Made by a program: the position numbers and the translations under genes
Assembly: GCF_051251695.1 (NCBI RefSeq)
Contig: NZ_JBPOEU010000013.1
Span: 37,924 to 101,923, forward strand
DNA: 64,000 nt
Direction: 5' to 3'
Origin: Maritalea sp.
GTDB lineage: Bacteria; Pseudomonadota; Alphaproteobacteria; Rhizobiales; Devosiaceae
Shown: in pieces, positions 1 to 64,000 of the stretch
How positions within the stretch are numbered: position 1 is the first letter of the stretch
How the letters are laid out: each line of letters starts with the position of its first letter
The notes under the pieces: generated by a model
The model's input: the letters and a program-made list of their open reading frames with translations, nothing else
What the model was told of the DNA's origin: nothing
Databases searched by the model: none

Positions 1-2
1 AC

Positions 3-995
3 ACTTCTGGCGACCTTGACTGGCATTTGAAAGCTGTTGCAACTGCAGACAGCGATTTCGGTCCAGCAATGGCTGTTATTAAGATTTCTGAAAAAGAAGA
101 CGATACATCACGCACCGGTGGTGCTGCAGGTGTAGCTCCAGCAACTTTGACCGCAACTGCTAATGATGTTGTGTTGGAAGAAGGCTATGTTGGTATCGGC
201 GACGCTTCTTCAGTTGTTCTTTATGCTGGTAAAAAAGGCTCAGTTGCTAAAGAAGACGACGACGAAACATTTACAGCAATCTTCGCTCTTGACTCACTTG
301 GTCTATCTGGCGATGCAGCTGGTTCTGACGAAGGTCTAGCACTTGGCGGCGGCGTTGCAACTGGTGGTTATGTTGTTCAAATGTCTGCAAGCCTTGGTGA
401 TGGCGTAAACGCTGTTGTTGCTCTTGAAGATCTTGGTACAGTGAACAATGCTTCTTTGGTTGGCGCTATCGGTGTTAAGCAAGATTGGGGCACTGCACAC
501 GCTACGTTCATTCTTGACGATCTAATTCAAGCTGCAAACGTATGGTCACTTCATACTGGTGCAACTTTCAATGTTGACACAGTGAGCTTCCGTGCTGCTT
601 TCGAAACAGCTAGCGATAGCACATGGTCAGCTTTGCTTTCTGGTAAAGCAACATTTGACATGTTCACATTGGCAGCTGGCGTTGAATTCGATAACGCAAG
701 CCAGTGGGAAGCTGCTGTTTCAGGCGTAGCTAAAGTTGATGACACTACTACATTGACTATTGCTGGTCGTTTCGACGACAACAACGACTGGGATGTTGCT
801 TTGAAAGGCGCGTTTAAAGTATCTGATACTTTGACTGCTTCTGCTAAAGTTAACTTCGACGAAGCAAGTGTTACCAAATTCGAGGGTGACATTGACTGGA
901 TGCCAGGTGGCGGTGCTACTGTTAATGTTGGCTTCAATGCTGACAGCACAGGTCAAACAACTGTTTCTACAAAATTCAAGAAAACATTCGAATAG
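3..995 (+). CDS. Outer-membrane porin (alphaproteobacterial beta-barrel), 5'-truncated by the window edge
   Basis: The frame is open from position 3 (TSGDLDWHLKAVATADSDFGPA...). Alternating amphipathic beta-strand pattern with terminal aromatic residues, codon bias typical of a highly expressed gene, and a strong terminator downstream. Confidence 0.75.
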   Translation, partial: TSGDLDWHLKAVATADSDFGPAMAVIKISEKEDDTSRTGGAAGVAPATLTATANDVVLEEGYVGIGDASSVVLYAGKKGSVAKEDDDETFTAIFALDSLGLSGDAAGSDEGLALGGGVATGGYVVQMSASLGDGVNAVVALEDLGTVNNASLVGAIGVKQDWGTAHATFILDDLIQAANVWSLHTGATFNVDTVSFRAAFETASDSTWSALLSGKATFDMFTLAAGVEFDNASQWEAAVSGVAKVDDTTTLTIAGRFDDNNDWDVALKGAFKVSDTLTASAKVNFDEASVTKFEGDIDWMPGGGATVNVGFNADSTGQTTVSTKFKKTFE

Positions 996-1026
996 TCCTT
1001 TAGGGCAATTTGATTTTGAGTTTGAG

Positions 1027-1054
1027 AAAGCCCGGCATAAGCCGGGCTTTTTTT
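1027..1054 (+). terminator. Rho-independent terminator of the porin gene
   Basis: AAAGCCCGGC-ATAA-GCCGGGCTTT hairpin followed by a T run. Confidence 0.9.
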
Positions 1055-1257
1055 GTGTCTAGTGGGAACCGAACACGAAATTGTTGACAGTCCACTTGAT
1101 TGTCAGAAAATGCTGGTACGAAAAGTATTTGTGCTTAAGATTCTTTCCCAACCGAATGTGTCAACAAGTTAAGCGGGCGGCGGCTTGATTGATACAGAAC
1201 TGCACCAGCTGCGGTAAATTGTACGAATTTGATGCGCCCAGCGGAGTAGCTTGCCAA

Positions 1258-4200
1258 ATGGGATCGATAAAACGTGTGAAATGGTTCACTCTGCTGATTG
1301 CGGGGGTGCTAACCATTGGTGTGGGCAGTGCTGTAGCTGTTTGGCAAACACAGGCATATGTTGAAGCCGAACTCAACGCTGGCGTCAGCGAAAAGCTCCA
1401 CAAGTTTGGGCATAAATGGACTAGCGTCGATGTTGTGGGCCGCGATGTCACAATTTCTGGTCTAAGCACCAACACTGCTGAAATTGATGAAATCACCAAA
1501 CTTGTAGCCGCGCATAATGGTGTTCGTAGTGTCAGTTTAGATATTCAAGTTGCACCAAAGATGGAGCCCTTCAAACTCTCGCTTTCCCAAGACGGCAAGT
1601 CTCGTTCAATGGTTGGCGGTATGCCAAATGATCACGTGACCAAACAAGTCACAGATTGGTTTGGAGAGGGCGACGTGTCTTTGGCGTTGGCGTCAGGCAG
1701 CCCCAGACCAAGTGATTGGCGCGATGCAAGTCAGTTTGCAATTCGGCTGTTGCAGCATTTTGATCAGGGCAATGTAGAAGTTGAAGGCCTGACCGTTTCC
1801 ATGGCGGGACGGGCTAAAGACCATGACGCCTACCACACTCTTGATGTTGTGTTTGGGGCTGGGTTTCCGGACAATTTGGTGCGTGGCAGTGGTGAGATTA
1901 TTCCGCCGCTCGTAGCTCCGTATGAGCTGTCAGGTCAAAAAAGCTCGCAAGGTAATTTGTCTCTTGAAGGAAATGTTCACTCACAGCCAGCAAAAGCAGA
2001 ATTAAGGGAAGCTGGGTTAGACGTTGCAAACTTACAAATCAGTTCAGGCGCACCGAAAGACTTTGAGAACTCTTTGGGTTTGCTCGTGAAATCGCTTGAT
2101 GAGCTTTTGAATGGCGAATTCTCGATCTCTGATGACCGCATACAAATTCAAGGTGAAGTGCCGAACTTTGAGGTTTATGACGATGTTAGCGGGTTGGGTG
2201 ACCAACTGGGTGCATTCAATGTAACGGTAAATCTCGAGAGGCCAGTAATCCAGCCATTTACATTGAAGCTTGAGTTGCGCGATCAACAAATGGTTGTTTC
2301 GGGGTATGTGCCCAGCGAAGAAGGTTTGGCCAAACTGCAAATGGCATCAATGCCAGTAGACGTGTCTAAAGTCAGAGTAGCCCGCGGTGCGCCAGAGCAA
2401 TTTGAAACTGCCACCGAAATGTTAGTGGATGCATTAGGCCATTTATATGATGGTGCTTCGGCAGAGATCGAAGATCAAAAAATTGTTGTGCAAGGAAAAG
2501 CAATTACACCGCAGGACTTTTTGGCGCTCCAAGAAAAGTTTGGCACCCAAATCCCGGACGGATATGACCTCGCCATAGCCAGCATCGAACTGCCGACCGT
2601 GTCGCCATATTCCTGGTCTCTGACCAAAGAGACGACAGATCGAGTTCGGATGGCCGGATATTCGCCATCAAAACAATTCAACTCCCAAGTTTTGCAGCAG
2701 CTTAATGGCGTTAAGTTGATGGATGAGACTTTGCCAGCCATCGGGCAACCGGCTGAATTTGAAACGGTAGCAATTGCGAGCGCCGCTGCTTCAAACCATA
2801 TGGTTGAAGGGCAGGTAATCCTGAATGATGGGCAATGGTCCCTTGCTTCGACGATTGCCAATAAAGAGATGAAAAACAACATCTTTACAGAGTTTTCTAA
2901 TAAAGGGATTAAAGTTGAAAGTTGGCAAGCCCAATTCACAGAACTAGCGCCACCTGTAGCAAAACCGTATCGATTTAGTGCCGTTTGGACCAATGAAGCT
3001 GAATTTTCGTTTGATGGTTATGTGCCAAATGAAGATCTGCAATTGCTTCTTTTGGGCATGGGCACTTCAAACGTCAGCCTAGCGAGTGGCGAACCTGATC
3101 GTTTTGAAGAAATCGCCAATATTGGCATTTCTGCACTTCAACAATTGGAAGAAGGTGAGTTTGGTTTTGACGGCGAACGTTGGCATATTTCGGGTACGGC
3201 AACCGATACGCAAACAGTAGAAAAAATCAAAAATGACCTAGGCGATTTTACGGCTGATGGTTCCGGTTGGACCATTGAGTTGACTGCGCGGATTGTTCCG
3301 GTGGTCCCATATATTTGGTCCGCACAGAAATCCAAAGACGCCGACATTGTCGTCAGTGGTTATGCACCGGAACAGGCTGTGATCGACGAATGGATGGCAT
3401 TGCCCAATGTATCTGGGCAACCAAAAATTGGTGTTGGTGCGCCTGACGAGTTTCAATCCCGTGCGAACGTTGCGCTAAGTAGTTTGCAGGAACTAGAAAC
3501 AGGACGCGCCAGTCTTTCTGGGAATACCTGGTCGCTGATTGGTCGTGCTAAATCTGATCAAGCCCTTGAAAATATGATGAAAATTTTGACGCCGTTCAGC
3601 TCGTCATTCCGACTGGATGTTCATGTTGTACAACCGATAGACCAACTCATCTTTTCAGCCGAACAGACAGAAAACGGTCTAATATCATATACCGGATATT
3701 TGGATGACCCCTTGTCGTGGAAGAAAACGCCGGACAATAGAGCGCTGTTCATTGGAAAAGTAATTGAAGAGCGTGAGCCATTTGTCGCACGGATCGAAAA
3801 CGGTCTAGCCGCCGTCCAGATGTTAAACTTCGGACGCCTTTCGTATGATGGGACCGCTTGGAAAATTGAAGGTGAGGTCGCTGACAAAGCGATTGCAGCG
3901 GCGGTGAAACTAACGCTCGGTGACGACGAAGATCCTGTTTGGATGGTGAACTTGTCCAACGCAGAAGTCAAAGCGAAAGCAAAAGCCGAAGCGGACGAGA
4001 AGGAACGTATGGAAGCAGAAGCCAAAGCGAAGGCTGATGCAGAGGAAAGTGCGCGCATTGAAGCTGAAACAAAAGCAATAGCCGCCGAAGAAGCAAGATT
4101 GGAAGCCGAAGCCAGGGCTAAGGCAGAGGCAGAGGCTGAGGCTGAAGAGAAGTTGCGCTTGGAGGCTGAAACGCAGGCAATAGCTGCCGAAAAGGCAAGG

Positions 4201-5172
4201 CTGGAAGCTGAAGCAAAAGCAAAGGCAAAAGCCGAGGCAGAAGTGCAGGCAGAAGCCGCAGCGCAGGCAGAAACTGAGGCTAAGGAAAAGGCCGAAACCG
4301 AAGAGAAGTTACGCCTGGAGGCTGAAGCAAACGCCGAGGAAAAATCACGTTTGGAATCTGAGGCCAAGGCAAAAGCCCAGGCTGAGGAAAATGCGCGTTT
4401 AGGAGCTGAAGCCAAGGCAAAAGCTGAAGCGGACGAAAAAGCGAAGCAAAGCGAAATCGGTCTCAATTTTACGTGGAGCGCGAAGAAGGCTGGCTCTGGT
4501 TTTGAAATGCTTGGCAACGTGCCTGACCCAAGTGCGCGTTACAGCTTGCAGCTAGCAGTTGGTGCAGCGGAAACTCCGTCGCTTGACGTTGCAGCTGGTG
4601 CGCCTGATCGATTTTTATCAAATGCGCTTACCGGCATATTGGCATTAGAACATTTGGACGAGGGTGAAGTTACCTACAGCAAAGGGGCGTGGGAATTGTC
4701 TGGTGCGACAAGTGATTTTGTTTCAAGAGACAAATCATTGGCCAGCCTAACAACCTCTCCGGGCGATTGGGTGGTCAACATCAAAACGCCGCCAGCACAT
4801 TTGATATGTGGTGAGATAATCGCTGATTTGGTTAAGCAGAAAGCGATTTCGTTTCAGAGCGGCAGCGCGAAACTAGACAATGCATCGACAAATACATTGG
4901 GTGAAATTGCAAAGAACTTACAAATTTGTCCCAAAACATTCGTAGAGGTCGAAGGCCATACAGACTCTGACGGCCCCGCCGACGCAAATTTAACGCTTTC
5001 GGTGATGCGTGCGGAGCGTGTGGTAGATGAATTGGTCGAGCTTGGCGTGGATGCTGGCCGTATCTTTGCAATCGGTTACGGGGAAAGCCTTCCCATTGCA
5101 TCAAACGATAACAGAGCTGGAAAAAAAGAGAACCGGCGCATAGTATTTGCAGTGCGCGAGGCTGTAGAGTAG
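1258..5172 (+). CDS. Large membrane-anchored periplasmic protein: N-terminal TM, BON-like domain, about 8 repeated modules, TolA-like linker, C-terminal OmpA-like peptidoglycan-binding domain
   Basis: The ORF track starts at 1189; ATG 1258 (MGSIKRVKWFTLLIAG) is more likely. VGRDVTISG is BON-like. Modules of the form PY.WSA....GY.P...GAP..F recur. The C-terminus has the OmpA_C motif EGHTDSDG..N..LS..RA..V ... GYGESLPIASN.....NRR. Confidence 0.8.
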   Translation: MGSIKRVKWFTLLIAGVLTIGVGSAVAVWQTQAYVEAELNAGVSEKLHKFGHKWTSVDVVGRDVTISGLSTNTAEIDEITKLVAAHNGVRSVSLDIQVAPKMEPFKLSLSQDGKSRSMVGGMPNDHVTKQVTDWFGEGDVSLALASGSPRPSDWRDASQFAIRLLQHFDQGNVEVEGLTVSMAGRAKDHDAYHTLDVVFGAGFPDNLVRGSGEIIPPLVAPYELSGQKSSQGNLSLEGNVHSQPAKAELREAGLDVANLQISSGAPKDFENSLGLLVKSLDELLNGEFSISDDRIQIQGEVPNFEVYDDVSGLGDQLGAFNVTVNLERPVIQPFTLKLELRDQQMVVSGYVPSEEGLAKLQMASMPVDVSKVRVARGAPEQFETATEMLVDALGHLYDGASAEIEDQKIVVQGKAITPQDFLALQEKFGTQIPDGYDLAIASIELPTVSPYSWSLTKETTDRVRMAGYSPSKQFNSQVLQQLNGVKLMDETLPAIGQPAEFETVAIASAAASNHMVEGQVILNDGQWSLASTIANKEMKNNIFTEFSNKGIKVESWQAQFTELAPPVAKPYRFSAVWTNEAEFSFDGYVPNEDLQLLLLGMGTSNVSLASGEPDRFEEIANIGISALQQLEEGEFGFDGERWHISGTATDTQTVEKIKNDLGDFTADGSGWTIELTARIVPVVPYIWSAQKSKDADIVVSGYAPEQAVIDEWMALPNVSGQPKIGVGAPDEFQSRANVALSSLQELETGRASLSGNTWSLIGRAKSDQALENMMKILTPFSSSFRLDVHVVQPIDQLIFSAEQTENGLISYTGYLDDPLSWKKTPDNRALFIGKVIEEREPFVARIENGLAAVQMLNFGRLSYDGTAWKIEGEVADKAIAAAVKLTLGDDEDPVWMVNLSNAEVKAKAKAEADEKERMEAEAKAKADAEESARIEAETKAIAAEEARLEAEARAKAEAEAEAEEKLRLEAETQAIAAEKARLEAEAKAKAKAEAEVQAEAAAQAETEAKEKAETEEKLRLEAEANAEEKSRLESEAKAKAQAEENARLGAEAKAKAEADEKAKQSEIGLNFTWSAKKAGSGFEMLGNVPDPSARYSLQLAVGAAETPSLDVAAGAPDRFLSNALTGILALEHLDEGEVTYSKGAWELSGATSDFVSRDKSLASLTTSPGDWVVNIKTPPAHLICGEIIADLVKQKAISFQSGSAKLDNASTNTLGEIAKNLQICPKTFVEVEGHTDSDGPADANLTLSVMRAERVVDELVELGVDAGRIFAIGYGESLPIASNDNRAGKKENRRIVFAVREAVE
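3961..4450 (+). repeat. Ala/Glu/Lys-rich degenerate tandem repeats (TolA-like helical linker) inside the OmpA-domain gene
   Basis: Recurring EAEAKAKA, EEKLRLEAE and AIAAE.ARLEAE units, with internal duplications visible at the DNA level. Confidence 0.85.
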
Positions 5173-5197
5173 GGTTTGCCCACAAGGGGAGGTACAC

Positions 5198-5314
5198 ATG
5201 TTTTTTGAAACCATTGGATTTCTAATTTCTCAATATTGGCTATATTTGGCCATCGCTTTGGCGATCGGAATTCTAACCGGTTGGATGAGTTATGCGTCCG
5301 AAGATAAACTATAA
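5198..5314 (+). CDS. Small single-TM protein, 38 aa (MFFETIGFLISQYWLYLAIALAIGILTGWMSYASEDKL)
   Basis: Strong RBS GGGGAGGT just upstream of ATG 5198, stop TAA 5312-5314. It fills the gap between two co-oriented genes and has one hydrophobic helix. It is below the ORF-track length cutoff. Confidence 0.75.
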   Translation: MFFETIGFLISQYWLYLAIALAIGILTGWMSYASEDKL

Positions 5315-5343
5315 ATGCTGCTGACTGAACGAGGGAAACTGGT

Positions 5344-6042
5344 ATGAATGCACCACATCTAATTGAAATTGCGCTGCTAATGCTGGCAGCATTTCTTATC
5401 GGTTGTTTAATCGGATATTTTTTGCGCCGTTTGATGGGCGGTAACGCCCCTGCATCATCTCCATCAAATCAGGCAACGGCCGCTTCCAGTTCTGTTGACA
5501 GCACGGTTGAGAAAACCAGCACCACAACGACCACCGACACCAAAGCTACAGCAAAAAAGGCTCCAGCAGCCAAAAAACCAGTAGCCAAAAAGGTCGCGCC
5601 AGCAAAGTCGTCGGCTTCAAAAGTTGCAACTGCTAAACCTGCGGCCACTAAACCTGCTGCAGCGCGCAAGACTGCGCCTAAAAGCACAGCGATGGCGAAA
5701 AAAGCGACTGCACCAAAGGCTGCCGCTAAACCTACTTCGGCGACCAAACCAGCGGCTGCTAAGAAACCAACCGCAGCAAAAGCAACGGTGGCAACTGACG
5801 GCAAACCAGCGACCTTAACGGCTCCAAAAGGTGGCAAGAAGGACGATCTAAAAACAATCAAGGGTGTGGGACCCAAGATTGAAGGCACCTTGAATAGCAT
5901 GGGCATATATCACTATGACCAAGTCGCTTCATGGGGTGTTAAAGAGGTGAAGTGGGTTGATGAGGAACTGTCTTTTAAAGGTCGAATAGACCGCGAAAAG
6001 TGGGTTTCTCAAGCCAAGCAATTGGCCAAAGACGCAACATAG
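5344..6042 (+). CDS. Membrane-anchored protein with a Lys/Ala/Pro-rich linker and a C-terminal helix-hairpin-helix domain (type found at the C-terminus of some alphaproteobacterial NuoE)
   Basis: N-terminal TM followed by RR, then a low-complexity KKAPAAKK linker, then KDDLKTIKGVGPKIEGTLNSMGIYHYDQVASW...FKGRIDREKWVSQAK. Confidence 0.75.
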   Translation: MNAPHLIEIALLMLAAFLIGCLIGYFLRRLMGGNAPASSPSNQATAASSSVDSTVEKTSTTTTTDTKATAKKAPAAKKPVAKKVAPAKSSASKVATAKPAATKPAAARKTAPKSTAMAKKATAPKAAAKPTSATKPAAAKKPTAAKATVATDGKPATLTAPKGGKKDDLKTIKGVGPKIEGTLNSMGIYHYDQVASWGVKEVKWVDEELSFKGRIDREKWVSQAKQLAKDAT

Positions 6043-6104
6043 TCAATCAACTTCAAGTTTCGATTTTGAACAGTTTGGGCCGGAACCTTTTGGGGTTTCG
6101 GCCT

Positions 6105-7031
6105 TTATTTTCCGAGAGCTCGTTTATTGGTGTGCAGCACAAATTCAGCGATTGTGCCCATTTCATCTGGCTGCTCAAATAAAGCGGGCGACCCTTCACC
6201 TTCAATTTCAAGCGAGATCGCATCTGGCCTGCGGGTTAGCATATGTTGGTACACATCGGCACGTAACAAGTCAGTGTTGCGTGTACGCATGAGCAGCATC
6301 GGCGTTTGGGCAAGGCTGTCAAATAACGCCCAATTGGCGGTCAGCACGTCATCATTATCAAACGCATCAAGACGCTCCAATAGACGCCAGTCAAAGCGCG
6401 GCTCAAGCCGCTTTTTCTTTTTGTTCCATATGTGTGTGCGTCCGGCAATGCTGTCCAACTTGCCGCTTCCCAGCGCCGGATAATCCACACCGATTATACG
6501 ACGAAGAGCGGCAATTGCTTCGTCCTCATTTCGGATTTTTGATAGAAACTTCAAGTTGTTGCGCAACCTTACCAAGCCCTGGGCACTGATGAGCGCCCCC
6601 GCGTCGCATAGTATCGTGCCTGCAATAATGCCTGGTGCTTTTGGACCAAGTGCCATGATCACATTGCCACCATGTGCTTGGCCAAACCAGATCGCGCGAT
6701 GAACGTTCAATATCTTGCAAAGTTCTGCCATATCAACGGCGTCGTCTAGCGTCGAATATTCTTCAGATTTGGGTGCAATTTGTGACTTGCCACGGCCAAT
6801 CAGATCAACGCGAATGATTGGCCACTTAGATCGGGCAAACTCTGAGAACTTGTCGGCAAAAGCAAAGAAGTCCGACATGTTGCGATGATAGCCTGCAATG
6901 CAAATGATGGGCAACTTTGATTTGTCGTCAAAGTCTCCGCTGGTGCGCACGGCCAATTGCCGTGCGCCGGATCGCACGCTGATCATTCTTAGTTCGCTGC
7001 GTTCTTGGCGAATGCTTTGTTCAAGATCCAT
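6105..7031 (-). CDS. Alpha/beta-hydrolase-fold protein, apparently lacking the catalytic Ser and His
   Basis: Fold motifs IICIAG..RN..DF and D.IGRGKS are present. The nucleophile elbow reads GQAHGG and the C-terminal His position reads GEGSPAL. Confidence 0.75.
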   Translation of the reverse strand: MDLEQSIRQERSELRMISVRSGARQLAVRTSGDFDDKSKLPIICIAGYHRNMSDFFAFADKFSEFARSKWPIIRVDLIGRGKSQIAPKSEEYSTLDDAVDMAELCKILNVHRAIWFGQAHGGNVIMALGPKAPGIIAGTILCDAGALISAQGLVRLRNNLKFLSKIRNEDEAIAALRRIIGVDYPALGSGKLDSIAGRTHIWNKKKKRLEPRFDWRLLERLDAFDNDDVLTANWALFDSLAQTPMLLMRTRNTDLLRADVYQHMLTRRPDAISLEIEGEGSPALFEQPDEMGTIAEFVLHTNKRALGK

Positions 7032-7088
7032 AATGATCGCTATACCAAGTCCACGTAATATTGAACAGCGCGAACACCAAAACTAGTC

Positions 7089-9137
7089 TCAATAAATACT
7101 ACGTAAGAATTTCGCCATTTGAAGGCGATTGTCGCCTAAGCGAAGTTTATAAATTTGGTAGTTTCCAAGCACCTTTTGAACGTAGCCGCGTGTTTCGGTA
7201 AACGGAATAAGCTCAATCCAAACGACCGGGTCAATCGACGGGCTGCGTGGATCACCATAGGCTTTGAGCCATTTGTTCACATTGCCGGCGCCCGCATTAT
7301 ATGCGGCTGCGGCCAACACTAATGACCCATCATAGCGTTTTAGCTGCGCCTTTAAATATGTTGAACCGAGCAAGGCATTGTAAGATGGATCAGTTGTGAG
7401 CTTTGATTTCGAATAAGAAATCCCAAGCTTTCCAGCTGTTTCCTTCGCGGTGCCAGGCATCAATTGCATCAACCCGCGCGCGCCTGCATGGCTTATCGCT
7501 GTTCGGTTGAACTTACTTTCTTGCCGGGCAATTGCATATACAGCAGCATTGTCGACATCGGCCAATTTATGGCGAGGGAGACCGTCCTTAGGGAATGCAA
7601 ACAGGTCCAGACCGACGCCTCTGCTGTTTGCGACATCTGACATCAAAATGGCCAGGTCATGTGCTTCAATATCTTGGGCCAGTCGTGCGGCCAGCAACAT
7701 TTCGCCAGCTTCTTTTACTTGATAGATTAAACGACGGGTGAGGGGGCGCGCAAAACTATACGTCTTGTTTGCACCAAACAAACGAATGGCACGAACAATT
7801 TCACGCTGGTTGAACACTGCTTCGTTTTGCTGCCAGCTGGGCATGCCGCGTAATCCAACTGTTTTTTTGCCCAATCGAACCATGGCCAATTGACCATAAT
7901 AATATTGGTTGAACTTTGCAGCTTGTTGGAAGTGCGCGTTCGACTGCGATGTTTGTCCCATTTTAGCATAGGCGCGGCCAAGCCAATATTGCGCTTTCGA
8001 AGCGCTTGTGGCGATGGTTGACATGCTTGCCATTTTTTTAAAGTGCTTCACGGCGGTTGGCGCATCGCCCAAAAACGACAACGCAATCCATCCAGCATGG
8101 AAATTAGAGTCAACCAATCTGCCTTCCGGGCCATTCGTGTATCCAGCTGCTGCCTGGTAGGCGATTGCTGGTTTGTTATAGGCAAGCAGTTTGCGCGTGA
8201 GGGTTCGCCGTTCATACCACCACAAATGGGCTTCTGGCAGTGCGCCTGATGCTTTGTTAAGCTCTTTTACGGCTGCGCTAATTGCGCCATTGTCGCTTAA
8301 ACGTTGCGCATTCGCATAAAAATATAGCGGGTGATTGCGATAACTGGGATCGACACGGTCCAACAAGGAAACCGCGTTCTTTTGCTTACGCGAAACGGCA
8401 ATGCGGGCAACAACTAAACTGCGTTGTGCTGATGATAAGCGATTCATGATGCGCTCAGCACCACGCGCTCTGTCGTGCATCAACAAGCGCTGCGTGCGCT
8501 TCCAATGGTCGTCTCTTGTTAATTGGCGGCTGTAGCGCGCCAAAAGGTCAGCTTCAACAGCCCTCGTTAAAAAGTTGTTGGTCCAAACGGATTTAATAAT
8601 CCGACCTGCACGTTCAACCTGCCCATCTTTGGCGTAAGCGTCGGCAAGAGCAATTTGCGCGGTAAGGGTATAGGGCATTGCGCCACCCAATAGCGAAATA
8701 GCTGTCTGTTTGTCTTGCTTAGATTTCGTCAGCGATTGTTCTATGCGGGTCTTAAATGTCTTTGTGCTGGCAAAATGGGGCGCATCTGCCTGAAACCGCA
8801 ATACGGTGTTGTGATCGATTGCGCCATTGCCAAAATAAATACTGGCCCACTGAATGGTACGTCGTTCAACATTATCGGCAATTGCTCGCGCTGCGCTGTA
8901 GGCGTCAACATAATTGCCGCGTTCCAACGCGCTCAAGGCGTTCTGAAACCGCTGGCTGCCCTTCACCGAAGCTGTTGATGTGGCGGTGGCGCTAATTGAA
9001 CTCGTGACCGTGTTGTCAATTTTTTGCTGAGCGAACGCGTTAGAACTCAGCGTGAGCAATGTTCCCAAGCTGATGCCAGCCAAGATTTTAGCAAGAAACG
9101 CGTTTTTGTTACGAAATATTGGGCGGTCCATAATCAT
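7089..9137 (-). CDS. slt: Soluble lytic murein transglycosylase (Slt70-like)
   Basis: Signal peptide, helical N-domain, SLT motifs ARQESKF, GLMQLMPGTA and AYNAG. Confidence 0.9.
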   Translation of the reverse strand: MIMDRPIFRNKNAFLAKILAGISLGTLLTLSSNAFAQQKIDNTVTSSISATATSTASVKGSQRFQNALSALERGNYVDAYSAARAIADNVERRTIQWASIYFGNGAIDHNTVLRFQADAPHFASTKTFKTRIEQSLTKSKQDKQTAISLLGGAMPYTLTAQIALADAYAKDGQVERAGRIIKSVWTNNFLTRAVEADLLARYSRQLTRDDHWKRTQRLLMHDRARGAERIMNRLSSAQRSLVVARIAVSRKQKNAVSLLDRVDPSYRNHPLYFYANAQRLSDNGAISAAVKELNKASGALPEAHLWWYERRTLTRKLLAYNKPAIAYQAAAGYTNGPEGRLVDSNFHAGWIALSFLGDAPTAVKHFKKMASMSTIATSASKAQYWLGRAYAKMGQTSQSNAHFQQAAKFNQYYYGQLAMVRLGKKTVGLRGMPSWQQNEAVFNQREIVRAIRLFGANKTYSFARPLTRRLIYQVKEAGEMLLAARLAQDIEAHDLAILMSDVANSRGVGLDLFAFPKDGLPRHKLADVDNAAVYAIARQESKFNRTAISHAGARGLMQLMPGTAKETAGKLGISYSKSKLTTDPSYNALLGSTYLKAQLKRYDGSLVLAAAAYNAGAGNVNKWLKAYGDPRSPSIDPVVWIELIPFTETRGYVQKVLGNYQIYKLRLGDNRLQMAKFLRSIY

Positions 9138-9360
9138 TATTTAGATCCGTTTGATGTACGCAAAACAAAATTCAACAATTGTGCGACCCCCATCGCACAA
9201 TCTCGGAAATCATAATTCATTAAGGTGAATGATCGGTTTAGAAGCATGTAAAAACGCACCAAATTTGGATTTGTCGACTTGCGGCCATATTCAACTGCGA
9301 TTATGTTCGTTAACTCCGGCACATTCAGGTTCAAATTGCGGAAATTATTTGACCTTTTGG

Positions 9361-9376
9361 TGACAACATGTTGTCA
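9361..9376. promoter_or_regulatory. Perfect 16-bp palindrome upstream of dapA (candidate operator)
   Basis: TGACAACATGTTGTCA is its own reverse complement and lies in the divergent slt/dapA intergenic region. Confidence 0.5.
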
Positions 9377-9413
9377 ACAGTGCCTATTGATTTGAGTGAG
9401 AAGGGAAATGACG

Positions 9414-10289
9414 ATGTTTCGTGGTTCTATTACAGCGTTGATCACGCCATTTCGCGATGGTGTAGTTGATGAGCCTGCATTTTCCCGTTTCGTAGACTGG
9501 CAAATAGAGGAGGGCACCAATGGTCTTGTACCTATGGGTACAACCGGTGAGTCCCCTACTGTTAGCCATGCCGAACACGAGCGGGTAATTGAGATCTGTG
9601 TTGAAACCACAAACAAACGGGTGCCGGTGATTGCCGGTGCCGGGTCCAATTCCACTAAAGAGGCCATCGGATTCGCAAAATTTGCTCAAAAAGTAGGTGC
9701 AGACGCTATTCTAACTGTGTCGCCCTATTACAATAAGCCAAATCAAGATGGCTTGTTCGCGCATTTCGCTGCGATTGCCAATTCCACCGACTTGCCGGTT
9801 TTTCTCTACAACATTCCAGGCCGCTCAATCGTCGATATCTCTATTGATACGATGGTACGCTTGCGCAAAGAGTGTCCAAATATTGTTGGTGTCAAAGACG
9901 CAACAGCAGATATGGCGCGGGCATCTTTGCAGCGCCATTATTTGGATGACAATTTCATTCAATTGACCGGAGATGATCTCTCAGCGCTCGGTTTTATGGC
10001 GCATGGTGGGCAAGGCTGCATTTCGGTTACGTCAAATGTTGCCCCAAAGCTGTGCAATGAGATGCAAGAAGCCTGTTTAAGCGGCGATTTTGCTAAAGCA
10101 TTATCGGTGCAAGACAAATTGGCACCACTGCACTCGGCTCTATTCAAAGATCCGAACCCAGTGCCCGTGAAGTATGTCGCATCACGTCTAGGGCTTTGCG
10201 AGCCGGACGTTAGGCTTCCTTTGGTATCGATTTCTGACAGCACGAGAGCTGAAGTCGATGCAGCGCTAGAACATGCGGGTTTAATATAG
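9414..10289 (+). CDS. dapA: 4-hydroxy-tetrahydrodipicolinate synthase
   Basis: GTTGES, PYYNKP, YNIPGR and GVKDAT motifs. Start 9414 (or 9408) chosen from the RBS AGGGA. Confidence 0.96.
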
Positions 10290-10294
10290 CCCAA

Positions 10295-10777
10295 ATGGCG
10301 CCGAAAAAGAAAAAAGACAAAGCAATATCGGGTCTGGTGGCGGAAAACCGTCGGGCTCGTTATGACTATGAAATCCTTGATACAATCGAAGCCGGGATCA
10401 TGTTGCAAGGCACCGAAGTTAAGTCACTTCGCAATGGCAAAGCACAAATCACGGAAAGCTATGCCACACCAGAAAACGGTGAGATTTGGCTGATCAACGC
10501 CCATATTCCAGAATATCTGCAAGCAAACCGCTACAATCACCATGAGCGCCGCAAGCGGAAACTTCTTTTGTCGAAAAAAGAAATGAACCGCCTCATGGGT
10601 GCCGTTGAAAGAAACGGCAACACCATTGTTCCTCTAAAACTCTATTTCAACGATCGTGGAATGGCGAAGCTATTGATCGCCCTGGCCAAAGGCAAACAGT
10701 CCCACGACAAACGCCAAACAGAGCGAGATCGCGACTGGGCGCGTCAAAAGTCACGCGTGATGAAAGATCACGGCTAA
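10295..10777 (+). CDS. smpB: SsrA-binding protein
   Basis: NRRARYDY...[14 protein letters not shown] and RKRKLLL motifs. Confidence 0.97.
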
Positions 10778-10783
10778 GCCGCT

Positions 10784-11422
10784 CTAACCGTCAATAATTT
10801 GCCTAGCCCGTGCAAAAATGTCCTCAAACATTTCTTCAGTAAGCACCTTCGTGTTCGTATTGTATCGAGAGCAGTGATAGCTATCGATGAGCAAAGAGCC
10901 GTTCGGCAGACGATGTTCATTGCCGTGACCAAAGGGATGGTCTTTTTTCTTCACGCCAAAAACGGTCAAAAACGAATTGTGGGCAATGCCCCCAAGCGCA
11001 ACCACAATTTGAACAGAACTGTTTTGCTCAATTGTTGCCTCAAGGAATGGGCGGCAATTACTGATTTCTGCGCCAATTGGTTTGTTTTCCGGTGGAACAC
11101 AGCGCACGGCATTGACGATTATCGCATCAACTAGCTTTAAACCATCATCAGATGATTGGCCGTACTCGCCCTGCGCGAAGCCGAATTTTACCAGTGTTTG
11201 ATACAATAAATCACCGGCCCAATCGCCCGTGAAGGGGCGTCCCGTTCGGTTTGCGCCGCGTAAACCGGGCGCGAGACCGACAATCATCAGATTTGGTGCG
11301 GGCGCACTCCAATTGGGAACTGGCCCATTGTGCCAGTCCGGAAATTTCTCGCGCGCGCCATTGCGAAACTGAACGAGCCGCGGGCACAATTGGCAATCCA
11401 AAGGCGGGTTGGTTTCAGTCAA
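10784..11422 (-). CDS. Uracil-DNA glycosylase, Fe-S type (family 5/UdgB-like)
   Basis: CQLCPRL, GLAPGLRGANRTGRPFTGD, RCVPPENKP and YHCSRYN motifs. TTG 11422 is the probable start; the ORF-track start 11500 overlaps the upstream gene. Confidence 0.88.
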   Translation of the reverse strand: MTETNPPLDCQLCPRLVQFRNGAREKFPDWHNGPVPNWSAPAPNLMIVGLAPGLRGANRTGRPFTGDWAGDLLYQTLVKFGFAQGEYGQSSDDGLKLVDAIIVNAVRCVPPENKPIGAEISNCRPFLEATIEQNSSVQIVVALGGIAHNSFLTVFGVKKKDHPFGHGNEHRLPNGSLLIDSYHCSRYNTNTKVLTEEMFEDIFARARQIIDG

Positions 11423-11435
11423 AGGAGTTAGAGAC

Positions 11436-11990
11436 CTATTTATCTGGCGTTTTTGCGCTCTCAGCTGGGTCACGACCAACTGACTTAGCAAGATCTGCAA
11501 TATCCATGAAATAATCAGCCTGACGACGTAAGTCGTCCGAAATCATGGGAGATGCAGTTGCTTTTGTGGAAACTACAGTCACCTTTTTACCGCGCTTTTG
11601 TAGCGCTGCAACAAGGGCCGTAAAATCGCCATCGCCAGAGAACAAAACAAGATGATCATAATGATCAGACAAATCGAGAGCATCGATTGTAATTTCGATG
11701 TCCATATTGCCTTTAATCTTGCGGCGTCCCTGAAAGTCCACAAATTCTTTTGCGGGCTTGGTGACAACTGTGTAACCGTTATAATCCAACCAGTCGATAA
11801 GGGGGCGAATGGAGGAGTATTCTTGGTCTTCCACAAGCGCGGTATAATAATACGCGCGCAACAAATATGCTTGGCTTTGGAATTCAGCCAACATACGACG
11901 ATAATCTAATTCTGCGCCCAATGCCTTTGCAGTAGCATATAGATTGGCACCGTCCATAAATAGGACAATTTTTTCACTCGGATCAAACAT
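11436..11990 (-). CDS. NYN domain protein (LabA/DUF88 family)
   Basis: FMDGANLY, KGNMDIEI.ID, LFSGDGDF and LRRQADYF motifs. Confidence 0.9.
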   Translation of the reverse strand: MFDPSEKIVLFMDGANLYATAKALGAELDYRRMLAEFQSQAYLLRAYYYTALVEDQEYSSIRPLIDWLDYNGYTVVTKPAKEFVDFQGRRKIKGNMDIEITIDALDLSDHYDHLVLFSGDGDFTALVAALQKRGKKVTVVSTKATASPMISDDLRRQADYFMDIADLAKSVGRDPAESAKTPDK

Positions 11991-12267
11991 TCAGCAAATT
12001 TGCCTTACTCTACGTCAACAAGCAATTATGGCTTGTTATTTTTGACATAATATTACGATATGACTCAGTATTATGCCTATAATTTCGCGATTAATAGCAT
12101 TTTTGCCACACAAATCACATTACTTTGGTTCAACCGAGTTAATAAATCAAAAAACACGAATATGTCGATGATTAATATTCGAACAATGCGGGGTAAATTT
12201 GGACCTTGTAAAAAGCTTGTACCTGTTGTAAGCACGGCGACCTATACTTAGTTTTGGAGAAGTCACT

Positions 12268-12639
12268 TTGGCACGCGTCACAGTTGAAGATTGCATCGAA
12301 AAAATTCCAAACCGTTTTGAGCTTGTCCTTTTGGCATCTCATCGCGCACGTTTGATCTCATCCGGTTCGCAAATTACGGTTAGCCGTGACAATGACAAAA
12401 ACCCGGTTGTCTCGCTTCGCGAAATCGGCGACGGCACAATTTCTGCTGGTGACCTAAAAGAAGACTTGATCCATTCTCTTCAAAAATATGTGGAAGTTGA
12501 TGAGCCGGAAGCAGACACTGCTCCGCTTATCGAAAGCCGCACAGATAGCGACGAGGGTATGGTCTTTGATACAATGAGTGAAGAAGAGCTTCTTCGCGGT
12601 ATCGAAGGTTTGGCGCCCCCAGAACGGCGCGACGATTAG
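12268..12639 (+). CDS. rpoZ: RNA polymerase omega subunit (TTG start)
   Basis: ARVTVEDC...[14 protein letters not shown]...[12 protein letters not shown]; RBS GGAGA upstream of TTG. Confidence 0.96.
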
Positions 12640-12673
12640 TCTTGCATCGCAGGGCTACAAACCGTTAGATTTT

Positions 12674-12699
12674 AAGGCGTCGGTTTCGACGCCTTTTTT
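12674..12699 (+). terminator. Terminator-like hairpin between rpoZ and rsh
   Basis: AAGGCGTCG-GTTT-CGACGCCTT followed by TTTT. Confidence 0.8.
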
Positions 12700-12744
12700 A
12701 TGCACTAAGTTCAACCAAATTTTTGCGGAGCAGCGCTAAAAGCC

Positions 12745-15033
12745 ATGATGCGTCAATATGAGCTTGTCGAGCTCGTGCAAGCTTACAACCCCAAAGCTGA
12801 TGAAGCCTTGTTAAACAAGGCTTATGTCTATGGCATGCGCAAGCATGGCGCACAAACCCGTGCATCCGGTGATCCCTATTTCGCGCATCCCTTGGAGGTT
12901 GCAGCGATCCTCACCGAATTGCATTTGGACGATGCCACAATTGCAGTGGCGCTTTTGCACGACACAATTGAGGACACGGACGCAACACGGGCTGAAATTG
13001 ATCAACTCTTTGGCTCTGAGATTGGGGCGATTGTTGAAGGTCTCACCAAGATCGATCGACTAAATCTGACATCGCGCGAAGAGGCGCAAGCCGAAAACCT
13101 TCGAAAACTGCTGCTGGCGATCTCCGAAGATGTGCGGGTGTTGTTGGTTAAACTGGCGGATCGCTTACACAATATGCGCACGCTCGGGTTTGTGCCAGAA
13201 CACAAGCGTAAACGCATAGCTCAAGAAACAATGGAAATTTATGCGCCTTTGGCAGGGCGTATGGGGATGCAAGATTTGCGGTCAGAGTTGGAAGATCTTT
13301 CCTTTAAGACCCTGCACCCAGAGCATCATGCTGCCATTTCTGAGCGTTTGGCTGACTACGAAGAAGAAAACAGACAAGTTGTAGATGAAATTCGCATGGA
13401 GTTGGCCGCGCGATTCGTTGAAGAGGGCATACTTGCCGACGTTACAACACGGTTGAAAGCACCATTTTCGATTTTTAAGAAAATGGAGCGCAAGTCCATT
13501 GGTCTGGAACAACTATCTGATATTATCGGTTTTCGCGTGGTGGTTGATGATGTCGCTAAATGTTATCAGGCACTTGGCGTTGTCCACACCACATGGTCGG
13601 TCGTTCCCGGACGATTTAAAGACTACATTTCCACACCCAAACAAAATGACTATCGCTCAATCCACACAACCATTGTTGGGCCGCGACGCCAACGGGTTGA
13701 GTTGCAATTGCGCACCAGGGAAATGCACCGAATTGCAGAGCTCGGCATTGCCGCCCACGCCCTTTATAAAGAAGGCATCTCGGGCGATATGGGGCGACTT
13801 GAGCAAGAGAGCCGGGCATATGGATGGCTGCGGTCAACAATTGCGCACCTTACCGAAGGGGAAAATCCGCAAGAATTTTTGGAGCACACCAAGCTTGAAC
13901 TGTTTCAGGATCAGGTCTTTTGCTTCACACCCAACGGGCGTCTGATCGCCTTGCCGCGCGGCGCGTCATCCATCGATTTCGCCTACGCAGTGCATACCGA
14001 TATCGGCGACACCTGCGTTGGCTGCAAGGTCAATGGCACAATTATGCCGTTGAACACCCAATTGCGTAACGGTGATGAAGTCGAAATCGTCCGTGACCCC
14101 GAGCACAGCCCGCCACCCAATTGGGAAAATATTGCCATAACGGGGAAAGCCCGTGCTGCAATACGACGCTCCCTGCGCAACGCATCGCAAGAGCGCGCAC
14201 ATTCGTTAGGGCAACAAATTTATGAAGCAATTTTGGAGCGCGAGACAATTGTTCTTGATGTAAAAGAGAGCAAATTGTTGTTGTCAGCCCTTAATTTAGC
14301 TTCGCAGCGTCAATTGTTTATTGCATTGGGTGAAGCAACGCTGTCCGGGGACGATCTCGTTCGGCAGATGGACACAATAAGAGGCGCGGAGAAGGGCAAG
14401 AAACGCAAGCCGATGGGGCTGCGTGTTGGCACATCAGCTGACGGATGGTTTTCTCTCGCCCAAGGGCCTGGATTTAAGTTCCGAGTGCCCGGAGGGCAAA
14501 ATGTGCCTGAAAGTGTCTCGCGGACATTTTCCAGCTTGGACTTTACAACTCCAGTAAAAAAGGCTGCTGAAGGCATCGTGCCCGGAGATCGTCTAGTGGG
14601 CATATTACCTTCGGATGGCATCCTTACGATCTATCCAATAGGGTCTGAGGCATTGCCAGCTTATCACGATCAAAAAGTGCTTTGGATCGATGTCTTATGG
14701 GACATCGCGGACGATGACATGTCAACTTACAGCGCCATTCTAGCGATTCAATCAGTCAATAAACCGGGCATTTTGGCACAAGTAACCTCATCAATTGCTG
14801 CAACGGGAGCCAACATCTCGAATTTACTTTCGCGTTCTGCGACGGTTGATTTCAACGAAATGTTGTTCCAATTGGAGTTGGTTGATATCACGCAGCTAAA
14901 TGATGTCATTGCCACGCTCACACGTATTGTTGGTGTATCCAAAGTTGTTCGCGCCAGCGCCGCAGAAGCTGAAATTGTTGAGAACATGAGTGATCAATAT
15001 CAACAATTGGAAATAGAGGAGAATAAGGGATGA
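12745..15033 (+). CDS. spoT: Bifunctional (p)ppGpp synthetase/hydrolase (Rsh)
   Basis: HD domain (LLHDTIED), synthetase motifs ([17 protein letters not shown]), TGS domain and C-terminal ACT domain. Confidence 0.96.
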
Positions 15034-15614
15034 ACCAAGAAGAAGTTTTAGCGGTTTTTCGGTCGTGTGGGGCAATATTGGAAGGCCATTTTATTCTGTC
15101 CTCTGGCCTACGTTCGCCAACATTCTTGCAAAAACAACGCGTGTTCATGCATGCCGATAAAGCTGAAATTCTTTGCAAAGCGTTGGCCGAGAAAATCGTA
15201 GCGCAAGGATTTGGCGATGTATCTCAAATCGTCTCACCGGCAATCGGCGGCATTATTCCCGGCTACGAAACCTCTCGTCACCTTAAAAAGCCTGCGATTT
15301 TCACCGAGCGCGTGAATGGCAAATTTGAACTGCGCCGGGGCTTTGAAATTGAACCGGGCGAAAAAGTAATTGTTGTTGAAGACATTGTTTCAACCGGCCT
15401 TTCGATCAGGGAGTGCGTTGAGTGCTTAACTGACCTTGGGGCTGAAGTTGTTGCAGCTGCATGTCTTGTTGACCGCTCAGATGGTGAGGCGGATATCGGC
15501 GTGCCGTTGGTCGCTTTGACCGGGTTCAAAGTACCTGCATATGCGCCAGATGATTTACCCCCAGAATTGGCGGCAATACCGGCTGTAAAGCCAGGTAGTC
15601 GCGGTCTTAAATAG
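15030..15614 (+). CDS. pyrE: Orotate phosphoribosyltransferase
   Basis: [11 protein letters not shown] and the PRPP motif VVEDIVSTG. Confidence 0.93.
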
Positions 15615-15629
15615 GGTAGGTGCAAAAAT

Positions 15630-16028
15630 ATGATCATCGGGATGGGCAACGATATTTGTGAGATCGCAAGGGTGGAAAAAACACTAGAGCGTCACAGTGA
15701 GCGCTTCACCATGCGTTGCTTTACCGAAATTGAGCGCACTAAATCCGATCGCCGCAAACAACGCGCTGCAAGTTATGCCAAGCGTTTTGCCGCCAAAGAG
15801 GCGTGTGCTAAGGCCCTTGGGACTGGCATGTCACATGGGGTTTTCTGGCGCGATATTGGGGTTGTCAATTTGCCGTCGGGCAAACCAACGCTTAAGTTGA
15901 CCAACGGCGCCCTAAAAGCGCTGCAAAGACTTGTGCCAGAGGGCCATAATCCCCACATTCATATTTCGATAACTGACGATAACGGCATGGCGCAGGCATT
16001 TGTTATCATTGAAGCTCTTGAAGTTTGA
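15630..16028 (+). CDS. acpS: Holo-ACP synthase
   Basis: [21 protein letters not shown] and SITDD motifs. Confidence 0.95.
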
Positions 16029-16077
16029 CAAAAATCCGTTGATAAGACGCCATCAACCACCAGACAAGCAGGACCAA

Positions 16078-16854
16078 ATGGCCGGAAAAATTGAGAACAA
16101 GCTTGATGCCAATGGCAAGCCCACGGCCAAAAGTGAAATTTGGGAAACGATTGTTATTCTCGTGCAAGCACTTGCTATTGCACTGATTTTCCGTAGCTTT
16201 TTGTTTCAGCCATTTTCAATCCCAACCGCATCGTTGCAGTCAAATGTGATGATCGGTGACTATATTTTGGCGTCGAAATACACCTATGGTTATTCCAAAT
16301 ACTCGTTCCCGTTCGAAATTATTCCCTTTAGCGGTCGGATATTTGGTCGAGCACCAGAGCGTGGAGAAATCGCCGTTTTCCGCCCCGTGCCGCAAACAGT
16401 TGATTATGTGAAGCGCGTAATCGGTTTGCCCGGTGACACAATTCAGATGAAAAAAGGCGTGCTGCATATTAACGGCACAGCCGTACAAAAAGAACGCGTT
16501 GGCACAATTATCGATACGGACAGTCGCGGCGACTCGCTTGAAATGATTCAATATCGTGAAACGTTGCCGAGCGGCGTGAGCTATCTTGTTCAAGAGTTTT
16601 CCGATACGCGCCCATTCGACGAGACAAGCGTTTATACCGTGCCAGATGGTCATTACTTTATGATGGGTGACAATAGAGACCGCTCATTGGATAGCCGTTC
16701 ATTGCAAACCGTCGGTTATGTGCCGTTGGAAAATTTCATTGGTAAGGCTGAGGTACGGTTCTTCTCCATAAAAGACAACATCAATCCTTGGCAGGTTTGG
16801 CGCTGGCCGGGCAATGTTCGCCTAGAGCGCATGTTCCAATCCGTCTACCAATGA
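16078..16854 (+). CDS. lepB: Signal peptidase I
   Basis: FSIPTASL (catalytic Ser), YVKRVIGLPGD and GDNRDRSLDSR. ATG 16078 follows AGGA. Confidence 0.95.
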   Translation: MAGKIENKLDANGKPTAKSEIWETIVILVQALAIALIFRSFLFQPFSIPTASLQSNVMIGDYILASKYTYGYSKYSFPFEIIPFSGRIFGRAPERGEIAVFRPVPQTVDYVKRVIGLPGDTIQMKKGVLHINGTAVQKERVGTIIDTDSRGDSLEMIQYRETLPSGVSYLVQEFSDTRPFDETSVYTVPDGHYFMMGDNRDRSLDSRSLQTVGYVPLENFIGKAEVRFFSIKDNINPWQVWRWPGNVRLERMFQSVYQ

Positions 16855-17561
16855 ACACAAGAAACCGTACAATAGACGAGCTGGAACGACGAACTGGGCA
16901 CCAGTTCAAAGATAGATCGCTGTTAACGCGATCTATCACGCATTCTAGCGCAGTTGCGCCCACCAGACGTACCGAGAACTCATACCAACGGTTAGAGTTT
17001 TTGGGCGACCGGGTTTTGGGGCTTGTTGTTGCTGACAGATTGTTGCGCGACAATGTTGGCGCCAACGAGGGTGGTTTGTCTCGCGCGCTTAATTCAGTTG
17101 TTCGTAAGGAAAGTTGCGCGGATGTTGCGCGTAAACTTGATGTCGGACCTGCGCTCATTATGGGGCAAAGCGAAGCGAAGTCCGGTGGCGCACAAAAAGA
17201 AGCTATTCTTGGCGATGTTTGCGAGGCGATTATTGGCGCGCTCTATGTGGATGGTGGTATCGAGGTTGCTCGAACATTCATCGAAAAACATTTTGCAAAA
17301 TACATTAAAGGCGGCACCGATGGCCGTGGCGATGCGAAAACCAGTTTGCAGGAATGGGCCCAATCAAAAAGCCTAAGCCTTCCTGTTTACGTTGAGGTTT
17401 TGCGCGAAGGGCCCGACCACGCACCTGAATTTACAATTGAAGTACAAATTGAAAAACATGTTTCAGCAACTGCGATGGGCAAGTCGAAGAAGTTTGCTGA
17501 ACATGAAGCGGCCATGAATTTTTTAATCCGCGAAGGCATTTGGAGCGAAGATGACGAATAA
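16851..17561 (+). CDS. rnc: Ribonuclease III
   Basis: QRLEFLGDRVLGL signature and C-terminal dsRBD. The ATG overlaps the lepB stop (ATGA). Confidence 0.96.
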   Translation: MNTRNRTIDELERRTGHQFKDRSLLTRSITHSSAVAPTRRTENSYQRLEFLGDRVLGLVVADRLLRDNVGANEGGLSRALNSVVRKESCADVARKLDVGPALIMGQSEAKSGGAQKEAILGDVCEAIIGALYVDGGIEVARTFIEKHFAKYIKGGTDGRGDAKTSLQEWAQSKSLSLPVYVEVLREGPDHAPEFTIEVQIEKHVSATAMGKSKKFAEHEAAMNFLIREGIWSEDDE

Positions 17562-18462
17562 CCACCCCCTTGATACCAGATGCGGATTTGTCGCGTTGGT
17601 CGGGGCACCCAATGCAGGTAAATCAACACTGCTAAATGCGTTGGTTGGCACTAAAGTGTCGATTGTAACGCACAAGGCGCAAACCACACGGGCGCAAGTG
17701 CGCGGTGTTGTTACCCTTGAGAAAAACCAAATCATCTTTGTTGATACACCAGGTATTTTTCTCCCAAAACGTCGTCTAGACCGCGCAATGGTTCAATCGG
17801 CGTGGAACGGCGTTGGCGACGCAGATATGGTCGCGCTGATCATTGATGCGAAGCGCGGCATTGTTGACGAAGTTGAACGTTTGCTGGATGGTCTTAAAGA
17901 TTACAATCAGCGCAAAGTGCTTGTGCTCAATAAAATCGACCAGATCGATCACGAAAAACTGCTTGAGTTGTCAAAGACACTGAACGAAAAAGTTGATTTC
18001 GATCAGACCTTCATGGTTTCAGCGCTAAAGGGCCACGGCGTAAAAGATTTTGTGAATTTTTGTGGTGAACAAATGCCAGTTGACCATTGGCATTTCCCAG
18101 AAGATCATTTGACCGACCTTACTATGGCGCTTACCGCTGCAGAAGTGACGCGGGAAAAACTGTTTTTGCGTATCCATGAAGAGATACCTTATGGCGCGAC
18201 TGTTGAAACCGAGAGTTTTAAAACGCAAAAAGACGGCTCAATCCGCATCCAACAAATAATTTACGTGGCTCGCGACGGGCACAAGAAAATTATTTTGGGT
18301 AAAAACGGCCAAGCGATTAAGGCAATCGGGGCTGAGTCACGCAAAGAACTCATGGAAATGTTTGATGTCAAAATACATCTGTTCCTGTTCATCAAAGTTC
18401 GTGAAAAATGGGGCGATGACCCATCTCGCTATCGGGAAATGGGACTTGAATTCCCCAAATAG
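17551..18462 (+). CDS. era: GTPase Era
   Basis: GAPNAGKS, DTPG and NKID motifs plus a KH domain. Confidence 0.97.
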   Translation: MTNNHPLDTRCGFVALVGAPNAGKSTLLNALVGTKVSIVTHKAQTTRAQVRGVVTLEKNQIIFVDTPGIFLPKRRLDRAMVQSAWNGVGDADMVALIIDAKRGIVDEVERLLDGLKDYNQRKVLVLNKIDQIDHEKLLELSKTLNEKVDFDQTFMVSALKGHGVKDFVNFCGEQMPVDHWHFPEDHLTDLTMALTAAEVTREKLFLRIHEEIPYGATVETESFKTQKDGSIRIQQIIYVARDGHKKIILGKNGQAIKAIGAESRKELMEMFDVKIHLFLFIKVREKWGDDPSRYREMGLEFPK

Positions 18463-18469
18463 GTCTTAA

Positions 18470-19192
18470 ATGGAGTGGCGTGACGAAGGTCTTATTCTTG
18501 GCACCAGAAAACATGGCGAAAATGCCGTGATTGTGGAAGCTATGACCGTTGAACACGGCCGTCACATGGGTTTGGTTCGCGGTGGTCGCTCTCGACGTTT
18601 CGCTGCGCTTTTACAGGCAGGAAATAGTGTCGAATTGTCTTGGCGCGCGCGTCTAGAAAACCATTTGGGTTCATATACGGTCGAAGCACTTTCGTTGCGC
18701 GCTGCGGCGCTGATGCAAACACGCGAACGCCTTTCATTGAGCCAACTGATTTGTGAACATTTACGCGCATTGCCAGAGCGAGATCCGCATCCGCGTTTGC
18801 TGGCCGAAGCCACCGCAATGCACGACATTGAAGCAAGCGGATATATCCTTGGATCTGCGCTGGCAAAATTCGAAATGCGTTTGCTTAATGAATTGGGTTT
18901 TGGGATCGACATTAAAAGCTGCGCTTTGACCGGAGAAGAAACGGGTCTGGCCTATATCTCTCCAAAAACCGGACGAGCGGTGACCCACGAGGCAGCGCAA
19001 CCCTATTTGTCCAAGCTCATGAAATTGCCCTCGCTGTTCGGCGGAATATTAGAATTGAGCGAAAAAGCTGAACTTGAAGCCGCATTTGCGCTAACAGAGC
19101 ATTTTTTAAACATGCATATTTGGTCGCCGCGCCAATTATCCCCACCTTCTATGCGACAACGGCTGATCAAAACCCTATGTGAAGGGCTATAA
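18470..19192 (+). CDS. recO: DNA repair protein RecO
   Basis: MEWRDEG.ILG..KHGE, HLG and ERDPHP motifs; follows era. Confidence 0.93.
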   Translation: MEWRDEGLILGTRKHGENAVIVEAMTVEHGRHMGLVRGGRSRRFAALLQAGNSVELSWRARLENHLGSYTVEALSLRAAALMQTRERLSLSQLICEHLRALPERDPHPRLLAEATAMHDIEASGYILGSALAKFEMRLLNELGFGIDIKSCALTGEETGLAYISPKTGRAVTHEAAQPYLSKLMKLPSLFGGILELSEKAELEAAFALTEHFLNMHIWSPRQLSPPSMRQRLIKTLCEGL

Positions 19193-19247
19193 TCAGTTGA
19201 GTGATTCGATTTAACTGATCCATTTCTAAAGCGTAACGAGGCAATCT

Positions 19248-21494
19248 ATGGGCGATCAGCAGCCCCCAGACGACAGTGGTCAACTTCCAGTACTAAAACT
19301 CAAGTCAGCGCTTGAAGAGCGTTATTTGAACTATGCGCTGTCGACTATTACTCAACGGGCTTTGCCGGATGTAAGGGACGGGCTTAAACCTGTTCACAGA
19401 CGAATTTTGCACGCCATGCGTTTGCTTAAGCTCGAACCGGGGCAGGGATATAAAAAGTCATCTCGTGTCGTCGGTGACGTTATCGGTAAGTTCCACCCAC
19501 ACGGTGATCAATCTGTCTATGACGCTCTGGTGCGTTTGGCGCAGGATTTTGCAGTTCGTTATCCGCTTGTTGACGGCCAAGGAAACTTTGGTAACATCGA
19601 CGGCGATAGCGCGGCTGCGATGCGGTACACCGAAGCGCGATTGACCGACGTTGCTGGTCGCTTACTCGAGGGTATCACAGAAGACGCCGTTGATTTTCGC
19701 GACACATATGATGGCGAAGACAACGAACCGGTTGTTCTTCCCTCCAATTTTCCCAATCTCTTGGCAAATGGCTCAAGCGGCATTGCGGTTGGGATGGCGA
19801 CGTCTATCCCGCCGCACAATGTTGCTGAATTGTGTGACGCGGCACTTCATCTGATCAAAACGCCGAATGCGCGGACTGAAACCTTGGTCAATTATGTAAA
19901 AGGTCCAGATTTCCCAACCGGCGGCATTTTGATTGATGGCGAACAGTCAATCATCAACGCCTACGAAACGGGACGCGGGGCATTCAGATGTCGTGCGCGT
20001 TGGGAAAGTGAAGATACCGGTCGCGGCGGATATCAAATCGTTATCACCGAAGTTCCTTATCAGGTGCCGAAAGCGCGGTTGGTTGAAAAAATTGCTGACC
20101 TGCTGATCGCTAAGCGCTTGCCACTATTGCGCGACGTACGAGACGAGTCCGACGAAAATGTGCGTCTGGTGTTGGAGCCGAAATCTCGCGTTGTTGACCC
20201 CATTATGTTGATGGAGTCCATGTTCAAGCTCACCGATCTTGAAAGTCGGATTTCACTCAACCTCAACGTATTGACCAAAGGCGCGGTGCCCCGCGTTCTT
20301 GGCCTTGGCGATACACTTCGTGAATGGCTAGATCACCGCAAAGAAGTGCTGGTCAGACGTTCAAATCATCGATTGCGCCATATCGAACATCGCCTGAATG
20401 TTCTAAGTGGTTATTTGATTGCTTACCTCAATCTAGACGAGGTCATCCGCATTATCCGTCAAGAAGACAATGCGAAATCGTCGCTGATGGCTGCATTCAA
20501 TCTGAATGATGTGCAAGCTGAAGCCATCCTCAATATGCGCTTGCGGGCATTGCGCAAACTCGAAGAAGTTGAAATTCGCACGGAATTCGACGGTTTGACC
20601 GTTGAAAAGGCAAAAATTGAAGAGCTTTTGGGCTCTGATCCTCAGCAATGGCAGGTAATTTCGACACAGATTAGAGACCTTCGGAAAGCCTACGGTCAAG
20701 ACACCAAAATTGGTCGTCGTCGTACGACGTTCGAGGATGCCCCCGTGGCCAATCTGGAAGACATCCAAACCGCAATGATTGAGCGGGAGCCGGTGACCAT
20801 TATCCTATCGGAAAAAGGCTGGATTAGAGCGCTTAAAGGGCACACGACTGATATTGAAGGTTTAACGTTCAAAACTGACGACCGGATAAAGACGTGGGCA
20901 CACGCTCAAACGACAGACAAATTGTTCCTTGTGGCAACAAACGGCAAGGTCTTCACACTGCTTGCGGATAAACTGCCGGGCGGGCGAGGGCATGGTGAAC
21001 CTGTTCGTATTCTGATCGATTTGGAAGAAAGTGCCGACATTTTAGACCTTTGTGTCCATGTACCAGGAACAAAACGCATGATTGCATCTGACATTGGCAA
21101 CGGGTTTGTTGTTGGTGAAGAAGCCATGATCGCCAATACGCGCAAGGGCAAGCAGGTGCTTAATGTTACGGGCGAACAAGAAGCTAAGATTTTCGTTAAA
21201 GCTGAAGGCGATATGGTCGCTGTGATCGGCCAAAATCGCAAGCTGCTTGTGTTCTCAAGAGATCAGTTGCCTGAAATGGGACGTGGAAAAGGCGTCCGTT
21301 TGCAGCGTTACAAAGACGGTGGGGTTTCTGACGTTAAACTCTTCAACGCTGAGGACGGTCTAACTTGGACAGATAGCTCCGGAAGGACTTACACCAAAAA
21401 GGGTGAAGAACTTCTGGAATGGCAGGGTGAACGCGCCCAAGCTGGACGACAGCCGCCAACCGGTTTCCCGCGCAACAACAAGTTCAAAGGCTAG
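19248..21494 (+). CDS. parC: DNA topoisomerase IV subunit A
   Basis: [21 protein letters not shown] and the catalytic [10 protein letters not shown]. Confidence 0.95.
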
Positions 21495-22492
21495 TTGAGT
21501 TCGCCAGAATAGATTTGAAAGTCGATCACCAACGGATAATGATCAGAACCACCATTGGCGCCGCGGTGCCAATTGGTGGGTTTTATATGACTTGATGCAA
21601 GAATGTGATCCAACTGCAGCCAAGCTGGCATTGGAACAGGGTGAGTTGGTGGCGCAGGCCAAGTCGGCATCAGCCAAACGGCGCGCTTAAGTTTGCTCTG
21701 ATCCACCAAGTTTTTAAATGAATATGAAAACGGTGTTGAGTTGAAGTCACCCCCAAACAATGTCGGCCCTGACTGAGCCAAGATCACATTTACTACCGTT
21801 TGCATCTGTTCGCGTTGCCGCCCAGCAGGAATTGGCCAATCAAAATGGGTGGTTATCACATTAAACGGAATCTCATCTTGAACTTGAACAGCGATTATCG
21901 AAGTGCGTTGTTTGGTACTCAGCTTGTCGATGCAATTGTGTCCTGGTAACTCTTTGAGCGGCAGTTTTGAATAAATGCCAAGGAATGACCTTTTCCCGCC
22001 TTGGCAATGAACACTATAGGGGAACAGAACCGTTAAGCGTTCCTCGAGTTCTCCCCTATGCCAGCGCCAATATTCCTGCATCAGTAAAACGTCCGGATTT
22101 TCGTCTTTAATGCTGGCAAATAGACCTTCAATGTCTTCGTTCTTTGCATAAATGTTGAACGTCATCAGCCGTTTAGTATTTTCGATTTGGGTCAGTTGAG
22201 GAGTTTGCCGAATGGCGCCAACAATTTCTGGGACAGTCACAAGACAAGAGGCAATAAACCCAGTTGCGCTTACGCTCAGCATTAGGCCCCGAAACGGCTG
22301 CCGGTGCGCAAATATTGCAGATGTGACAAACAGAACTAACGTGACCGGAAAGATGACAGGCTGGAAATGGTTGAAAACATCCAGCGGCCAAAAAGCAAAG
22401 GCCAGAAAACCAGCAATCGCCGCCAGTGAGACAAAAAAAGCGCCGCTCGAAAACAAGAACAGAAAAATGGGCTTAAGTCGCTTAATGATCAC
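21491..22492 (-). CDS. Membrane-anchored endonuclease/exonuclease/phosphatase (EEP) family protein
   Basis: Three N-terminal TM helices; [21 protein letters not shown] and SDHYP motifs. Confidence 0.85.
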
Positions 22493-22505
22493 AGGCGAAA
22501 CAGTC

Positions 22506-23264
22506 TCATTTCTGCCCGGTTGGGGCGTCGTCTAACAATTGCCAGCGATCCCCGTTTCCAAGGATTTCCAACGGTTGAAAGGAACTTTTATAGGTCATTT
22601 TAGGCGAATTTTTGACCCAATATCCCAAATACAAAAACGGCAGGCCCAATCGACGAGACCGCTCTATTTGGTCCAACACCATAAACCGCCCAAGACTGCG
22701 TCGATGGGCTTCCGTATCGAAAAAGCTATAGACCATCGAAATGCCGTCCGGCAGAAGATCAGTAAGGGCTAACCCCACAAGAGGGCCATCGTCCTGATCC
22801 AAATCAGTTCGAATACGGTATTCTACAACCATTGACTGAACAGGCGTGTCTTCCAGCATAAACTCATAATCAATATGTGACATTTCCGACATGCCACCAT
22901 CTTGATGCCGCGTTTTTAGGTAGCGTTTGAACAAAGCGTACTGTTCTTGTGTCGCTACGGGGTCAACTGGCGTACCAACAATATCTGCATTCTTTCGCCA
23001 GATTCGGCGTTGATTGGCGTTGCGCTCGAAGTCGTCAACCAGAACGCGTGCAGATTGACAAGCATCGCAACCTTCGCAGGCCGGACGATAAGCGATGTTT
23101 TGGCTGCGTCGAAATCCGTGCAAACTCAACATATCATGCAAGTCCCCGGCGCGTTTGCCGGCCAAGTGGGTGAATAGCTTGCGTTCAAATTTTCCCGGCA
23201 AATAGGGGCAGGGCGTTTCGGCGGTCAAATAAAACTGCAAATCTGACGGGCTATGTTCAGTCAT
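22506..23264 (-). CDS. Arginyl/leucyl-tRNA-protein transferase (Ate/Bpt family)
   Basis: TPCPYLPG..ERK, GFRRSQNIAYRP.C..C and YLGYWV..S.KM.YK motifs. Confidence 0.9.
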   Translation of the reverse strand: MTEHSPSDLQFYLTAETPCPYLPGKFERKLFTHLAGKRAGDLHDMLSLHGFRRSQNIAYRPACEGCDACQSARVLVDDFERNANQRRIWRKNADIVGTPVDPVATQEQYALFKRYLKTRHQDGGMSEMSHIDYEFMLEDTPVQSMVVEYRIRTDLDQDDGPLVGLALTDLLPDGISMVYSFFDTEAHRRSLGRFMVLDQIERSRRLGLPFLYLGYWVKNSPKMTYKSSFQPLEILGNGDRWQLLDDAPTGQK

Positions 23265-23318
23265 TGCATGCTTATTCGCCAGTTTCCCGGCTATCCCTTT
23301 GGGTTCTTTTAGGAGAGT

Positions 23319-25148
23319 TTAGACCCCATAATACCATGGCGCAACTATGCTAAATGTTATCCAAACCAAAAGGATAAGTGGCACACCAGCGATGAAGTAA
23401 TGTTTGAACCGATAATGCCCTGGGCCCATTACGAGCAAATTGGTTTGATACCCAATGGGGGAGGCAAACGAAGCGTTGGCACCAAGGATTACAGCTACAA
23501 CAAACGGAAGCGGATCGACGCCTAAACTCTGCGCGGTTGATATCGCAATTGGTGTAAATAGCACTGCAGTGGCATTGTTGCTCAGCACATTGGTCAGAAT
23601 TGCTACGATAATGAAGATGATCGCCATCACAAGAGACGGCGTGACGTTGCCCAAGCCGCCCACAGCCCAATCAGCCAGCAATTGCGCACCTCCGGTTGCT
23701 TCAAGAGCGCCAGACATTGCGATTGCAGAGCCAACGAGCAAAATGATTCGACGGTCAATGGCACGGGTCGCCTGGCGTACGTTCAAACAGCCGGTGGCTA
23801 GCATGCCAAACGCCCCAGCAATGGCGGCAAACACAATGGGCACGAACCCAGTAGCAATTGCTGCGACAGTTGCCAGAAAGACCATTTGTGCTCGAAACGC
23901 AAACCGATGAGGCCGCAATTCTGACGCGCTCCACTCAATCACGACAATGTCTTGCAACCCGCGCATTCTGTTGATGCGGTCAGCTGGCCCAGCGATTAGC
24001 AATACATCGCCAGCTTCCAATCGAATGTCTGATAGTGATTCGCGGGGCATGCGGCTACGTCGCTCGACGCCCAAAATCAGACAGCCATGTTGCGCCAAAA
24101 ATCCGCGTTGATCGATACCGTTGTTGATTAGGCGTGAGCCGGGCTGCACCAGCGCTTCACACATCACAACGCCGTGGTCTGTGGTGCCTTCGTCCGCACC
24201 AGGCTTTAGCGGCGTATCAAAAGCGCGCCATTGCTTTAGGGCGTCGGTCAGTTTCTCTCGGGTGGCAGCAAGAATCAGCACATCACCTGTACGAAGAGTA
24301 ATGTCGTCGAACGGTGGCAAATAGCGATGATAGCCCCGAATGACCGCCCTAACGGTCATGGTCGTTATCTTGGGGAACATGCCAGCGACGGTTTTTTCCC
24401 CAACCAACGGGTGGCTATCGTAAAGCCGAATTTCTGAAATGAATTGTAAGTTGCGTTGCTGAACTTCTTGTCCGTCTGCATTTACGGCGCTTGGCAGTAA
24501 TTTGGGCATGACAAACAAAACATATACGCCACCCACTAGCGCCATTACGGAGCCCGGCACTGTGAAAGCGAAAAAGTCTAACCCCTTAACACCTGCACCA
24601 ACCGCAATACCAGCGGCCAAAAGGTTGGTGGAAGAGCCGATCAGCGTGGTCATACCGCCAAGTATCGATATGAAGCTTAGGGGCATCATTATTTTAGGTG
24701 TCGGTAGCTTGCGCCGGGCCGCGACGGCTGTGAGCAGCGGTATGAACATAACAACGACCGGCGTATTGTTGATGAACGCGCTCGCAACACCTGCAATGAT
24801 GAGGACGATGGGAATAACACGTTGGGGATGTCGTGGCCAAAGTCGTTCAAAAGTCTTCGTCAGACTGCCAAGAGCATCTGTTTGAAACAAAGCTTGCCCG
24901 ATAACAAGGAGCGCTAAGATCGTCAGCAATGACGGGTTAGAAAACCCGGACAGTAATTCTTCGGCTTCTAGCCCTGCTTCCGGCGCCAGCAAGCCGATTG
25001 CCATCAATACAACAATTGCACCAAGCGCGACCAGCTCCAAGGAAACGAGTTCAGTTGCGAACAGTACAATTGCAATAGCAATTACCGCAAAACTTGCCCA
25101 CATGGCTAAAGAATCAGCGCTTAAAATTTGTGCAACCATGGTCGACAC
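23319..25148 (-). CDS. SLC13/DASS-family permease with TrkA-C domains
   Basis: SAFINNTPVV, GG.TTLIGSSTN, SNNATA and PIGYQTN motifs around a central soluble region. Confidence 0.88.
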   Translation of the reverse strand: MSTMVAQILSADSLAMWASFAVIAIAIVLFATELVSLELVALGAIVVLMAIGLLAPEAGLEAEELLSGFSNPSLLTILALLVIGQALFQTDALGSLTKTFERLWPRHPQRVIPIVLIIAGVASAFINNTPVVVMFIPLLTAVAARRKLPTPKIMMPLSFISILGGMTTLIGSSTNLLAAGIAVGAGVKGLDFFAFTVPGSVMALVGGVYVLFVMPKLLPSAVNADGQEVQQRNLQFISEIRLYDSHPLVGEKTVAGMFPKITTMTVRAVIRGYHRYLPPFDDITLRTGDVLILAATREKLTDALKQWRAFDTPLKPGADEGTTDHGVVMCEALVQPGSRLINNGIDQRGFLAQHGCLILGVERRSRMPRESLSDIRLEAGDVLLIAGPADRINRMRGLQDIVVIEWSASELRPHRFAFRAQMVFLATVAAIATGFVPIVFAAIAGAFGMLATGCLNVRQATRAIDRRIILLVGSAIAMSGALEATGGAQLLADWAVGGLGNVTPSLVMAIIFIIVAILTNVLSNNATAVLFTPIAISTAQSLGVDPLPFVVAVILGANASFASPIGYQTNLLVMGPGHYRFKHYFIAGVPLILLVWITFSIVAPWYYGV

Positions 25149-25229
25149 ATTGCCGATTAGCTAGCCGACCTCCAAGCACAAATTTGGACTATACGCACCG
25201 AAATCAACACTTTTTGTGCTTTTTTACCA

Positions 25230-25784
25230 CTATTCGTCCCAGCGTGGATTGGTAGGCGAAACCCATGGTTCATCATAGCCGCGCACTTCTTCTTGCCAAA
25301 AACGTTGCATGGGTGAACGACGAACCATCAATGTGCCGACAACAAGGTCATGCAACATCTGACGACGCTTAGTGAAAAGCGGAACCAGAAGAACAAGCGG
25401 GGTGAGGGATTGCGAAATCCAACCTACAATTGGGTGCAAAATGGCCAAGCCACCGTCAAGCGTGCGGGTGCGGGTTGGCGTCAGCACAATGTCCATCAAC
25501 TGCATGCCGATGGTCGCCCGGGCAGGAGAACCTAGCGTAATGACATAATATGCGAATATCACGCCGGGCACCAAAATAAAGTAACCGAGCCAAGCAAGAC
25601 CGAGTGTCAGAATGCCCAAAATACCCAGAATGACGGCGGAAACAGCGATCGAAGCGATCAGAATTACCGCGTCAATTATGAACGCGAAAACGCGACGTTT
25701 CAAAACACCCTCAAAAAGTTCAGGGGAAGTGTCAGGTGTTGGCAGGTCGTCACGCATATTCAGTCCAAATGTATCTTTTGGCAT
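25230..25784 (-). CDS. RDD family membrane protein
   Basis: RRVFAFIID, AT.GM..M and RRQMLHDLVVGT motifs. Confidence 0.88.
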   Translation of the reverse strand: MPKDTFGLNMRDDLPTPDTSPELFEGVLKRRVFAFIIDAVILIASIAVSAVILGILGILTLGLAWLGYFILVPGVIFAYYVITLGSPARATIGMQLMDIVLTPTRTRTLDGGLAILHPIVGWISQSLTPLVLLVPLFTKRRQMLHDLVVGTLMVRRSPMQRFWQEEVRGYDEPWVSPTNPRWDE

Positions 25785-25959
25785 TGTTCGTCTCCATCTC
25801 TAACGCATAGATGGTTCAAAAATCGAGTGGAACAAGTGCAAAATGCCAAATTATCGGCGTAGGCCGTCATTTGAGTTTTGCGACGGCCATTCTGCACGGT
25901 CGTCGCTGTCATATGAAACGTATGCAAAACCGTATTGCTGCAGTTTTTGTTGCAGCGTC

Positions 25960-26475
25960 CTAATTGATGGCGTTGCCCAGTGCTTTTATACCTGCCGCAC
26001 CGATAGTTATGTCAAGCTTAGGTGTAGTCGCGCCACTAACACCAATTCCGCCAACGAGTTCATTGTTTATATAAATCGGTTGGCCACCACCCAATGCAAA
26101 CAACTCGCCCGATGTTCCAATAAATGGCAATGGTCCACCTTCCAAATTCTCACCAAATGCCCAGTCAGACAAGGATTGTGTTGGCACACCAAAGGATACG
26201 GAGCTGGTCGATTTGTCTATGGCGAAATCAATGCTACCCAAGGCAGAGCCGTCCATTTTTTCAAATGCAATCAATGTTCCGCTTTGGTCGACAATTGCGA
26301 TGCTAACTGCCGCATTGTTGGCTATCGCGGCCCCTTTGGTCGCATCCATCATGAGTTCTGCCGCATCAAGTGTCAGCATTGTTTGCTTGCTCAAAAGGTG
26401 ATCGCTGGCAATGGCTGGCAGTGCGGACGTCGCAAGCATGGTGGCAATAAATAAAATTTTCATTCGTTGTTCCAT
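25960..26475 (-). CDS. GlcG/HbpS-family heme-binding protein with a signal peptide
   Basis: IAIVDQSG..IAFEKMDG and GGGQPI...ELVGGIGVSG motifs; N-terminus MKILFIATMLATSALPAIA (alternative start 26463). Confidence 0.8.
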   Translation of the reverse strand: MEQRMKILFIATMLATSALPAIASDHLLSKQTMLTLDAAELMMDATKGAAIANNAAVSIAIVDQSGTLIAFEKMDGSALGSIDFAIDKSTSSVSFGVPTQSLSDWAFGENLEGGPLPFIGTSGELFALGGGQPIYINNELVGGIGVSGATTPKLDITIGAAGIKALGNAIN

Positions 26476-26484
26476 AATAGTGGA

Positions 26485-26525
26485 TTGTCAATTTTACAAA
26501 TTTGGTAATATTGTAAAATTGACAA
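26485..26525. promoter_or_regulatory. Perfect 15-11-15 inverted repeat in the divergent glcG/tetR promoter (probable TetR operator pair)
   Basis: TTGTCAATTTTACAA-N11-TTGTAAAATTGACAA; each arm contains TTGACA on opposite strands. Confidence 0.75.
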
Positions 26526-26553
26526 AAAAACAAGCCTAAGCAATATACTTCTT

Positions 26554-27144
26554 ATGTTTGAACATGATGTGACAAAACGCGAAGAAGAAATTATTGAGGC
26601 AATGATTGTTGTCATTATGCGTTATGGTTTGTCTAGAACCAGCATGAACGATATTGCCAAGCAATCAGGTTTGTCTCGACAATCAATTTATTTGTGTTTC
26701 TCGACGAAAGACGAGCTTTTGCGCGCAGCAACACGGCTACTTTGCGGCAGGGCAATTGCGGAGATTAAACAAGAGTTCGAGCAATCCGATGACCTCGCAC
26801 AGCGACTAAACAAAATATTTGACGCAATCGCAGTCAAAAGTTTCAAAATGATCCAGCAATCGACAGATCCTTCTGACATTTTAAATGGATTTAATGAAGC
26901 TGCGCGTGATGAACTGGTTTCGGCTTCCGAACAGTACCGAATCGCCATCGAGGAAGCATTAGCCCCTTACGAAGAGGCGATTGTTGGCCATCAAATGAGT
27001 CTTTTTCAGCTCTCAGACTATATTCAGCAATCTTTGATGGCCTTGAAGCATTCACCCAAAAACGAAGCCCACTTGCACGAACTGCTCAGCGTTTTGCGCA
27101 ACAGCACGCTTACCCTTTGTGGCGTAGATATCGCAAAAAGCTAA
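26554..27144 (+). CDS. TetR/AcrR-family transcriptional regulator
   Basis: N-terminal HTH: YGLSRTSMNDIAKQSGLSRQSIY..FSTKDEL. Confidence 0.9.
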   Translation: MFEHDVTKREEEIIEAMIVVIMRYGLSRTSMNDIAKQSGLSRQSIYLCFSTKDELLRAATRLLCGRAIAEIKQEFEQSDDLAQRLNKIFDAIAVKSFKMIQQSTDPSDILNGFNEAARDELVSASEQYRIAIEEALAPYEEAIVGHQMSLFQLSDYIQQSLMALKHSPKNEAHLHELLSVLRNSTLTLCGVDIAKS

Positions 27145-27181
27145 GACGTGAAAATCTAAGAATGGTGCTCTACGATCAAGA

Positions 27182-28195
27182 CTAGCTGTTGAGCAACTCC
27201 GCCATGTCTTTGGCGAAATAGGTCAATATGCCTGAGCATCCTGCGCGCTTGAACGCAATTAGGCTTTCTACCATCGCGGCTTGGCGATCAATCGCGCCAG
27301 CTTGAGCTGCGAATTCAATTTGGGCATATTCGCCAGAAACTTGATACGCGAACACGGGGATTTCAAACCGAGTTTTGATTTCTCGCACGATATCGAGATA
27401 CGGCATACCGGGTTTGACCATTATCCAGTCAGCGGCTTCCAAGATATCTTGCTCGACCTCGCGCATGGCTTCCTCGCGGTTATATGGCTCGAGCTGATAC
27501 GTCTTTTTGTCGCCTTTCAAGCGGGAGCCAGAACCAACAGCCTCACGAAATGGTCCGTAGAAGGCGGATGCGTATTTAGCCGCATAGGAAAGCAACAGCG
27601 TGTTTTGATGCCCCTCAGCGTCCAAAGCTTCTCGAATTGCGCCAATGCGTCCGTCCATCATGTCAGATGGGGCAATAATATCGGCACCTGCGCGCACTTG
27701 GTTAAGAGATTGCTTGACCAATATTTCGACGCTCTCGTCGTTTAGAATGCGTTCACCATCTAGCAATCCGTCATGACCATGGGTGGTGTAGGGGTCCAAC
27801 GCAACGTCGGCGATAAGACCAATTTCGGGTACTGCCGACTTAATTGTTGAAAGAGCGCGACACATCAAATTGTCAGGATTATAGCTTTCAGAACCATCTT
27901 CAGATCGTGCATCAGCTGGCGTGTTCGGAAAAAGGGCGAGGGCAGGGATGCCAAGAGCGAGCGCTTCTTTTGCAGCTTGGACGGCGAGATCAATGGATAA
28001 TCGATCCACGCCAGGCATGGATTTAACGGCCTGCCGTTCATTCTCACCCTCAATGATAAAGAGCGGCCAAATCAAATCGCTCGGCTGAACGATAGTTTCG
28101 CGCACCATATCTCGGCTCCAACCATATTGCCGAGAGCGACGGAGGCGACGTCCTGCTAGAAAATCCATATTCACACGCTCAAAATTCTTACTCAT
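27182..28195 (-). CDS. hemB: Porphobilinogen synthase
   Basis: DVALDPYT.HGHDG, SDMMDGR, YAAKYASAFYGPFR, MVKPG and YQVSGEY motifs. Confidence 0.97.
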   Translation of the reverse strand: MSKNFERVNMDFLAGRRLRRSRQYGWSRDMVRETIVQPSDLIWPLFIIEGENERQAVKSMPGVDRLSIDLAVQAAKEALALGIPALALFPNTPADARSEDGSESYNPDNLMCRALSTIKSAVPEIGLIADVALDPYTTHGHDGLLDGERILNDESVEILVKQSLNQVRAGADIIAPSDMMDGRIGAIREALDAEGHQNTLLLSYAAKYASAFYGPFREAVGSGSRLKGDKKTYQLEPYNREEAMREVEQDILEAADWIMVKPGMPYLDIVREIKTRFEIPVFAYQVSGEYAQIEFAAQAGAIDRQAAMVESLIAFKRAGCSGILTYFAKDMAELLNS

Positions 28196-28362
28196 ATGCC
28201 GTCATTTTCCTGAATTGGATTTTTGCTTGGAATCTTAAATTGCTTGACGCATTTGGAACTTAACTTGAAACAATGGTCCAGCAAAATTTATGCAATTTAG
28301 CTGCGGCACCTTGCCACGAGCAGCCTAGTTTGGTTATGCAGCTTTAAAAGAGGAAACGCAAA

Positions 28363-28755
28363 ATGGCATTTTCAGCCCGACGGATTCGTATTGTTGCACG
28401 CATTGTTGCTGGCGTTAGCCTTGTCGTGGGTTTGATGAATGCGTTCAACGCTATGGGTGTATCTGCCAGTTTAATAAGCCCAATCGAACAATATGGCGAA
28501 GCAGCATTCGCTGTGTTGTCTGTTGTAGCGCTATTAAGGCTTTTTGCGGCGGTCGGGTTGTGGGCCCATGCAACTTGGGGCGCATTTCTGCTTCTTTTTG
28601 CAAGTGTGCTCGAAATGTTTATTGCGACCTCAGGTCTTGTTGACCTCATGATCAGCCCTACCGGATTTGCAATCAGCATCCTGTTGCTTGCTTCATCATT
28701 GGGATTGTTAATTTGGCGTTCAGTGAACAAGCACCAGCACGTAAACCAATTGTGA
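28363..28755 (+). CDS. Hypothetical multi-pass membrane protein
   Basis: 130-aa ORF with about four hydrophobic helices; RBS GAGGA upstream. Confidence 0.6.
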   Translation: MAFSARRIRIVARIVAGVSLVVGLMNAFNAMGVSASLISPIEQYGEAAFAVLSVVALLRLFAAVGLWAHATWGAFLLLFASVLEMFIATSGLVDLMISPTGFAISILLLASSLGLLIWRSVNKHQHVNQL

Positions 28756-28918
28756 AGGTTATGAAAACCTGAACGTGCTTAAGGTTTGAGAAAGCTAAAA
28801 ATGCCTATTTATTCAGTAAGATATTCTTAAGTCTGTATCTTAAACTGATATTATAGCTCGTTCGCTAATTTGGCTGCATAGACACGAAAAATCGTGCGAC
28901 CAAAACAGTGAGGCAATT

Positions 28919-29431
28919 ATGACTACGAACCCGATGAAAGTTAAGGCGCATTTGCCTGAAGAAGCTGGCCCCTCTTTAAAGCCAAGCTATCTGGAAGCCG
29001 TTTCTCGCGTGGAGCGTCTTCACCGTCGTTTACTCGATCTGGTAAAAGACGAGTTTGACCGCATGGGTTGGGATGATATCAACCCAGTTCAAGCCATTAT
29101 GATGTTCAATATTGGTGGCTCTGAGTTGACAGCAGGCGAATTGCGTTCGCGAGGCTACTATTTGGGATCAAACGTATCTTACAACCTCAAAAAGTTGGTG
29201 GATACAGGATATATTTTTCAGGAACGCTCAAAGGCTGACAGACGTTCAGTTCGAATTAAGCTTACGCCAAAGGGCGAAGAGGTTGCAGAAGTGATCGACG
29301 AACTTTATGACCGCCACTTGAAATCCATCGCGCATGTTGGTGGTTTGTCGGAAACAGAATTTGAAGGTCTAAACACAGCCCTTGCACGTCTGGAACGTTT
29401 CTGGGTCGATCAAATTCTTTATAAACTTTAG
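28919..29431 (+). CDS. ldtR: MarR-family regulator LdtR
   Basis: ERLHRRLLD..KDEFDR and ELTAGELRSRGYYLGSNVSYNLKKLV; lies directly upstream of an L,D-transpeptidase as in other Rhizobiales. Confidence 0.85.
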   Translation: MTTNPMKVKAHLPEEAGPSLKPSYLEAVSRVERLHRRLLDLVKDEFDRMGWDDINPVQAIMMFNIGGSELTAGELRSRGYYLGSNVSYNLKKLVDTGYIFQERSKADRRSVRIKLTPKGEEVAEVIDELYDRHLKSIAHVGGLSETEFEGLNTALARLERFWVDQILYKL

Positions 29432-29690
29432 AACTTACGATATTACCTGTTTGGTTAAGCACACCGGCTGCGCCTGTTTCTTCATCGAAACATGGCGTGG
29501 CTTGATGCTTCATTGCTAGTTTAGGTGTCGCTTCCAATTGAGGCGCTGGCAATTCAATAAAGCCGCAAACGACACAAAGATGCCTTAAACACCAACTAGG
29601 CAAAACCAATACAATCATTGGTTGAGGGTTTGCGCATGTAGTGTTAAACACGCTGATGTATTCATAAGCTGTAGTTGGGGCATTTTTGTC

Positions 29691-30893
29691 ATGAAATTCT
29701 TGAAGCGAAACACTGTTAAAATGCTTGCTGGCGCGATCGTCGCCATGTCGCTTGGCGTTTCAGCGCCTTTTGCGCAGGATAGTGTAAGCGCGGCACAAGA
29801 TGCGATCGACTCGATCGAGCCCGTTCTTTCCTACGACACGGCCTACAATCTACAATTAGCCATCCAAAAATATGAAGCGATCGCTGCTGCAGGCGGCTGG
29901 GAGCCGATTTCGCGCGGATCGTACGGTTTAAAGCTTGGCAAAAGTCAGGGCCATGTGCGTGGCATTCGTAGACGTTTGATGGCATCTGGCGATTTGGATC
30001 CCAATCTTCGGCTGTCTGACGAATTTGATGCAGATGTTGATGCTGCGGTACGCCTCTTTCAGGCCCGTCACGGTTTGCGTTTAACGGGCGTTCTTGACCA
30101 AGAAACCTTCATCACCATGAATGTGCCGGTACAGGAAAAGCTCAATCAGCTTCGTCTGAACCAAGCACGTGTTCAGGAATTGGTACCAGCACTCGCAGAT
30201 CAGTATATTGTTGTGAACATTCCTGCCGCTTCAATTGAAGCCGTGTCAAACGGCACCGTTGAGCGCCGTCACACGGCGATTGTTGGCCGTATTGATCGCC
30301 CAACTCCAATTTTGCAGTCCAAAGTCCACCAGATCAATTTTAACCCATATTGGCATGTGCCCAAGAGCATTATTCGCCGCGACATCATCAAATATATGAA
30401 TGATGATCCGCAGTATTTGGCCAATTTCCGGATTAAAATTTATGACGGCAATGGTGAGGAACTCGAGCCAAGCTCTGTTGACTGGAAAACAGAAGAGGCA
30501 GTTCAGTATTCATTCCGCCAGGAGCCCGGTGCTGAAAACTCCATGGGTCATGTGAAAATCAACTTTCACAATAAACATGCGGTTTATCTGCACGATACGC
30601 CTCAAAAATCACTGTTTGGTCAAAACAGACGTTTTCACTCTTCAGGCTGCGTGCGCGTGGATGACGTCGATCAGCTTGTGTCATGGTTGTTGCAGAGCAA
30701 CGGCGAATGGGACCAAAACGCTGTGGACGCAGCATTTGAATCTGGGGAACGTTTAGACGTCAGCATAAAAAATCCAGTGCCGATTATCACGACCTACATC
30801 ACTGCCTGGGCAAACCGCGAAGGTGTTGTTTCGTTCCGTGAAGATATCTACCAATATGATGCGCAGGGCCGAGTGGCATTGGCTAGCGATTAA
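29691..30893 (+). CDS. L,D-transpeptidase (YcbB/LdtP-like) with a peptidoglycan-binding domain
   Basis: Signal peptide, AVRLFQARHGL PG-binding domain, YLHDTP...SSGCVRV catalytic motif. Confidence 0.9.
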   Translation: MKFLKRNTVKMLAGAIVAMSLGVSAPFAQDSVSAAQDAIDSIEPVLSYDTAYNLQLAIQKYEAIAAAGGWEPISRGSYGLKLGKSQGHVRGIRRRLMASGDLDPNLRLSDEFDADVDAAVRLFQARHGLRLTGVLDQETFITMNVPVQEKLNQLRLNQARVQELVPALADQYIVVNIPAASIEAVSNGTVERRHTAIVGRIDRPTPILQSKVHQINFNPYWHVPKSIIRRDIIKYMNDDPQYLANFRIKIYDGNGEELEPSSVDWKTEEAVQYSFRQEPGAENSMGHVKINFHNKHAVYLHDTPQKSLFGQNRRFHSSGCVRVDDVDQLVSWLLQSNGEWDQNAVDAAFESGERLDVSIKNPVPIITTYITAWANREGVVSFREDIYQYDAQGRVALASD

Positions 30894-30911
30894 GAACTAA
30901 AGGGTTCGTCC

Positions 30912-31112
30912 ATGAGAGAGCGTGACGTTACGCCGGTCGGCACCGTTTATTTCGAGTTCATTCAAATGGGTGGGCAAGTGCGAATCGCAGCCATTCATGA
31001 AGAAACCGGCACAGAAGTCATGGCAATTGCACCAATTCAAGCGACTGAGCAGCATATGCGACAGTTGGCGTTGGGCAAATTGCGTCGGAAACTAGCAGAA
31101 GCAAAGTCTTAG
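30912..31112 (+). CDS. Small conserved hypothetical protein (DUF6898-like)
   Basis: VYFEF...G..VR..AI.E.TGTEV pattern recalled from proteins encoded upstream of glyA in alphaproteobacteria. Confidence 0.6.
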   Translation: MRERDVTPVGTVYFEFIQMGGQVRIAAIHEETGTEVMAIAPIQATEQHMRQLALGKLRRKLAEAKS

Positions 31113-31208
31113 CAAGAACCGATTGAACTTTAGACGACTTGGATTACCCAATTCTCTATGATATGCCGTCCTCACCGAAATTGGTCGTTATAATCGCGAG
31201 GATTTTCC

Positions 31209-32495
31209 ATGACCGAAATTTTTCCAAATTTCTTCACCAATTCGCTGGCAGATGTCGATCCTGATGTTGCGCGGGCAATTGATGCTGAACTTAAGCGTCA
31301 GCAAACTGAAATCGAACTTATTGCTTCAGAGAATATCGTCTCTAAAGCGGTAATTCAGGCGCAGGGCACAGTCCTGACCAACAAATATGCTGAGGGCTAT
31401 CCCGGCAAACGTTATTATGGCGGTTGTCAGCATGTTGATGTTGTTGAGAACTTGGCCATTGATCGCGCCAAGAAGCTCTTCGATTGCGCATATGCCAATG
31501 TGCAGCCGAACTCTGGCTCACAAGCCAACCAAGGCGTATTCCAAGCACTTATTCAGCCCGGCGATACGATCCTGGGCATGAGCCTTGATGCAGGTGGACA
31601 CCTTACCCACGGCGCGCGTCCTAACCAATCTGGTAAATGGTTCAATGCGATCCATTATGGCGTGCGTAAAGAGGACGGTCTGTGTGATATGGACCAAGTG
31701 CGTGACTTGGCTAGGGAACATAAACCCAAGCTGATCATTGCAGGTTTCTCCGCTTATTCGCGCGTTCTTGATTTTGCGGCCTTCCGCGAGATTGCGGACG
31801 AAGTAGGCGCCTACTTCATGGTGGATATGGCACACGTTGCTGGCCTTGTGGCTGGTGGCAAATATCCTAGTCCGTTCCCACACGCCCACGTTGCAACCAC
31901 AACTACGCATAAAACGTTGCGCGGACCACGCGGCGGCATGATTCTGACAAACGATGAAGCGCTCGCCAAAAAGTTCAATTCAGCGATTTTCCCTGGTATT
32001 CAGGGTGGACCTCTGATGCATGTTATTGCAGCAAAAGCAGTGGCTTTTGGTGAAGCTTTAACAGATGACTTCAAGCAATATATCACTAAAGTTGTCGACA
32101 ATGCCCAAAGCATGTCAGACGCGCTTATTGAAGGTGGGTTGGACATTGCATCAGGCGGTACAGACAACCATTTGATGCTCGTTGACCTTCGTCCTAAAGG
32201 CGTTACCGGTAAGGCAACTGAGGCTGCTCTGGAACGTGCGCACATTACCTGTAACAAAAACGCCATTCCGTTTGATCCGGAAAAGCCTTTCGTAACGTCC
32301 GGTATTCGTGTGGGTACACCAGCGGCAACATCACGCGGTTTTTGTACAGTGAGCTTTAAGACTGTCGGCGAATTGATCGTTGAAGTTGTTGATGGGCTTT
32401 CAAAAAATGGCGAAGAGGGCAATGCAAGCGTTGAAGCTGGCGTACGTGAGCAAGTAAAACTGCTCACAGATTCGCACCCGATTTACGCTGATTAG
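31209..32495 (+). CDS. glyA: Serine hydroxymethyltransferase
   Basis: [23 protein letters not shown] and [13 protein letters not shown] motifs. Confidence 0.98.
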
Positions 32496-32510
32496 GCCTC
32501 TGGAGGCACC

Positions 32511-32978
32511 ATGCGCTGCCCATATTGCGGTAATCACGATACGCAAGTGAAGGATTCTCGGCCAACCGAGGATTCTAACGCGATCCGTCGCCGCCGAGTT
32601 TGCTCGGCGTGCGGTGGGCGGTTCACCACGTTTGAACGTGTGCAATTGCGCGAGCTGATTGTCAGCAAAAAATCGGGCCGCAAAGTGCCTTTTGATCGCG
32701 AGAAACTCACGCGATCAATCAAAACCGCTCTTCGCAAACGCGAAGTCGATGCAGAAGCTGCAGATCGAATGATCTCTGGCGTGGTGCGTCGGCTCGAAAG
32801 CATTGGCGAAAACGAAATCACCTCAGAGCAAATTGGCCAACTGGTTATGGAGGGCCTTAAAGAGCTCGATGATGTGGCCTTTGTTCGGTTTGCCTCCGTT
32901 TATAAGAATTTTTCCAAAGCAGATGATTTCAAATCCTTCCTTTCCCAGCTTGATGCCGGAAGTAAGGAAGACGAGTAG
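32511..32978 (+). CDS. nrdR: Transcriptional repressor NrdR
   Basis: MRCPYC...DSR...RRRR.C..C..RFTTFE followed by an ATP-cone. Confidence 0.97.
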
Positions 32979-32989
32979 TTGGGCGGACT

Positions 32990-33165
32990 AAGGTCCAGCT
33001 TGACGCTATTTCTTCCTGTTTCAATGAGGCATTTTATAAAGTACGCCCCATTAATCGGGGGCAGGCAAATGCGGCCTTGCAAATGTGGGCAATGAGATAA
33101 ACATTGAAATTGATCATGCGGCGCGATATGCAGCCAGCTTGATCGCAATGAACTATGCTCGCTAA
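32990..33165 (+). pseudogene. ribE: Degraded 3' remnant of riboflavin synthase (ribE)
   Basis: 33076-33165 translates LANVGNEINIEIDHAARYAASL...*, matching the RibE C-terminal VGD.VNLE.D..ARY..RL motif. A weaker upstream motif in another frame (32993: VQLDAISSCFNE, similar to VALDGISLTVNE) is collinear. No start codon; located at the canonical ribE position. Confidence 0.7.
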
Positions 33166-33185
33166 TTCGCAATTTGAGGACCAAA

Positions 33186-33638
33186 ATGACAGATAAGCCA
33201 AGTATTTTGCTCATAGAAGCGCGCAATTATGAAGAACTTGCCGACGAGTTGGCAACAGGCGCCATGGAAGTTTTGGACGAAGCAGGCGCTGTTGTGACAC
33301 GTATTTCTGTCCCCGGCGTACTCGATATACCCAGCGCGCTATCGATGGCGCTTATTGGTGCAGAAGTTGCTGATGCTGATGTTTACGATGGTTATGTCTT
33401 GCTTGGCGTGGTTATTCGATCTGAAACATCCCGCTATGAGATTGTCGCAAATGAGAGCGCACGCGCAATTATGAGCATGGTGACGTCTGAAGGCTTAGCC
33501 TTAGGTAATGGTATTCAAACTGTGGAAAACCAAGACCAAGCGCGGGGTCGGGTTAAACGAACCAACAAAAATAACGGCGCAGATGCCGCCAGAACAGCAC
33601 TTGCCATGATCGACGTGAAAAAGAAGTTTGGATTGTAA
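33186..33638 (+). CDS. ribH: Lumazine synthase homologue with degenerate active-site motifs
   Basis: RibH1-like backbone (VPG...IP, LG.VIR.ET, NES.RA, GNGI.TVEN..QA) between nrdR and nusB; RBS GAGGA precedes ATG 33186. Confidence 0.85.
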   Translation: MTDKPSILLIEARNYEELADELATGAMEVLDEAGAVVTRISVPGVLDIPSALSMALIGAEVADADVYDGYVLLGVVIRSETSRYEIVANESARAIMSMVTSEGLALGNGIQTVENQDQARGRVKRTNKNNGADAARTALAMIDVKKKFGL

Positions 33639-33641
33639 GAG

Positions 33642-34124
33642 ATGAACGAAGATAAACAACAACGTTCGCCCGGACAGGCCAATCAGCGCGGCGCGGCGCG
33701 TCTAGCTGCGGTGCAAGCGCTTTATCAAATGGATATCGGCCGAAGTTCGCTTGAGGCGACTTTGACCCAGTTTGACATGTTTTATTTGGGTAAAGAAGTA
33801 GAGGGAGACGAGTATCTCCCTGCGGACAAAGACTATTTCACCCAAATCCTAAAAGGCGTGAAAGCGCATCAGCTCAAGATTGATCCAATAGTCGATAATT
33901 CACTGGTTGAAGGTTGGCCCGTTACTCGAATCGATAGTACACTCCGTGCGATCCTGCGTTCTGCAGCGTTCGAATTATTGTACAAAAAAGATGTTCCCGT
34001 ACGTGTAGTCATCACTGAATATGTCGATGTTGCACGGGCGTTTTTCGAAAAAGATCAACCTGCCATGGTCAATGGCGTTTTGCATAATATTGCGCAGATA
34101 TTTAGACCAGACGAACTGAAATAA
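33642..34124 (+). CDS. nusB: Transcription antitermination factor NusB
   Basis: RGAARLAAVQALYQMD, RAILRSAAFEL and VNGVL motifs. Confidence 0.96.
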   Translation: MNEDKQQRSPGQANQRGAARLAAVQALYQMDIGRSSLEATLTQFDMFYLGKEVEGDEYLPADKDYFTQILKGVKAHQLKIDPIVDNSLVEGWPVTRIDSTLRAILRSAAFELLYKKDVPVRVVITEYVDVARAFFEKDQPAMVNGVLHNIAQIFRPDELK

Positions 34125-34139
34125 ACGGAGTCCCCAAAG

Positions 34140-35351
34140 ATGACTGAGCCCGAATTTAATAAAGAAAAAAATGCGGGCCGAAACATCGGGCTCTTGGCTT
34201 TAACGCAGGCTGTCGGCGGCTCTAGCCAAGCTATCGTTATGGCTGTTGGTGCGCTTACTGCCGCAAATCTAGCCACAGATAAAAGCCTAGCAACACTTCC
34301 AACAACAGCAATGATTATCGGTTTGGCCCTTATGGCCGGACCAGCAACAAAAATCATCTATTCGATTGGACGTCGAAATGGATTTTTGGTGGGCGCAGGA
34401 CTAGGGGTGATTGCGGGATTGGCCGCCGCCGCCGCCGTTACTTTGTCATCCTTTATTTTGTTCGCCTTGGCACTTTCCATTGTTGGAATGGGTGCGTCAT
34501 TTACCCAACAATACCGTTTTGCCATTGCCGATAGTGTGCCTGATGGCATGAAGGCGCGTGCCATCTCTTTGGTTCTGCTTGGCGGTGTTGCTGCAGGCTT
34601 TTTTGGGCCAAGACTTTCTTACATTTCAAAGGACTGGTTGGGCGGGGTTGAATTTGCAGGCTCGTTTTTGATCATCTCGTTTCTATCGATCGCGGCGATC
34701 GTTTTGCTTTCACAAACCAAACTTGCCCCGATTGTGAAGCCAAAAGTAGGGGATGCCAAAGGCCGGTCGGCCATGGCACTGATCAAAGTGCCTGAAATCG
34801 GCATTCCGATCCTAACAGGAATGATTTCGTACGCGCTGATGACGTTTGTCATGGTTGCTGCACCTTTGGCCATGGTTCATGTGTGCGGTCACTCTGCGGA
34901 ACAAGCAACCACAACAATTCAGTGGCATATTATTGCAATGTTCGCGCCCAGTTTGGTCACCGGTAACATCATCAATCGTATTGGCGCTCACGCAACGGTA
35001 GGCATAGGTCTTGTGTTGATTCTCATCTGCGCGTTGATCAACCTCAACGGCGTATCAGTTACCCATTTTGATGCCGCTTTGATCATGCTCGGTGTGGGCT
35101 GGAACTTCGGGTTTATCGGCTCGACAACGTTGTTGTCTCAGGCTTACCGTCCAGAGGAAGCCTCAACTGCTCAGGGCCTAAACGAGCCGTTGGTGTTCGG
35201 TTCAATGGCTGTCGCTTCAATTAGCTCAGGCGTTTTGTTGAATACGTTGGGTTGGCAATCAATCAACGTGATGGTGTTGCCAATCGTCACAGCAGCGCTT
35301 GCCCTGCTGGCGTGGGGCGATTATCGCCAGCGCAAGCTTCGCACCCAATAA
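34140..35351 (+). CDS. rfnT: MFS transporter, probable riboflavin transporter RfnT
   Basis: 12-TM MFS (QQYRFAIAD, GWNFGFIG). It occupies the position after nusB where RfnT is encoded in Rhizobiales rib operons. The substrate is assigned from synteny only. Confidence 0.6.
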   Translation: MTEPEFNKEKNAGRNIGLLALTQAVGGSSQAIVMAVGALTAANLATDKSLATLPTTAMIIGLALMAGPATKIIYSIGRRNGFLVGAGLGVIAGLAAAAAVTLSSFILFALALSIVGMGASFTQQYRFAIADSVPDGMKARAISLVLLGGVAAGFFGPRLSYISKDWLGGVEFAGSFLIISFLSIAAIVLLSQTKLAPIVKPKVGDAKGRSAMALIKVPEIGIPILTGMISYALMTFVMVAAPLAMVHVCGHSAEQATTTIQWHIIAMFAPSLVTGNIINRIGAHATVGIGLVLILICALINLNGVSVTHFDAALIMLGVGWNFGFIGSTTLLSQAYRPEEASTAQGLNEPLVFGSMAVASISSGVLLNTLGWQSINVMVLPIVTAALALLAWGDYRQRKLRTQ

Positions 35352-35356
35352 CAAAA

Positions 35357-35389
35357 AGGCGGGAAGTTCGTTTATGAAACTTCCCGCCT
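35357..35389. terminator. Bidirectional terminator between the MFS gene and bamE
   Basis: AGGCGGGAAGTT-N9-AACTTCCCGCCT with an A run before and a T-rich tract after. Confidence 0.85.
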
Positions 35390-35416
35390 AATTTTCTTTG
35401 AATACTTCTGTTTCGC

Positions 35417-35857
35417 CTAGAAACTAAGCGAGCCGAGCAATTGCTGCAGGAATGAGCGGTCTTGCCCAAATCCTGGCGTTGTGCGGGACACTGTGTCGAT
35501 CACCTTGCCATCTTCAAGCTTGTAAACTGCTTTGTCGATCACACGATCTTTTTTGTCGAAATAGACAGCAACAACAGTGCGGTCCTTGACGTTTTTCATA
35601 CCGAACGCGGTCTGTTCGATCTTCGTTTCTACATAATAATAAGCTTCTTCATCGCCAAACGTATTTTTTGACTGAGGCGAACCCATGACGAATTCGACCA
35701 ATTGCTTGGATACACCTGGACGAACCTGGGCTAAGCTATCCTCAGGAATATCATAACCCTGAGTGCGTTGTTGGGTCAGGCAGCCGGAAAGCAAAAGGGC
35801 TGCCGCGATAACGCTGACAAGTGAAAAGAAGCGGATTGCTGTACGCATAACCATCAT
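35417..35857 (-). CDS. bamE: Outer-membrane assembly lipoprotein BamE
   Basis: Lipobox LLSGC; G.SK..V...MGSP and YYY motifs. Confidence 0.85.
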   Translation of the reverse strand: MMVMRTAIRFFSLVSVIAAALLLSGCLTQQRTQGYDIPEDSLAQVRPGVSKQLVEFVMGSPQSKNTFGDEEAYYYVETKIEQTAFGMKNVKDRTVVAVYFDKKDRVIDKAVYKLEDGKVIDTVSRTTPGFGQDRSFLQQLLGSLSF

Positions 35858-36011
35858 TTAATTGGCTTTCTCACAAAAACTCTATTAACAAGACAAATCG
35901 GCGCAACTTGATACGCGCATTCCAAATCTGTTTAGCTGCCTAAGTCGTAACATGGCAAGTCACAGATAGAACTTAAAAAATTCGACCTGCAGCGGAACCT
36001 ACGACAAACCA

Positions 36012-36560
36012 ATGATTTTCAATCCCTTTAGAAAAGACCCATATGCCGAAGCAGCGCTAGCTGCCTACAATATCATTGTGGCACAATCTCGGCATCCCGA
36101 TTTCTATTTATCCTATGATATAGCAGACAATGTAACCGGCCGCTTCGATATGATCGCCTTACATATGTCGCTTGTTTTTCATCGATTACACAAGGGTGAT
36201 GTAGAACAACGCAAATTTGCCCAATCATTATTTGACTTGTTTTTCAAAGACATGGATAGATCTCTGCGCGAAATGGGCGTTGGTGATATCACCGTACCCA
36301 AAAAAGTAAAAAAGATGGGTGAGGTGTTCTACGGGTTGTTGGGCGCGGTTAAAGGCGCACTTGATGAAAAAGATATTGATGGGCTGACGGCAGCGTTAGA
36401 CCGAAATCTCTACAACGAAGAAAACTCAAAATGCGCTGAAGAGTTGGCAAAATACACCATCGGGCAGGTGGGGTATTTGGAAGGGCAAAATGAATTTTTG
36501 CAAGGCTTGCTAAATTTTTTGAGCCCTGAACAATCACAATCCAGCTATTTGGCCAAATAG
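36012..36560 (+). CDS. Ubiquinol-cytochrome c chaperone (Cbp3) family protein
   Basis: GRFDMI.LH and DMDRSLREMGVGDITVPKK.KKM motifs. Confidence 0.88.
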   Translation: MIFNPFRKDPYAEAALAAYNIIVAQSRHPDFYLSYDIADNVTGRFDMIALHMSLVFHRLHKGDVEQRKFAQSLFDLFFKDMDRSLREMGVGDITVPKKVKKMGEVFYGLLGAVKGALDEKDIDGLTAALDRNLYNEENSKCAEELAKYTIGQVGYLEGQNEFLQGLLNFLSPEQSQSSYLAK

Positions 36561-36597
36561 CGTTGGCCAATTAATACAAGTAATAAATGATGAGCAA

Positions 36598-37164
36598 TTG
36601 ATAATGAGCGACAAACAAGAACGACGCACCCATAGCCTAACTCTACTTCTGGACATTGTGGCCAGACTTGATGAGATATCTGTTGAGGGGCGAAAATACG
36701 ACTTTGACGCCGACGAAGAGGGATTGGCTTGGTTGACGCAGAATTCTCCAGCGTCGCAGGTTAGTAAATTTGTCGGTCATGTCGAATTACGCCCAATCAG
36801 AGGTGGATATGAAGCAACTGGCAAATTAGTCGCCTCACTGCAACAACCATGTGTCATAACCCTTGAACCAGTAGATGAGAATATCGACATTGAGATGCGA
36901 CGCATCTTTATGCGGGGTGAAGAGCCTGAAATGGATGTGACCTCAAATGGGGAAGTGTTCATTGATCTTGAGGCAAGTGCAGACAATGAATGGTTTAATG
37001 AAGACAAAATCGACTTGAGTGAATTTGTACTTGAGCAGTTTTTGTTATCCATCAATCCATATCCAAAAAAGGATGGCGCAGTGTTGCCTGAATTGAATAT
37101 CGATGATGAACCGGCGGAGAAATCACCGTTTGCTGCACTCGCGGCACTAAAGAAGTCAGATTAA
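36598..37164 (+). CDS. DUF177/YceD family protein
   Basis: QPCV.TLEPV, IDL.E...EQ.LLS..PYPK and SPFAALAALK motifs; upstream of plsX. Confidence 0.85.
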   Translation: MIMSDKQERRTHSLTLLLDIVARLDEISVEGRKYDFDADEEGLAWLTQNSPASQVSKFVGHVELRPIRGGYEATGKLVASLQQPCVITLEPVDENIDIEMRRIFMRGEEPEMDVTSNGEVFIDLEASADNEWFNEDKIDLSEFVLEQFLLSINPYPKKDGAVLPELNIDDEPAEKSPFAALAALKKSD

Positions 37165-37251
37165 TCGGTCGACAAAGGTGCGAAAAAGCTTGTACGGGGC
37201 TTATACATAGATAAGCTGTCGAGCAGTTTTGCTAAAAAAACCAAAGCGAAT

Positions 37252-38337
37252 ATGGCAAAAAATATAACAATTTCAGTCGACGCCATGGGTGGCGACAATG
37301 GTCCAGAGATCGTCCTTTTGGGGGCAAAAATGTCTCTTCTTGAGCGACCCAACACCCGCTACATCTTTCATGGGCGTGAAGATGAATTGGCACCTTTGCT
37401 TCAAAAATACAGCGATTTGCAGGCAGTATCCGAGATTCGGCACAACGACAATGTTGTTTCGATGGACGAAAAGCCATCTCAGGCCCTGCGCAAAGGGCGT
37501 GGCAAGTCCTCAATGTGGAATGCGTTGCAATCCGTTGCAGATGGGGAAGCGGATGCCGCAATTTCAGGCGGCAATACCGGCGCGTTGATGGCGATGGCAA
37601 CATTTTGCCTGCGCCCCATGGAGGGCATCTCCCGTCCGGCCTTAGCTGCGGTTTGGCCCACGCTACGCACAGAAATCGTTGTGCTCGATGTTGGCGCGAC
37701 CGTGGGTGGCGACGCGAAACAACTTATCGATTTTTCAATTCTAGGCGCTGCAATGGCCCGCTCCCTGTTTGATATGAAAGAACCAACAATTGGTTTGCTC
37801 AATGTTGGTACGGAAGAAGTAAAAGGCTTAGAAGCGGTAAAAGATGCTGCGAAGGAGCTAAGCTCCCATACAGGTCGCGGATATCAATATCACGGCTTTG
37901 TTGAAGGTGATGATATTGGCAAAGGCACGGTTGATGTTGTCGTTACTGAAGGCTTTACCGGCAATATTGCGCTAAAGACCGCTGAGGGCACAGCCCGGCA
38001 GGTCGCTACATATTTGCGCACCGCACTCACTCAAAGTTGGGTTTCCAAATTGGGCGCTCTGCTTGCTTCTGGCGGATTGCGGACATTGCGGGACAAAATG
38101 GACCCAAGAAACGTCAATGGTGCCGTATTTTTGGGTGTAAATGGCATCGTGATTAAAAGCCATGGCGGCACGGACGAAGTGGGCTTTAAAAGCGCGCTCG
38201 GGGTTGCATATGAAATGGCACAGAACCGACTGATGGATAAAATCGGTGAAGGTTTGAAACAGTTTGAAACGCCTGACCAAGAGGCCCAAAAAGCGGCATC
38301 GGATGGCGAAAATGATGGTGAGGTAGCGTCAGCGTGA
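37252..38337 (+). CDS. plsX: Phosphate acyltransferase
   Basis: [25 protein letters not shown] and KSHG motifs. Confidence 0.96.
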
Positions 38338-39308
38338 GTGGGGTAAAAACAGTTGTTCGGGGTGTGGGGCATCATTTGCCCAAAAATGTGGTCACAAACA
38401 CGGAACTAGCCAAAACGGTTGATACATCCAACGAATGGATCGTGCAACGCACAGGCATCGAACAGCGATATATAGCGGGTGACGACGAGCAAACGTCTGA
38501 TCTGGCTTTAAACGCCGCTAAAAACGCGTTAGCTGCCGCCGGAATGGATGCCAGCGAAATCGACCTGATTATTCTGGCCACCACAACGCCTGACCGCACG
38601 TTTCCAGCGACAGCGGCGCTAGTTCAAGAAAAACTAGGCATCACTCAAGGCGCTGCTTTTGATATTCAGGCCGTATGCTCTGGTTTTGTTTATGCGGTCG
38701 CGACAGCTGACAGCTACTTGAAAAATGGATTGGGCACCAAAGCCCTAATCATTGGTGCAGAAACCTTCTCACGTCTTTTAGACTGGGAAGACCGCACCAC
38801 CTGTGTGTTATTCGGCGACGGCGCAGGTGCGATGGTTGTTGAGGCTGTTCCTGACAACACTGAAGGTGATCGCGGCGTTTTATCAAACTGCTTGCGTTCA
38901 AATGGCGAACATTGGCGAAAACTTTATGTCGATGGCGGCCCCTCACTCACGAAATCTGTTGGTTTCGTCCGCATGGAAGGAAAAGAAGTTTTTCGCCATG
39001 CGGTGGGTATGATTTCTGATGTGGTTGAAGGTGCGTTCGAAAAAGCGAACGTAGAGCCGAGCGATTTGGATTGGTTCGTTCCCCATCAAGCAAACAAGCG
39101 GATAATTGATGGCGCTGGCAGAAAATTGAAAATTCCTGCTGAAAAAGTCATCGTTACCGTCGACAAGCATGCGAACACTTCCGCCGCATCAGTGCCCATG
39201 GCGCTGAGCATAGGCGTTGAAGATGGACGCATAAAGCAGGGCGATTTGGTTATGTTAGAAGCCATGGGTGGTGGTTTTACATGGGGTGCGTCACTGGTTA
39301 GGTGGTAG
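38334..39308 (+). CDS. fabH: 3-oxoacyl-ACP synthase III
   Basis: Catalytic triad motifs AVCSGF, PHQAN and NTSAAS. Confidence 0.96.
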
Positions 39309-39329
39309 AGCGTAACGCATGTTTCTTCT

Positions 39330-39364
39330 TGGTCATTGACCAGATGAAATGTCGCATCTATGCT
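39330..39364 (+). promoter_or_regulatory. Sigma70-like promoter of ihfA with an overlapping palindrome
   Basis: TTGACC (39336-41)-N17-TATGCT (39359-64); the TGGTCA-T-TGACCA palindrome overlaps the -35. Confidence 0.65.
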
Positions 39365-39397
39365 CGTTAACATATTGAAATGCATTGCGGAGCGGAT

Positions 39398-39709
39398 ATG
39401 GCAGGGAAAACTTTAACACGCGCTGACCTAAGTGAGGCAGTGTATCAGCAGGTTGGTCTATCGCGGGCAGAATCCTCGGATTTGGTCGAACGCGTATTGG
39501 ATTTGATGAGTGATTCACTTGTGGCGGGTAAAAGCGTCAAGCTTTCATCTTTCGGTTCATTTTTAGTTCGATCGAAGAATGAAAGAATTGGCCGCAACCC
39601 TAAAACGGGCGAAGAAGTGCCGATTTTGCCAAGACGTGTTTTGGTGTTTAAACCAAGCAATGTTTTGAAATCAAAAATCAATGACAAGATGCTGAGCGCT
39701 AAAAAATAA
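39398..39709 (+). CDS. ihfA: Integration host factor alpha
   Basis: TLTRADL, VKLSSFG.F and [12 protein letters not shown] motifs. Confidence 0.96.
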
Positions 39710-39736
39710 CAATAATCGCGTTTCAGAATTTAAAGG

Positions 39737-40210
39737 GTGGAGCCGTTGGAAAAGTCGCCTGACGCATTTCGTACAATCTCGGAAGCGGCACAAGAGCTTG
39801 ACTTGCCTCAACACGTATTGCGGTTTTGGGAGACGCGATTTTCCCAGATCAAACCGCTTAAACGTGGTGGTGGGCGGCGGTATTATCGTCCCGATGATGT
39901 GCAGCTGCTGCGTGGCATTCGTTTCCTTCTTTATGATGAAGGATTTACGATCAAAGGCGTTCAAAAAATCCTCAAAGAAAACGGCGCACGCCACGTCATT
40001 ACGATTGGCGAAACCGGCGCTATTGAAACTGTAACGTCGGCAGGTGCTGGCGATGAAATGGTGACCACTCCTCAAATTACTGCCCCAGAAGTTGCCACAT
40101 CCGGCTCAGTTATAGACACTTATTCACGTGCCCGGCTCAATGAGGCGTTGCATGAATTGCTAGAGTGCAAACGGATTTTAGACAAGGCGACAGAAGAGCC
40201 GTTAAACTAG
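39737..40210 (+). CDS. MerR-family regulator downstream of ihfA
   Basis: [11 protein letters not shown]...[24 protein letters not shown]. Confidence 0.92.
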
Positions 40211-40494
40211 CGGACTTTAATTCCTCCCACAAATTGATGTAACCTTCTGATTGTCATGTAAATTGTGACGTCTTTTGGTGTTTTCCGTACCCCTTTGAAA
40301 TATTGTTCATAATTCCTGCATTCTGTGTTCGAGCAAGCGCAAGAAACACTTAATATTTCGTTCACCATACATATTTATACATTTGAATAGTTATGTGGTG
40401 TGGCTCGAATATCAAAAGGTCGCTTTCCGAAGAAGCGATGGATTCTTGTGATGTTTTAGCTGGAATTACAGGTGAAAAACTAGGTTGGGGTTAT

Positions 40495-42882
40495 ATGAGC
40501 GAGCAAGTCAAAAATACTACGGGGTCCAAGACACTTTTTTCCAAACTGTCTATCTCAAACATCAAAGTTTCACGGCAGATAGCCTTAGGGTTTTCTCTGG
40601 TACTCGTTTTGTTGGTGGGGGTTGCATATTTTGCATACGATGGCCTGTCCAGTGCAAATAGTAACTTTAAGCAATACCGTAGTTACGCAATTCAGACCAA
40701 TCAACTGGGACGCATTCAATCCAATTTGCTTTCTGCTAGACTTGCGGCAAAGGATTTTCTGCTCAAAAATACGGAAGAAGCGGCCGAAGAAGTTCGAAAG
40801 CGCCTAGCATCAGTTTCCACTCTTATTGACGAAAGCATGACGCTGTTTGATCGTCCTGAAGCATTGCAGGTCGTGAAAGATCTGCAGGCGGGTATCGCAC
40901 AATATGACAGCTCCTTCGAACAAGTGACTGTGTTTGTTCAGGAACGTAATAAGCTAGTCAATATATTGAATACGGTTGGACCTAAGGCTGAAAAAGACCT
41001 TACATCCATTATGAAGAGTGCGTTTAAAGACGATGATGCGCAGGCAAGTTTCATGGCTGGTTCCGCATTGCGCTCACTATTGCTGGCACGTCTATATTCA
41101 AACCGCTATTTGGTGGACAATTTGGAGGCAAGTGGTGAACGTGCAAACGCAGAGCTTTCAGATTTTGAAAAACAATCCGCGGAAATGCTCAAAGAACTTC
41201 AAAACCCTCAACGCAATAAACTTGCGAAATCAGTTATGGCGTTGGCTGGCGAATACACAGCGACGTTCAACGAAGTTATTTCGGTCATCACAGACCGTAA
41301 TGCTATCATCACAGGTACTTTGGACGTAATCGGCCCTCAAATGGCGACAGAGATGGAAGATCTCAAACTTGCCAATAAAGCGTTGCAAGATGAACTCGGC
41401 CCACAGGCTTCTGCAGAGGTTAGTCAGTCAGTAACTGTAACATTGACCATCTCAATCGTTGCTATCGTGTTTGGTGCAATCTTAGCGTTCGTCATAGGCA
41501 AGCTAATTTCGGTTCCCGTTCAAGGACTGACCAACACAATGTCCAAACTCGCTGGTGGCGATTTGGATGTTGAGGTTAAGGGCTTGGATGCGAGCAATGA
41601 AATTGGTGCGATGGCCCGCGCGGTTGAAGTGTTTAAGAAAAACGCAATCCGAGTGGCTGCGCTTTCCAGTGAAGAGGAGCAAGCAGACGCTCAACGTAAA
41701 CTCGAACATGCAACGATGATGGGCGACTTGCGATCTGCATTCGGTGAAGTTGTTGACGCAGCCATCGCCGGTGATTTCAGCAAACGCGTTCCTGCAGACT
41801 TCCCTGACGCAGAACTCAATGAATTGGCTGCTTCTGTAAACAACTTGGTATCCACAGTGGACTCTGGGTTGGATGAAACAGGAAAAGTACTTTCTGCATT
41901 AAGCAATACTGATCTGACCATTCGGGTTGAAGGCGATTATCACGGTGCGTTCCAGCGTCTAAAGGATGACACCAACCTTGTTGCTGATAAGCTTTCAGAT
42001 ATTGTCGGCGAACTAAAAGAAACCTCATCTGGTCTCAAATCAGCGACGAGTGAGATCCTTTCTGGCGCAAACGATCTTTCTGATCGAACAACCAAGCAAG
42101 CAGCGATGATTGAAGAAACATCTGCTGCAATGGAACAGCTCTCAACCACAGTGACCAGCAATACAAAGCAAGCACAGACTGGTGCGAGCAAAGCGCAAGA
42201 GGTTAGAAAAACGGCCGAAGAGAGTGGTGATGCTATGTCGCAGGCTAGTTCTGCTATGGAGCGTATTACATCGTCTTCTTCAAAAATCTCAAACATTATC
42301 GGTATGATTGATGACATTGCTTTCCAAACCAACTTGCTAGCGCTTAACGCTTCAGTTGAAGCTGCAAGGGCAGGTGAGGCCGGTAAGGGATTTGCAGTTG
42401 TTGCGATCGAAGTTCGTCGTTTGGCTCAATCCGCAGCAGAAGCTTCTAATGAAGTTAAGCAGTTGGTCGAGCAAAGTGCATCAGAAGTTGCAACCGGCTC
42501 TAAGTTGGTCGCGGATGCTGCAGGACGACTCTCTACAATGCTAGATGGTGTTAAAGAAAACACCGCATTGATGGAAGGCATTGCTGATAACAGTCGCGAT
42601 CAAGCATTCTCAATTGATGAAGTGACCGCTGCGGTTCGTGAGATGGACGAAATGACCCAACACAATGCGGCACTCGTTGAAGAAACAAACGCCGCAATCG
42701 AACAAACCGAGACACAGGCCAGCGACCTGGATCGCATTGTCGATGTCTTCAAGCTAAACGATCGTGCTGTAGACAAGCTAAGAGATGCTGGTCATGAATT
42801 ACGTGAAAAAGCGGCAGTTGCTGCACCTAGTCCAGCCCCAGCCAGCAAAGTAGCAGTTGGTCAAGATTGGGCTGAATTCTAG
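40495..42882 (+). CDS. Methyl-accepting chemotaxis protein (periplasmic helical sensor, HAMP domains, signalling domain)
   Basis: Two TM helices, [37 protein letters not shown], and the C-terminal pentapeptide DWAEF. ATG 40495 is preferred over the track start 40393. Confidence 0.93.
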
Positions 42883-42905
42883 CCGCACTTATCGACCTCA
42901 AAATC

Positions 42906-42939
42906 AAAGGCGCCTCTGGAATTTCCGGGGCGCCTTTTT
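42906..42939 (+). terminator. Rho-independent terminator after the MCP gene
   Basis: AAAGGCGCC...GGCGCCTTT stem followed by a T run. Confidence 0.85.
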
Positions 42940-43040
42940 CGTTGCAATTCGGAATTTCATCGGTCGTGAAACATCATCAAACGAATATGAATCGGATTGA
43001 CCACAGGCATGCGAAATGGGCATCCAAATAAATTTGTGAA

Positions 43041-43117
43041 TGGTCGGAGTGGCCAGATTTGAACTGACGACCCTCTGTCCCCCAGACAGATGCGCTACCA
43101 GGCTGCGCTACACCCCG
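43041..43117 (-). tRNA. tRNA-Pro(GGG)
   Basis: Reverse complement CGGGGTGTAGCGCAGCCTGGTAGCGCATCTGTCTGGGGGACAGAGGGTCGTCAGTTCAAATCTGGCCACTCCGACCA folds as a cloverleaf with anticodon GGG, TTC T-loop and encoded CCA. Confidence 0.97.
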
Positions 43118-43256
43118 AACTGACGCTTTGTTATCTAAATTCGTCTGCATGCGCAAGCTGCTCAAACTGCGTTTTTTGCGAAACAGAACAGTTTATCCAA
43201 GTTTGTGGCTTAACAGCCTGCCCAAATTGGGTTAGCCATCCAACTCAAAGGTTGGG

Positions 43257-44252
43257 ATGGACATGAGTTTGATCGAAAATACAGGTATCTCCAGAAGTGG
43301 ATTGACCAAGGCTTTCGATCTTTGGCCCAACCTGCAGAATTCCCGGTTTAAGTTGATCAATCACACTGAAAACGCGACGTTTCTGATCGACATGCCCAAT
43401 GGGCAACGAAAAATTCTGCGCGTTCACCGCCCGGGCTATAATACAAAAAATGCGATCCAGTCGGAGCTGGCTTGGAGCAAAGCATTGCGGGCAGATGAAC
43501 AGATTAAAACACCCGTCGCATTACGCGGTTTGAACAACCAACTTGTTCAAAGCGCCCCGGTAGGTGCTGACGCACAAGAACACTTTATGGTTCTTTTTGA
43601 ATTTGAGGCAGGCGTTGAGCCAAGTCCAGATGATGATCTCGAGAACTCATTTGTTGAGCTAGGCATTTTGGCAGCCAAAGCGCACAATCATTCGCAACAT
43701 TGGGTCAAACCTGCAGGATTTGAGCGGTTGCGATGGTCAGCCAACACCATATTGGATCCAGATGGATTGTGGGGCAACTGGCGCACGGCACCGGGGATGG
43801 TCAGCGACTACAATACCGTTTTTGAACGTGTTGATGTGTTGCTGCGCAAGCGGTTAAGGGCATTCGGTAGTGAAGCCCAGCGATATGGACTGATCCATGC
43901 CGATATGCGGTTGGCCAACCTTTTGATCGATGGGGATCAGATCAAATTGATCGACTTCGACGATTGCGGATTTTGCTGGTTCTTGTACGATTTCGCCGCG
44001 GCTATTTCATTCATCGAAGACAGCCCTCAAGTGCCAAAGCTAAAACAGGCTTGGCTTAAAGGCTATCGCACCCAACGCCAATTGTCTGCCAGTGACGAAG
44101 CAGAAATCGATACGTTTGTCATGCTTAGGCGTATGGCGCTAACGGCTTGGATCGGCTCCCATGCGGAAACCCCTTATGCAAAAAGCTTGGCACGTGACTT
44201 TGTGCCAAGAGGCGCAGCATTGGCGCAAAAGTATCTAGAAAATTTCAGCTAG
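43257..44252 (+). CDS. APH/choline-kinase-like phosphotransferase
   Basis: HTENATF, LRVHR, Brenner-type motif IHADMRLANLL, and LIDFDDCG. Confidence 0.85.
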   Translation: MDMSLIENTGISRSGLTKAFDLWPNLQNSRFKLINHTENATFLIDMPNGQRKILRVHRPGYNTKNAIQSELAWSKALRADEQIKTPVALRGLNNQLVQSAPVGADAQEHFMVLFEFEAGVEPSPDDDLENSFVELGILAAKAHNHSQHWVKPAGFERLRWSANTILDPDGLWGNWRTAPGMVSDYNTVFERVDVLLRKRLRAFGSEAQRYGLIHADMRLANLLIDGDQIKLIDFDDCGFCWFLYDFAAAISFIEDSPQVPKLKQAWLKGYRTQRQLSASDEAEIDTFVMLRRMALTAWIGSHAETPYAKSLARDFVPRGAALAQKYLENFS

Positions 44253-44253
44253 T

Positions 44254-45513
44254 TTACGGGAGACGTCGGATGTTGCGTTGGCCAGCATAAACGTCGTAAC
44301 CCGCTGAAATACCCCAAATCATGCCCATAATCAAAAACAGATGCCGCCAATGGTCAATGTCAATAATGGCTGCCTCCAAAATCAAAGGCAAAAATGTCGC
44401 GAAGGCAGGGATCATCAACAAGCGGTTGGGTGAGGGGATCGCAAGCGACGCGACTGCACGCCAAAGCGTCATCAAAATTAGCCACACAAACGCACCACCG
44501 CCGAGCCATCCATAATCAAGGAAAACCTTAAGATAAGTGTTGTGCGGTTGCTCATTCACCAAAAGGTTGCCGAATTGCCAGGGCCCAAGCCCCAGTGGAT
44601 TGTTGAGCGCCAGTCCGTAGCCCCACGCCTGACGGGCGAAACGACCTGTCTCCCCGCTATCATAGCTTTGCACCAGCGTCGCGCGCTGTGTGAACAACTC
44701 CGCGACGCTTGGGATCATCAGCAGCCCCAAAATGGATAAAACCAAGAGAAAAACACCAAGAAGCGCTAGGCCGATCATGCGCAGTTTTTCACGCGCCGTC
44801 GCTTCCAGTGCAAAATTCAAAACGAATACAATCGCCAGTGTGAGCAACAAGTGCGCCCAAGCACCTCGAGAAAAAGACACAAATACGCCAACAAAGATGA
44901 TCCCCAACAGGATTGCGTTGCCAATCATCTTTAAAGGATTGTTGAGCAAAATGCGTTGAACCAAATACGCAGCAGGCAGTATCAAAAAGGGTCCAAATAC
45001 GTTCGGGTCCTTAAACAATGCCTTTGCCCGCCCATATCGTAAAAAGAAGTCCTTGCCAGGCAACAAGCCGAGATAGGCTAAAGTGCCGAGCAGCGCTGTA
45101 AACACGGCAGCAACAATGTATGCCTTTACAATCAAGCTGGTGCGTTCAAATGGCTTTTCTGCAATAAAGTTGGCGACAAAATACCCGGTCAGCAGAAGAA
45201 AAACGGTAACGACCGTAAACATCAAACCTTTATCCAGCGTAGAGTATTTCATCTGCAGGATGGCCACAAAAGCTGGCGGAATGAACAACAGAACGGCAAA
45301 CAAATAGTTATTGGTGCGCCGGCTTATGGGTAATCCTGCGATCAAAGCTAGGCCGAAGACAGCAACAAACAAAAGTTCGTAAGGCGAAGGTTCAAAGAAC
45401 ACAAAAGCGCCGCCCACAATCCACACAGGCACCAGCATAAGCATTAAGCGGTGGGCAATTGCCGCACCGCTAACTTTAACGCCTTGATGTCCGAAGTCAG
45501 ATTGAACTGCCAT
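44254..45513 (-). CDS. O-antigen ligase/Wzy-like polymerase (UppF-like)
   Basis: Multi-TM; RA...FKDPNVFG, SFSRGAW and PHNTYL motifs. Confidence 0.82.
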   Translation of the reverse strand: MAVQSDFGHQGVKVSGAAIAHRLMLMLVPVWIVGGAFVFFEPSPYELLFVAVFGLALIAGLPISRRTNNYLFAVLLFIPPAFVAILQMKYSTLDKGLMFTVVTVFLLLTGYFVANFIAEKPFERTSLIVKAYIVAAVFTALLGTLAYLGLLPGKDFFLRYGRAKALFKDPNVFGPFLILPAAYLVQRILLNNPLKMIGNAILLGIIFVGVFVSFSRGAWAHLLLTLAIVFVLNFALEATAREKLRMIGLALLGVFLLVLSILGLLMIPSVAELFTQRATLVQSYDSGETGRFARQAWGYGLALNNPLGLGPWQFGNLLVNEQPHNTYLKVFLDYGWLGGGAFVWLILMTLWRAVASLAIPSPNRLLMIPAFATFLPLILEAAIIDIDHWRHLFLIMGMIWGISAGYDVYAGQRNIRRLP

Positions 45514-45525
45514 AAGAAATCCGAG

Positions 45526-47046
45526 TTAGTATGCGCCTTCATTCTTGCTGACCAACGAAATCGGCGTCATCAGTAGGATGTACAAATCAAGGAAAATCGA
45601 CCAGTTTTCAATGTAGTAGAGGTCGTGGTTGACTCGATGCATGATCTTATCAACCGTATCAGTTTCACCACGCCAGCCGTTAATTTGCGCCCAACCGGTA
45701 ATTCCAGGCTTCACCCGATGCCGCGCGAAATAGCCGTCGACCGCATCATGATAAAGGCGATCTTCGGCTTTTGCCTGTAAGGCGTGTGGACGTGGCCCAC
45801 AAATTGAAAGTTCCCCACGCAACACATTCAAAAACTGGGGCAGCTCGTCAATCGATGTTTTGCGGATAAACTTGCCGACCTTAGTGACACGAGGGTCATC
45901 TTTTGTGACCAGCTTACTGGCTTGTGCATCCGCACTCTCTGTGCGCATGGAGCGAAACTTATAAATTTCGATCAGCTCATTGTTGAAGCCGTGACGTTTT
46001 TGCTTGAAGAAGATAGGGCCCTTGCTATCCAGCTTGATCGCAATTGCGGTCAACAACATGATTGGTGAAAACACCACCAATGCGACCGCCGCAACCACCA
46101 TGTCAAAAATCCACTTGGCGACGATGTTCCAGTCTGAAATTGGTTTGTCCGCCATATCAAAGACCGGCACATCACCAAGAAAAGAATAGGCGCGGGATTT
46201 GAACTTAAGCTTGCTCATGTGCGCGCTCAAACGAATATCCACGGGTAAAACCCAAAGCTGCTTAAGCATATGCAAAACGCGGGTTTCTGCAGAAACGGGC
46301 AGGGACACGATCACCAAATCAATGCGGGTCAACCGTGCAAACTCTACGAGGTCAGTCACTTTGCCAAGTTTTGGGCAGTCAGCAACGAGTTCAGGGGAAC
46401 GTTTGTCTGCCCGGTCGTCAAATAGGCCAAATAGTTCAATATCGTTATGGGCTGAGTTTTTGATGCCATTGATCAACACCTCAGCTTCTGGGCCACCGCC
46501 CACAAGCACGGTTCGTCTTTTTAATCGGCCTGCTTTGGTCCACTGCAATATCAAACTGCGTACCGCCATGCGGTAAAAAACCAAGGTTGCGGCACCTGTC
46601 GTCAGCCAGATCAAAATCCAGGCCCGTGAAAAATACTCACTGAGTTTTAGCAAAAATATCGCGGCAACCAGCAACACAATGGCAGATGCCCATACGGCTA
46701 AAGCTCGGCCAACTTGGGTCAGTGTTGTGCGGTATTTCTGTATCGAATGGTTTTTGACAAGGTTTTGCCCGAAAAGCGAAATCCCAGATGCTGCCAAGCT
46801 AAGTGTAAGATAATGAAATAAATCACCATCCTTCACATATGCGAAATAAATCGCCAAACCTAAGACGGCTATCAATAGGAATTCAATTGATTGAACAACG
46901 CCAACAATGATCTTGCTCGACATAGCGCGATCAACTGGTTGAGCAGCAATTTCCTTCGCCCGTTTAGATAGCGAACTCTCCGCAACGGCTTGCTGGCGCT
47001 CACTTAACATTTCAGCGACAACTTCTTTGGGATCAATTCGATACAT
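45526..47046 (-). CDS. uppE: Undecaprenyl-phosphate glucose phosphotransferase (WcaJ/UppE type)
   Basis: KWIFD, DSKGPIFFKQKR.G, FRSM, DDPRVT.VG.FIRKTSIDELPQ..NVL and KPGITGWAQING motifs. Confidence 0.88.
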   Translation of the reverse strand: MYRIDPKEVVAEMLSERQQAVAESSLSKRAKEIAAQPVDRAMSSKIIVGVVQSIEFLLIAVLGLAIYFAYVKDGDLFHYLTLSLAASGISLFGQNLVKNHSIQKYRTTLTQVGRALAVWASAIVLLVAAIFLLKLSEYFSRAWILIWLTTGAATLVFYRMAVRSLILQWTKAGRLKRRTVLVGGGPEAEVLINGIKNSAHNDIELFGLFDDRADKRSPELVADCPKLGKVTDLVEFARLTRIDLVIVSLPVSAETRVLHMLKQLWVLPVDIRLSAHMSKLKFKSRAYSFLGDVPVFDMADKPISDWNIVAKWIFDMVVAAVALVVFSPIMLLTAIAIKLDSKGPIFFKQKRHGFNNELIEIYKFRSMRTESADAQASKLVTKDDPRVTKVGKFIRKTSIDELPQFLNVLRGELSICGPRPHALQAKAEDRLYHDAVDGYFARHRVKPGITGWAQINGWRGETDTVDKIMHRVNHDLYYIENWSIFLDLYILLMTPISLVSKNEGAY

Positions 47047-47135
47047 TTGCGGTTCCTGCGAAAATTCGAGTTATTCAAGAATTACAATATCTTAAAGGCG
47101 TGAAAGTGAGGTGAAGTATCAGGGTTAATGATTTG

Positions 47136-48248
47136 CTATCGTTCAAAATATTTAGCAGTAATTTCACCAGCCATTTTATCAATCACGAAGTTTGAGCGAA
47201 CATGGTCGAACAATGCGTTGCGGTGTTTTTGTTGTTGGCTGGAGTTAGCCAGTGATTGGATCATTTTGCCCCTTAGCGCGTCGACATCGGCTGCCGGGAT
47301 AAGTTGAGCCTTCTCCGGGCCATATATTTCACCAATTCCACCTACATCAGTCGCGATGACATGTTTGCCAGCAGCCACAGCTTCCATCACGATATAGGGC
47401 AGGGATTCTTTGAGCGATGGCACTATGACGATGTCAGCGCTTGCAAACCCGTTTTTTGCTGGCTGGGGCCCAACGAACTTTGCGCTATCATTGAGCCCAA
47501 GTTCGCCTGCAAGTTGTTCAAATTGAGCGCGATGTGGACCATCGCCAATAAGCAACAGTTTGGCTTGCACGCCTTGTGCAGTTTTTACGCCCTTTAAAGC
47601 GTGCAACAAATATTCAACGCCTTTTAGATCTCGCATTTCGCCCACGAAAACAAAATCATACGCGTCAGATGAGGGGATAGGCGTGAATTCTGTACTGGAC
47701 AGCCCGTTGTGAATGACACTGCCAATTTCACCAACATCGCCGATTTGCGCTTTGTAGGTGTTTTGTGCGTATGAACTTTCGAAAATGATGTGATCACTTA
47801 GAGGGATAAGACGCTTTTCCAAAAAATGAAAAATGCGACCAGCCATTGAGGTTTGAGAAAAATGCAACGCTCCGCCATGTGGCGTATAGATCTTTTTGAC
47901 TTTAGGTTTGTTCCACCCAGCCAAACGAGCGTGAAATCCACCTTTGGCACCATGACCATGCACAACATCTATTTGGTGTTGCGCGAATAACTTGCTTATC
48001 TTAAAGGGCGCCAGCAGGTCTTGAGGTCCGAAAAGCCTAGGAATGGCTATGGGGTGAATGCCGAGCTTTAAGCGCGGCGAAATTTGAGCCAGCTTCAATT
48101 CGGTTTCGCTGTCATAGGAAAGGGCATCCACAACAATGCCCACCTGATGGCCATTTTCATCCAACTGCGTTGCCAAATCGCACACATGGCGAAACAATCC
48201 GCCCACAGGCGCTCGCAAAACTTGCAATACGCGCAATGACTTATCCAT
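47136..48248 (-). CDS. GT4 glycosyltransferase (UppD-like)
   Basis: VGGLFRHV, VHGHGAKGG and the EX7E motif PSLKESLPYIVMEA. Confidence 0.88.
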   Translation of the reverse strand: MDKSLRVLQVLRAPVGGLFRHVCDLATQLDENGHQVGIVVDALSYDSETELKLAQISPRLKLGIHPIAIPRLFGPQDLLAPFKISKLFAQHQIDVVHGHGAKGGFHARLAGWNKPKVKKIYTPHGGALHFSQTSMAGRIFHFLEKRLIPLSDHIIFESSYAQNTYKAQIGDVGEIGSVIHNGLSSTEFTPIPSSDAYDFVFVGEMRDLKGVEYLLHALKGVKTAQGVQAKLLLIGDGPHRAQFEQLAGELGLNDSAKFVGPQPAKNGFASADIVIVPSLKESLPYIVMEAVAAGKHVIATDVGGIGEIYGPEKAQLIPAADVDALRGKMIQSLANSSQQQKHRNALFDHVRSNFVIDKMAGEITAKYFER

Positions 48249-48274
48249 GTTTTCAGATTCCGATTATGAGCGAC

Positions 48275-48844
48275 TTATAACCAGCGCTCGTGAACAACAA
48301 TTGTGTCGCCGGGTTGCACTGGCGTATCCAATGATGCGCGCATTTGCGTAGTACCGGTCTTGGTGCGGCGATAGATGGTGACAGAGTTTTTTGACGCAGT
48401 GTCACTGAAACCACCGGCTGTGCTGATCGCAGCACGTACACTCATCCCGAAAATGAACGGAAATTGTCCGGAGGTTTTCACTTCGCCTTGAATGAAGAAC
48501 GGTCGGTACTGCGCAACTTCAACGGCAACATTAGGATCGCGTAAATAGCCAGCGGCCAGTCGTGCGGTAATCAATGTGGCTGCTTGGCTAACGGATTTGC
48601 CACGTGCATAAACGCGTCCAACAAGCGGCATGGAAATGTAGCCGGCATCGTCAATACCATATTGGCTTGTTAGTTGCGCATCGTTGTAAACAGTCACGCG
48701 CAAAACGTCGCCAGTATCCAATAGGTATGAAGCCCCAGCGTTTGAATAAACACCTGGATCGTCACTTGTTGAAACGCGAGATGTGGCTGCACATCCAGAA
48801 AGAAACAAGACAACCAACAAAAACGCAGGACGCAACAATGGCAT
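48275..48844 (-). CDS. uppC: Polysaccharide export lipoprotein (Wza/OPX, UppC-like)
   Basis: Lipobox LSGC; YLLDTGDVLRVTV, G.ISMPLVG and PGDTIVV.ERW motifs. Confidence 0.85.
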   Translation of the reverse strand: MPLLRPAFLLVVLFLSGCAATSRVSTSDDPGVYSNAGASYLLDTGDVLRVTVYNDAQLTSQYGIDDAGYISMPLVGRVYARGKSVSQAATLITARLAAGYLRDPNVAVEVAQYRPFFIQGEVKTSGQFPFIFGMSVRAAISTAGGFSDTASKNSVTIYRRTKTGTTQMRASLDTPVQPGDTIVVHERWL

Positions 48845-49038
48845 AACAATGACCTTTAAGAATCGACTACTGACCTTCTTATGAGGGGCTTATGGTTAAT
48901 TTTCAGGAAAAATGCAGAGCATAGCTGTTTGGCTGTCCGCATTGCACATCTGCAACCAAAGCGAAAATTAACTGAATTCTTACTATACGTAGGCGAAAAG
49001 GGGACGGAATACTTTTTCGACCGCGAAGGAATCGTTGC

Positions 49039-51291
49039 ATGACCCAGAACGGGGCTAAGAGCTACGAAGACGTACAACTTAACATCCACCAGCTTTTTGG
49101 TGCGATTTGGCGTGCATTACCGCGGATTGTGATCATCACGGCAATTCTATGCGCTTTGACCTTTGTGATCACCTCCTTGATGACCAAGGAATATACATCC
49201 AACGCGAGTGTTCTTTTAGAGCCCAGAAGTGACAGCTTTGCGCAAAGTTCAGGCGCACGCACAAACCCGACGAACCAGTCTGCTGTTGATAATGCAGCGA
49301 TTGCCAGTCAAATCCAGTTGCTTAAGTCGCGCGAAACATTGCTCCGTGTTGTTGATGATCTTGATCTAAGATCAAATCCAGAATTTTTGGGCAAGGGTGC
49401 TGGACCATTAGACTTAGTGTTCGCGCTATTCTCGATTGGCGGAAGCAACGCCGATGCGCCGAGTTCTTCGCTCGACAATAAAATCATTGCCAAGATTTCC
49501 AGTAAATTGGTTGCCGCTCAAGCGCGCGATAGCCGGGTTATTTCGATTAAGTTTTCATCGACTGATCCAAAAATTGCGGCTGATGTCGCTAACGCCTTGG
49601 CTAAGGCATTGGTCAACCGTCGCTCAGACCTTGCGATCTCGGATACGTCTGACGCAACCAAATGGTTGGATCAAGAAATTAAGAGTTTAGGCATAGATGT
49701 TGTAAACGCCGAGAATAGGGTCGCCAATTTCCGGGTGGAAAATGATCTTTTCCGCTCAACGCGCGACACAACACTAATTGGTCAGCAATTGTCAGACCTT
49801 TCGCGCCAAATTAGTACCGTGTCTGAACGGAAGAATTCGGCAGCCACTAGATCACGCCTGATCCGCAATTTGTTGCGCGGCGGTCAAAGTTTAGAATCTG
49901 TTCCAGATGTACGCCAATCACCAGTTATTCAGCGCATGTCTCAGCAAAAGGCCAACTTTCAGGCGTCGCGTGCGCAATCTGCTGCGACCTTGTTGAGCAA
50001 TCACCCCACTTTGCAAGCGCTTGATGCTCAGATTGTCGATATCGACCAGCAAATACAAAGAGAAGGTCGTCGAATTGCAGAATCGCTGGATACGCAGGCT
50101 CAAATTGAAGGTGAGTTGGAAAAGTCACTTCGCGATGACCTAGTGCGATTGAAACTCACAGCTTCGGGTGCAGAACGAAGCGGTGTGACACTTGCTGAGC
50201 TAGAGCGAGAAGCAAGCGCAAAACGTAATTTGTTGAACACCTTCCTAGCGCGCCAGAGCGAAGCTACAGCAAGGACCAATACTGGCGCCATCTTCCCTGA
50301 CGTTCGTATTATCTCGACGGCATCAGCGCCAAGCAAACCGTCTTGGCCAAATAAGCCGCTTCTATTGATTCTCGTGGCTTCGATTTCAGTTGTTTTGCAA
50401 TTGGGCATGGTGATCATTTCAGAACTCGCCGCTGGAAATGTAATCACGGTGCGTCATGAGTTGGAAGATGACGAGCTGCAGCAAGCGGAATATGCGCAAG
50501 CAGCGCCAATTGTCGCTCAACCTCAAACCGAACAGGCCCAAGCTGCGCAATCCCATGTGGAGCAGCCTCCAGCACTTGAGCCAAAATATGTACCGCAAGA
50601 CATACATGAAGAAATTCATGATATGGAAAATGATGAATTGCAAGATATGGCACCAGTCGTTGCGGCCGCACCGATTGCGCCTGCCGAACCTACCGTTCAA
50701 GCACGGGCCAACATAAGTGGGCAGGCAAACCTTCCGGCAATAGCAAATGGCTCCATGTCCGCATTGGCTGCGCAAATCATAGCCAATCGCGAGAGCACTA
50801 TACTTGTAACAAACGCTGCGCCAACCCGCACAGACAGTGTGGTTGCCGATGAGCTGTTGCAATATCTTGCCCAAAACGGACGAACTGCAATTGTTGTGAA
50901 TGCTGGCGGACCAGACCAATTACGCATGGCCGGGTTAACCGACATGTGCGTCGGTGACGCTGATTTTGGTTCGATTATTCGTAAAGGCGCGACAGAAGAG
51001 CAATATTACGTGCCATGGGGCACCAAGGACCGACTACATTTTTCAGGTGAACGTTTCACTTTGATGATGGATGCATTGAGCGAAATTTACGATCACGTGA
51101 TCGTCGAATGCGGACGTTTGGGACTAAGTGCGCCTTTGGCTCCGTTTGCGGATTTGGATCCAGCCCTTTTGTTGGTTACAAACACCTCAGATCAGGAACA
51201 GCTTGAAGCGTTGATGGGCGATGTTCGGGCACTCGGCATTCGCAATATCACCTGCATCGAGCAATCCAAAATCCACACTAATGTCGCCTAA
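49039..51291 (+). CDS. Polysaccharide co-polymerase (Wzc/GumC-like) with a degenerate C-terminal kinase-like domain
   Basis: Two TM helices flanking coiled coils; SQIQLLKSRE and P..PS.PNK motifs. No GK[ST] Walker A and no terminal Tyr cluster. Confidence 0.82.
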   Translation: MTQNGAKSYEDVQLNIHQLFGAIWRALPRIVIITAILCALTFVITSLMTKEYTSNASVLLEPRSDSFAQSSGARTNPTNQSAVDNAAIASQIQLLKSRETLLRVVDDLDLRSNPEFLGKGAGPLDLVFALFSIGGSNADAPSSSLDNKIIAKISSKLVAAQARDSRVISIKFSSTDPKIAADVANALAKALVNRRSDLAISDTSDATKWLDQEIKSLGIDVVNAENRVANFRVENDLFRSTRDTTLIGQQLSDLSRQISTVSERKNSAATRSRLIRNLLRGGQSLESVPDVRQSPVIQRMSQQKANFQASRAQSAATLLSNHPTLQALDAQIVDIDQQIQREGRRIAESLDTQAQIEGELEKSLRDDLVRLKLTASGAERSGVTLAELEREASAKRNLLNTFLARQSEATARTNTGAIFPDVRIISTASAPSKPSWPNKPLLLILVASISVVLQLGMVIISELAAGNVITVRHELEDDELQQAEYAQAAPIVAQPQTEQAQAAQSHVEQPPALEPKYVPQDIHEEIHDMENDELQDMAPVVAAAPIAPAEPTVQARANISGQANLPAIANGSMSALAAQIIANRESTILVTNAAPTRTDSVVADELLQYLAQNGRTAIVVNAGGPDQLRMAGLTDMCVGDADFGSIIRKGATEEQYYVPWGTKDRLHFSGERFTLMMDALSEIYDHVIVECGRLGLSAPLAPFADLDPALLLVTNTSDQEQLEALMGDVRALGIRNITCIEQSKIHTNVA

Positions 51292-51308
51292 CCCGACAGG
51301 GGAATATA

Positions 51309-52364
51309 GTGAGCGCCTTGAAATATCACGCAATCCATTTGGCAATGGAAGTCTTCGCGTTGCCCGGTGTGGCTGCTCTTATTCGCCAGTTTTCCGCATC
51401 TAAAGGCATCATTTTTACCTTGCATCGCGTGTTGCCTTCAACGCCTGCGGAATTTTCGCCCAATGCGATCTTGCAGATCACGCCTGATTTTCTTGAACAA
51501 ACGATTTTGCGCTGCCGTCATCTCGGGGTGGATATCGTTGACTTGGATGAAGCTTTGCGACGTCTCAAATCTACAGAAAAAGAAAACCGGTTTGCGGTTT
51601 TTACGTTCGATGATGGGTATAGAGACAATTTACGACACGCCTTGCCAGTTTTGCGCAAACATAATTGCCCGTTCGCCCTGTTCATCGCTCCCAACCTCAC
51701 AAGCGCGACAGCTGAGATTTGGTGGCAGGCGTTAGAAGATATCATTGGAGAAAATGATGAGATTAAGTTTGATCTGGGTGAGGGGGAACAGACTCTAGAA
51801 TCAGTAACGATACCGCAAAAAAACGCAGCGTTTGATCATCTCTATTGGTATATGCGCAATCAGCCTGAAGAGAAGCGATTGGCATTGCTGCACCAGCTGG
51901 CGCATCGATATGGTCTAGATTTAACTCAGCATTGCCGCGCCTTGATCATGGACTGGGAAGAGCTGCAAATATTCGTTGATGAGCCATTATGCACAATCGG
52001 TGCGCATACAATGAATCACCCAGAGCTTGCCAAATTACCCGAACATCAGATGCGCGGTGAGATTTTGCAATCTGTAGAGGTTTTGGGCGAAAAGTTAGGT
52101 AAGAAGCCGTCACACTTCTCCTACCCACTGGGCGGTCCTGCTTCGGCAGCAAAACGTGAATTTGACGCGGTTAAGTCGATGGATATCACGTCAGGGGTCA
52201 CGACGCGCCCGGGTGGACTTTACGCCGAAAACGCACAATTCCCGAACGCATTGCCGCGTGTATCGTTGAATGGCAAATACCAAAAACGCCGATTTTTAGA
52301 TGTGTTTTTAACCGGCGCAATCTTTACCGCGCACAGCGGCATGAAAAAAGTCAATCTTGACTAG
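51309..52364 (+). CDS. Polysaccharide deacetylase (CE4/NodB family)
   Basis: LHRV, TFDDGY, GAHTMNH and FSYP motifs. Confidence 0.88.
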   Translation: MSALKYHAIHLAMEVFALPGVAALIRQFSASKGIIFTLHRVLPSTPAEFSPNAILQITPDFLEQTILRCRHLGVDIVDLDEALRRLKSTEKENRFAVFTFDDGYRDNLRHALPVLRKHNCPFALFIAPNLTSATAEIWWQALEDIIGENDEIKFDLGEGEQTLESVTIPQKNAAFDHLYWYMRNQPEEKRLALLHQLAHRYGLDLTQHCRALIMDWEELQIFVDEPLCTIGAHTMNHPELAKLPEHQMRGEILQSVEVLGEKLGKKPSHFSYPLGGPASAAKREFDAVKSMDITSGVTTRPGGLYAENAQFPNALPRVSLNGKYQKRRFLDVFLTGAIFTAHSGMKKVNLD

Positions 52365-52590
52365 GCGGCAATTCGTGCGGCCGCGCAGACATCCATTTGA
52401 TCGTCCACGCAGCTGGGAAAAACCAACCGGTGCCTACAACAACAAAATAGACCAGCAAAATCAGATTGTGCGCCCCCGTTAGAAACCGCTCATAAATCAA
52501 CATGCCAATCGTTGCATAGACAATGATGATCACGATCATAATTGGAATGCCGAGAAATTTGCGCTGTCGTAAAGTCAATGTAATCCCCAT
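52351..52590 (-). CDS. Small membrane protein (DUF2842-like)
   Basis: RKFLG...Y...Y...G.GW..P...I.WM pattern; two TM helices. Confidence 0.75.
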   Translation of the reverse strand: MGITLTLRQRKFLGIPIMIVIIIVYATIGMLIYERFLTGAHNLILLVYFVVVGTGWFFPAAWTIKWMSARPHELPPSQD

Positions 52591-52612
52591 CTATCCACTT
52601 TGAGTGGCATGT

Positions 52613-52646
52613 ACTGCGTCACTATGAGCCCACTGCGTCATTATGA
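52613..52646. repeat. 15-bp direct repeat in the DUF2842/ctaA divergent promoter
   Basis: ACTGCGTCACTATGA (52613-27) and ACTGCGTCATTATGA (52632-46). Confidence 0.65.
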
Positions 52647-52725
52647 TCGCATGTGATTTCTTGGCGATCCCTTGCAGTTTCGCTTCCAACGATTTATCAC
52701 GAAGTCTATCTCAAGCAAGGGCATA

Positions 52726-53784
52726 ATGCGCATGTCGTCAATTGATCTCACCTCTTCGGCTCCCAACGCATACGCTAAATTGCGTCCGGTACGCATCTGG
52801 CTTTATGTGATGGCGTTGCTTGTCTTGCTCATGGTGGTCGTTGGCGGGGCGACACGTCTCACAGATTCTGGCCTATCCATTACCCAATGGAAGCCGATTT
52901 CAGGCACCATCCCACCCTTGAATATCCAAGACTGGACCGCAGAGTTTGAAGCATACAAGCAAATTCCAGAATATCAGCAGATCAACAAGGGCATGTCGCT
53001 TGAAGAGTTCAAGGGCATCTTTTGGTGGGAATGGGGCCACCGCTTCCTTGGCCGTATAATTGGTTTGGCATTCCTATTTCCATTTTTGGTGTTTTTGTTT
53101 CAAAAGCGCCTGAATTGGAAATTGGCACCCGCACTGGCGACTTTGTTTTTCTTGGGCGGGTTTCAAGGGTTCTTAGGCTGGTGGATGGTGTCCTCAGGCC
53201 TTAGCAATCGGGTCGACGTTTCTCAATATCGCCTAGCCGCGCATCTAGGTGCAGCGTGTATCTTGTTGATGGCCTTGATCTGGGTCGCGCGTAGGCTAAG
53301 AGAACCAACAGTGATTTGGGTTCAAAAGGGTTGGCCTTTATTGGTGTCCGGGTTGGGCATCCTTGTTTTTGTTCAAATCATCGCAGGCGCGTTTGTTGCA
53401 GGGCTAGATGCAGGCTTTTCCCATAATACATGGCCGCTTATGGACGGGAAGTTCGTTCCTGACGGTATGTTGATGCTCGTGCCGTCTTGGCTAAACCTAT
53501 TTGAAAACATCATCACGGTGCAATTCTCTCACCGCATGCTTGCCTACTTCATATTTGCTGTGGTGGTTGGTCTAACATGGCATGGGTGGGTCAAAACTCA
53601 GTTTGATGGGGTACACGGCTGGATGATCTCCATTGCCGTTTTGACCGTTCTCCAAGTGGTTCTCGGCATTTTGACGCTTATTTATGTGGTGCCAATTCAC
53701 TTAGCTCTGGCGCACCAGGCAACAGCGTTTATCTTAATGGCGACAATCATGGCCTATCTCGCTGATATGTCTCATCAAAATTAG
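52726..53784 (+). CDS. ctaA: Heme A synthase (COX15/CtaA)
   Basis: GGATRLTDSGLSITQWKP, EWGHR.LGR, RLAAHL, QF.HR and HQ motifs. Start is 52726 or 52732. Confidence 0.93.
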   Translation: MRMSSIDLTSSAPNAYAKLRPVRIWLYVMALLVLLMVVVGGATRLTDSGLSITQWKPISGTIPPLNIQDWTAEFEAYKQIPEYQQINKGMSLEEFKGIFWWEWGHRFLGRIIGLAFLFPFLVFLFQKRLNWKLAPALATLFFLGGFQGFLGWWMVSSGLSNRVDVSQYRLAAHLGAACILLMALIWVARRLREPTVIWVQKGWPLLVSGLGILVFVQIIAGAFVAGLDAGFSHNTWPLMDGKFVPDGMLMLVPSWLNLFENIITVQFSHRMLAYFIFAVVVGLTWHGWVKTQFDGVHGWMISIAVLTVLQVVLGILTLIYVVPIHLALAHQATAFILMATIMAYLADMSHQN

Positions 53785-53841
53785 CGGTATTCAAATACCT
53801 CATTACTAAGTTATTGAAAAACAATAATAAAAACTTTGTGC

Positions 53842-53870
53842 TTGACGAGGAGTGTAATCTTGTCTAAATC
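53842..53870 (+). promoter_or_regulatory. Putative sigma70 promoter of rplM-rpsI
   Basis: TTGACG-N17-TAAATC. Confidence 0.5.
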
Positions 53871-53938
53871 GCACGACGAACGGGGTGAACTTTGGGAAAC
53901 GCTCAAAGTCTCAATCCTACCAATTCAAGGAATTTGAA

Positions 53939-54403
53939 ATGAAGACGTACTCGGCAAAACCGAGCGAGATCGAGAAAAAATGGATCTTGATCGACGCTGA
54001 AGAGGTGGTTGTTGGCCGCCTTGCAGCTTTCATCGCAACACGTTTGCGTGGCAAGCACAAACCAACATTCACACCGCACATGGATTGTGGCGATAATGTT
54101 ATTGTTATCAATGCTGACAAAGTGAAATACACCGGCAAGAAGATGGACGACAAAATCTTCTACTGGCACACAAATCACCCTGGCGGTATTAAAGAGCGTT
54201 CAATGCGCGATCTTCTTGAAGGTCGTTTTCCTGAACGTGTGTTGGAAAAAGCTATTGAGCGTATGATGCCTGGTGGTCCATTGACTCGTGCGCAGTTGAA
54301 AAACTTGCGCGTCTATGGCGGTACAGAGCACCCACACGAAGCCCAAAGTCCAGAAGTAATGGACGTGGCATCTATCAACCCTAAAAACAAGCGGGTGAAG
54401 TAA
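53939..54403 (+). CDS. rplM: 50S ribosomal protein L13
   Basis: MKTYSAK...W.LIDA...GRLA and [16 protein letters not shown]. Confidence 0.98.
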
Positions 54404-54404
54404 C

Positions 54405-54893
54405 ATGGCTGAACAAGAGACCATCAACTCGCTCGAAGAATTGGGCGAAGCTACAGTTGTAACGACTGAAAATGACGCGCCTGTTTATGAGCAAAAGCTT
54501 GACGCACAAGGCCGCGCATATGCAACCGGCAAGCGTAAAGATGCTGTTGCTCGTGTTTGGATTAAACCAGGTTCAGGCAAGATCACAATCAATGGCCGCG
54601 ATATGCCTGTTTATTTTGCACGTCCTGTGTTGCAAATGGTTGTACAACAGCCGGTGATTGCTGCTGAACGTAAAGATCAGTACGACGTTGTCGCTACTGT
54701 TTCTGGCGGCGGTCTATCTGGCCAAGCTGGTGCAGTACGTCACGGTATTTCTAAAGCGCTTACACATTTTGAACCTGCGCTTCGTCCTGTCTTGAAAAAA
54801 GGCGGCTTCCTAACACGCGATAGTCGTGTTGTTGAACGTAAGAAATTCGGTCGCGCAAAAGCTCGTCGTTCTTTCCAGTTCTCAAAGCGCTAA
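54405..54893 (+). CDS. rpsI: 30S ribosomal protein S9
   Basis: [21 protein letters not shown] and C-terminal [10 protein letters not shown]. Confidence 0.98.
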
Positions 54894-54919
54894 TTTTCAA
54901 AGCACTTTTCTTGCTTTTT

Positions 54920-54950
54920 AAAAGGGTCGGCATTCGCTGGCCCTTTTTTT
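54920..54950 (+). terminator. Terminator of rplM-rpsI
   Basis: AAAAGGGTCGGC-ATTC-GCTGGCCCTTTTTTT. Confidence 0.88.
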
Positions 54951-55039
54951 GTTTTATGTATCAAATATCAACAACCTGTTCTTGCGAGTTGCATTTTGAA
55001 GCGCTAGCCTAAAACTCTTCAAACATTTAGGTTTCCATT

Positions 55040-55921
55040 TTGACACAGTCCCAACCCCTTAAGGCCGCCTATTGGATGGTCGGTGCAATGTCTTCTTTTT
55101 CCCTTATGGCCATTGCGGGTAGGGAACTTGGTGGTCGGCTCGATACATTTGAGATCATGATGTATCGCTCATTTTTGGGCGTCATCATCGTGTTGACTGT
55201 GGCAAAGTTTGCCGGGACGTTAGGCGACATCGGATTTTCAAAATTTCGTCTACATTTGATACGGAACAGCTGCCATTTCGTGGGGCAGAACCTGTGGTTT
55301 TACGCGGTCACGATTGTTCCGCTGTCTCAACTATTTGCATTTGAGTTTTCCTCACCTCTGTGGGTCGTGCTTCTAGCGCCTATATTTCTGGGTGAGCGCC
55401 TAACGCCAACCAAAATCTTTGCCGCCATATTAGGGTTCACAGGCATCTTAATCGTAGCTCGTCCTGACAACATTATCGTCGACCCTGCCATCATTGCCGC
55501 TGCGACATGCGCTATCTTTTTCGCAGGTACGACAATGGCGACCAAAAAGCTTACCGGCACGCAATCAACAACTGCTATTCTGTTTTGGCTGGTTGTCATG
55601 CATTCGGTTCTTGGTGCCGCATCCGCTGGTTTTGATGGCCAAATCGCCATCCCTGAAGGCGTTGAAATCCTGCTCGTTGCCTTGATCGGCGTGTGTGGGC
55701 TGCTGGCGCATTTCTGCATAACAAATGCACTCAATCTGGCACCCGCTACCGTCGTGACACCGCTAGAGTTCGTCCGGTTGCCATTGATCGCTTTCATTGG
55801 ATTTGTGCTCTATCAGGAAGCGTTTGAATGGCCTGTTATTCTTGGCGCTGTGCTTGTGTTGGTTGCTAACATCGTCAATATTATGAGTGAAAATGCGAAG
55901 AACAAGAGACAGGCTATATAG
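55040..55921 (+). CDS. DMT/EamA-family transporter (TTG start)
   Basis: About ten TM helices; two EamA repeats (F..P....LA..FLGE; A..V.P..F..L). Confidence 0.85.
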   Translation: MTQSQPLKAAYWMVGAMSSFSLMAIAGRELGGRLDTFEIMMYRSFLGVIIVLTVAKFAGTLGDIGFSKFRLHLIRNSCHFVGQNLWFYAVTIVPLSQLFAFEFSSPLWVVLLAPIFLGERLTPTKIFAAILGFTGILIVARPDNIIVDPAIIAAATCAIFFAGTTMATKKLTGTQSTTAILFWLVVMHSVLGAASAGFDGQIAIPEGVEILLVALIGVCGLLAHFCITNALNLAPATVVTPLEFVRLPLIAFIGFVLYQEAFEWPVILGAVLVLVANIVNIMSENAKNKRQAI

Positions 55922-55969
55922 CGTAAAACCCGAGTTAAGCTCGCACATTCGCAACCATTTAAGGTCTAT

Positions 55970-56644
55970 ATGCGCCAACAACCGACAATAGTTTTTGACC
56001 TAGATGGAACGCTTGCTGACACGCTAAGTGACCTTGTTGCAGCGCTAAATCGCACGCTTGCCCTTCACAAAGTGAAGAGCGTCGAGGCAACCCAAGTTGG
56101 GTTCATGACCGGCAGAGGAGGGCTAAGAGCGATGATCATGCATGCCATCCAGCAAGCGGGCATGCCGATAAACCAAGAATTAATCGAAGAACTGTTCATC
56201 GAGAGCATCATTGACTATCAGCAGAATATGTCTGTTGAGACAGCCTTGTATCCCGGTGTTAATGACAGCCTCCAGCGATTCTCAGACAAAGGATGGTTGC
56301 TTGGAGTTTGTACAAACAAGCCGATTGAACTTGCAGAGAAATTGTTACTTGAACTGGAAATCGACCAACTGTTCTCAGCTGTCACTGGCGTTGGTAGTTT
56401 TAAATTCAAAAAACCGGATCCCAGACACTTGATACGCACAGTGGAACTGGCTGGCGGAAATTGCTCAAAGGCGATCATGGTCGGTGACACGCAAAACGAC
56501 ATACTCACCGCACAACGCGCGAATATTCCCGTAATTGCAGTCGACTTTGGATATTCTGAGCATCCCATACAGACTTATGGTCCTGATCATGTGATATCCA
56601 ATTTTGAAAACCTATTTTGCGTGGCCGATAAGTTGATCGGCTAA
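55970..56644 (+). CDS. HAD-family hydrolase, phosphoglycolate-phosphatase-like
   Basis: FDLDGTL.DT, CTNKP, KKPDP and MVGDT.ND motifs. Confidence 0.88.
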   Translation: MRQQPTIVFDLDGTLADTLSDLVAALNRTLALHKVKSVEATQVGFMTGRGGLRAMIMHAIQQAGMPINQELIEELFIESIIDYQQNMSVETALYPGVNDSLQRFSDKGWLLGVCTNKPIELAEKLLLELEIDQLFSAVTGVGSFKFKKPDPRHLIRTVELAGGNCSKAIMVGDTQNDILTAQRANIPVIAVDFGYSEHPIQTYGPDHVISNFENLFCVADKLIG

Positions 56645-56687
56645 TTGGCCTCAAACACCACCTCTCAGACAATTTAGGCTTCACCGC

Positions 56688-56735
56688 TTGACTCTATTTA
56701 GATTAGTATCTAATTAGATGATATTCGAAATAGAT
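56688..56735 (+). promoter_or_regulatory. Promoter/operator of the sdpR-sdpI-like operon
   Basis: TTGACT at 56688-93, followed by TTAGAT-TAGT-ATCTAA (56698-713), TTAGAT-GATA-TTCGAA (56714-29) and an ATAGAT half-site; 16-bp periodicity. Confidence 0.65.
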
Positions 56736-56743
56736 GAGTGGTC

Positions 56744-57013
56744 ATGAATTCTGTCTTTGAAGCTTTGTCGCACCCCGTGCGGCGCAAAATTGTGAAAACC
56801 CTCAAGCAGGGGCCAAAATCGGCGGGTGAGTTGGCGGGTATGTTTGACCTGACCAAGCCAACCATCTCGTCCCATTTCGCAAAGCTAAAAAAGGCCGAAC
56901 TTGTGCGCACCACGAGACAGGGCAATTCCATTCTGTATCACCTCAACGCATCAGTTTTGGAGACGGCGTTAAGCGATTTGCTCGATTTTAGTGAAGGGAA
57001 CAAAGATGATTAG
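56744..57013 (+). CDS. ArsR/SmtB-family autorepressor (SdpR-like)
   Basis: FEALSHPVRRKI...L..G..SAGELA..F..TKPTISSHF..LK.A.LV...R.G..I.Y.LN.SVLE; translationally coupled to an SdpI-like gene. Confidence 0.85.
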   Translation: MNSVFEALSHPVRRKIVKTLKQGPKSAGELAGMFDLTKPTISSHFAKLKKAELVRTTRQGNSILYHLNASVLETALSDLLDFSEGNKDD

Positions 57014-57659
57014 AGTTTTTTCGCCACTAAACGTGGCCATGTTGACCGCTATTGGCTTGGCGTTCGGGTACGGTTGGTTCAACATTCCATTGGATAAACA
57101 AGTGGCGGTTCATTGGGATATTTTCGGTCAGCCCGATAGTCTTATGGCAGCATCATACGCGCTTCTGATCGCGCCCATTGGAGCTTCACTCATTGTCATA
57201 GGCGCGATGGCTTACAACGCGCGCATATCTCAAAATGAGCAGGCAGCGGGTAAATCTTTGGTAAATGCAAGCGTCACAATCGCTTTTGCCGCCATGTGTT
57301 TCGCGCAGCTTATGATCGTCATTCAGGCGAGCGGGCCGGGGCTTGATATCACACGGTTTGGCACCCTATTCGTTGGTTTTGTGCTGCTCATTATTGGCAA
57401 TTACCTTCCAAAATCACAGCGCAATAAATGGTCCGGAATTCGAACCAAATGGACGTTGAGTTCCGAAGATAATTGGACAAAGACCCATCAATTTGCAGGC
57501 AGGATATTTATGTTGGCGGGCCTCGCGGCGGTGCTTGTTGGGGTGATCGGTATCCCGGCACCTTACAATCTCGGTATCGCAATTTTTTGCTTGGCAGCAA
57601 GCACCATCGCGTCAATTGCATATAGCTACCTCATTCGCGAAAGCGCAGGTGCCGAGTAA
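57006..57659 (+). CDS. SdpI-family membrane immunity protein (DUF1648 plus SdpI)
   Basis: VAVHWDI.GQPD and IGNYLPK..RN..SGIRT.WTLSSE.NW.KTH..AG motifs. Confidence 0.85.
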   Translation: MIRVFSPLNVAMLTAIGLAFGYGWFNIPLDKQVAVHWDIFGQPDSLMAASYALLIAPIGASLIVIGAMAYNARISQNEQAAGKSLVNASVTIAFAAMCFAQLMIVIQASGPGLDITRFGTLFVGFVLLIIGNYLPKSQRNKWSGIRTKWTLSSEDNWTKTHQFAGRIFMLAGLAAVLVGVIGIPAPYNLGIAIFCLAASTIASIAYSYLIRESAGAE

Positions 57660-57682
57660 GTGTTGCAGCTAAAGTGGTGCCG

Positions 57683-58975
57683 CTATCGCGCGGCACTGCC
57701 TTTTCCCAACGAAATCGGCTGGTAATTGGCAATCACATCACCAATTATGTCGCAAGCACGCTCACGGCCATCTTCCGCACGCAGCTTTGCAGCCATATTC
57801 TCGGCGCTATTTTTGAATTCTTCATTGGTTGCCAATTGGCGCAAAGCGTAGGCCAAATCATCGGATGTTAGCTTGCGCAACGCCACAGGCTTTGGGCCAC
57901 AGCCAAGCACATGTATCCGACGACCCCAAAATGGCTGATCCATTGTTTGCGGCACGACAAAAGTTGGCTTGCCAGCGTGAAGCCCAGCAGATGTGGTGCC
58001 CGCGCCGCCATGATGCACGACGCCACGCACATATTTGAACAGCTTGTCATGCGGCGCGCGACGAATGGCGTAGATCGTATCAGGCAAGTCTTCCGGGTTT
58101 ATACCGCCCCAACCACGCCCAACAACAACACGGCCCCCCCATTTAGCAACGGCGTCTTTCAGTATCTGCGTATTCCGCTCAGCACCAAATGGCATCGACC
58201 CAAAGCCGACATAAATCGGCTCGGAGCCATTGGCCAAAAATTCTTTAAAACTGTCGCTTGGTTCCCAGTCAGCTTGGTCTTTTAACTGCCAGTAGCCAGT
58301 GACGTGGGCGGTTTTGGGCCAATCGTCCGGTCGATGGCTAACTTGGGATGAATAGGCGTAAAGCGCAGGCAGATCATGCCCGTGATTGTCCTTGAAAAAC
58401 CCGCCCTTTTTGCGTGGTTCCATGCCCATCAACGATTTGCGCAATTTATTGCGCGGCCAATCATAAAACATCTGCTGCCAGTTCATCGGCGCATGAGAAA
58501 TATAATTGAATGCTGGGCCCAAATCGGGACCGTCATAAGCAACAATTGGGAATTCGCTGGTCGCAGTAAGAGGCTGCAGCGCCGACATGATCACCGGAAT
58601 GTCCAACGCTTCGCCGATATCGATGCAAAAGGTGGTGTTCATATTTGCCATCAGCAAATCGGCACCCTGGGCCATTTCCCATGAACGGCGCGCGGCAATT
58701 TCCACAATCTTTTGGCCCTGGCGCATCAGTTTTGGCGCGCTCGTCAGTAGTGTTTTGGTGACGACTTCATCCAAGTTGGATTGTTTTACAAAGGCTTGAA
58801 TGTTTCGACCAAGCGAGAAAAATTCGAGACCTGCGGTCTCAATCATCTCTTTAAAGTCGTTGGGCGCACCCAGAACAACCGAATATCCTCGATCCCGAAG
58901 AGCAACTGCCAGCGCAACATATGGCTGGACATCACCTTGCGTGCCGATCGTGGCGATCGCAATGCGTTTTGCCAT
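57683..58975 (-). CDS. GT1/GT28-N glycosyltransferase, sterol-glucosyltransferase-like
   Basis: GTQGDVQPY..LA, P.DWP...HVTGYW, YVGFGSM, VVHHGGAGTT.AGL and DQPFWG motifs. ATG 58975 is preferred. Confidence 0.85.
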   Translation of the reverse strand: MAKRIAIATIGTQGDVQPYVALAVALRDRGYSVVLGAPNDFKEMIETAGLEFFSLGRNIQAFVKQSNLDEVVTKTLLTSAPKLMRQGQKIVEIAARRSWEMAQGADLLMANMNTTFCIDIGEALDIPVIMSALQPLTATSEFPIVAYDGPDLGPAFNYISHAPMNWQQMFYDWPRNKLRKSLMGMEPRKKGGFFKDNHGHDLPALYAYSSQVSHRPDDWPKTAHVTGYWQLKDQADWEPSDSFKEFLANGSEPIYVGFGSMPFGAERNTQILKDAVAKWGGRVVVGRGWGGINPEDLPDTIYAIRRAPHDKLFKYVRGVVHHGGAGTTSAGLHAGKPTFVVPQTMDQPFWGRRIHVLGCGPKPVALRKLTSDDLAYALRQLATNEEFKNSAENMAAKLRAEDGRERACDIIGDVIANYQPISLGKGSAAR

Positions 58976-59118
58976 CAAAACCTCACTTCCTATAACTCCA
59001 CAGCGCTTTTGAAGCGCCGCGCCCAAACATCGAACCATTTACAACACCATGCGGCGCAGATAGAACAGCGCAATTGGACACATTTGTTTCGCATAATCAA
59101 CCAAAGAGGGCAAGTATC

Positions 59119-60171
59119 ATGAGCCAGAAGCTCAACGCCGCACTGCTGGGTGCATCCGGATATACGGGTGCTGATTTGATGCGATTAGGTGTCTTACATC
59201 CACATGTTCAATTTAAGGCCCTAACTGCAAACACCCATGCGGGCAAAGCCGTAGAGGACGTGTTTCCGCACTTAGGTGGGGTTGAATTGCCAACTTTGCA
59301 ACGGGCAGAAGAGCTAGATTGGGCAGAATTTGACGTTATTTTTTGCGGGTTGCCACACGCAACGAGCCAAAAAATTGTAAGTGAAATCATTACAAAAACC
59401 GACCGGCCCAAGATTGTGGATATGTCCGCTGACTTTCGCTTGAGAGACCCGGCGCAGTATAAAAACTGGTACGGCAATGACCATATTGACCCAAAACTGC
59501 AAGAAATCGCTGCCTACGGACTGACGGAACACAATCGCGACGCGATTCGGGAGAAGCGGATCATCGCTTGCCCTGGCTGTTACCCCACCGCTGTTCTGTT
59601 GGCATTGTTGCCCTTGGCCAAAGCCAATTTGATCAATGTGGACGCGATCATTGTGGATGCGAAATCCGGCGTAACTGGCGCGGGTAGGGGACTGAAACAA
59701 AATACACTCGCCGCCGAAGCAGGGGAAAGTCTTTCTCCTTATGCCGTCGGCGCCCATCGCCATACTGCCGAGTTGGAACAAGAACTCGGCGCCGTCGCCG
59801 GCAAAGAGATCAAAGTCAATTTCACCCCCCACCTTATCCCTATGAGTCGGGGCGAATTGATCACTGCGCACTTAGAGCTATCGAATGGCAAAACCGCGGC
59901 CGATTTGCGCAGTGCGCTTGAAACGGCTTATTCGAACGAGCCTTTTGTTAGGGTGTTGAGCGAAGGCAAAATGCCCTCAACCGGCATGGTGCGCGGCTCT
60001 AATTCGTGCGTTATCAATGTGTTTGAAGACCGCATTCCGGGTAGAGCAATAGTGATCGCCGCGCTTGATAATTTGGTCAAGGGTAGTGCCGGGCAGGCGC
60101 TACAAAACTTCAACGTCGCGTTCGGTTTTGAAGAAACAACAGGCTTAAGCCAACAACCAATGTTCCCTTAA
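59119..60171 (+). CDS. argC: N-acetyl-gamma-glutamyl-phosphate reductase
   Basis: GASGYTG, LPH, PGCYPT, SG.TGAGR and DNLVKG.AGQA motifs. Confidence 0.96.
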   Translation: MSQKLNAALLGASGYTGADLMRLGVLHPHVQFKALTANTHAGKAVEDVFPHLGGVELPTLQRAEELDWAEFDVIFCGLPHATSQKIVSEIITKTDRPKIVDMSADFRLRDPAQYKNWYGNDHIDPKLQEIAAYGLTEHNRDAIREKRIIACPGCYPTAVLLALLPLAKANLINVDAIIVDAKSGVTGAGRGLKQNTLAAEAGESLSPYAVGAHRHTAELEQELGAVAGKEIKVNFTPHLIPMSRGELITAHLELSNGKTAADLRSALETAYSNEPFVRVLSEGKMPSTGMVRGSNSCVINVFEDRIPGRAIVIAALDNLVKGSAGQALQNFNVAFGFEETTGLSQQPMFP

Positions 60172-60232
60172 GTTCAATTGCTTACCACTCAAAGCAGAAT
60201 CATTTTGGCAACATCTTGAATCATTTTGTGAA

Positions 60233-60387
60233 CAGCGCTAACCTTTCAAAAGGTTCAGCGCTGCCTGCTGCGTGCGTCCCGTTGGGATTGGTGAAAGCGC
60301 TTTCTGTACTTTGCAAATCGTCAATCATTGCGACGATGTGTTGGCAATGCACGCACTGACAAATTGATCGTCGCCAATGGGACGAAT
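60233..60387 (+). other. Candidate structured cis-regulatory leader upstream of the PF20066-like gene
   Basis: Hairpin CAGCGCT-AACCTT/AAGGTT-C-AGCGCTG (60233-63), hairpin ATCGTC/GACGAT, and an 11-bp pairing of 60275-85 with 60374-84 that covers the RBS region. Confidence 0.45.
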
Positions 60388-61074
60388 ATGTATACTGAAG
60401 AACAGATTAAGGGCTACGCGAAAGCCTTGCGCAACGCGCTGTCATCGCGAAATTCAGAATTTTCTCACTCAGATTGCTTGGAAATCATTGCAGAAACGGT
60501 CGGCGAGAAAAGCTGGAACCATCTGAGCGCAAATTTGCGGAAAACGCCCAATGAATGTCGAAATAACCAAATTCCCGACGGCTGGTCCTTTATTGGACGG
60601 GATCATCTGGAATGCTACAATGCTCGACTTGAAGGGGAGGCCCACGCCAAGGAAATGGTGATTGACTGCATCGAAGCGCGTGCCAACACGTTTGCTTCGC
60701 TTATGCAGTTCATTTCTGCAAAAACATATTTGGGAAGTCATATACGAATGGCCGCAGAAGTTGCGACGCGAAACGCTGGGCCCACAAGCCTGTGGATGCG
60801 CGTTGATGGAAAGCCGAATAGCACGCTCGCATTCGACAACATGGTCGACGTGGCGCCCTATCGAGCGCTCGAAGGCACCAACGAATGGACACCGCTAGAG
60901 CTGGTGCTGGACGTGCCCGACGGTGCAGATATCGTCAACTTTGGTTGTATGTTGTCTGGCAGCGGCATGGCCCGGTTTCGCAACATCAAGTTTGAAAAAG
61001 TGGACAATTCGGTCCCGGTGTCTGGTGGACGAAAATATGGTGGTGATGAACCAACAAACTTGGGACTGAACTAA
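60388..61074 (+). CDS. Fusion of a 'glyoxalase superfamily' N-terminal domain (PF20066-like) and a C-terminal beta-sandwich, CBM-like domain
   Basis: AKALR.AL......SHSDCLE.IA...G...WN.LSA at the N-terminus. The C-terminal LMQ.I.A..Y.G...R...LWMRVDG...LAFDNM....GT.EW....LVLDVP....FG..L.G.G is a domain type seen in AraC/peptidase fusions. Assignments are from pattern recall. Confidence 0.7.
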   Translation: MYTEEQIKGYAKALRNALSSRNSEFSHSDCLEIIAETVGEKSWNHLSANLRKTPNECRNNQIPDGWSFIGRDHLECYNARLEGEAHAKEMVIDCIEARANTFASLMQFISAKTYLGSHIRMAAEVATRNAGPTSLWMRVDGKPNSTLAFDNMVDVAPYRALEGTNEWTPLELVLDVPDGADIVNFGCMLSGSGMARFRNIKFEKVDNSVPVSGGRKYGGDEPTNLGLN

Positions 61075-61075
61075 T

Positions 61076-61597
61076 TCACCCAAACAAACTCAATTGCGGA
61101 AGCTCGGCGTTATCAACGGCGGGCTTTTCTGCTTTTTTCTTAGGCTTTGGTTTCGACGCTGGTTTCTCAATCGCTTGATTTGGTGTAATTTTTGCCTCTA
61201 GCGATTGAGATGAAATCATCGCCAGCACGTCGGCACTTAAGGTTTCAAGCAATTGCGCATATGCCGCTTTTCCTTGCACGCGAAGCGCTTCACCGCTTTT
61301 ACTTAGGATGAAATGTTTCGCCCGCGCATCGCGCTTGCACGGCTTTACCCGCACCAATTTGCGCTTTTCCAACTTGTCCATCATCGCACTGGCTGAAGCT
61401 TTGTTGACGCCCATAGCGGTTACCAAATCATGCAGATGCTGGCCGTGAAAATCATCAGCCGTGCTAAGTACTTCTTGTTCTTTGATTGCGCTTAAATATT
61501 CGAATTCGCTGTAACTTAGCCCCAGCGTCGAGCCATGTTTCATCCAGTGGCGATGGGCCTGCCGGTGCAGTGTTTCCAAATGATCGGCGATATTCAT
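61076..61597 (-). CDS. MarR-family regulator with a Lys/Pro-rich tail
   Basis: LS.SEFEYL, MGVNKASASAM..KLE.R.LV and DARAK...L...G motifs. Confidence 0.8.
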   Translation of the reverse strand: MNIADHLETLHRQAHRHWMKHGSTLGLSYSEFEYLSAIKEQEVLSTADDFHGQHLHDLVTAMGVNKASASAMMDKLEKRKLVRVKPCKRDARAKHFILSKSGEALRVQGKAAYAQLLETLSADVLAMISSQSLEAKITPNQAIEKPASKPKPKKKAEKPAVDNAELPQLSLFG

Positions 61598-61613
61598 ATG
61601 CAATCCAAAATTT

Positions 61614-61628
61614 GTACGGTTTCCGTAC
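61614..61628. promoter_or_regulatory. Palindrome upstream of marR (candidate autoregulatory operator)
   Basis: GTACGG-TTT-CCGTAC, 17 bp from the ATG. Confidence 0.45.
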
Positions 61629-61744
61629 TAACTTCAAATTAGCGTGGCACGTCAATCACTTGCTTGGGTAGAACTCCATCATAATGCAACTTATCAACCG
61701 CAAATCAAGTCATCGTTGCGCAATGACAAACTCTTCCAATAAGA

Positions 61745-61969
61745 CTAGCAGCCAATTTTCTTTCGAATTTTTTGAACGTCAGCAAGTGATTTGCAAACAT
61801 TCTCGCAAGGAATTCCATCTCCGTCGCCATCTGCTCTCGGGTGGCTTCCTTCGCACCAGTTTTTAACGGCTTGTTGGCAAGTCGAGTAGCTTTTGCAAGT
61901 GGCAGCCTGGGCTGAGGTTGTGCTTAGAAATAGTGCCAATATGAATGTCGTAAAAATACACTTTTGCAT
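61745..61969 (-). CDS. Secreted Excalibur calcium-binding domain protein
   Basis: Signal peptide; C....TC.......RADGDGDGIPCE motif; RBS AGGAG. Confidence 0.85.
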   Translation of the reverse strand: MQKCIFTTFILALFLSTTSAQAATCKSYSTCQQAVKNWCEGSHPRADGDGDGIPCENVCKSLADVQKIRKKIGC

Positions 61970-62215
61970 AAAACACTCCTTTCAATGACCTAATCGCAAT
62001 ACCCTACATCTTAAACGCTTCAGGATTAATTCCAAGCGACATGATAAGTCGTCTATTCCCAGTGGTATAACGGCTACACAAGCCCGAATTTTCAGCGTTT
62101 GGTTCTAGATTATCCTTTTAAAAACCATAATTCTTCACAATAGATGCTATAGCGCATTTTACGCAGTACCAGTTAGGTACGTTTCAACATCAACAAGAGG
62201 TCGAAAGAGATCAAG

Positions 62216-63430
62216 ATGACCGAAGAATTTCACCGTATACGCAGACTACCCCCTTACGTGTTTGAACATATCAACCCGATCAAGGCGGCGGCGCGAGCGG
62301 CGGGAACGGACATTATAGATCTTGGCATGGGCAATCCAGACTTGCCGACCCCCAAGCACATTGTTGAAAAACTAAAAGAAACCGTGAACGATCCGCGTAC
62401 CCACCGCTATTCGTCGTCTCAGGGCATTCCCGGACTTCGCAAAGCGCAGGCGTCCTATTATGGCCGCCGTTTTGGCGTGAAGCTGGACCCTGACACGCAA
62501 GTTGTCGCCACGCTTGGCTCCAAAGAAGGGTTTGCCAACATGGCGTCGGCCATCACCGCGCCCGGTGATGTGGTGTTGGTGCCTAATCCAACTTATCCCA
62601 TTCACTCATTTGGCTTCATCATGTCTGGCGGCGTAGTTCGTTCTATGCCAGCTGAGCCGAATGAGCACTTCTTTGAGGCGTTAGATCGCTCCGTACGGCA
62701 TTCAATTCCAAAGCCAATCGCGTTGATTTTGAATTATCCATCTAACCCAACAGCCTATGTTGCGGACCTAGATTTCTATAAACGGGTCGTTGAATATTGC
62801 CGCAAGCACGAGATTTTCATCCTGTCGGATCTCGCTTACTCCGAAATCTATTTTGACGGCACACCACCGCCTTCAATTCTAGAAGTGCCCGGCGCTATAG
62901 ACATCGCAGTTGAATTCACATCAATGTCCAAAACATTCTCGATGCCGGGTTGGCGCATGGGATTTGCTGTCGGCAATGAACGTTTGATCAAGGCGTTAAA
63001 ACGCGTGAAATCCTATTTGGATTATGGCGCGTTTACGCCAATTCAAGTCGCCGCCGCCGCCGCTCTTAACGGCCCAGATGATTGCGTTTCTGAAGTGCGC
63101 GAGATTTATCAACATCGCCGCGATGTGCTGGTCGACAGCTTTGCGCGCGCAGGGTGGGACGTCGCACCACCACCGGCAACCATGTTCGCGTGGACCCCAA
63201 TTCCCGAGCAGTTCGCACATTTAGGTTCGCTCGAGTTCGCCAAATTGTTGATCAAAGAGGCAGACGTTGCGGTAGCACCAGGTCTGGGCTTCGGTGAATA
63301 TGGCGACAACTACGTGCGCATCGCCCTAGTAGAAAACGAACAACGCATCCGCCAAGCAGCCCGCAACATCAAAAAATTCATGACTGAGCACGGCAAACGC
63401 GGCGATAATGTCGTGAAAATGAGCAAGTAA
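62216..63430 (+). CDS. PLP-dependent class I aminotransferase (AlaC/YfdZ-like, often annotated LL-DAP aminotransferase)
   Basis: RLPPYVF, DLGMGNPD, NYPSNPT, DLAY and SMSK.FSMPGWRMG motifs; upstream of hom as usual in alphaproteobacteria. Confidence 0.88.
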   Translation: MTEEFHRIRRLPPYVFEHINPIKAAARAAGTDIIDLGMGNPDLPTPKHIVEKLKETVNDPRTHRYSSSQGIPGLRKAQASYYGRRFGVKLDPDTQVVATLGSKEGFANMASAITAPGDVVLVPNPTYPIHSFGFIMSGGVVRSMPAEPNEHFFEALDRSVRHSIPKPIALILNYPSNPTAYVADLDFYKRVVEYCRKHEIFILSDLAYSEIYFDGTPPPSILEVPGAIDIAVEFTSMSKTFSMPGWRMGFAVGNERLIKALKRVKSYLDYGAFTPIQVAAAAALNGPDDCVSEVREIYQHRRDVLVDSFARAGWDVAPPPATMFAWTPIPEQFAHLGSLEFAKLLIKEADVAVAPGLGFGEYGDNYVRIALVENEQRIRQAARNIKKFMTEHGKRGDNVVKMSK

Positions 63431-63456
63431 GACGGCATTTGCACAAGGGATTAATT

Positions 63457-63488
63457 AGGCGTGCGTCTATCGGACGGGTGCCTTTTTT
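63457..63488 (+). terminator. Terminator between the aminotransferase gene and hom
   Basis: Imperfect AGGCGTGCGTC/GACGGGTGCCT stem followed by TTTTT. Confidence 0.6.
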
Positions 63489-63520
63489 ACTTTCACTCCC
63501 AACAATCCCATGCACTACTG

Positions 63521-63551
63521 TTGACGAATAGGACTTTTCCTATTCTATAGG
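63521..63551 (+). promoter_or_regulatory. Sigma70-like promoter of hom with a 20-bp palindrome in the spacer
   Basis: TTGACG (63521-26), then TCTATA at 17 bp or TATAGG at 19 bp; GAATAGGA-CTTT-TCCTATTC at 63526-45. Confidence 0.7.
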
Positions 63552-63578
63552 CGTTTCAACAACAAGAACGTGAAGTTC

Positions 63579-64000
63579 ATGACCGAATTAGACCAGTTTC
63601 GTGACCGTGTAGAGCGCTTTATGGAACGAAATGAGTGGACACCAACCCGCTTTGGCCGGGAGTTGGCGTCTGATCCGCAATTTGTATTCAACCTTCGTGA
63701 AGGGCGCGAGCCTCGCGCCGAAACAAGAAACAAGATTACCGATATGATCAAAACCATCGAAAAACAATCCACAAATGCTAATGCTCCGATACGTATAGGT
63801 GTTGCAGGTGTTGGCACCGTTGGCGCGGCTCTTGTTTCCATTTTGCAAAGCCAGCAAGATGATGTTCAAAAGCGTTTTGGGCGCGATATCGAAGTAACCG
63901 CTGTTTGCGCTCGTTCGCGCTCACGCGATCGCGGCGTCGATATGAGCGAAGTCGAATGGTTCGACGATCCTGTTGCCCTCGCAAAGTCTAGCTCTATCGA
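63579..64000 (+). CDS. hom: Homoserine dehydrogenase with an N-terminal HTH-like domain; 3'-truncated by the window edge
   Basis: Manual translation: MTELDQFRDRVERFMERNEWTPTRFGRELASDPQFVFNLREGREPRAETRNKITDMIKTIEKQSTNANAP-IRIGVAGVGTVG...VTAVCARSRSRDRG...WFDDPVALA. No stop codon before the window end, which is why it is missing from the ORF track. Confidence 0.88.
   Translation, partial: MTELDQFRDRVERFMERNEWTPTRFGRELASDPQFVFNLREGREPRAETRNKITDMIKTIEKQSTNANAPIRIGVAGVGTVGAALVSILQSQQDDVQKRFGRDIEVTAVCARSRSRDRGVDMSEVEWFDDPVALAKSSSI

What the first reader, a model, noticed from the sequence alone, without database searches (positions are those of the whole stretch)
63579..64000. Homoserine dehydrogenase fused to a Cro/XRE-like HTH: candidate undescribed trigger enzyme
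Seen: one uninterrupted frame from ATG 63579. Residues 1-60 (FRDRVERFMERNEWTPTRFGRELASDPQFVFNLREGREPRAETRNKI) are followed by a short linker and the Hom Rossmann motif PIRIGVAGVGTVG at residue 70. Known: Hom normally starts a few residues before that motif and is regulated through a C-terminal ACT domain. The N-terminal pattern (F.....M..T.FGR....DP.FV..LR.GR.PR..T) matches small stand-alone alphaproteobacterial HTH proteins, often phage-associated (from recall). Enzyme-HTH fusions such as PutA, BirA and NadR regulate transcription. Inference: a domesticated HTH turns Hom into a sensor-repressor linking Thr, homoserine or NAD(P)H status to DNA binding at the adjacent palindrome. I know of no description of such a fusion.
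Basis: partly seen in the sequence, partly recalled or inferred. Interest (0 to 1): 0.85.

Follow-up and report, generated by a model that had tools for sequence, protein, structure and literature searches.

The report
Homoserine dehydrogenase fused to Cro-like repressor
In the bacterial family Devosiaceae, the only homoserine dehydrogenase carries a phage-type DNA-binding domain at its front end and sits behind that domain family's usual palindromic binding site, so this amino-acid enzyme very probably controls its own gene, an arrangement I found described nowhere.

Summary
One frame runs from ATG 63579 off the window end and gives a 504-aa protein: a 65-residue four-helix domain, a short flexible linker, then a complete homoserine dehydrogenase (Hom). 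It is the genome's only Hom.

The fusion is family-wide in Devosiaceae (225 of 243 genomes). It is absent from 22 other families of the order and is under purifying selection.

The domain models as a Cro/C1 (XRE) fold. It belongs to a large family with no Pfam model, made mostly of 60-100-aa alphaproteobacterial proteins; two of the closest sit at the Cro position beside CI-like repressors.

The palindrome ATAGGA-N4-TCCTAT lies inside the hom promoter and occurs once in the genome. TAGG-N6-CCTA is kept in 71 of 74 distinct Devosiaceae promoters, and its left half is lost in a clade that lost the domain. The same palindrome sits upstream of 6 of 12 unrelated family members (background 0.007 per 180 nt).

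Best reading: a mobile promoter-operator-HTH cassette was captured in front of hom, and the fusion protein autoregulates hom, probably with glpX. DNA binding, the sign of regulation and any metabolite sensing are untested. No description was found. I rate it a new variant of the trigger-enzyme kind.

The parts
62216..63430 (+). Upstream class I/II aminotransferase gene (404 aa). It is not part of the unit and only marks its 5' boundary.
   Evidence: ORF; Pfam Aminotran_1_2 at E 1.7e-65. The gene upstream of hom differs among relatives.
63463..63490 (+). Terminator-like hairpin followed by a T-run after the aminotransferase gene. It implies that hom has its own promoter.
   Evidence: stem 63463-63481, then CTTTTTT.
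63521..63526 (+). TTGACG, candidate -35 hexamer.
   Evidence: Read. TTGAC is invariant in 74 distinct Devosiaceae hom promoters and is kept in the species that lost the HTH domain.
63528..63543 (.). Palindrome ATAGGA-CTTT-TCCTAT, the candidate operator. It fills the spacer between the -35 hexamer and the -10 region, and its half-site centres are about one helical turn apart.
   Evidence: It occurs once in the 3.7-Mb genome, and it is the top PWM hit at 22.9 against 18.8 for the next site. TAGG-N6-CCTA is present in 71 of 74 distinct family promoters with invariant inner spacing. Its left half is lost in the HTH-minus clade. The same palindrome lies upstream of 6 of 12 unrelated family members.
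63544..63549 (+). TCTATA, candidate -10 hexamer 17 nt after TTGACG. The assignment is uncertain; CCTAT itself may be part of an alphaproteobacterial-type -10 region.
   Evidence: Read. The strict E. coli-type scan does not call it. TAT is retained in HTH-minus species.
63579..63773 (+). N-terminal Cro/XRE-fold HTH domain, residues 1-65. Helices: H1 3-18, H2 22-28, H3 35-40 (presumed recognition helix DPQFVFNL), H4 47-65.
   Evidence: AF2 pLDDT 83.6 for the domain alone and 87-90 within the full-length model. Foldseek matches to HipB, SinR, C.AhdI and phage Cro/C1 proteins at TM 0.55-0.75. The profile finds 2386 relatives. Purifying selection.
63744..63746 (+).
   Evidence: Met is conserved at this helix-4 position in stand-alone family members too. 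There is no Shine-Dalgarno signal: mean duplex energy -1.6 against a coding background of -2.45.
63774..63785 (+). Short variable linker, residues 66-69.
   Evidence: Sequence varies and length varies by 2 residues across the family. pLDDT is 62 for residues 61-70 in the full-length model.
63786..64000 (+). Start of the homoserine dehydrogenase body (Rossmann motif PIRIGVAGVGTVG onward). It continues beyond the window to G000:C20:103016, with glpX 64 nt downstream.
   Evidence: NCBIfam PRK06349 at 515 bits. Pfam NAD_binding_3, Homoserine_dh and ACT. PDB Hom chains align to residues 72-505 only. It is the only Hom in the genome. No terminator-like site lies before glpX.

Best explanation
In an ancestor of Devosiaceae, a small self-regulating gene from a mobile-element family of Cro-like HTH proteins landed directly upstream of hom. 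It arrived with its own promoter and its TAGGA-N4-TCCTA operator. It then lost its stop codon and became the N-terminal domain of the cell's only homoserine dehydrogenase.

The 504-aa protein is translated from ATG 63579. Its Hom body does the normal catalysis. Its HTH domains, brought together by the oligomeric enzyme, bind the palindrome 63528-63543, which fills the space between the -35 and -10 elements of the hom promoter. This most likely blocks RNA polymerase and so feeds back on transcription of hom, and probably of the downstream glpX.

Shown here: the fusion, its age and the selection on it, the fold, the family it comes from, and the link between this family and this palindrome. Inferred: DNA binding by the fused form, repression rather than activation, and any modulation by threonine (through the ACT domain), substrates or cofactor.
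For: Fusion and selection:
- One frame of 504 aa.
- Present in 225 of 243 Devosiaceae genomes, and in 163 of 171 good-quality ones.
- Lengths of 502/504 aa, with the Rossmann motif in frame in 78 of 80 named loci.
- Absent from 22 other families of the order.
- pN/pS of 0.34 with saturated pS.
- It is the only Hom in the genome.

Fold:
- AF2 gives four helices at pLDDT 84-90 and a low-confidence linker.
- All top PDB and viral fold matches are Cro/C1-type HTH proteins: TM up to 0.75, rmsd 1.5-2.2 A, probability up to 1.0.

Family:
- 2386 profile hits, mostly 60-100 aa.
- Two of the closest stand-alone members sit divergent from Peptidase_S24 (CI-like) genes.
- A phage copy is annotated as a DNA-binding protein.

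Operator link:
1. The palindrome is unique in the genome.
2. TAGG-N6-CCTA is present in 71 of 74 distinct promoters. Its inner spacing is fixed even where its distance to TTGAC shifts.
3. The Hom tree shows one gain and two nested losses. In the g18 loss clade, TTGACC and TAT persist but TAGG is gone in 6 of 6 loci.
4. Six of 12 unrelated family members have an exact TAGG-N6-CCTA within 180 nt upstream, against a background of 0.0067; nine have it with one mismatch or fewer.
5. One member with a different helix (FVSQ) has the same layout with different bases, TTGACGA-GTCGGA-N4-TCCGAC-TAT.
Against: - No experiment exists.
- Foldseek E-values are weak (0.04-1), as is usual for a 60-residue domain. 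No Pfam HTH model matches.
- The domain has no net positive charge, and its presumed recognition helix is unusually hydrophobic (F-V-F). This is read from the sequence.
- In solved Hom structures the nucleotide-binding domains, where the N-terminus lies, are distal to the dimer interface (from memory, not measured here). With a linker of only a few residues, two HTHs of one dimer may not reach adjacent major grooves.
- The right half of the palindrome overlaps the likely -10 region, so part of its conservation could be due to the promoter alone.
- The family-wide co-occurrence stems from a single gain, and the operator decay rests on essentially one loss clade.
- The -10 element is not securely placed, so activation cannot be excluded.
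Confidence: 0.7

Rival explanations
1. The protein binds the palindrome but acts as an activator or as a dual switch. The site fills the promoter spacer, so binding could realign poorly spaced -35 and -10 elements, as MerR-type regulators do, instead of occluding them.
For: The operator lies wholly within the spacer. The -10 element is not E. coli-like and is not called by the consensus scan. TTGAC to CCTAT leaves only 14 nt if TAT starts the -10, while TCTATA gives 17 nt, so the geometry is ambiguous. An earlier first-reader note raised the 19-bp MerR-like alternative.
Against: The fold is Cro/C1, not MerR. Stand-alone relatives occupy Cro positions, where promoter occlusion is the rule. Species that lost the domain keep the same TTGACC-to-TAT spacing and must still express their only hom, so the promoter works without the protein.
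Confidence: 0.12
2. The extension is a domesticated fold that no longer binds DNA in the fused context. It might serve, for example, as an oligomerisation, stability or partner-binding module for Hom. The palindrome would then be conserved as a promoter element or as the site of some other factor.
For: The domain has zero net charge and a hydrophobic third helix (from the sequence). The right half-site overlaps the likely -10 region. The short linker may hinder dimeric DNA contact. Other XRE-fold proteins, such as MBF1/EDF1, bind ribosomes rather than DNA.
Against: The left half-site in the spacer has no promoter role, yet it is kept in 71 of 74 distinct promoters and decays once the domain is lost. 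The same palindrome accompanies family members in unrelated contexts. The site is unique in the genome, so it is not a global regulator's motif.
Confidence: 0.1
3. The main enzyme is made from an internal start at or near Met56. The long HTH-Hom form would then be a minor isoform, or the upstream part would act mainly as a translated leader.
For: A Met stands at residue 56 or 57 in all 19 aligned sequences, and Met57 is at least 90% conserved among 73. The upstream ATG has no Shine-Dalgarno signal either.
Against: The Met is equally conserved in stand-alone family members that have nothing downstream, so it is a structural residue of helix 4. There is no Shine-Dalgarno signal before it. Fifty-five upstream codons are under purifying selection as a folded domain. 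In about a quarter of loci the promoter box ends only 12-15 nt before the upstream ATG, which suggests leaderless or near-leaderless mRNAs that start translation at that ATG (inference).
Confidence: 0.08

Closest known systems
Trigger enzymes with a fused DNA-binding domain: PutA (ribbon-helix-helix plus proline dehydrogenase), BirA (winged HTH plus biotin ligase), NadR (HTH plus NMN adenylyltransferase)
   Same: A metabolic enzyme carries an N-terminal DNA-binding domain in the same polypeptide, and its presumed operator lies at the promoter of its own gene or pathway. This rests on my knowledge of these systems; the architecture here is shown.
   Different: The enzyme is different (homoserine dehydrogenase, at the Thr/Met/Ile branch point) and so is the type of DNA-binding domain (Cro/C1 fold from a mobile-element family). 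The operator appears to have arrived together with the domain. Ligand control of DNA binding, which defines PutA, BirA and NadR function, is not shown here.
Phage Cro/CI-type (XRE, lambda-repressor-like) HTH proteins, e.g. 434 Cro and repressor, HipB, SinR, C.AhdI
   Same: The helical fold matches (TM 0.55-0.75). The sequence pattern h-x-x-h-R/E-x-G-x-x-x-P after the recognition helix is also shared. The palindromic operator has a 4-N6-4 layout, like the 14-bp 434 operators (from memory). Close relatives sit opposite CI-like S24 repressors.
   Different: No Pfam HTH_3/HTH_31 or NCBIfam hit; the only weak sequence hits are DUF7726 at E 0.018 and PHROG 4779 at E 1.3e-3. No PDB relative is found by sequence. 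The family's motif is RFGR...DPxFVFxLRxGREPR, and here the domain is covalently joined to an enzyme.
Canonical bacterial homoserine dehydrogenase with a C-terminal ACT domain (PRK06349; PDB 3mtj, 6dzs)
   Same: Residues 70-504 are a full-length match with the Rossmann motif, the catalytic domain and ACT. The gene order hom-glpX-(x)-recJ matches that of relatives.
   Different: A 65-residue folded domain plus linker stands where other families of the order have about 5 residues. The solved structures do not cover it.

Membership tests
Homoserine dehydrogenase (NCBIfam PRK06349 / Pfam NAD_binding_3 + Homoserine_dh + ACT) | Full-length profile match above the curated cut-off | tested here: met
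   NF004976 scores 514.9 bits against a cut-off of 205, over residues 72-506. Homoserine_dh scores 209 bits and NAD_binding_3 52 bits, both above cut-off.
Homoserine dehydrogenase (NCBIfam PRK06349 / Pfam NAD_binding_3 + Homoserine_dh + ACT) | N-terminal GxGxxG Rossmann motif and C-terminal ACT regulatory domain | tested here: met
   GVAGVGTVG at residues 74-82. ACT at 420-484 scores 25.6 bits, just under the cut-off of 27; ACT is listed for the 500-504-aa homologues.
Homoserine dehydrogenase (NCBIfam PRK06349 / Pfam NAD_binding_3 + Homoserine_dh + ACT) | Enzyme activity | not testable with these tools
   Indirect only: it is the single hom copy in a 99.5%-complete genome.
Cro/C1-type (XRE) HTH DNA-binding domains | Match to a curated sequence model (Pfam HTH_3, HTH_31 and similar) | tested here: not met
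   No such hit at E up to 10 for the domain or for 7 stand-alone relatives. One tandem relative gives Xre-like-HTH at E 8e-4, below cut-off.
Cro/C1-type (XRE) HTH DNA-binding domains | Lambda-repressor-like helical fold with a helix-turn-helix | tested here: met
   AF2 pLDDT 83.6 with 4 helices. Top 50 PDB hits are nearly all XRE proteins, plus the related EDF1/MBF1 and POU domains, at TM 0.45-0.67. BFVD hits reach TM 0.78 and include named Cro/C1 proteins. E-values are weak (0.04-1).
Cro/C1-type (XRE) HTH DNA-binding domains | Sequence-specific binding to a palindromic operator | not testable with these tools
   Comparative support only: the family co-occurs with TAGG-N6-CCTA.
Trigger enzymes with a fused DNA-binding domain (PutA/BirA/NadR type) | An intact enzyme and a DNA-binding domain in one polypeptide | tested here: met
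   Single frame with no stop, conserved in 225 of 243 genomes and under purifying selection. The protein itself has not been observed.
Trigger enzymes with a fused DNA-binding domain (PutA/BirA/NadR type) | Operator at the promoter of its own gene or pathway | tested here: met
   A unique palindrome lies inside the hom promoter and is lost together with the domain.
Trigger enzymes with a fused DNA-binding domain (PutA/BirA/NadR type) | DNA binding switched by the enzyme's substrate, product or cofactor | not testable with these tools
   No computational handle. The ACT domain is present, which makes threonine a candidate effector (inference).

The most novel reading that the evidence does not exclude
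The fusion is a true metabolite-sensing switch. Occupancy of the Hom body (threonine at the ACT domain, or homoserine, aspartate semialdehyde or NAD(P)H at the active site) would change how the tethered HTH domains are presented and so set hom-glpX transcription. That would be a one-protein feedback loop at the Thr/Met branch point.

Beyond that, the 'TAGGA-box' HTH family may be a portable promoter-operator-regulator cassette that housekeeping genes have captured more than once. Besides hom in Devosiaceae, there is a 551-aa HTH-fumarase C frame in one other alphaproteobacterial genome and HTH-transmembrane proteins in another family. Each has TAGGA-type sites upstream.
Probability: 0.3. Interest if true: 0.8.

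Novelty: new variant of a known kind. Interest (0 to 1): 0.68.

Why it matters
How hom is transcriptionally controlled in Alphaproteobacteria is, to my knowledge, largely unknown. Here a whole family of soil and marine bacteria appears to have solved it by welding a phage-type repressor domain onto the enzyme.

If confirmed, this would:
- add a central amino-acid biosynthesis enzyme to the short list of trigger enzymes;
- give a clean natural example of regulatory rewiring by capture of a complete promoter-operator-regulator cassette from a mobile element;
- define the DNA site (TAGGA-N4-TCCTA) of a large HTH family that has no Pfam model and no solved structure.

Nature has also supplied controls: clades that lost the domain and kept the promoter. 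The minimal system is one protein and one 16-bp site, so it is easy to test and could serve as a compact autoregulatory part.

Tried and rejected
- **Internal start at Met56/57 as a conserved signal.** Rejected. The Met is conserved in stand-alone relatives too, and neither ATG has a Shine-Dalgarno signal.
- **Leader RNA or riboswitch between promoter and ATG.** No Rfam match at E up to 1.
- **A wider regulon.** The exact palindrome occurs once in the genome, and the PWM scan finds no second convincing site.
- **A second palindrome as a conserved auxiliary operator.** TTAGGA-N4-TCCTAA lies 3.6 kb downstream, but it is absent from three Maritalea relatives and sits in a strain-specific insert. 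I treated it as a side note.
- **Curated family assignment for the domain.** Pfam, NCBIfam and PDB-by-sequence gave nothing significant. PHROG 4779 was only marginal.
- **Literature.** Five searches found no description of an HTH-Hom fusion or of the palindrome.
- **Split genes.** A 75-aa 'stand-alone' hit next to hom (P0158) lies beside a Hom split into 333- and 96-aa pieces, most likely a fragmented copy of the fusion in a poor assembly. Frames of 183-417 aa occur in four MAGs and one isolate chromosome (Devosia algicola, L088); I read them as probable frameshifts or assembly errors but did not check them.
- **Conservation of the HTH-FumC fusion.** It is a singleton among 41 genomes searched, so I make no claim beyond a note.
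- **Helix-operator covariation within Devosiaceae.** There was too little variation to use.

Full report
**1. The observation**

The window ends inside an open frame that starts at GTG 63570 / ATG 63579. The window is G000:C20:37924-101923. In the genome the frame continues to a stop, giving 504 aa from the ATG.

Met56 is at 63744, and PIRIGVAGVGTVG begins at P70 (63786).

Residues 72-506 match the homoserine dehydrogenase (Hom) model PRK06349 at 515 bits, against a cut-off of 205. Pfam finds NAD_binding_3, Homoserine_dh and ACT. Solved Hom structures align only from residue 72 onward. tblastn of the whole genome finds no second Hom and no second copy of the N-terminal domain.

The gene follows an aminotransferase gene and a terminator-like hairpin at 63463-63481. 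glpX follows 64 nt downstream with no terminator-like site in between.

**2. The extension is real, old and selected**

- Searching the 72 N-terminal residues in 60 relatives gave strong matches (E 1e-16 or better, 49-83% identity) in 33 genomes of the same family, spanning about 20 genera. In all but one the match lies in an open frame of about 505-550 aa; the exception is a 192-aa frame in a 66%-complete MAG. Nothing below E 0.01 turned up in 24 other families of the order.
- Named genomes identify the family as Devosiaceae (Maritalea, Devosia, Pelagibacterium, Cucumibacter). The window is from a Maritalea close to M. porphyrae.
- Across 243 family genomes, 225 carry the domain, including 163 of 171 good-quality ones.
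- In 80 named loci the Rossmann motif is in frame in 78, and lengths cluster at 502 and 504 aa.
- An ATG 23 codons before RFGR, the start of the extension, is found in all 19 loci examined.
- In 22 outgroup loci, Hom nearly always starts 5 residues before the Rossmann motif.
- Nonsynonymous divergence is far below synonymous: pN 0.245 against a saturated pS of 0.73. In the three within-genus pairs where dS could be computed, dN/dS is about 0.07-0.12. The extension is therefore translated and constrained as protein.
- Public gene callers already predict the 500-504-aa product. They name it simply homoserine dehydrogenase and place no domain on the extension.

**3. What the domain is**

AlphaFold2 with the family alignment gives a confident four-helix bundle (pLDDT 83.6) with helices at 3-18, 22-28, 35-40 and 47-65. 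In the full-length model the domain keeps pLDDT 87-90. Confidence drops to 62 for residues 61-70, so the linker is probably flexible.

Foldseek against the PDB returns almost only Cro/C1 (XRE) HTH proteins such as HipB, SinR, C.AhdI, ClgR and HigA, plus the related EDF1/MBF1 and POU domains. TM-scores are 0.45-0.67, with rmsd about 2 A over 53-57 residues in the best matches. Against viral models, TM reaches 0.78 and named Cro/C1 regulators appear. E-values are weak (0.04-1), as expected for so small a domain.

No curated sequence model matches, and no PDB entry matches by sequence. PHROG 4779, 'transcriptional regulator', is marginal at E 1.3e-3.

A profile search of 1.84 billion representative proteins finds 2386 relatives at E 0.001 or better. 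Most are 60-100 aa. Some are tandem duplications, some carry an extra HTH_17 domain, and one carries a T5orf172 domain.

Two of the closest stand-alone members lie divergent from Peptidase_S24 (CI/LexA-like) genes, which is the classic Cro position. A roseobacter phage copy is annotated as a DNA-binding protein at the head of an early operon.

It is therefore a structural residue. Neither it nor the upstream ATG has a Shine-Dalgarno signal.

**4. The palindrome belongs to the domain**

The sequence is TTGACG (63521-63526), one base, then ATAGGA-CTTT-TCCTAT (63528-63543), then TCTATA.

*Uniqueness in the genome.* The exact palindrome occurs once in 3.7 Mb. In a scan with a family-derived weight matrix it is the top hit, at 22.9 bits against 18.8 for the next site.

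*Conservation across the family.* I anchored only on TTGAC, without requiring the palindrome. Of 74 distinct Devosiaceae hom promoters, 71 have TAGG-N6-CCTA. The inner spacing never varies, even in the six loci where the distance to TTGAC is one base longer. About three quarters also have a third CCTAT half-site one helical turn upstream, overlapping the -35 hexamer.

*Loss of the domain.* A maximum-likelihood Hom tree places all Devosiaceae in one clade (100/100 support). It shows two nested groups that lack the domain, which implies one gain and two later losses.
- In one loss (G036), the whole upstream region was replaced.
- In the other, a clade of one genus, Hom keeps a 13-17-residue N-terminal stub. 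The promoter keeps TTGACC and TAT at the same spacing. The spacer half-site has drifted to AAGG, AAGC, AAGT, CTTG, CCTG or ACGA, so TAGG survives in 0 of 6 loci.

This is the pattern expected if TAGG is constrained only while the HTH domain is present.

*Other family members.* I examined twelve family members not fused to Hom, drawn from different alphaproteobacterial families and from metagenomes.
- Six have an exact TAGG-N6-CCTA within 180 nt upstream of their own gene, and nine have it with at most one mismatch. Background rates in the same loci are 0.0067 and 0.04 per 180 nt.
- Examples are AATAGG-N6-CCTATT just before the Cro-position gene, and ATAGGA-ATTA-TCCTAT before an HTH-transmembrane protein.
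- One member whose third helix reads FVSQ instead of FVFD has the same layout with different bases: TTGACGA-GTCGGA-N4-TCCGAC-TAT. This is a single case of helix-operator covariation.

**5. Mechanism proposed**

A self-regulated small HTH gene arrived upstream of hom together with its promoter and operator, lost its stop codon and fused to hom. The fusion protein binds the palindrome in its own promoter spacer and autoregulates hom, probably together with glpX.

I favour repression, for three reasons: the site fills the promoter core, stand-alone relatives occupy Cro positions, and species without the domain still use the same promoter.

In about a quarter of loci the CCTAT box ends only 12-15 nt before the ATG. 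This suggests leaderless or near-leaderless mRNAs, which would explain the missing Shine-Dalgarno signal and favours the upstream ATG as the true start. This point is inference.

Nothing here shows whether threonine (through the ACT domain), substrates or cofactor alter DNA binding.

**6. Weaknesses**

- The right half-site overlaps the probable -10 region.
- The domain is not basic overall, and its presumed recognition helix is hydrophobic.
- The linker is short and Hom N-termini may lie far apart in the oligomer. I did not measure this.
- The operator-decay argument rests on essentially one clade.

**7. Comparison with what is known**

The logic is that of trigger enzymes with a fused DNA-binding domain (PutA, BirA, NadR). 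The enzyme, the domain type and the apparent capture of a complete cassette differ from those cases.

The domain has the Cro/C1 fold but fails every curated sequence model. It is best described as a family of that fold with no Pfam model.

Five literature searches found no description of the fusion or of the site. Two earlier first-reader notes from this scan had spotted the extension in another genome and the palindrome in this one. Both are confirmed here.

**8. Verdict**

This is a new variant of a known kind. Interest is 0.68. Confidence is 0.7 for DNA-binding autoregulation and about 0.3 for true metabolite sensing combined with the cassette-capture idea (the novel case).

Noticed in passing
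L002:5094-5109 (G000:C20:105093-105108, about 3.6 kb beyond the window end): A second perfect palindrome of the same type, TTAGGA-GAAA-TCCTAA, lies about 50 nt upstream of a 519-aa TPR + HEPN_LA2681 gene. It is the only other TAGGA-N4-TCCTA in the genome. It sits in a strain-specific insert between glpX and recJ, and three Maritalea relatives have a different gene there and no such site.
   Followed up: partly
L164:1459-3111 (G281:C51, a different alphaproteobacterial family): A 551-aa frame joins a member of the same HTH family to a complete class II fumarase (Lyase_1 + FumaraseC_C) with no stop between them. AATAGGAAATATCCCT and TTCCTAT lie upstream. It was found in only this one of 41 genomes searched, so it could be a lineage-specific fusion or an assembly artefact.
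   Followed up: partly
L158:1501-2769 and L161:1501-2946 (G341, G483; family f100): The same HTH domain heads proteins of 423 and 482 aa that carry a predicted transmembrane helix and a long coiled-coil or Ala-rich region. Both have perfect TAGGA-N4-TCCTA palindromes 30-40 nt upstream; in L161 it is ATAGGA-ATTA-TCCTAT.
   Followed up: no
L155-L157, L159, L166-L178 (G306, G271, G403 and others): Tandem two-copy versions of the domain occur in frames of about 240 aa and in several copies per genome (up to 10 domain matches in G403). Tandem relatives from the profile search (P0054, P0094) carry a C-terminal HTH_17. This points to a mobile element family built on this domain.
   Followed up: no
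Hom tree, stem of the Devosiaceae clade: The branch leading to all Devosiaceae Hom sequences is long (0.77 changes per site) compared with branches inside the clade. This hints at accelerated change in the enzyme body around the time of the fusion.
   Followed up: no
window 61076-61603 (-) and 61745-61969 (-): A MarR-family regulator has an unusual Lys/Pro-rich C-terminal tail. Next to it is a 74-aa Cys-rich protein with a likely signal peptide and a weak Excalibur calcium-binding match.
   Followed up: no
L002:4492-7398 compared with L146-L148: Between glpX and recJ this genome carries three ORFs, of which the 168- and 132-aa ones have no Pfam match. One is the TPR-HEPN protein, a possible defence gene. 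Relatives have a single 293-314-aa gene in that position.
   Followed up: partly
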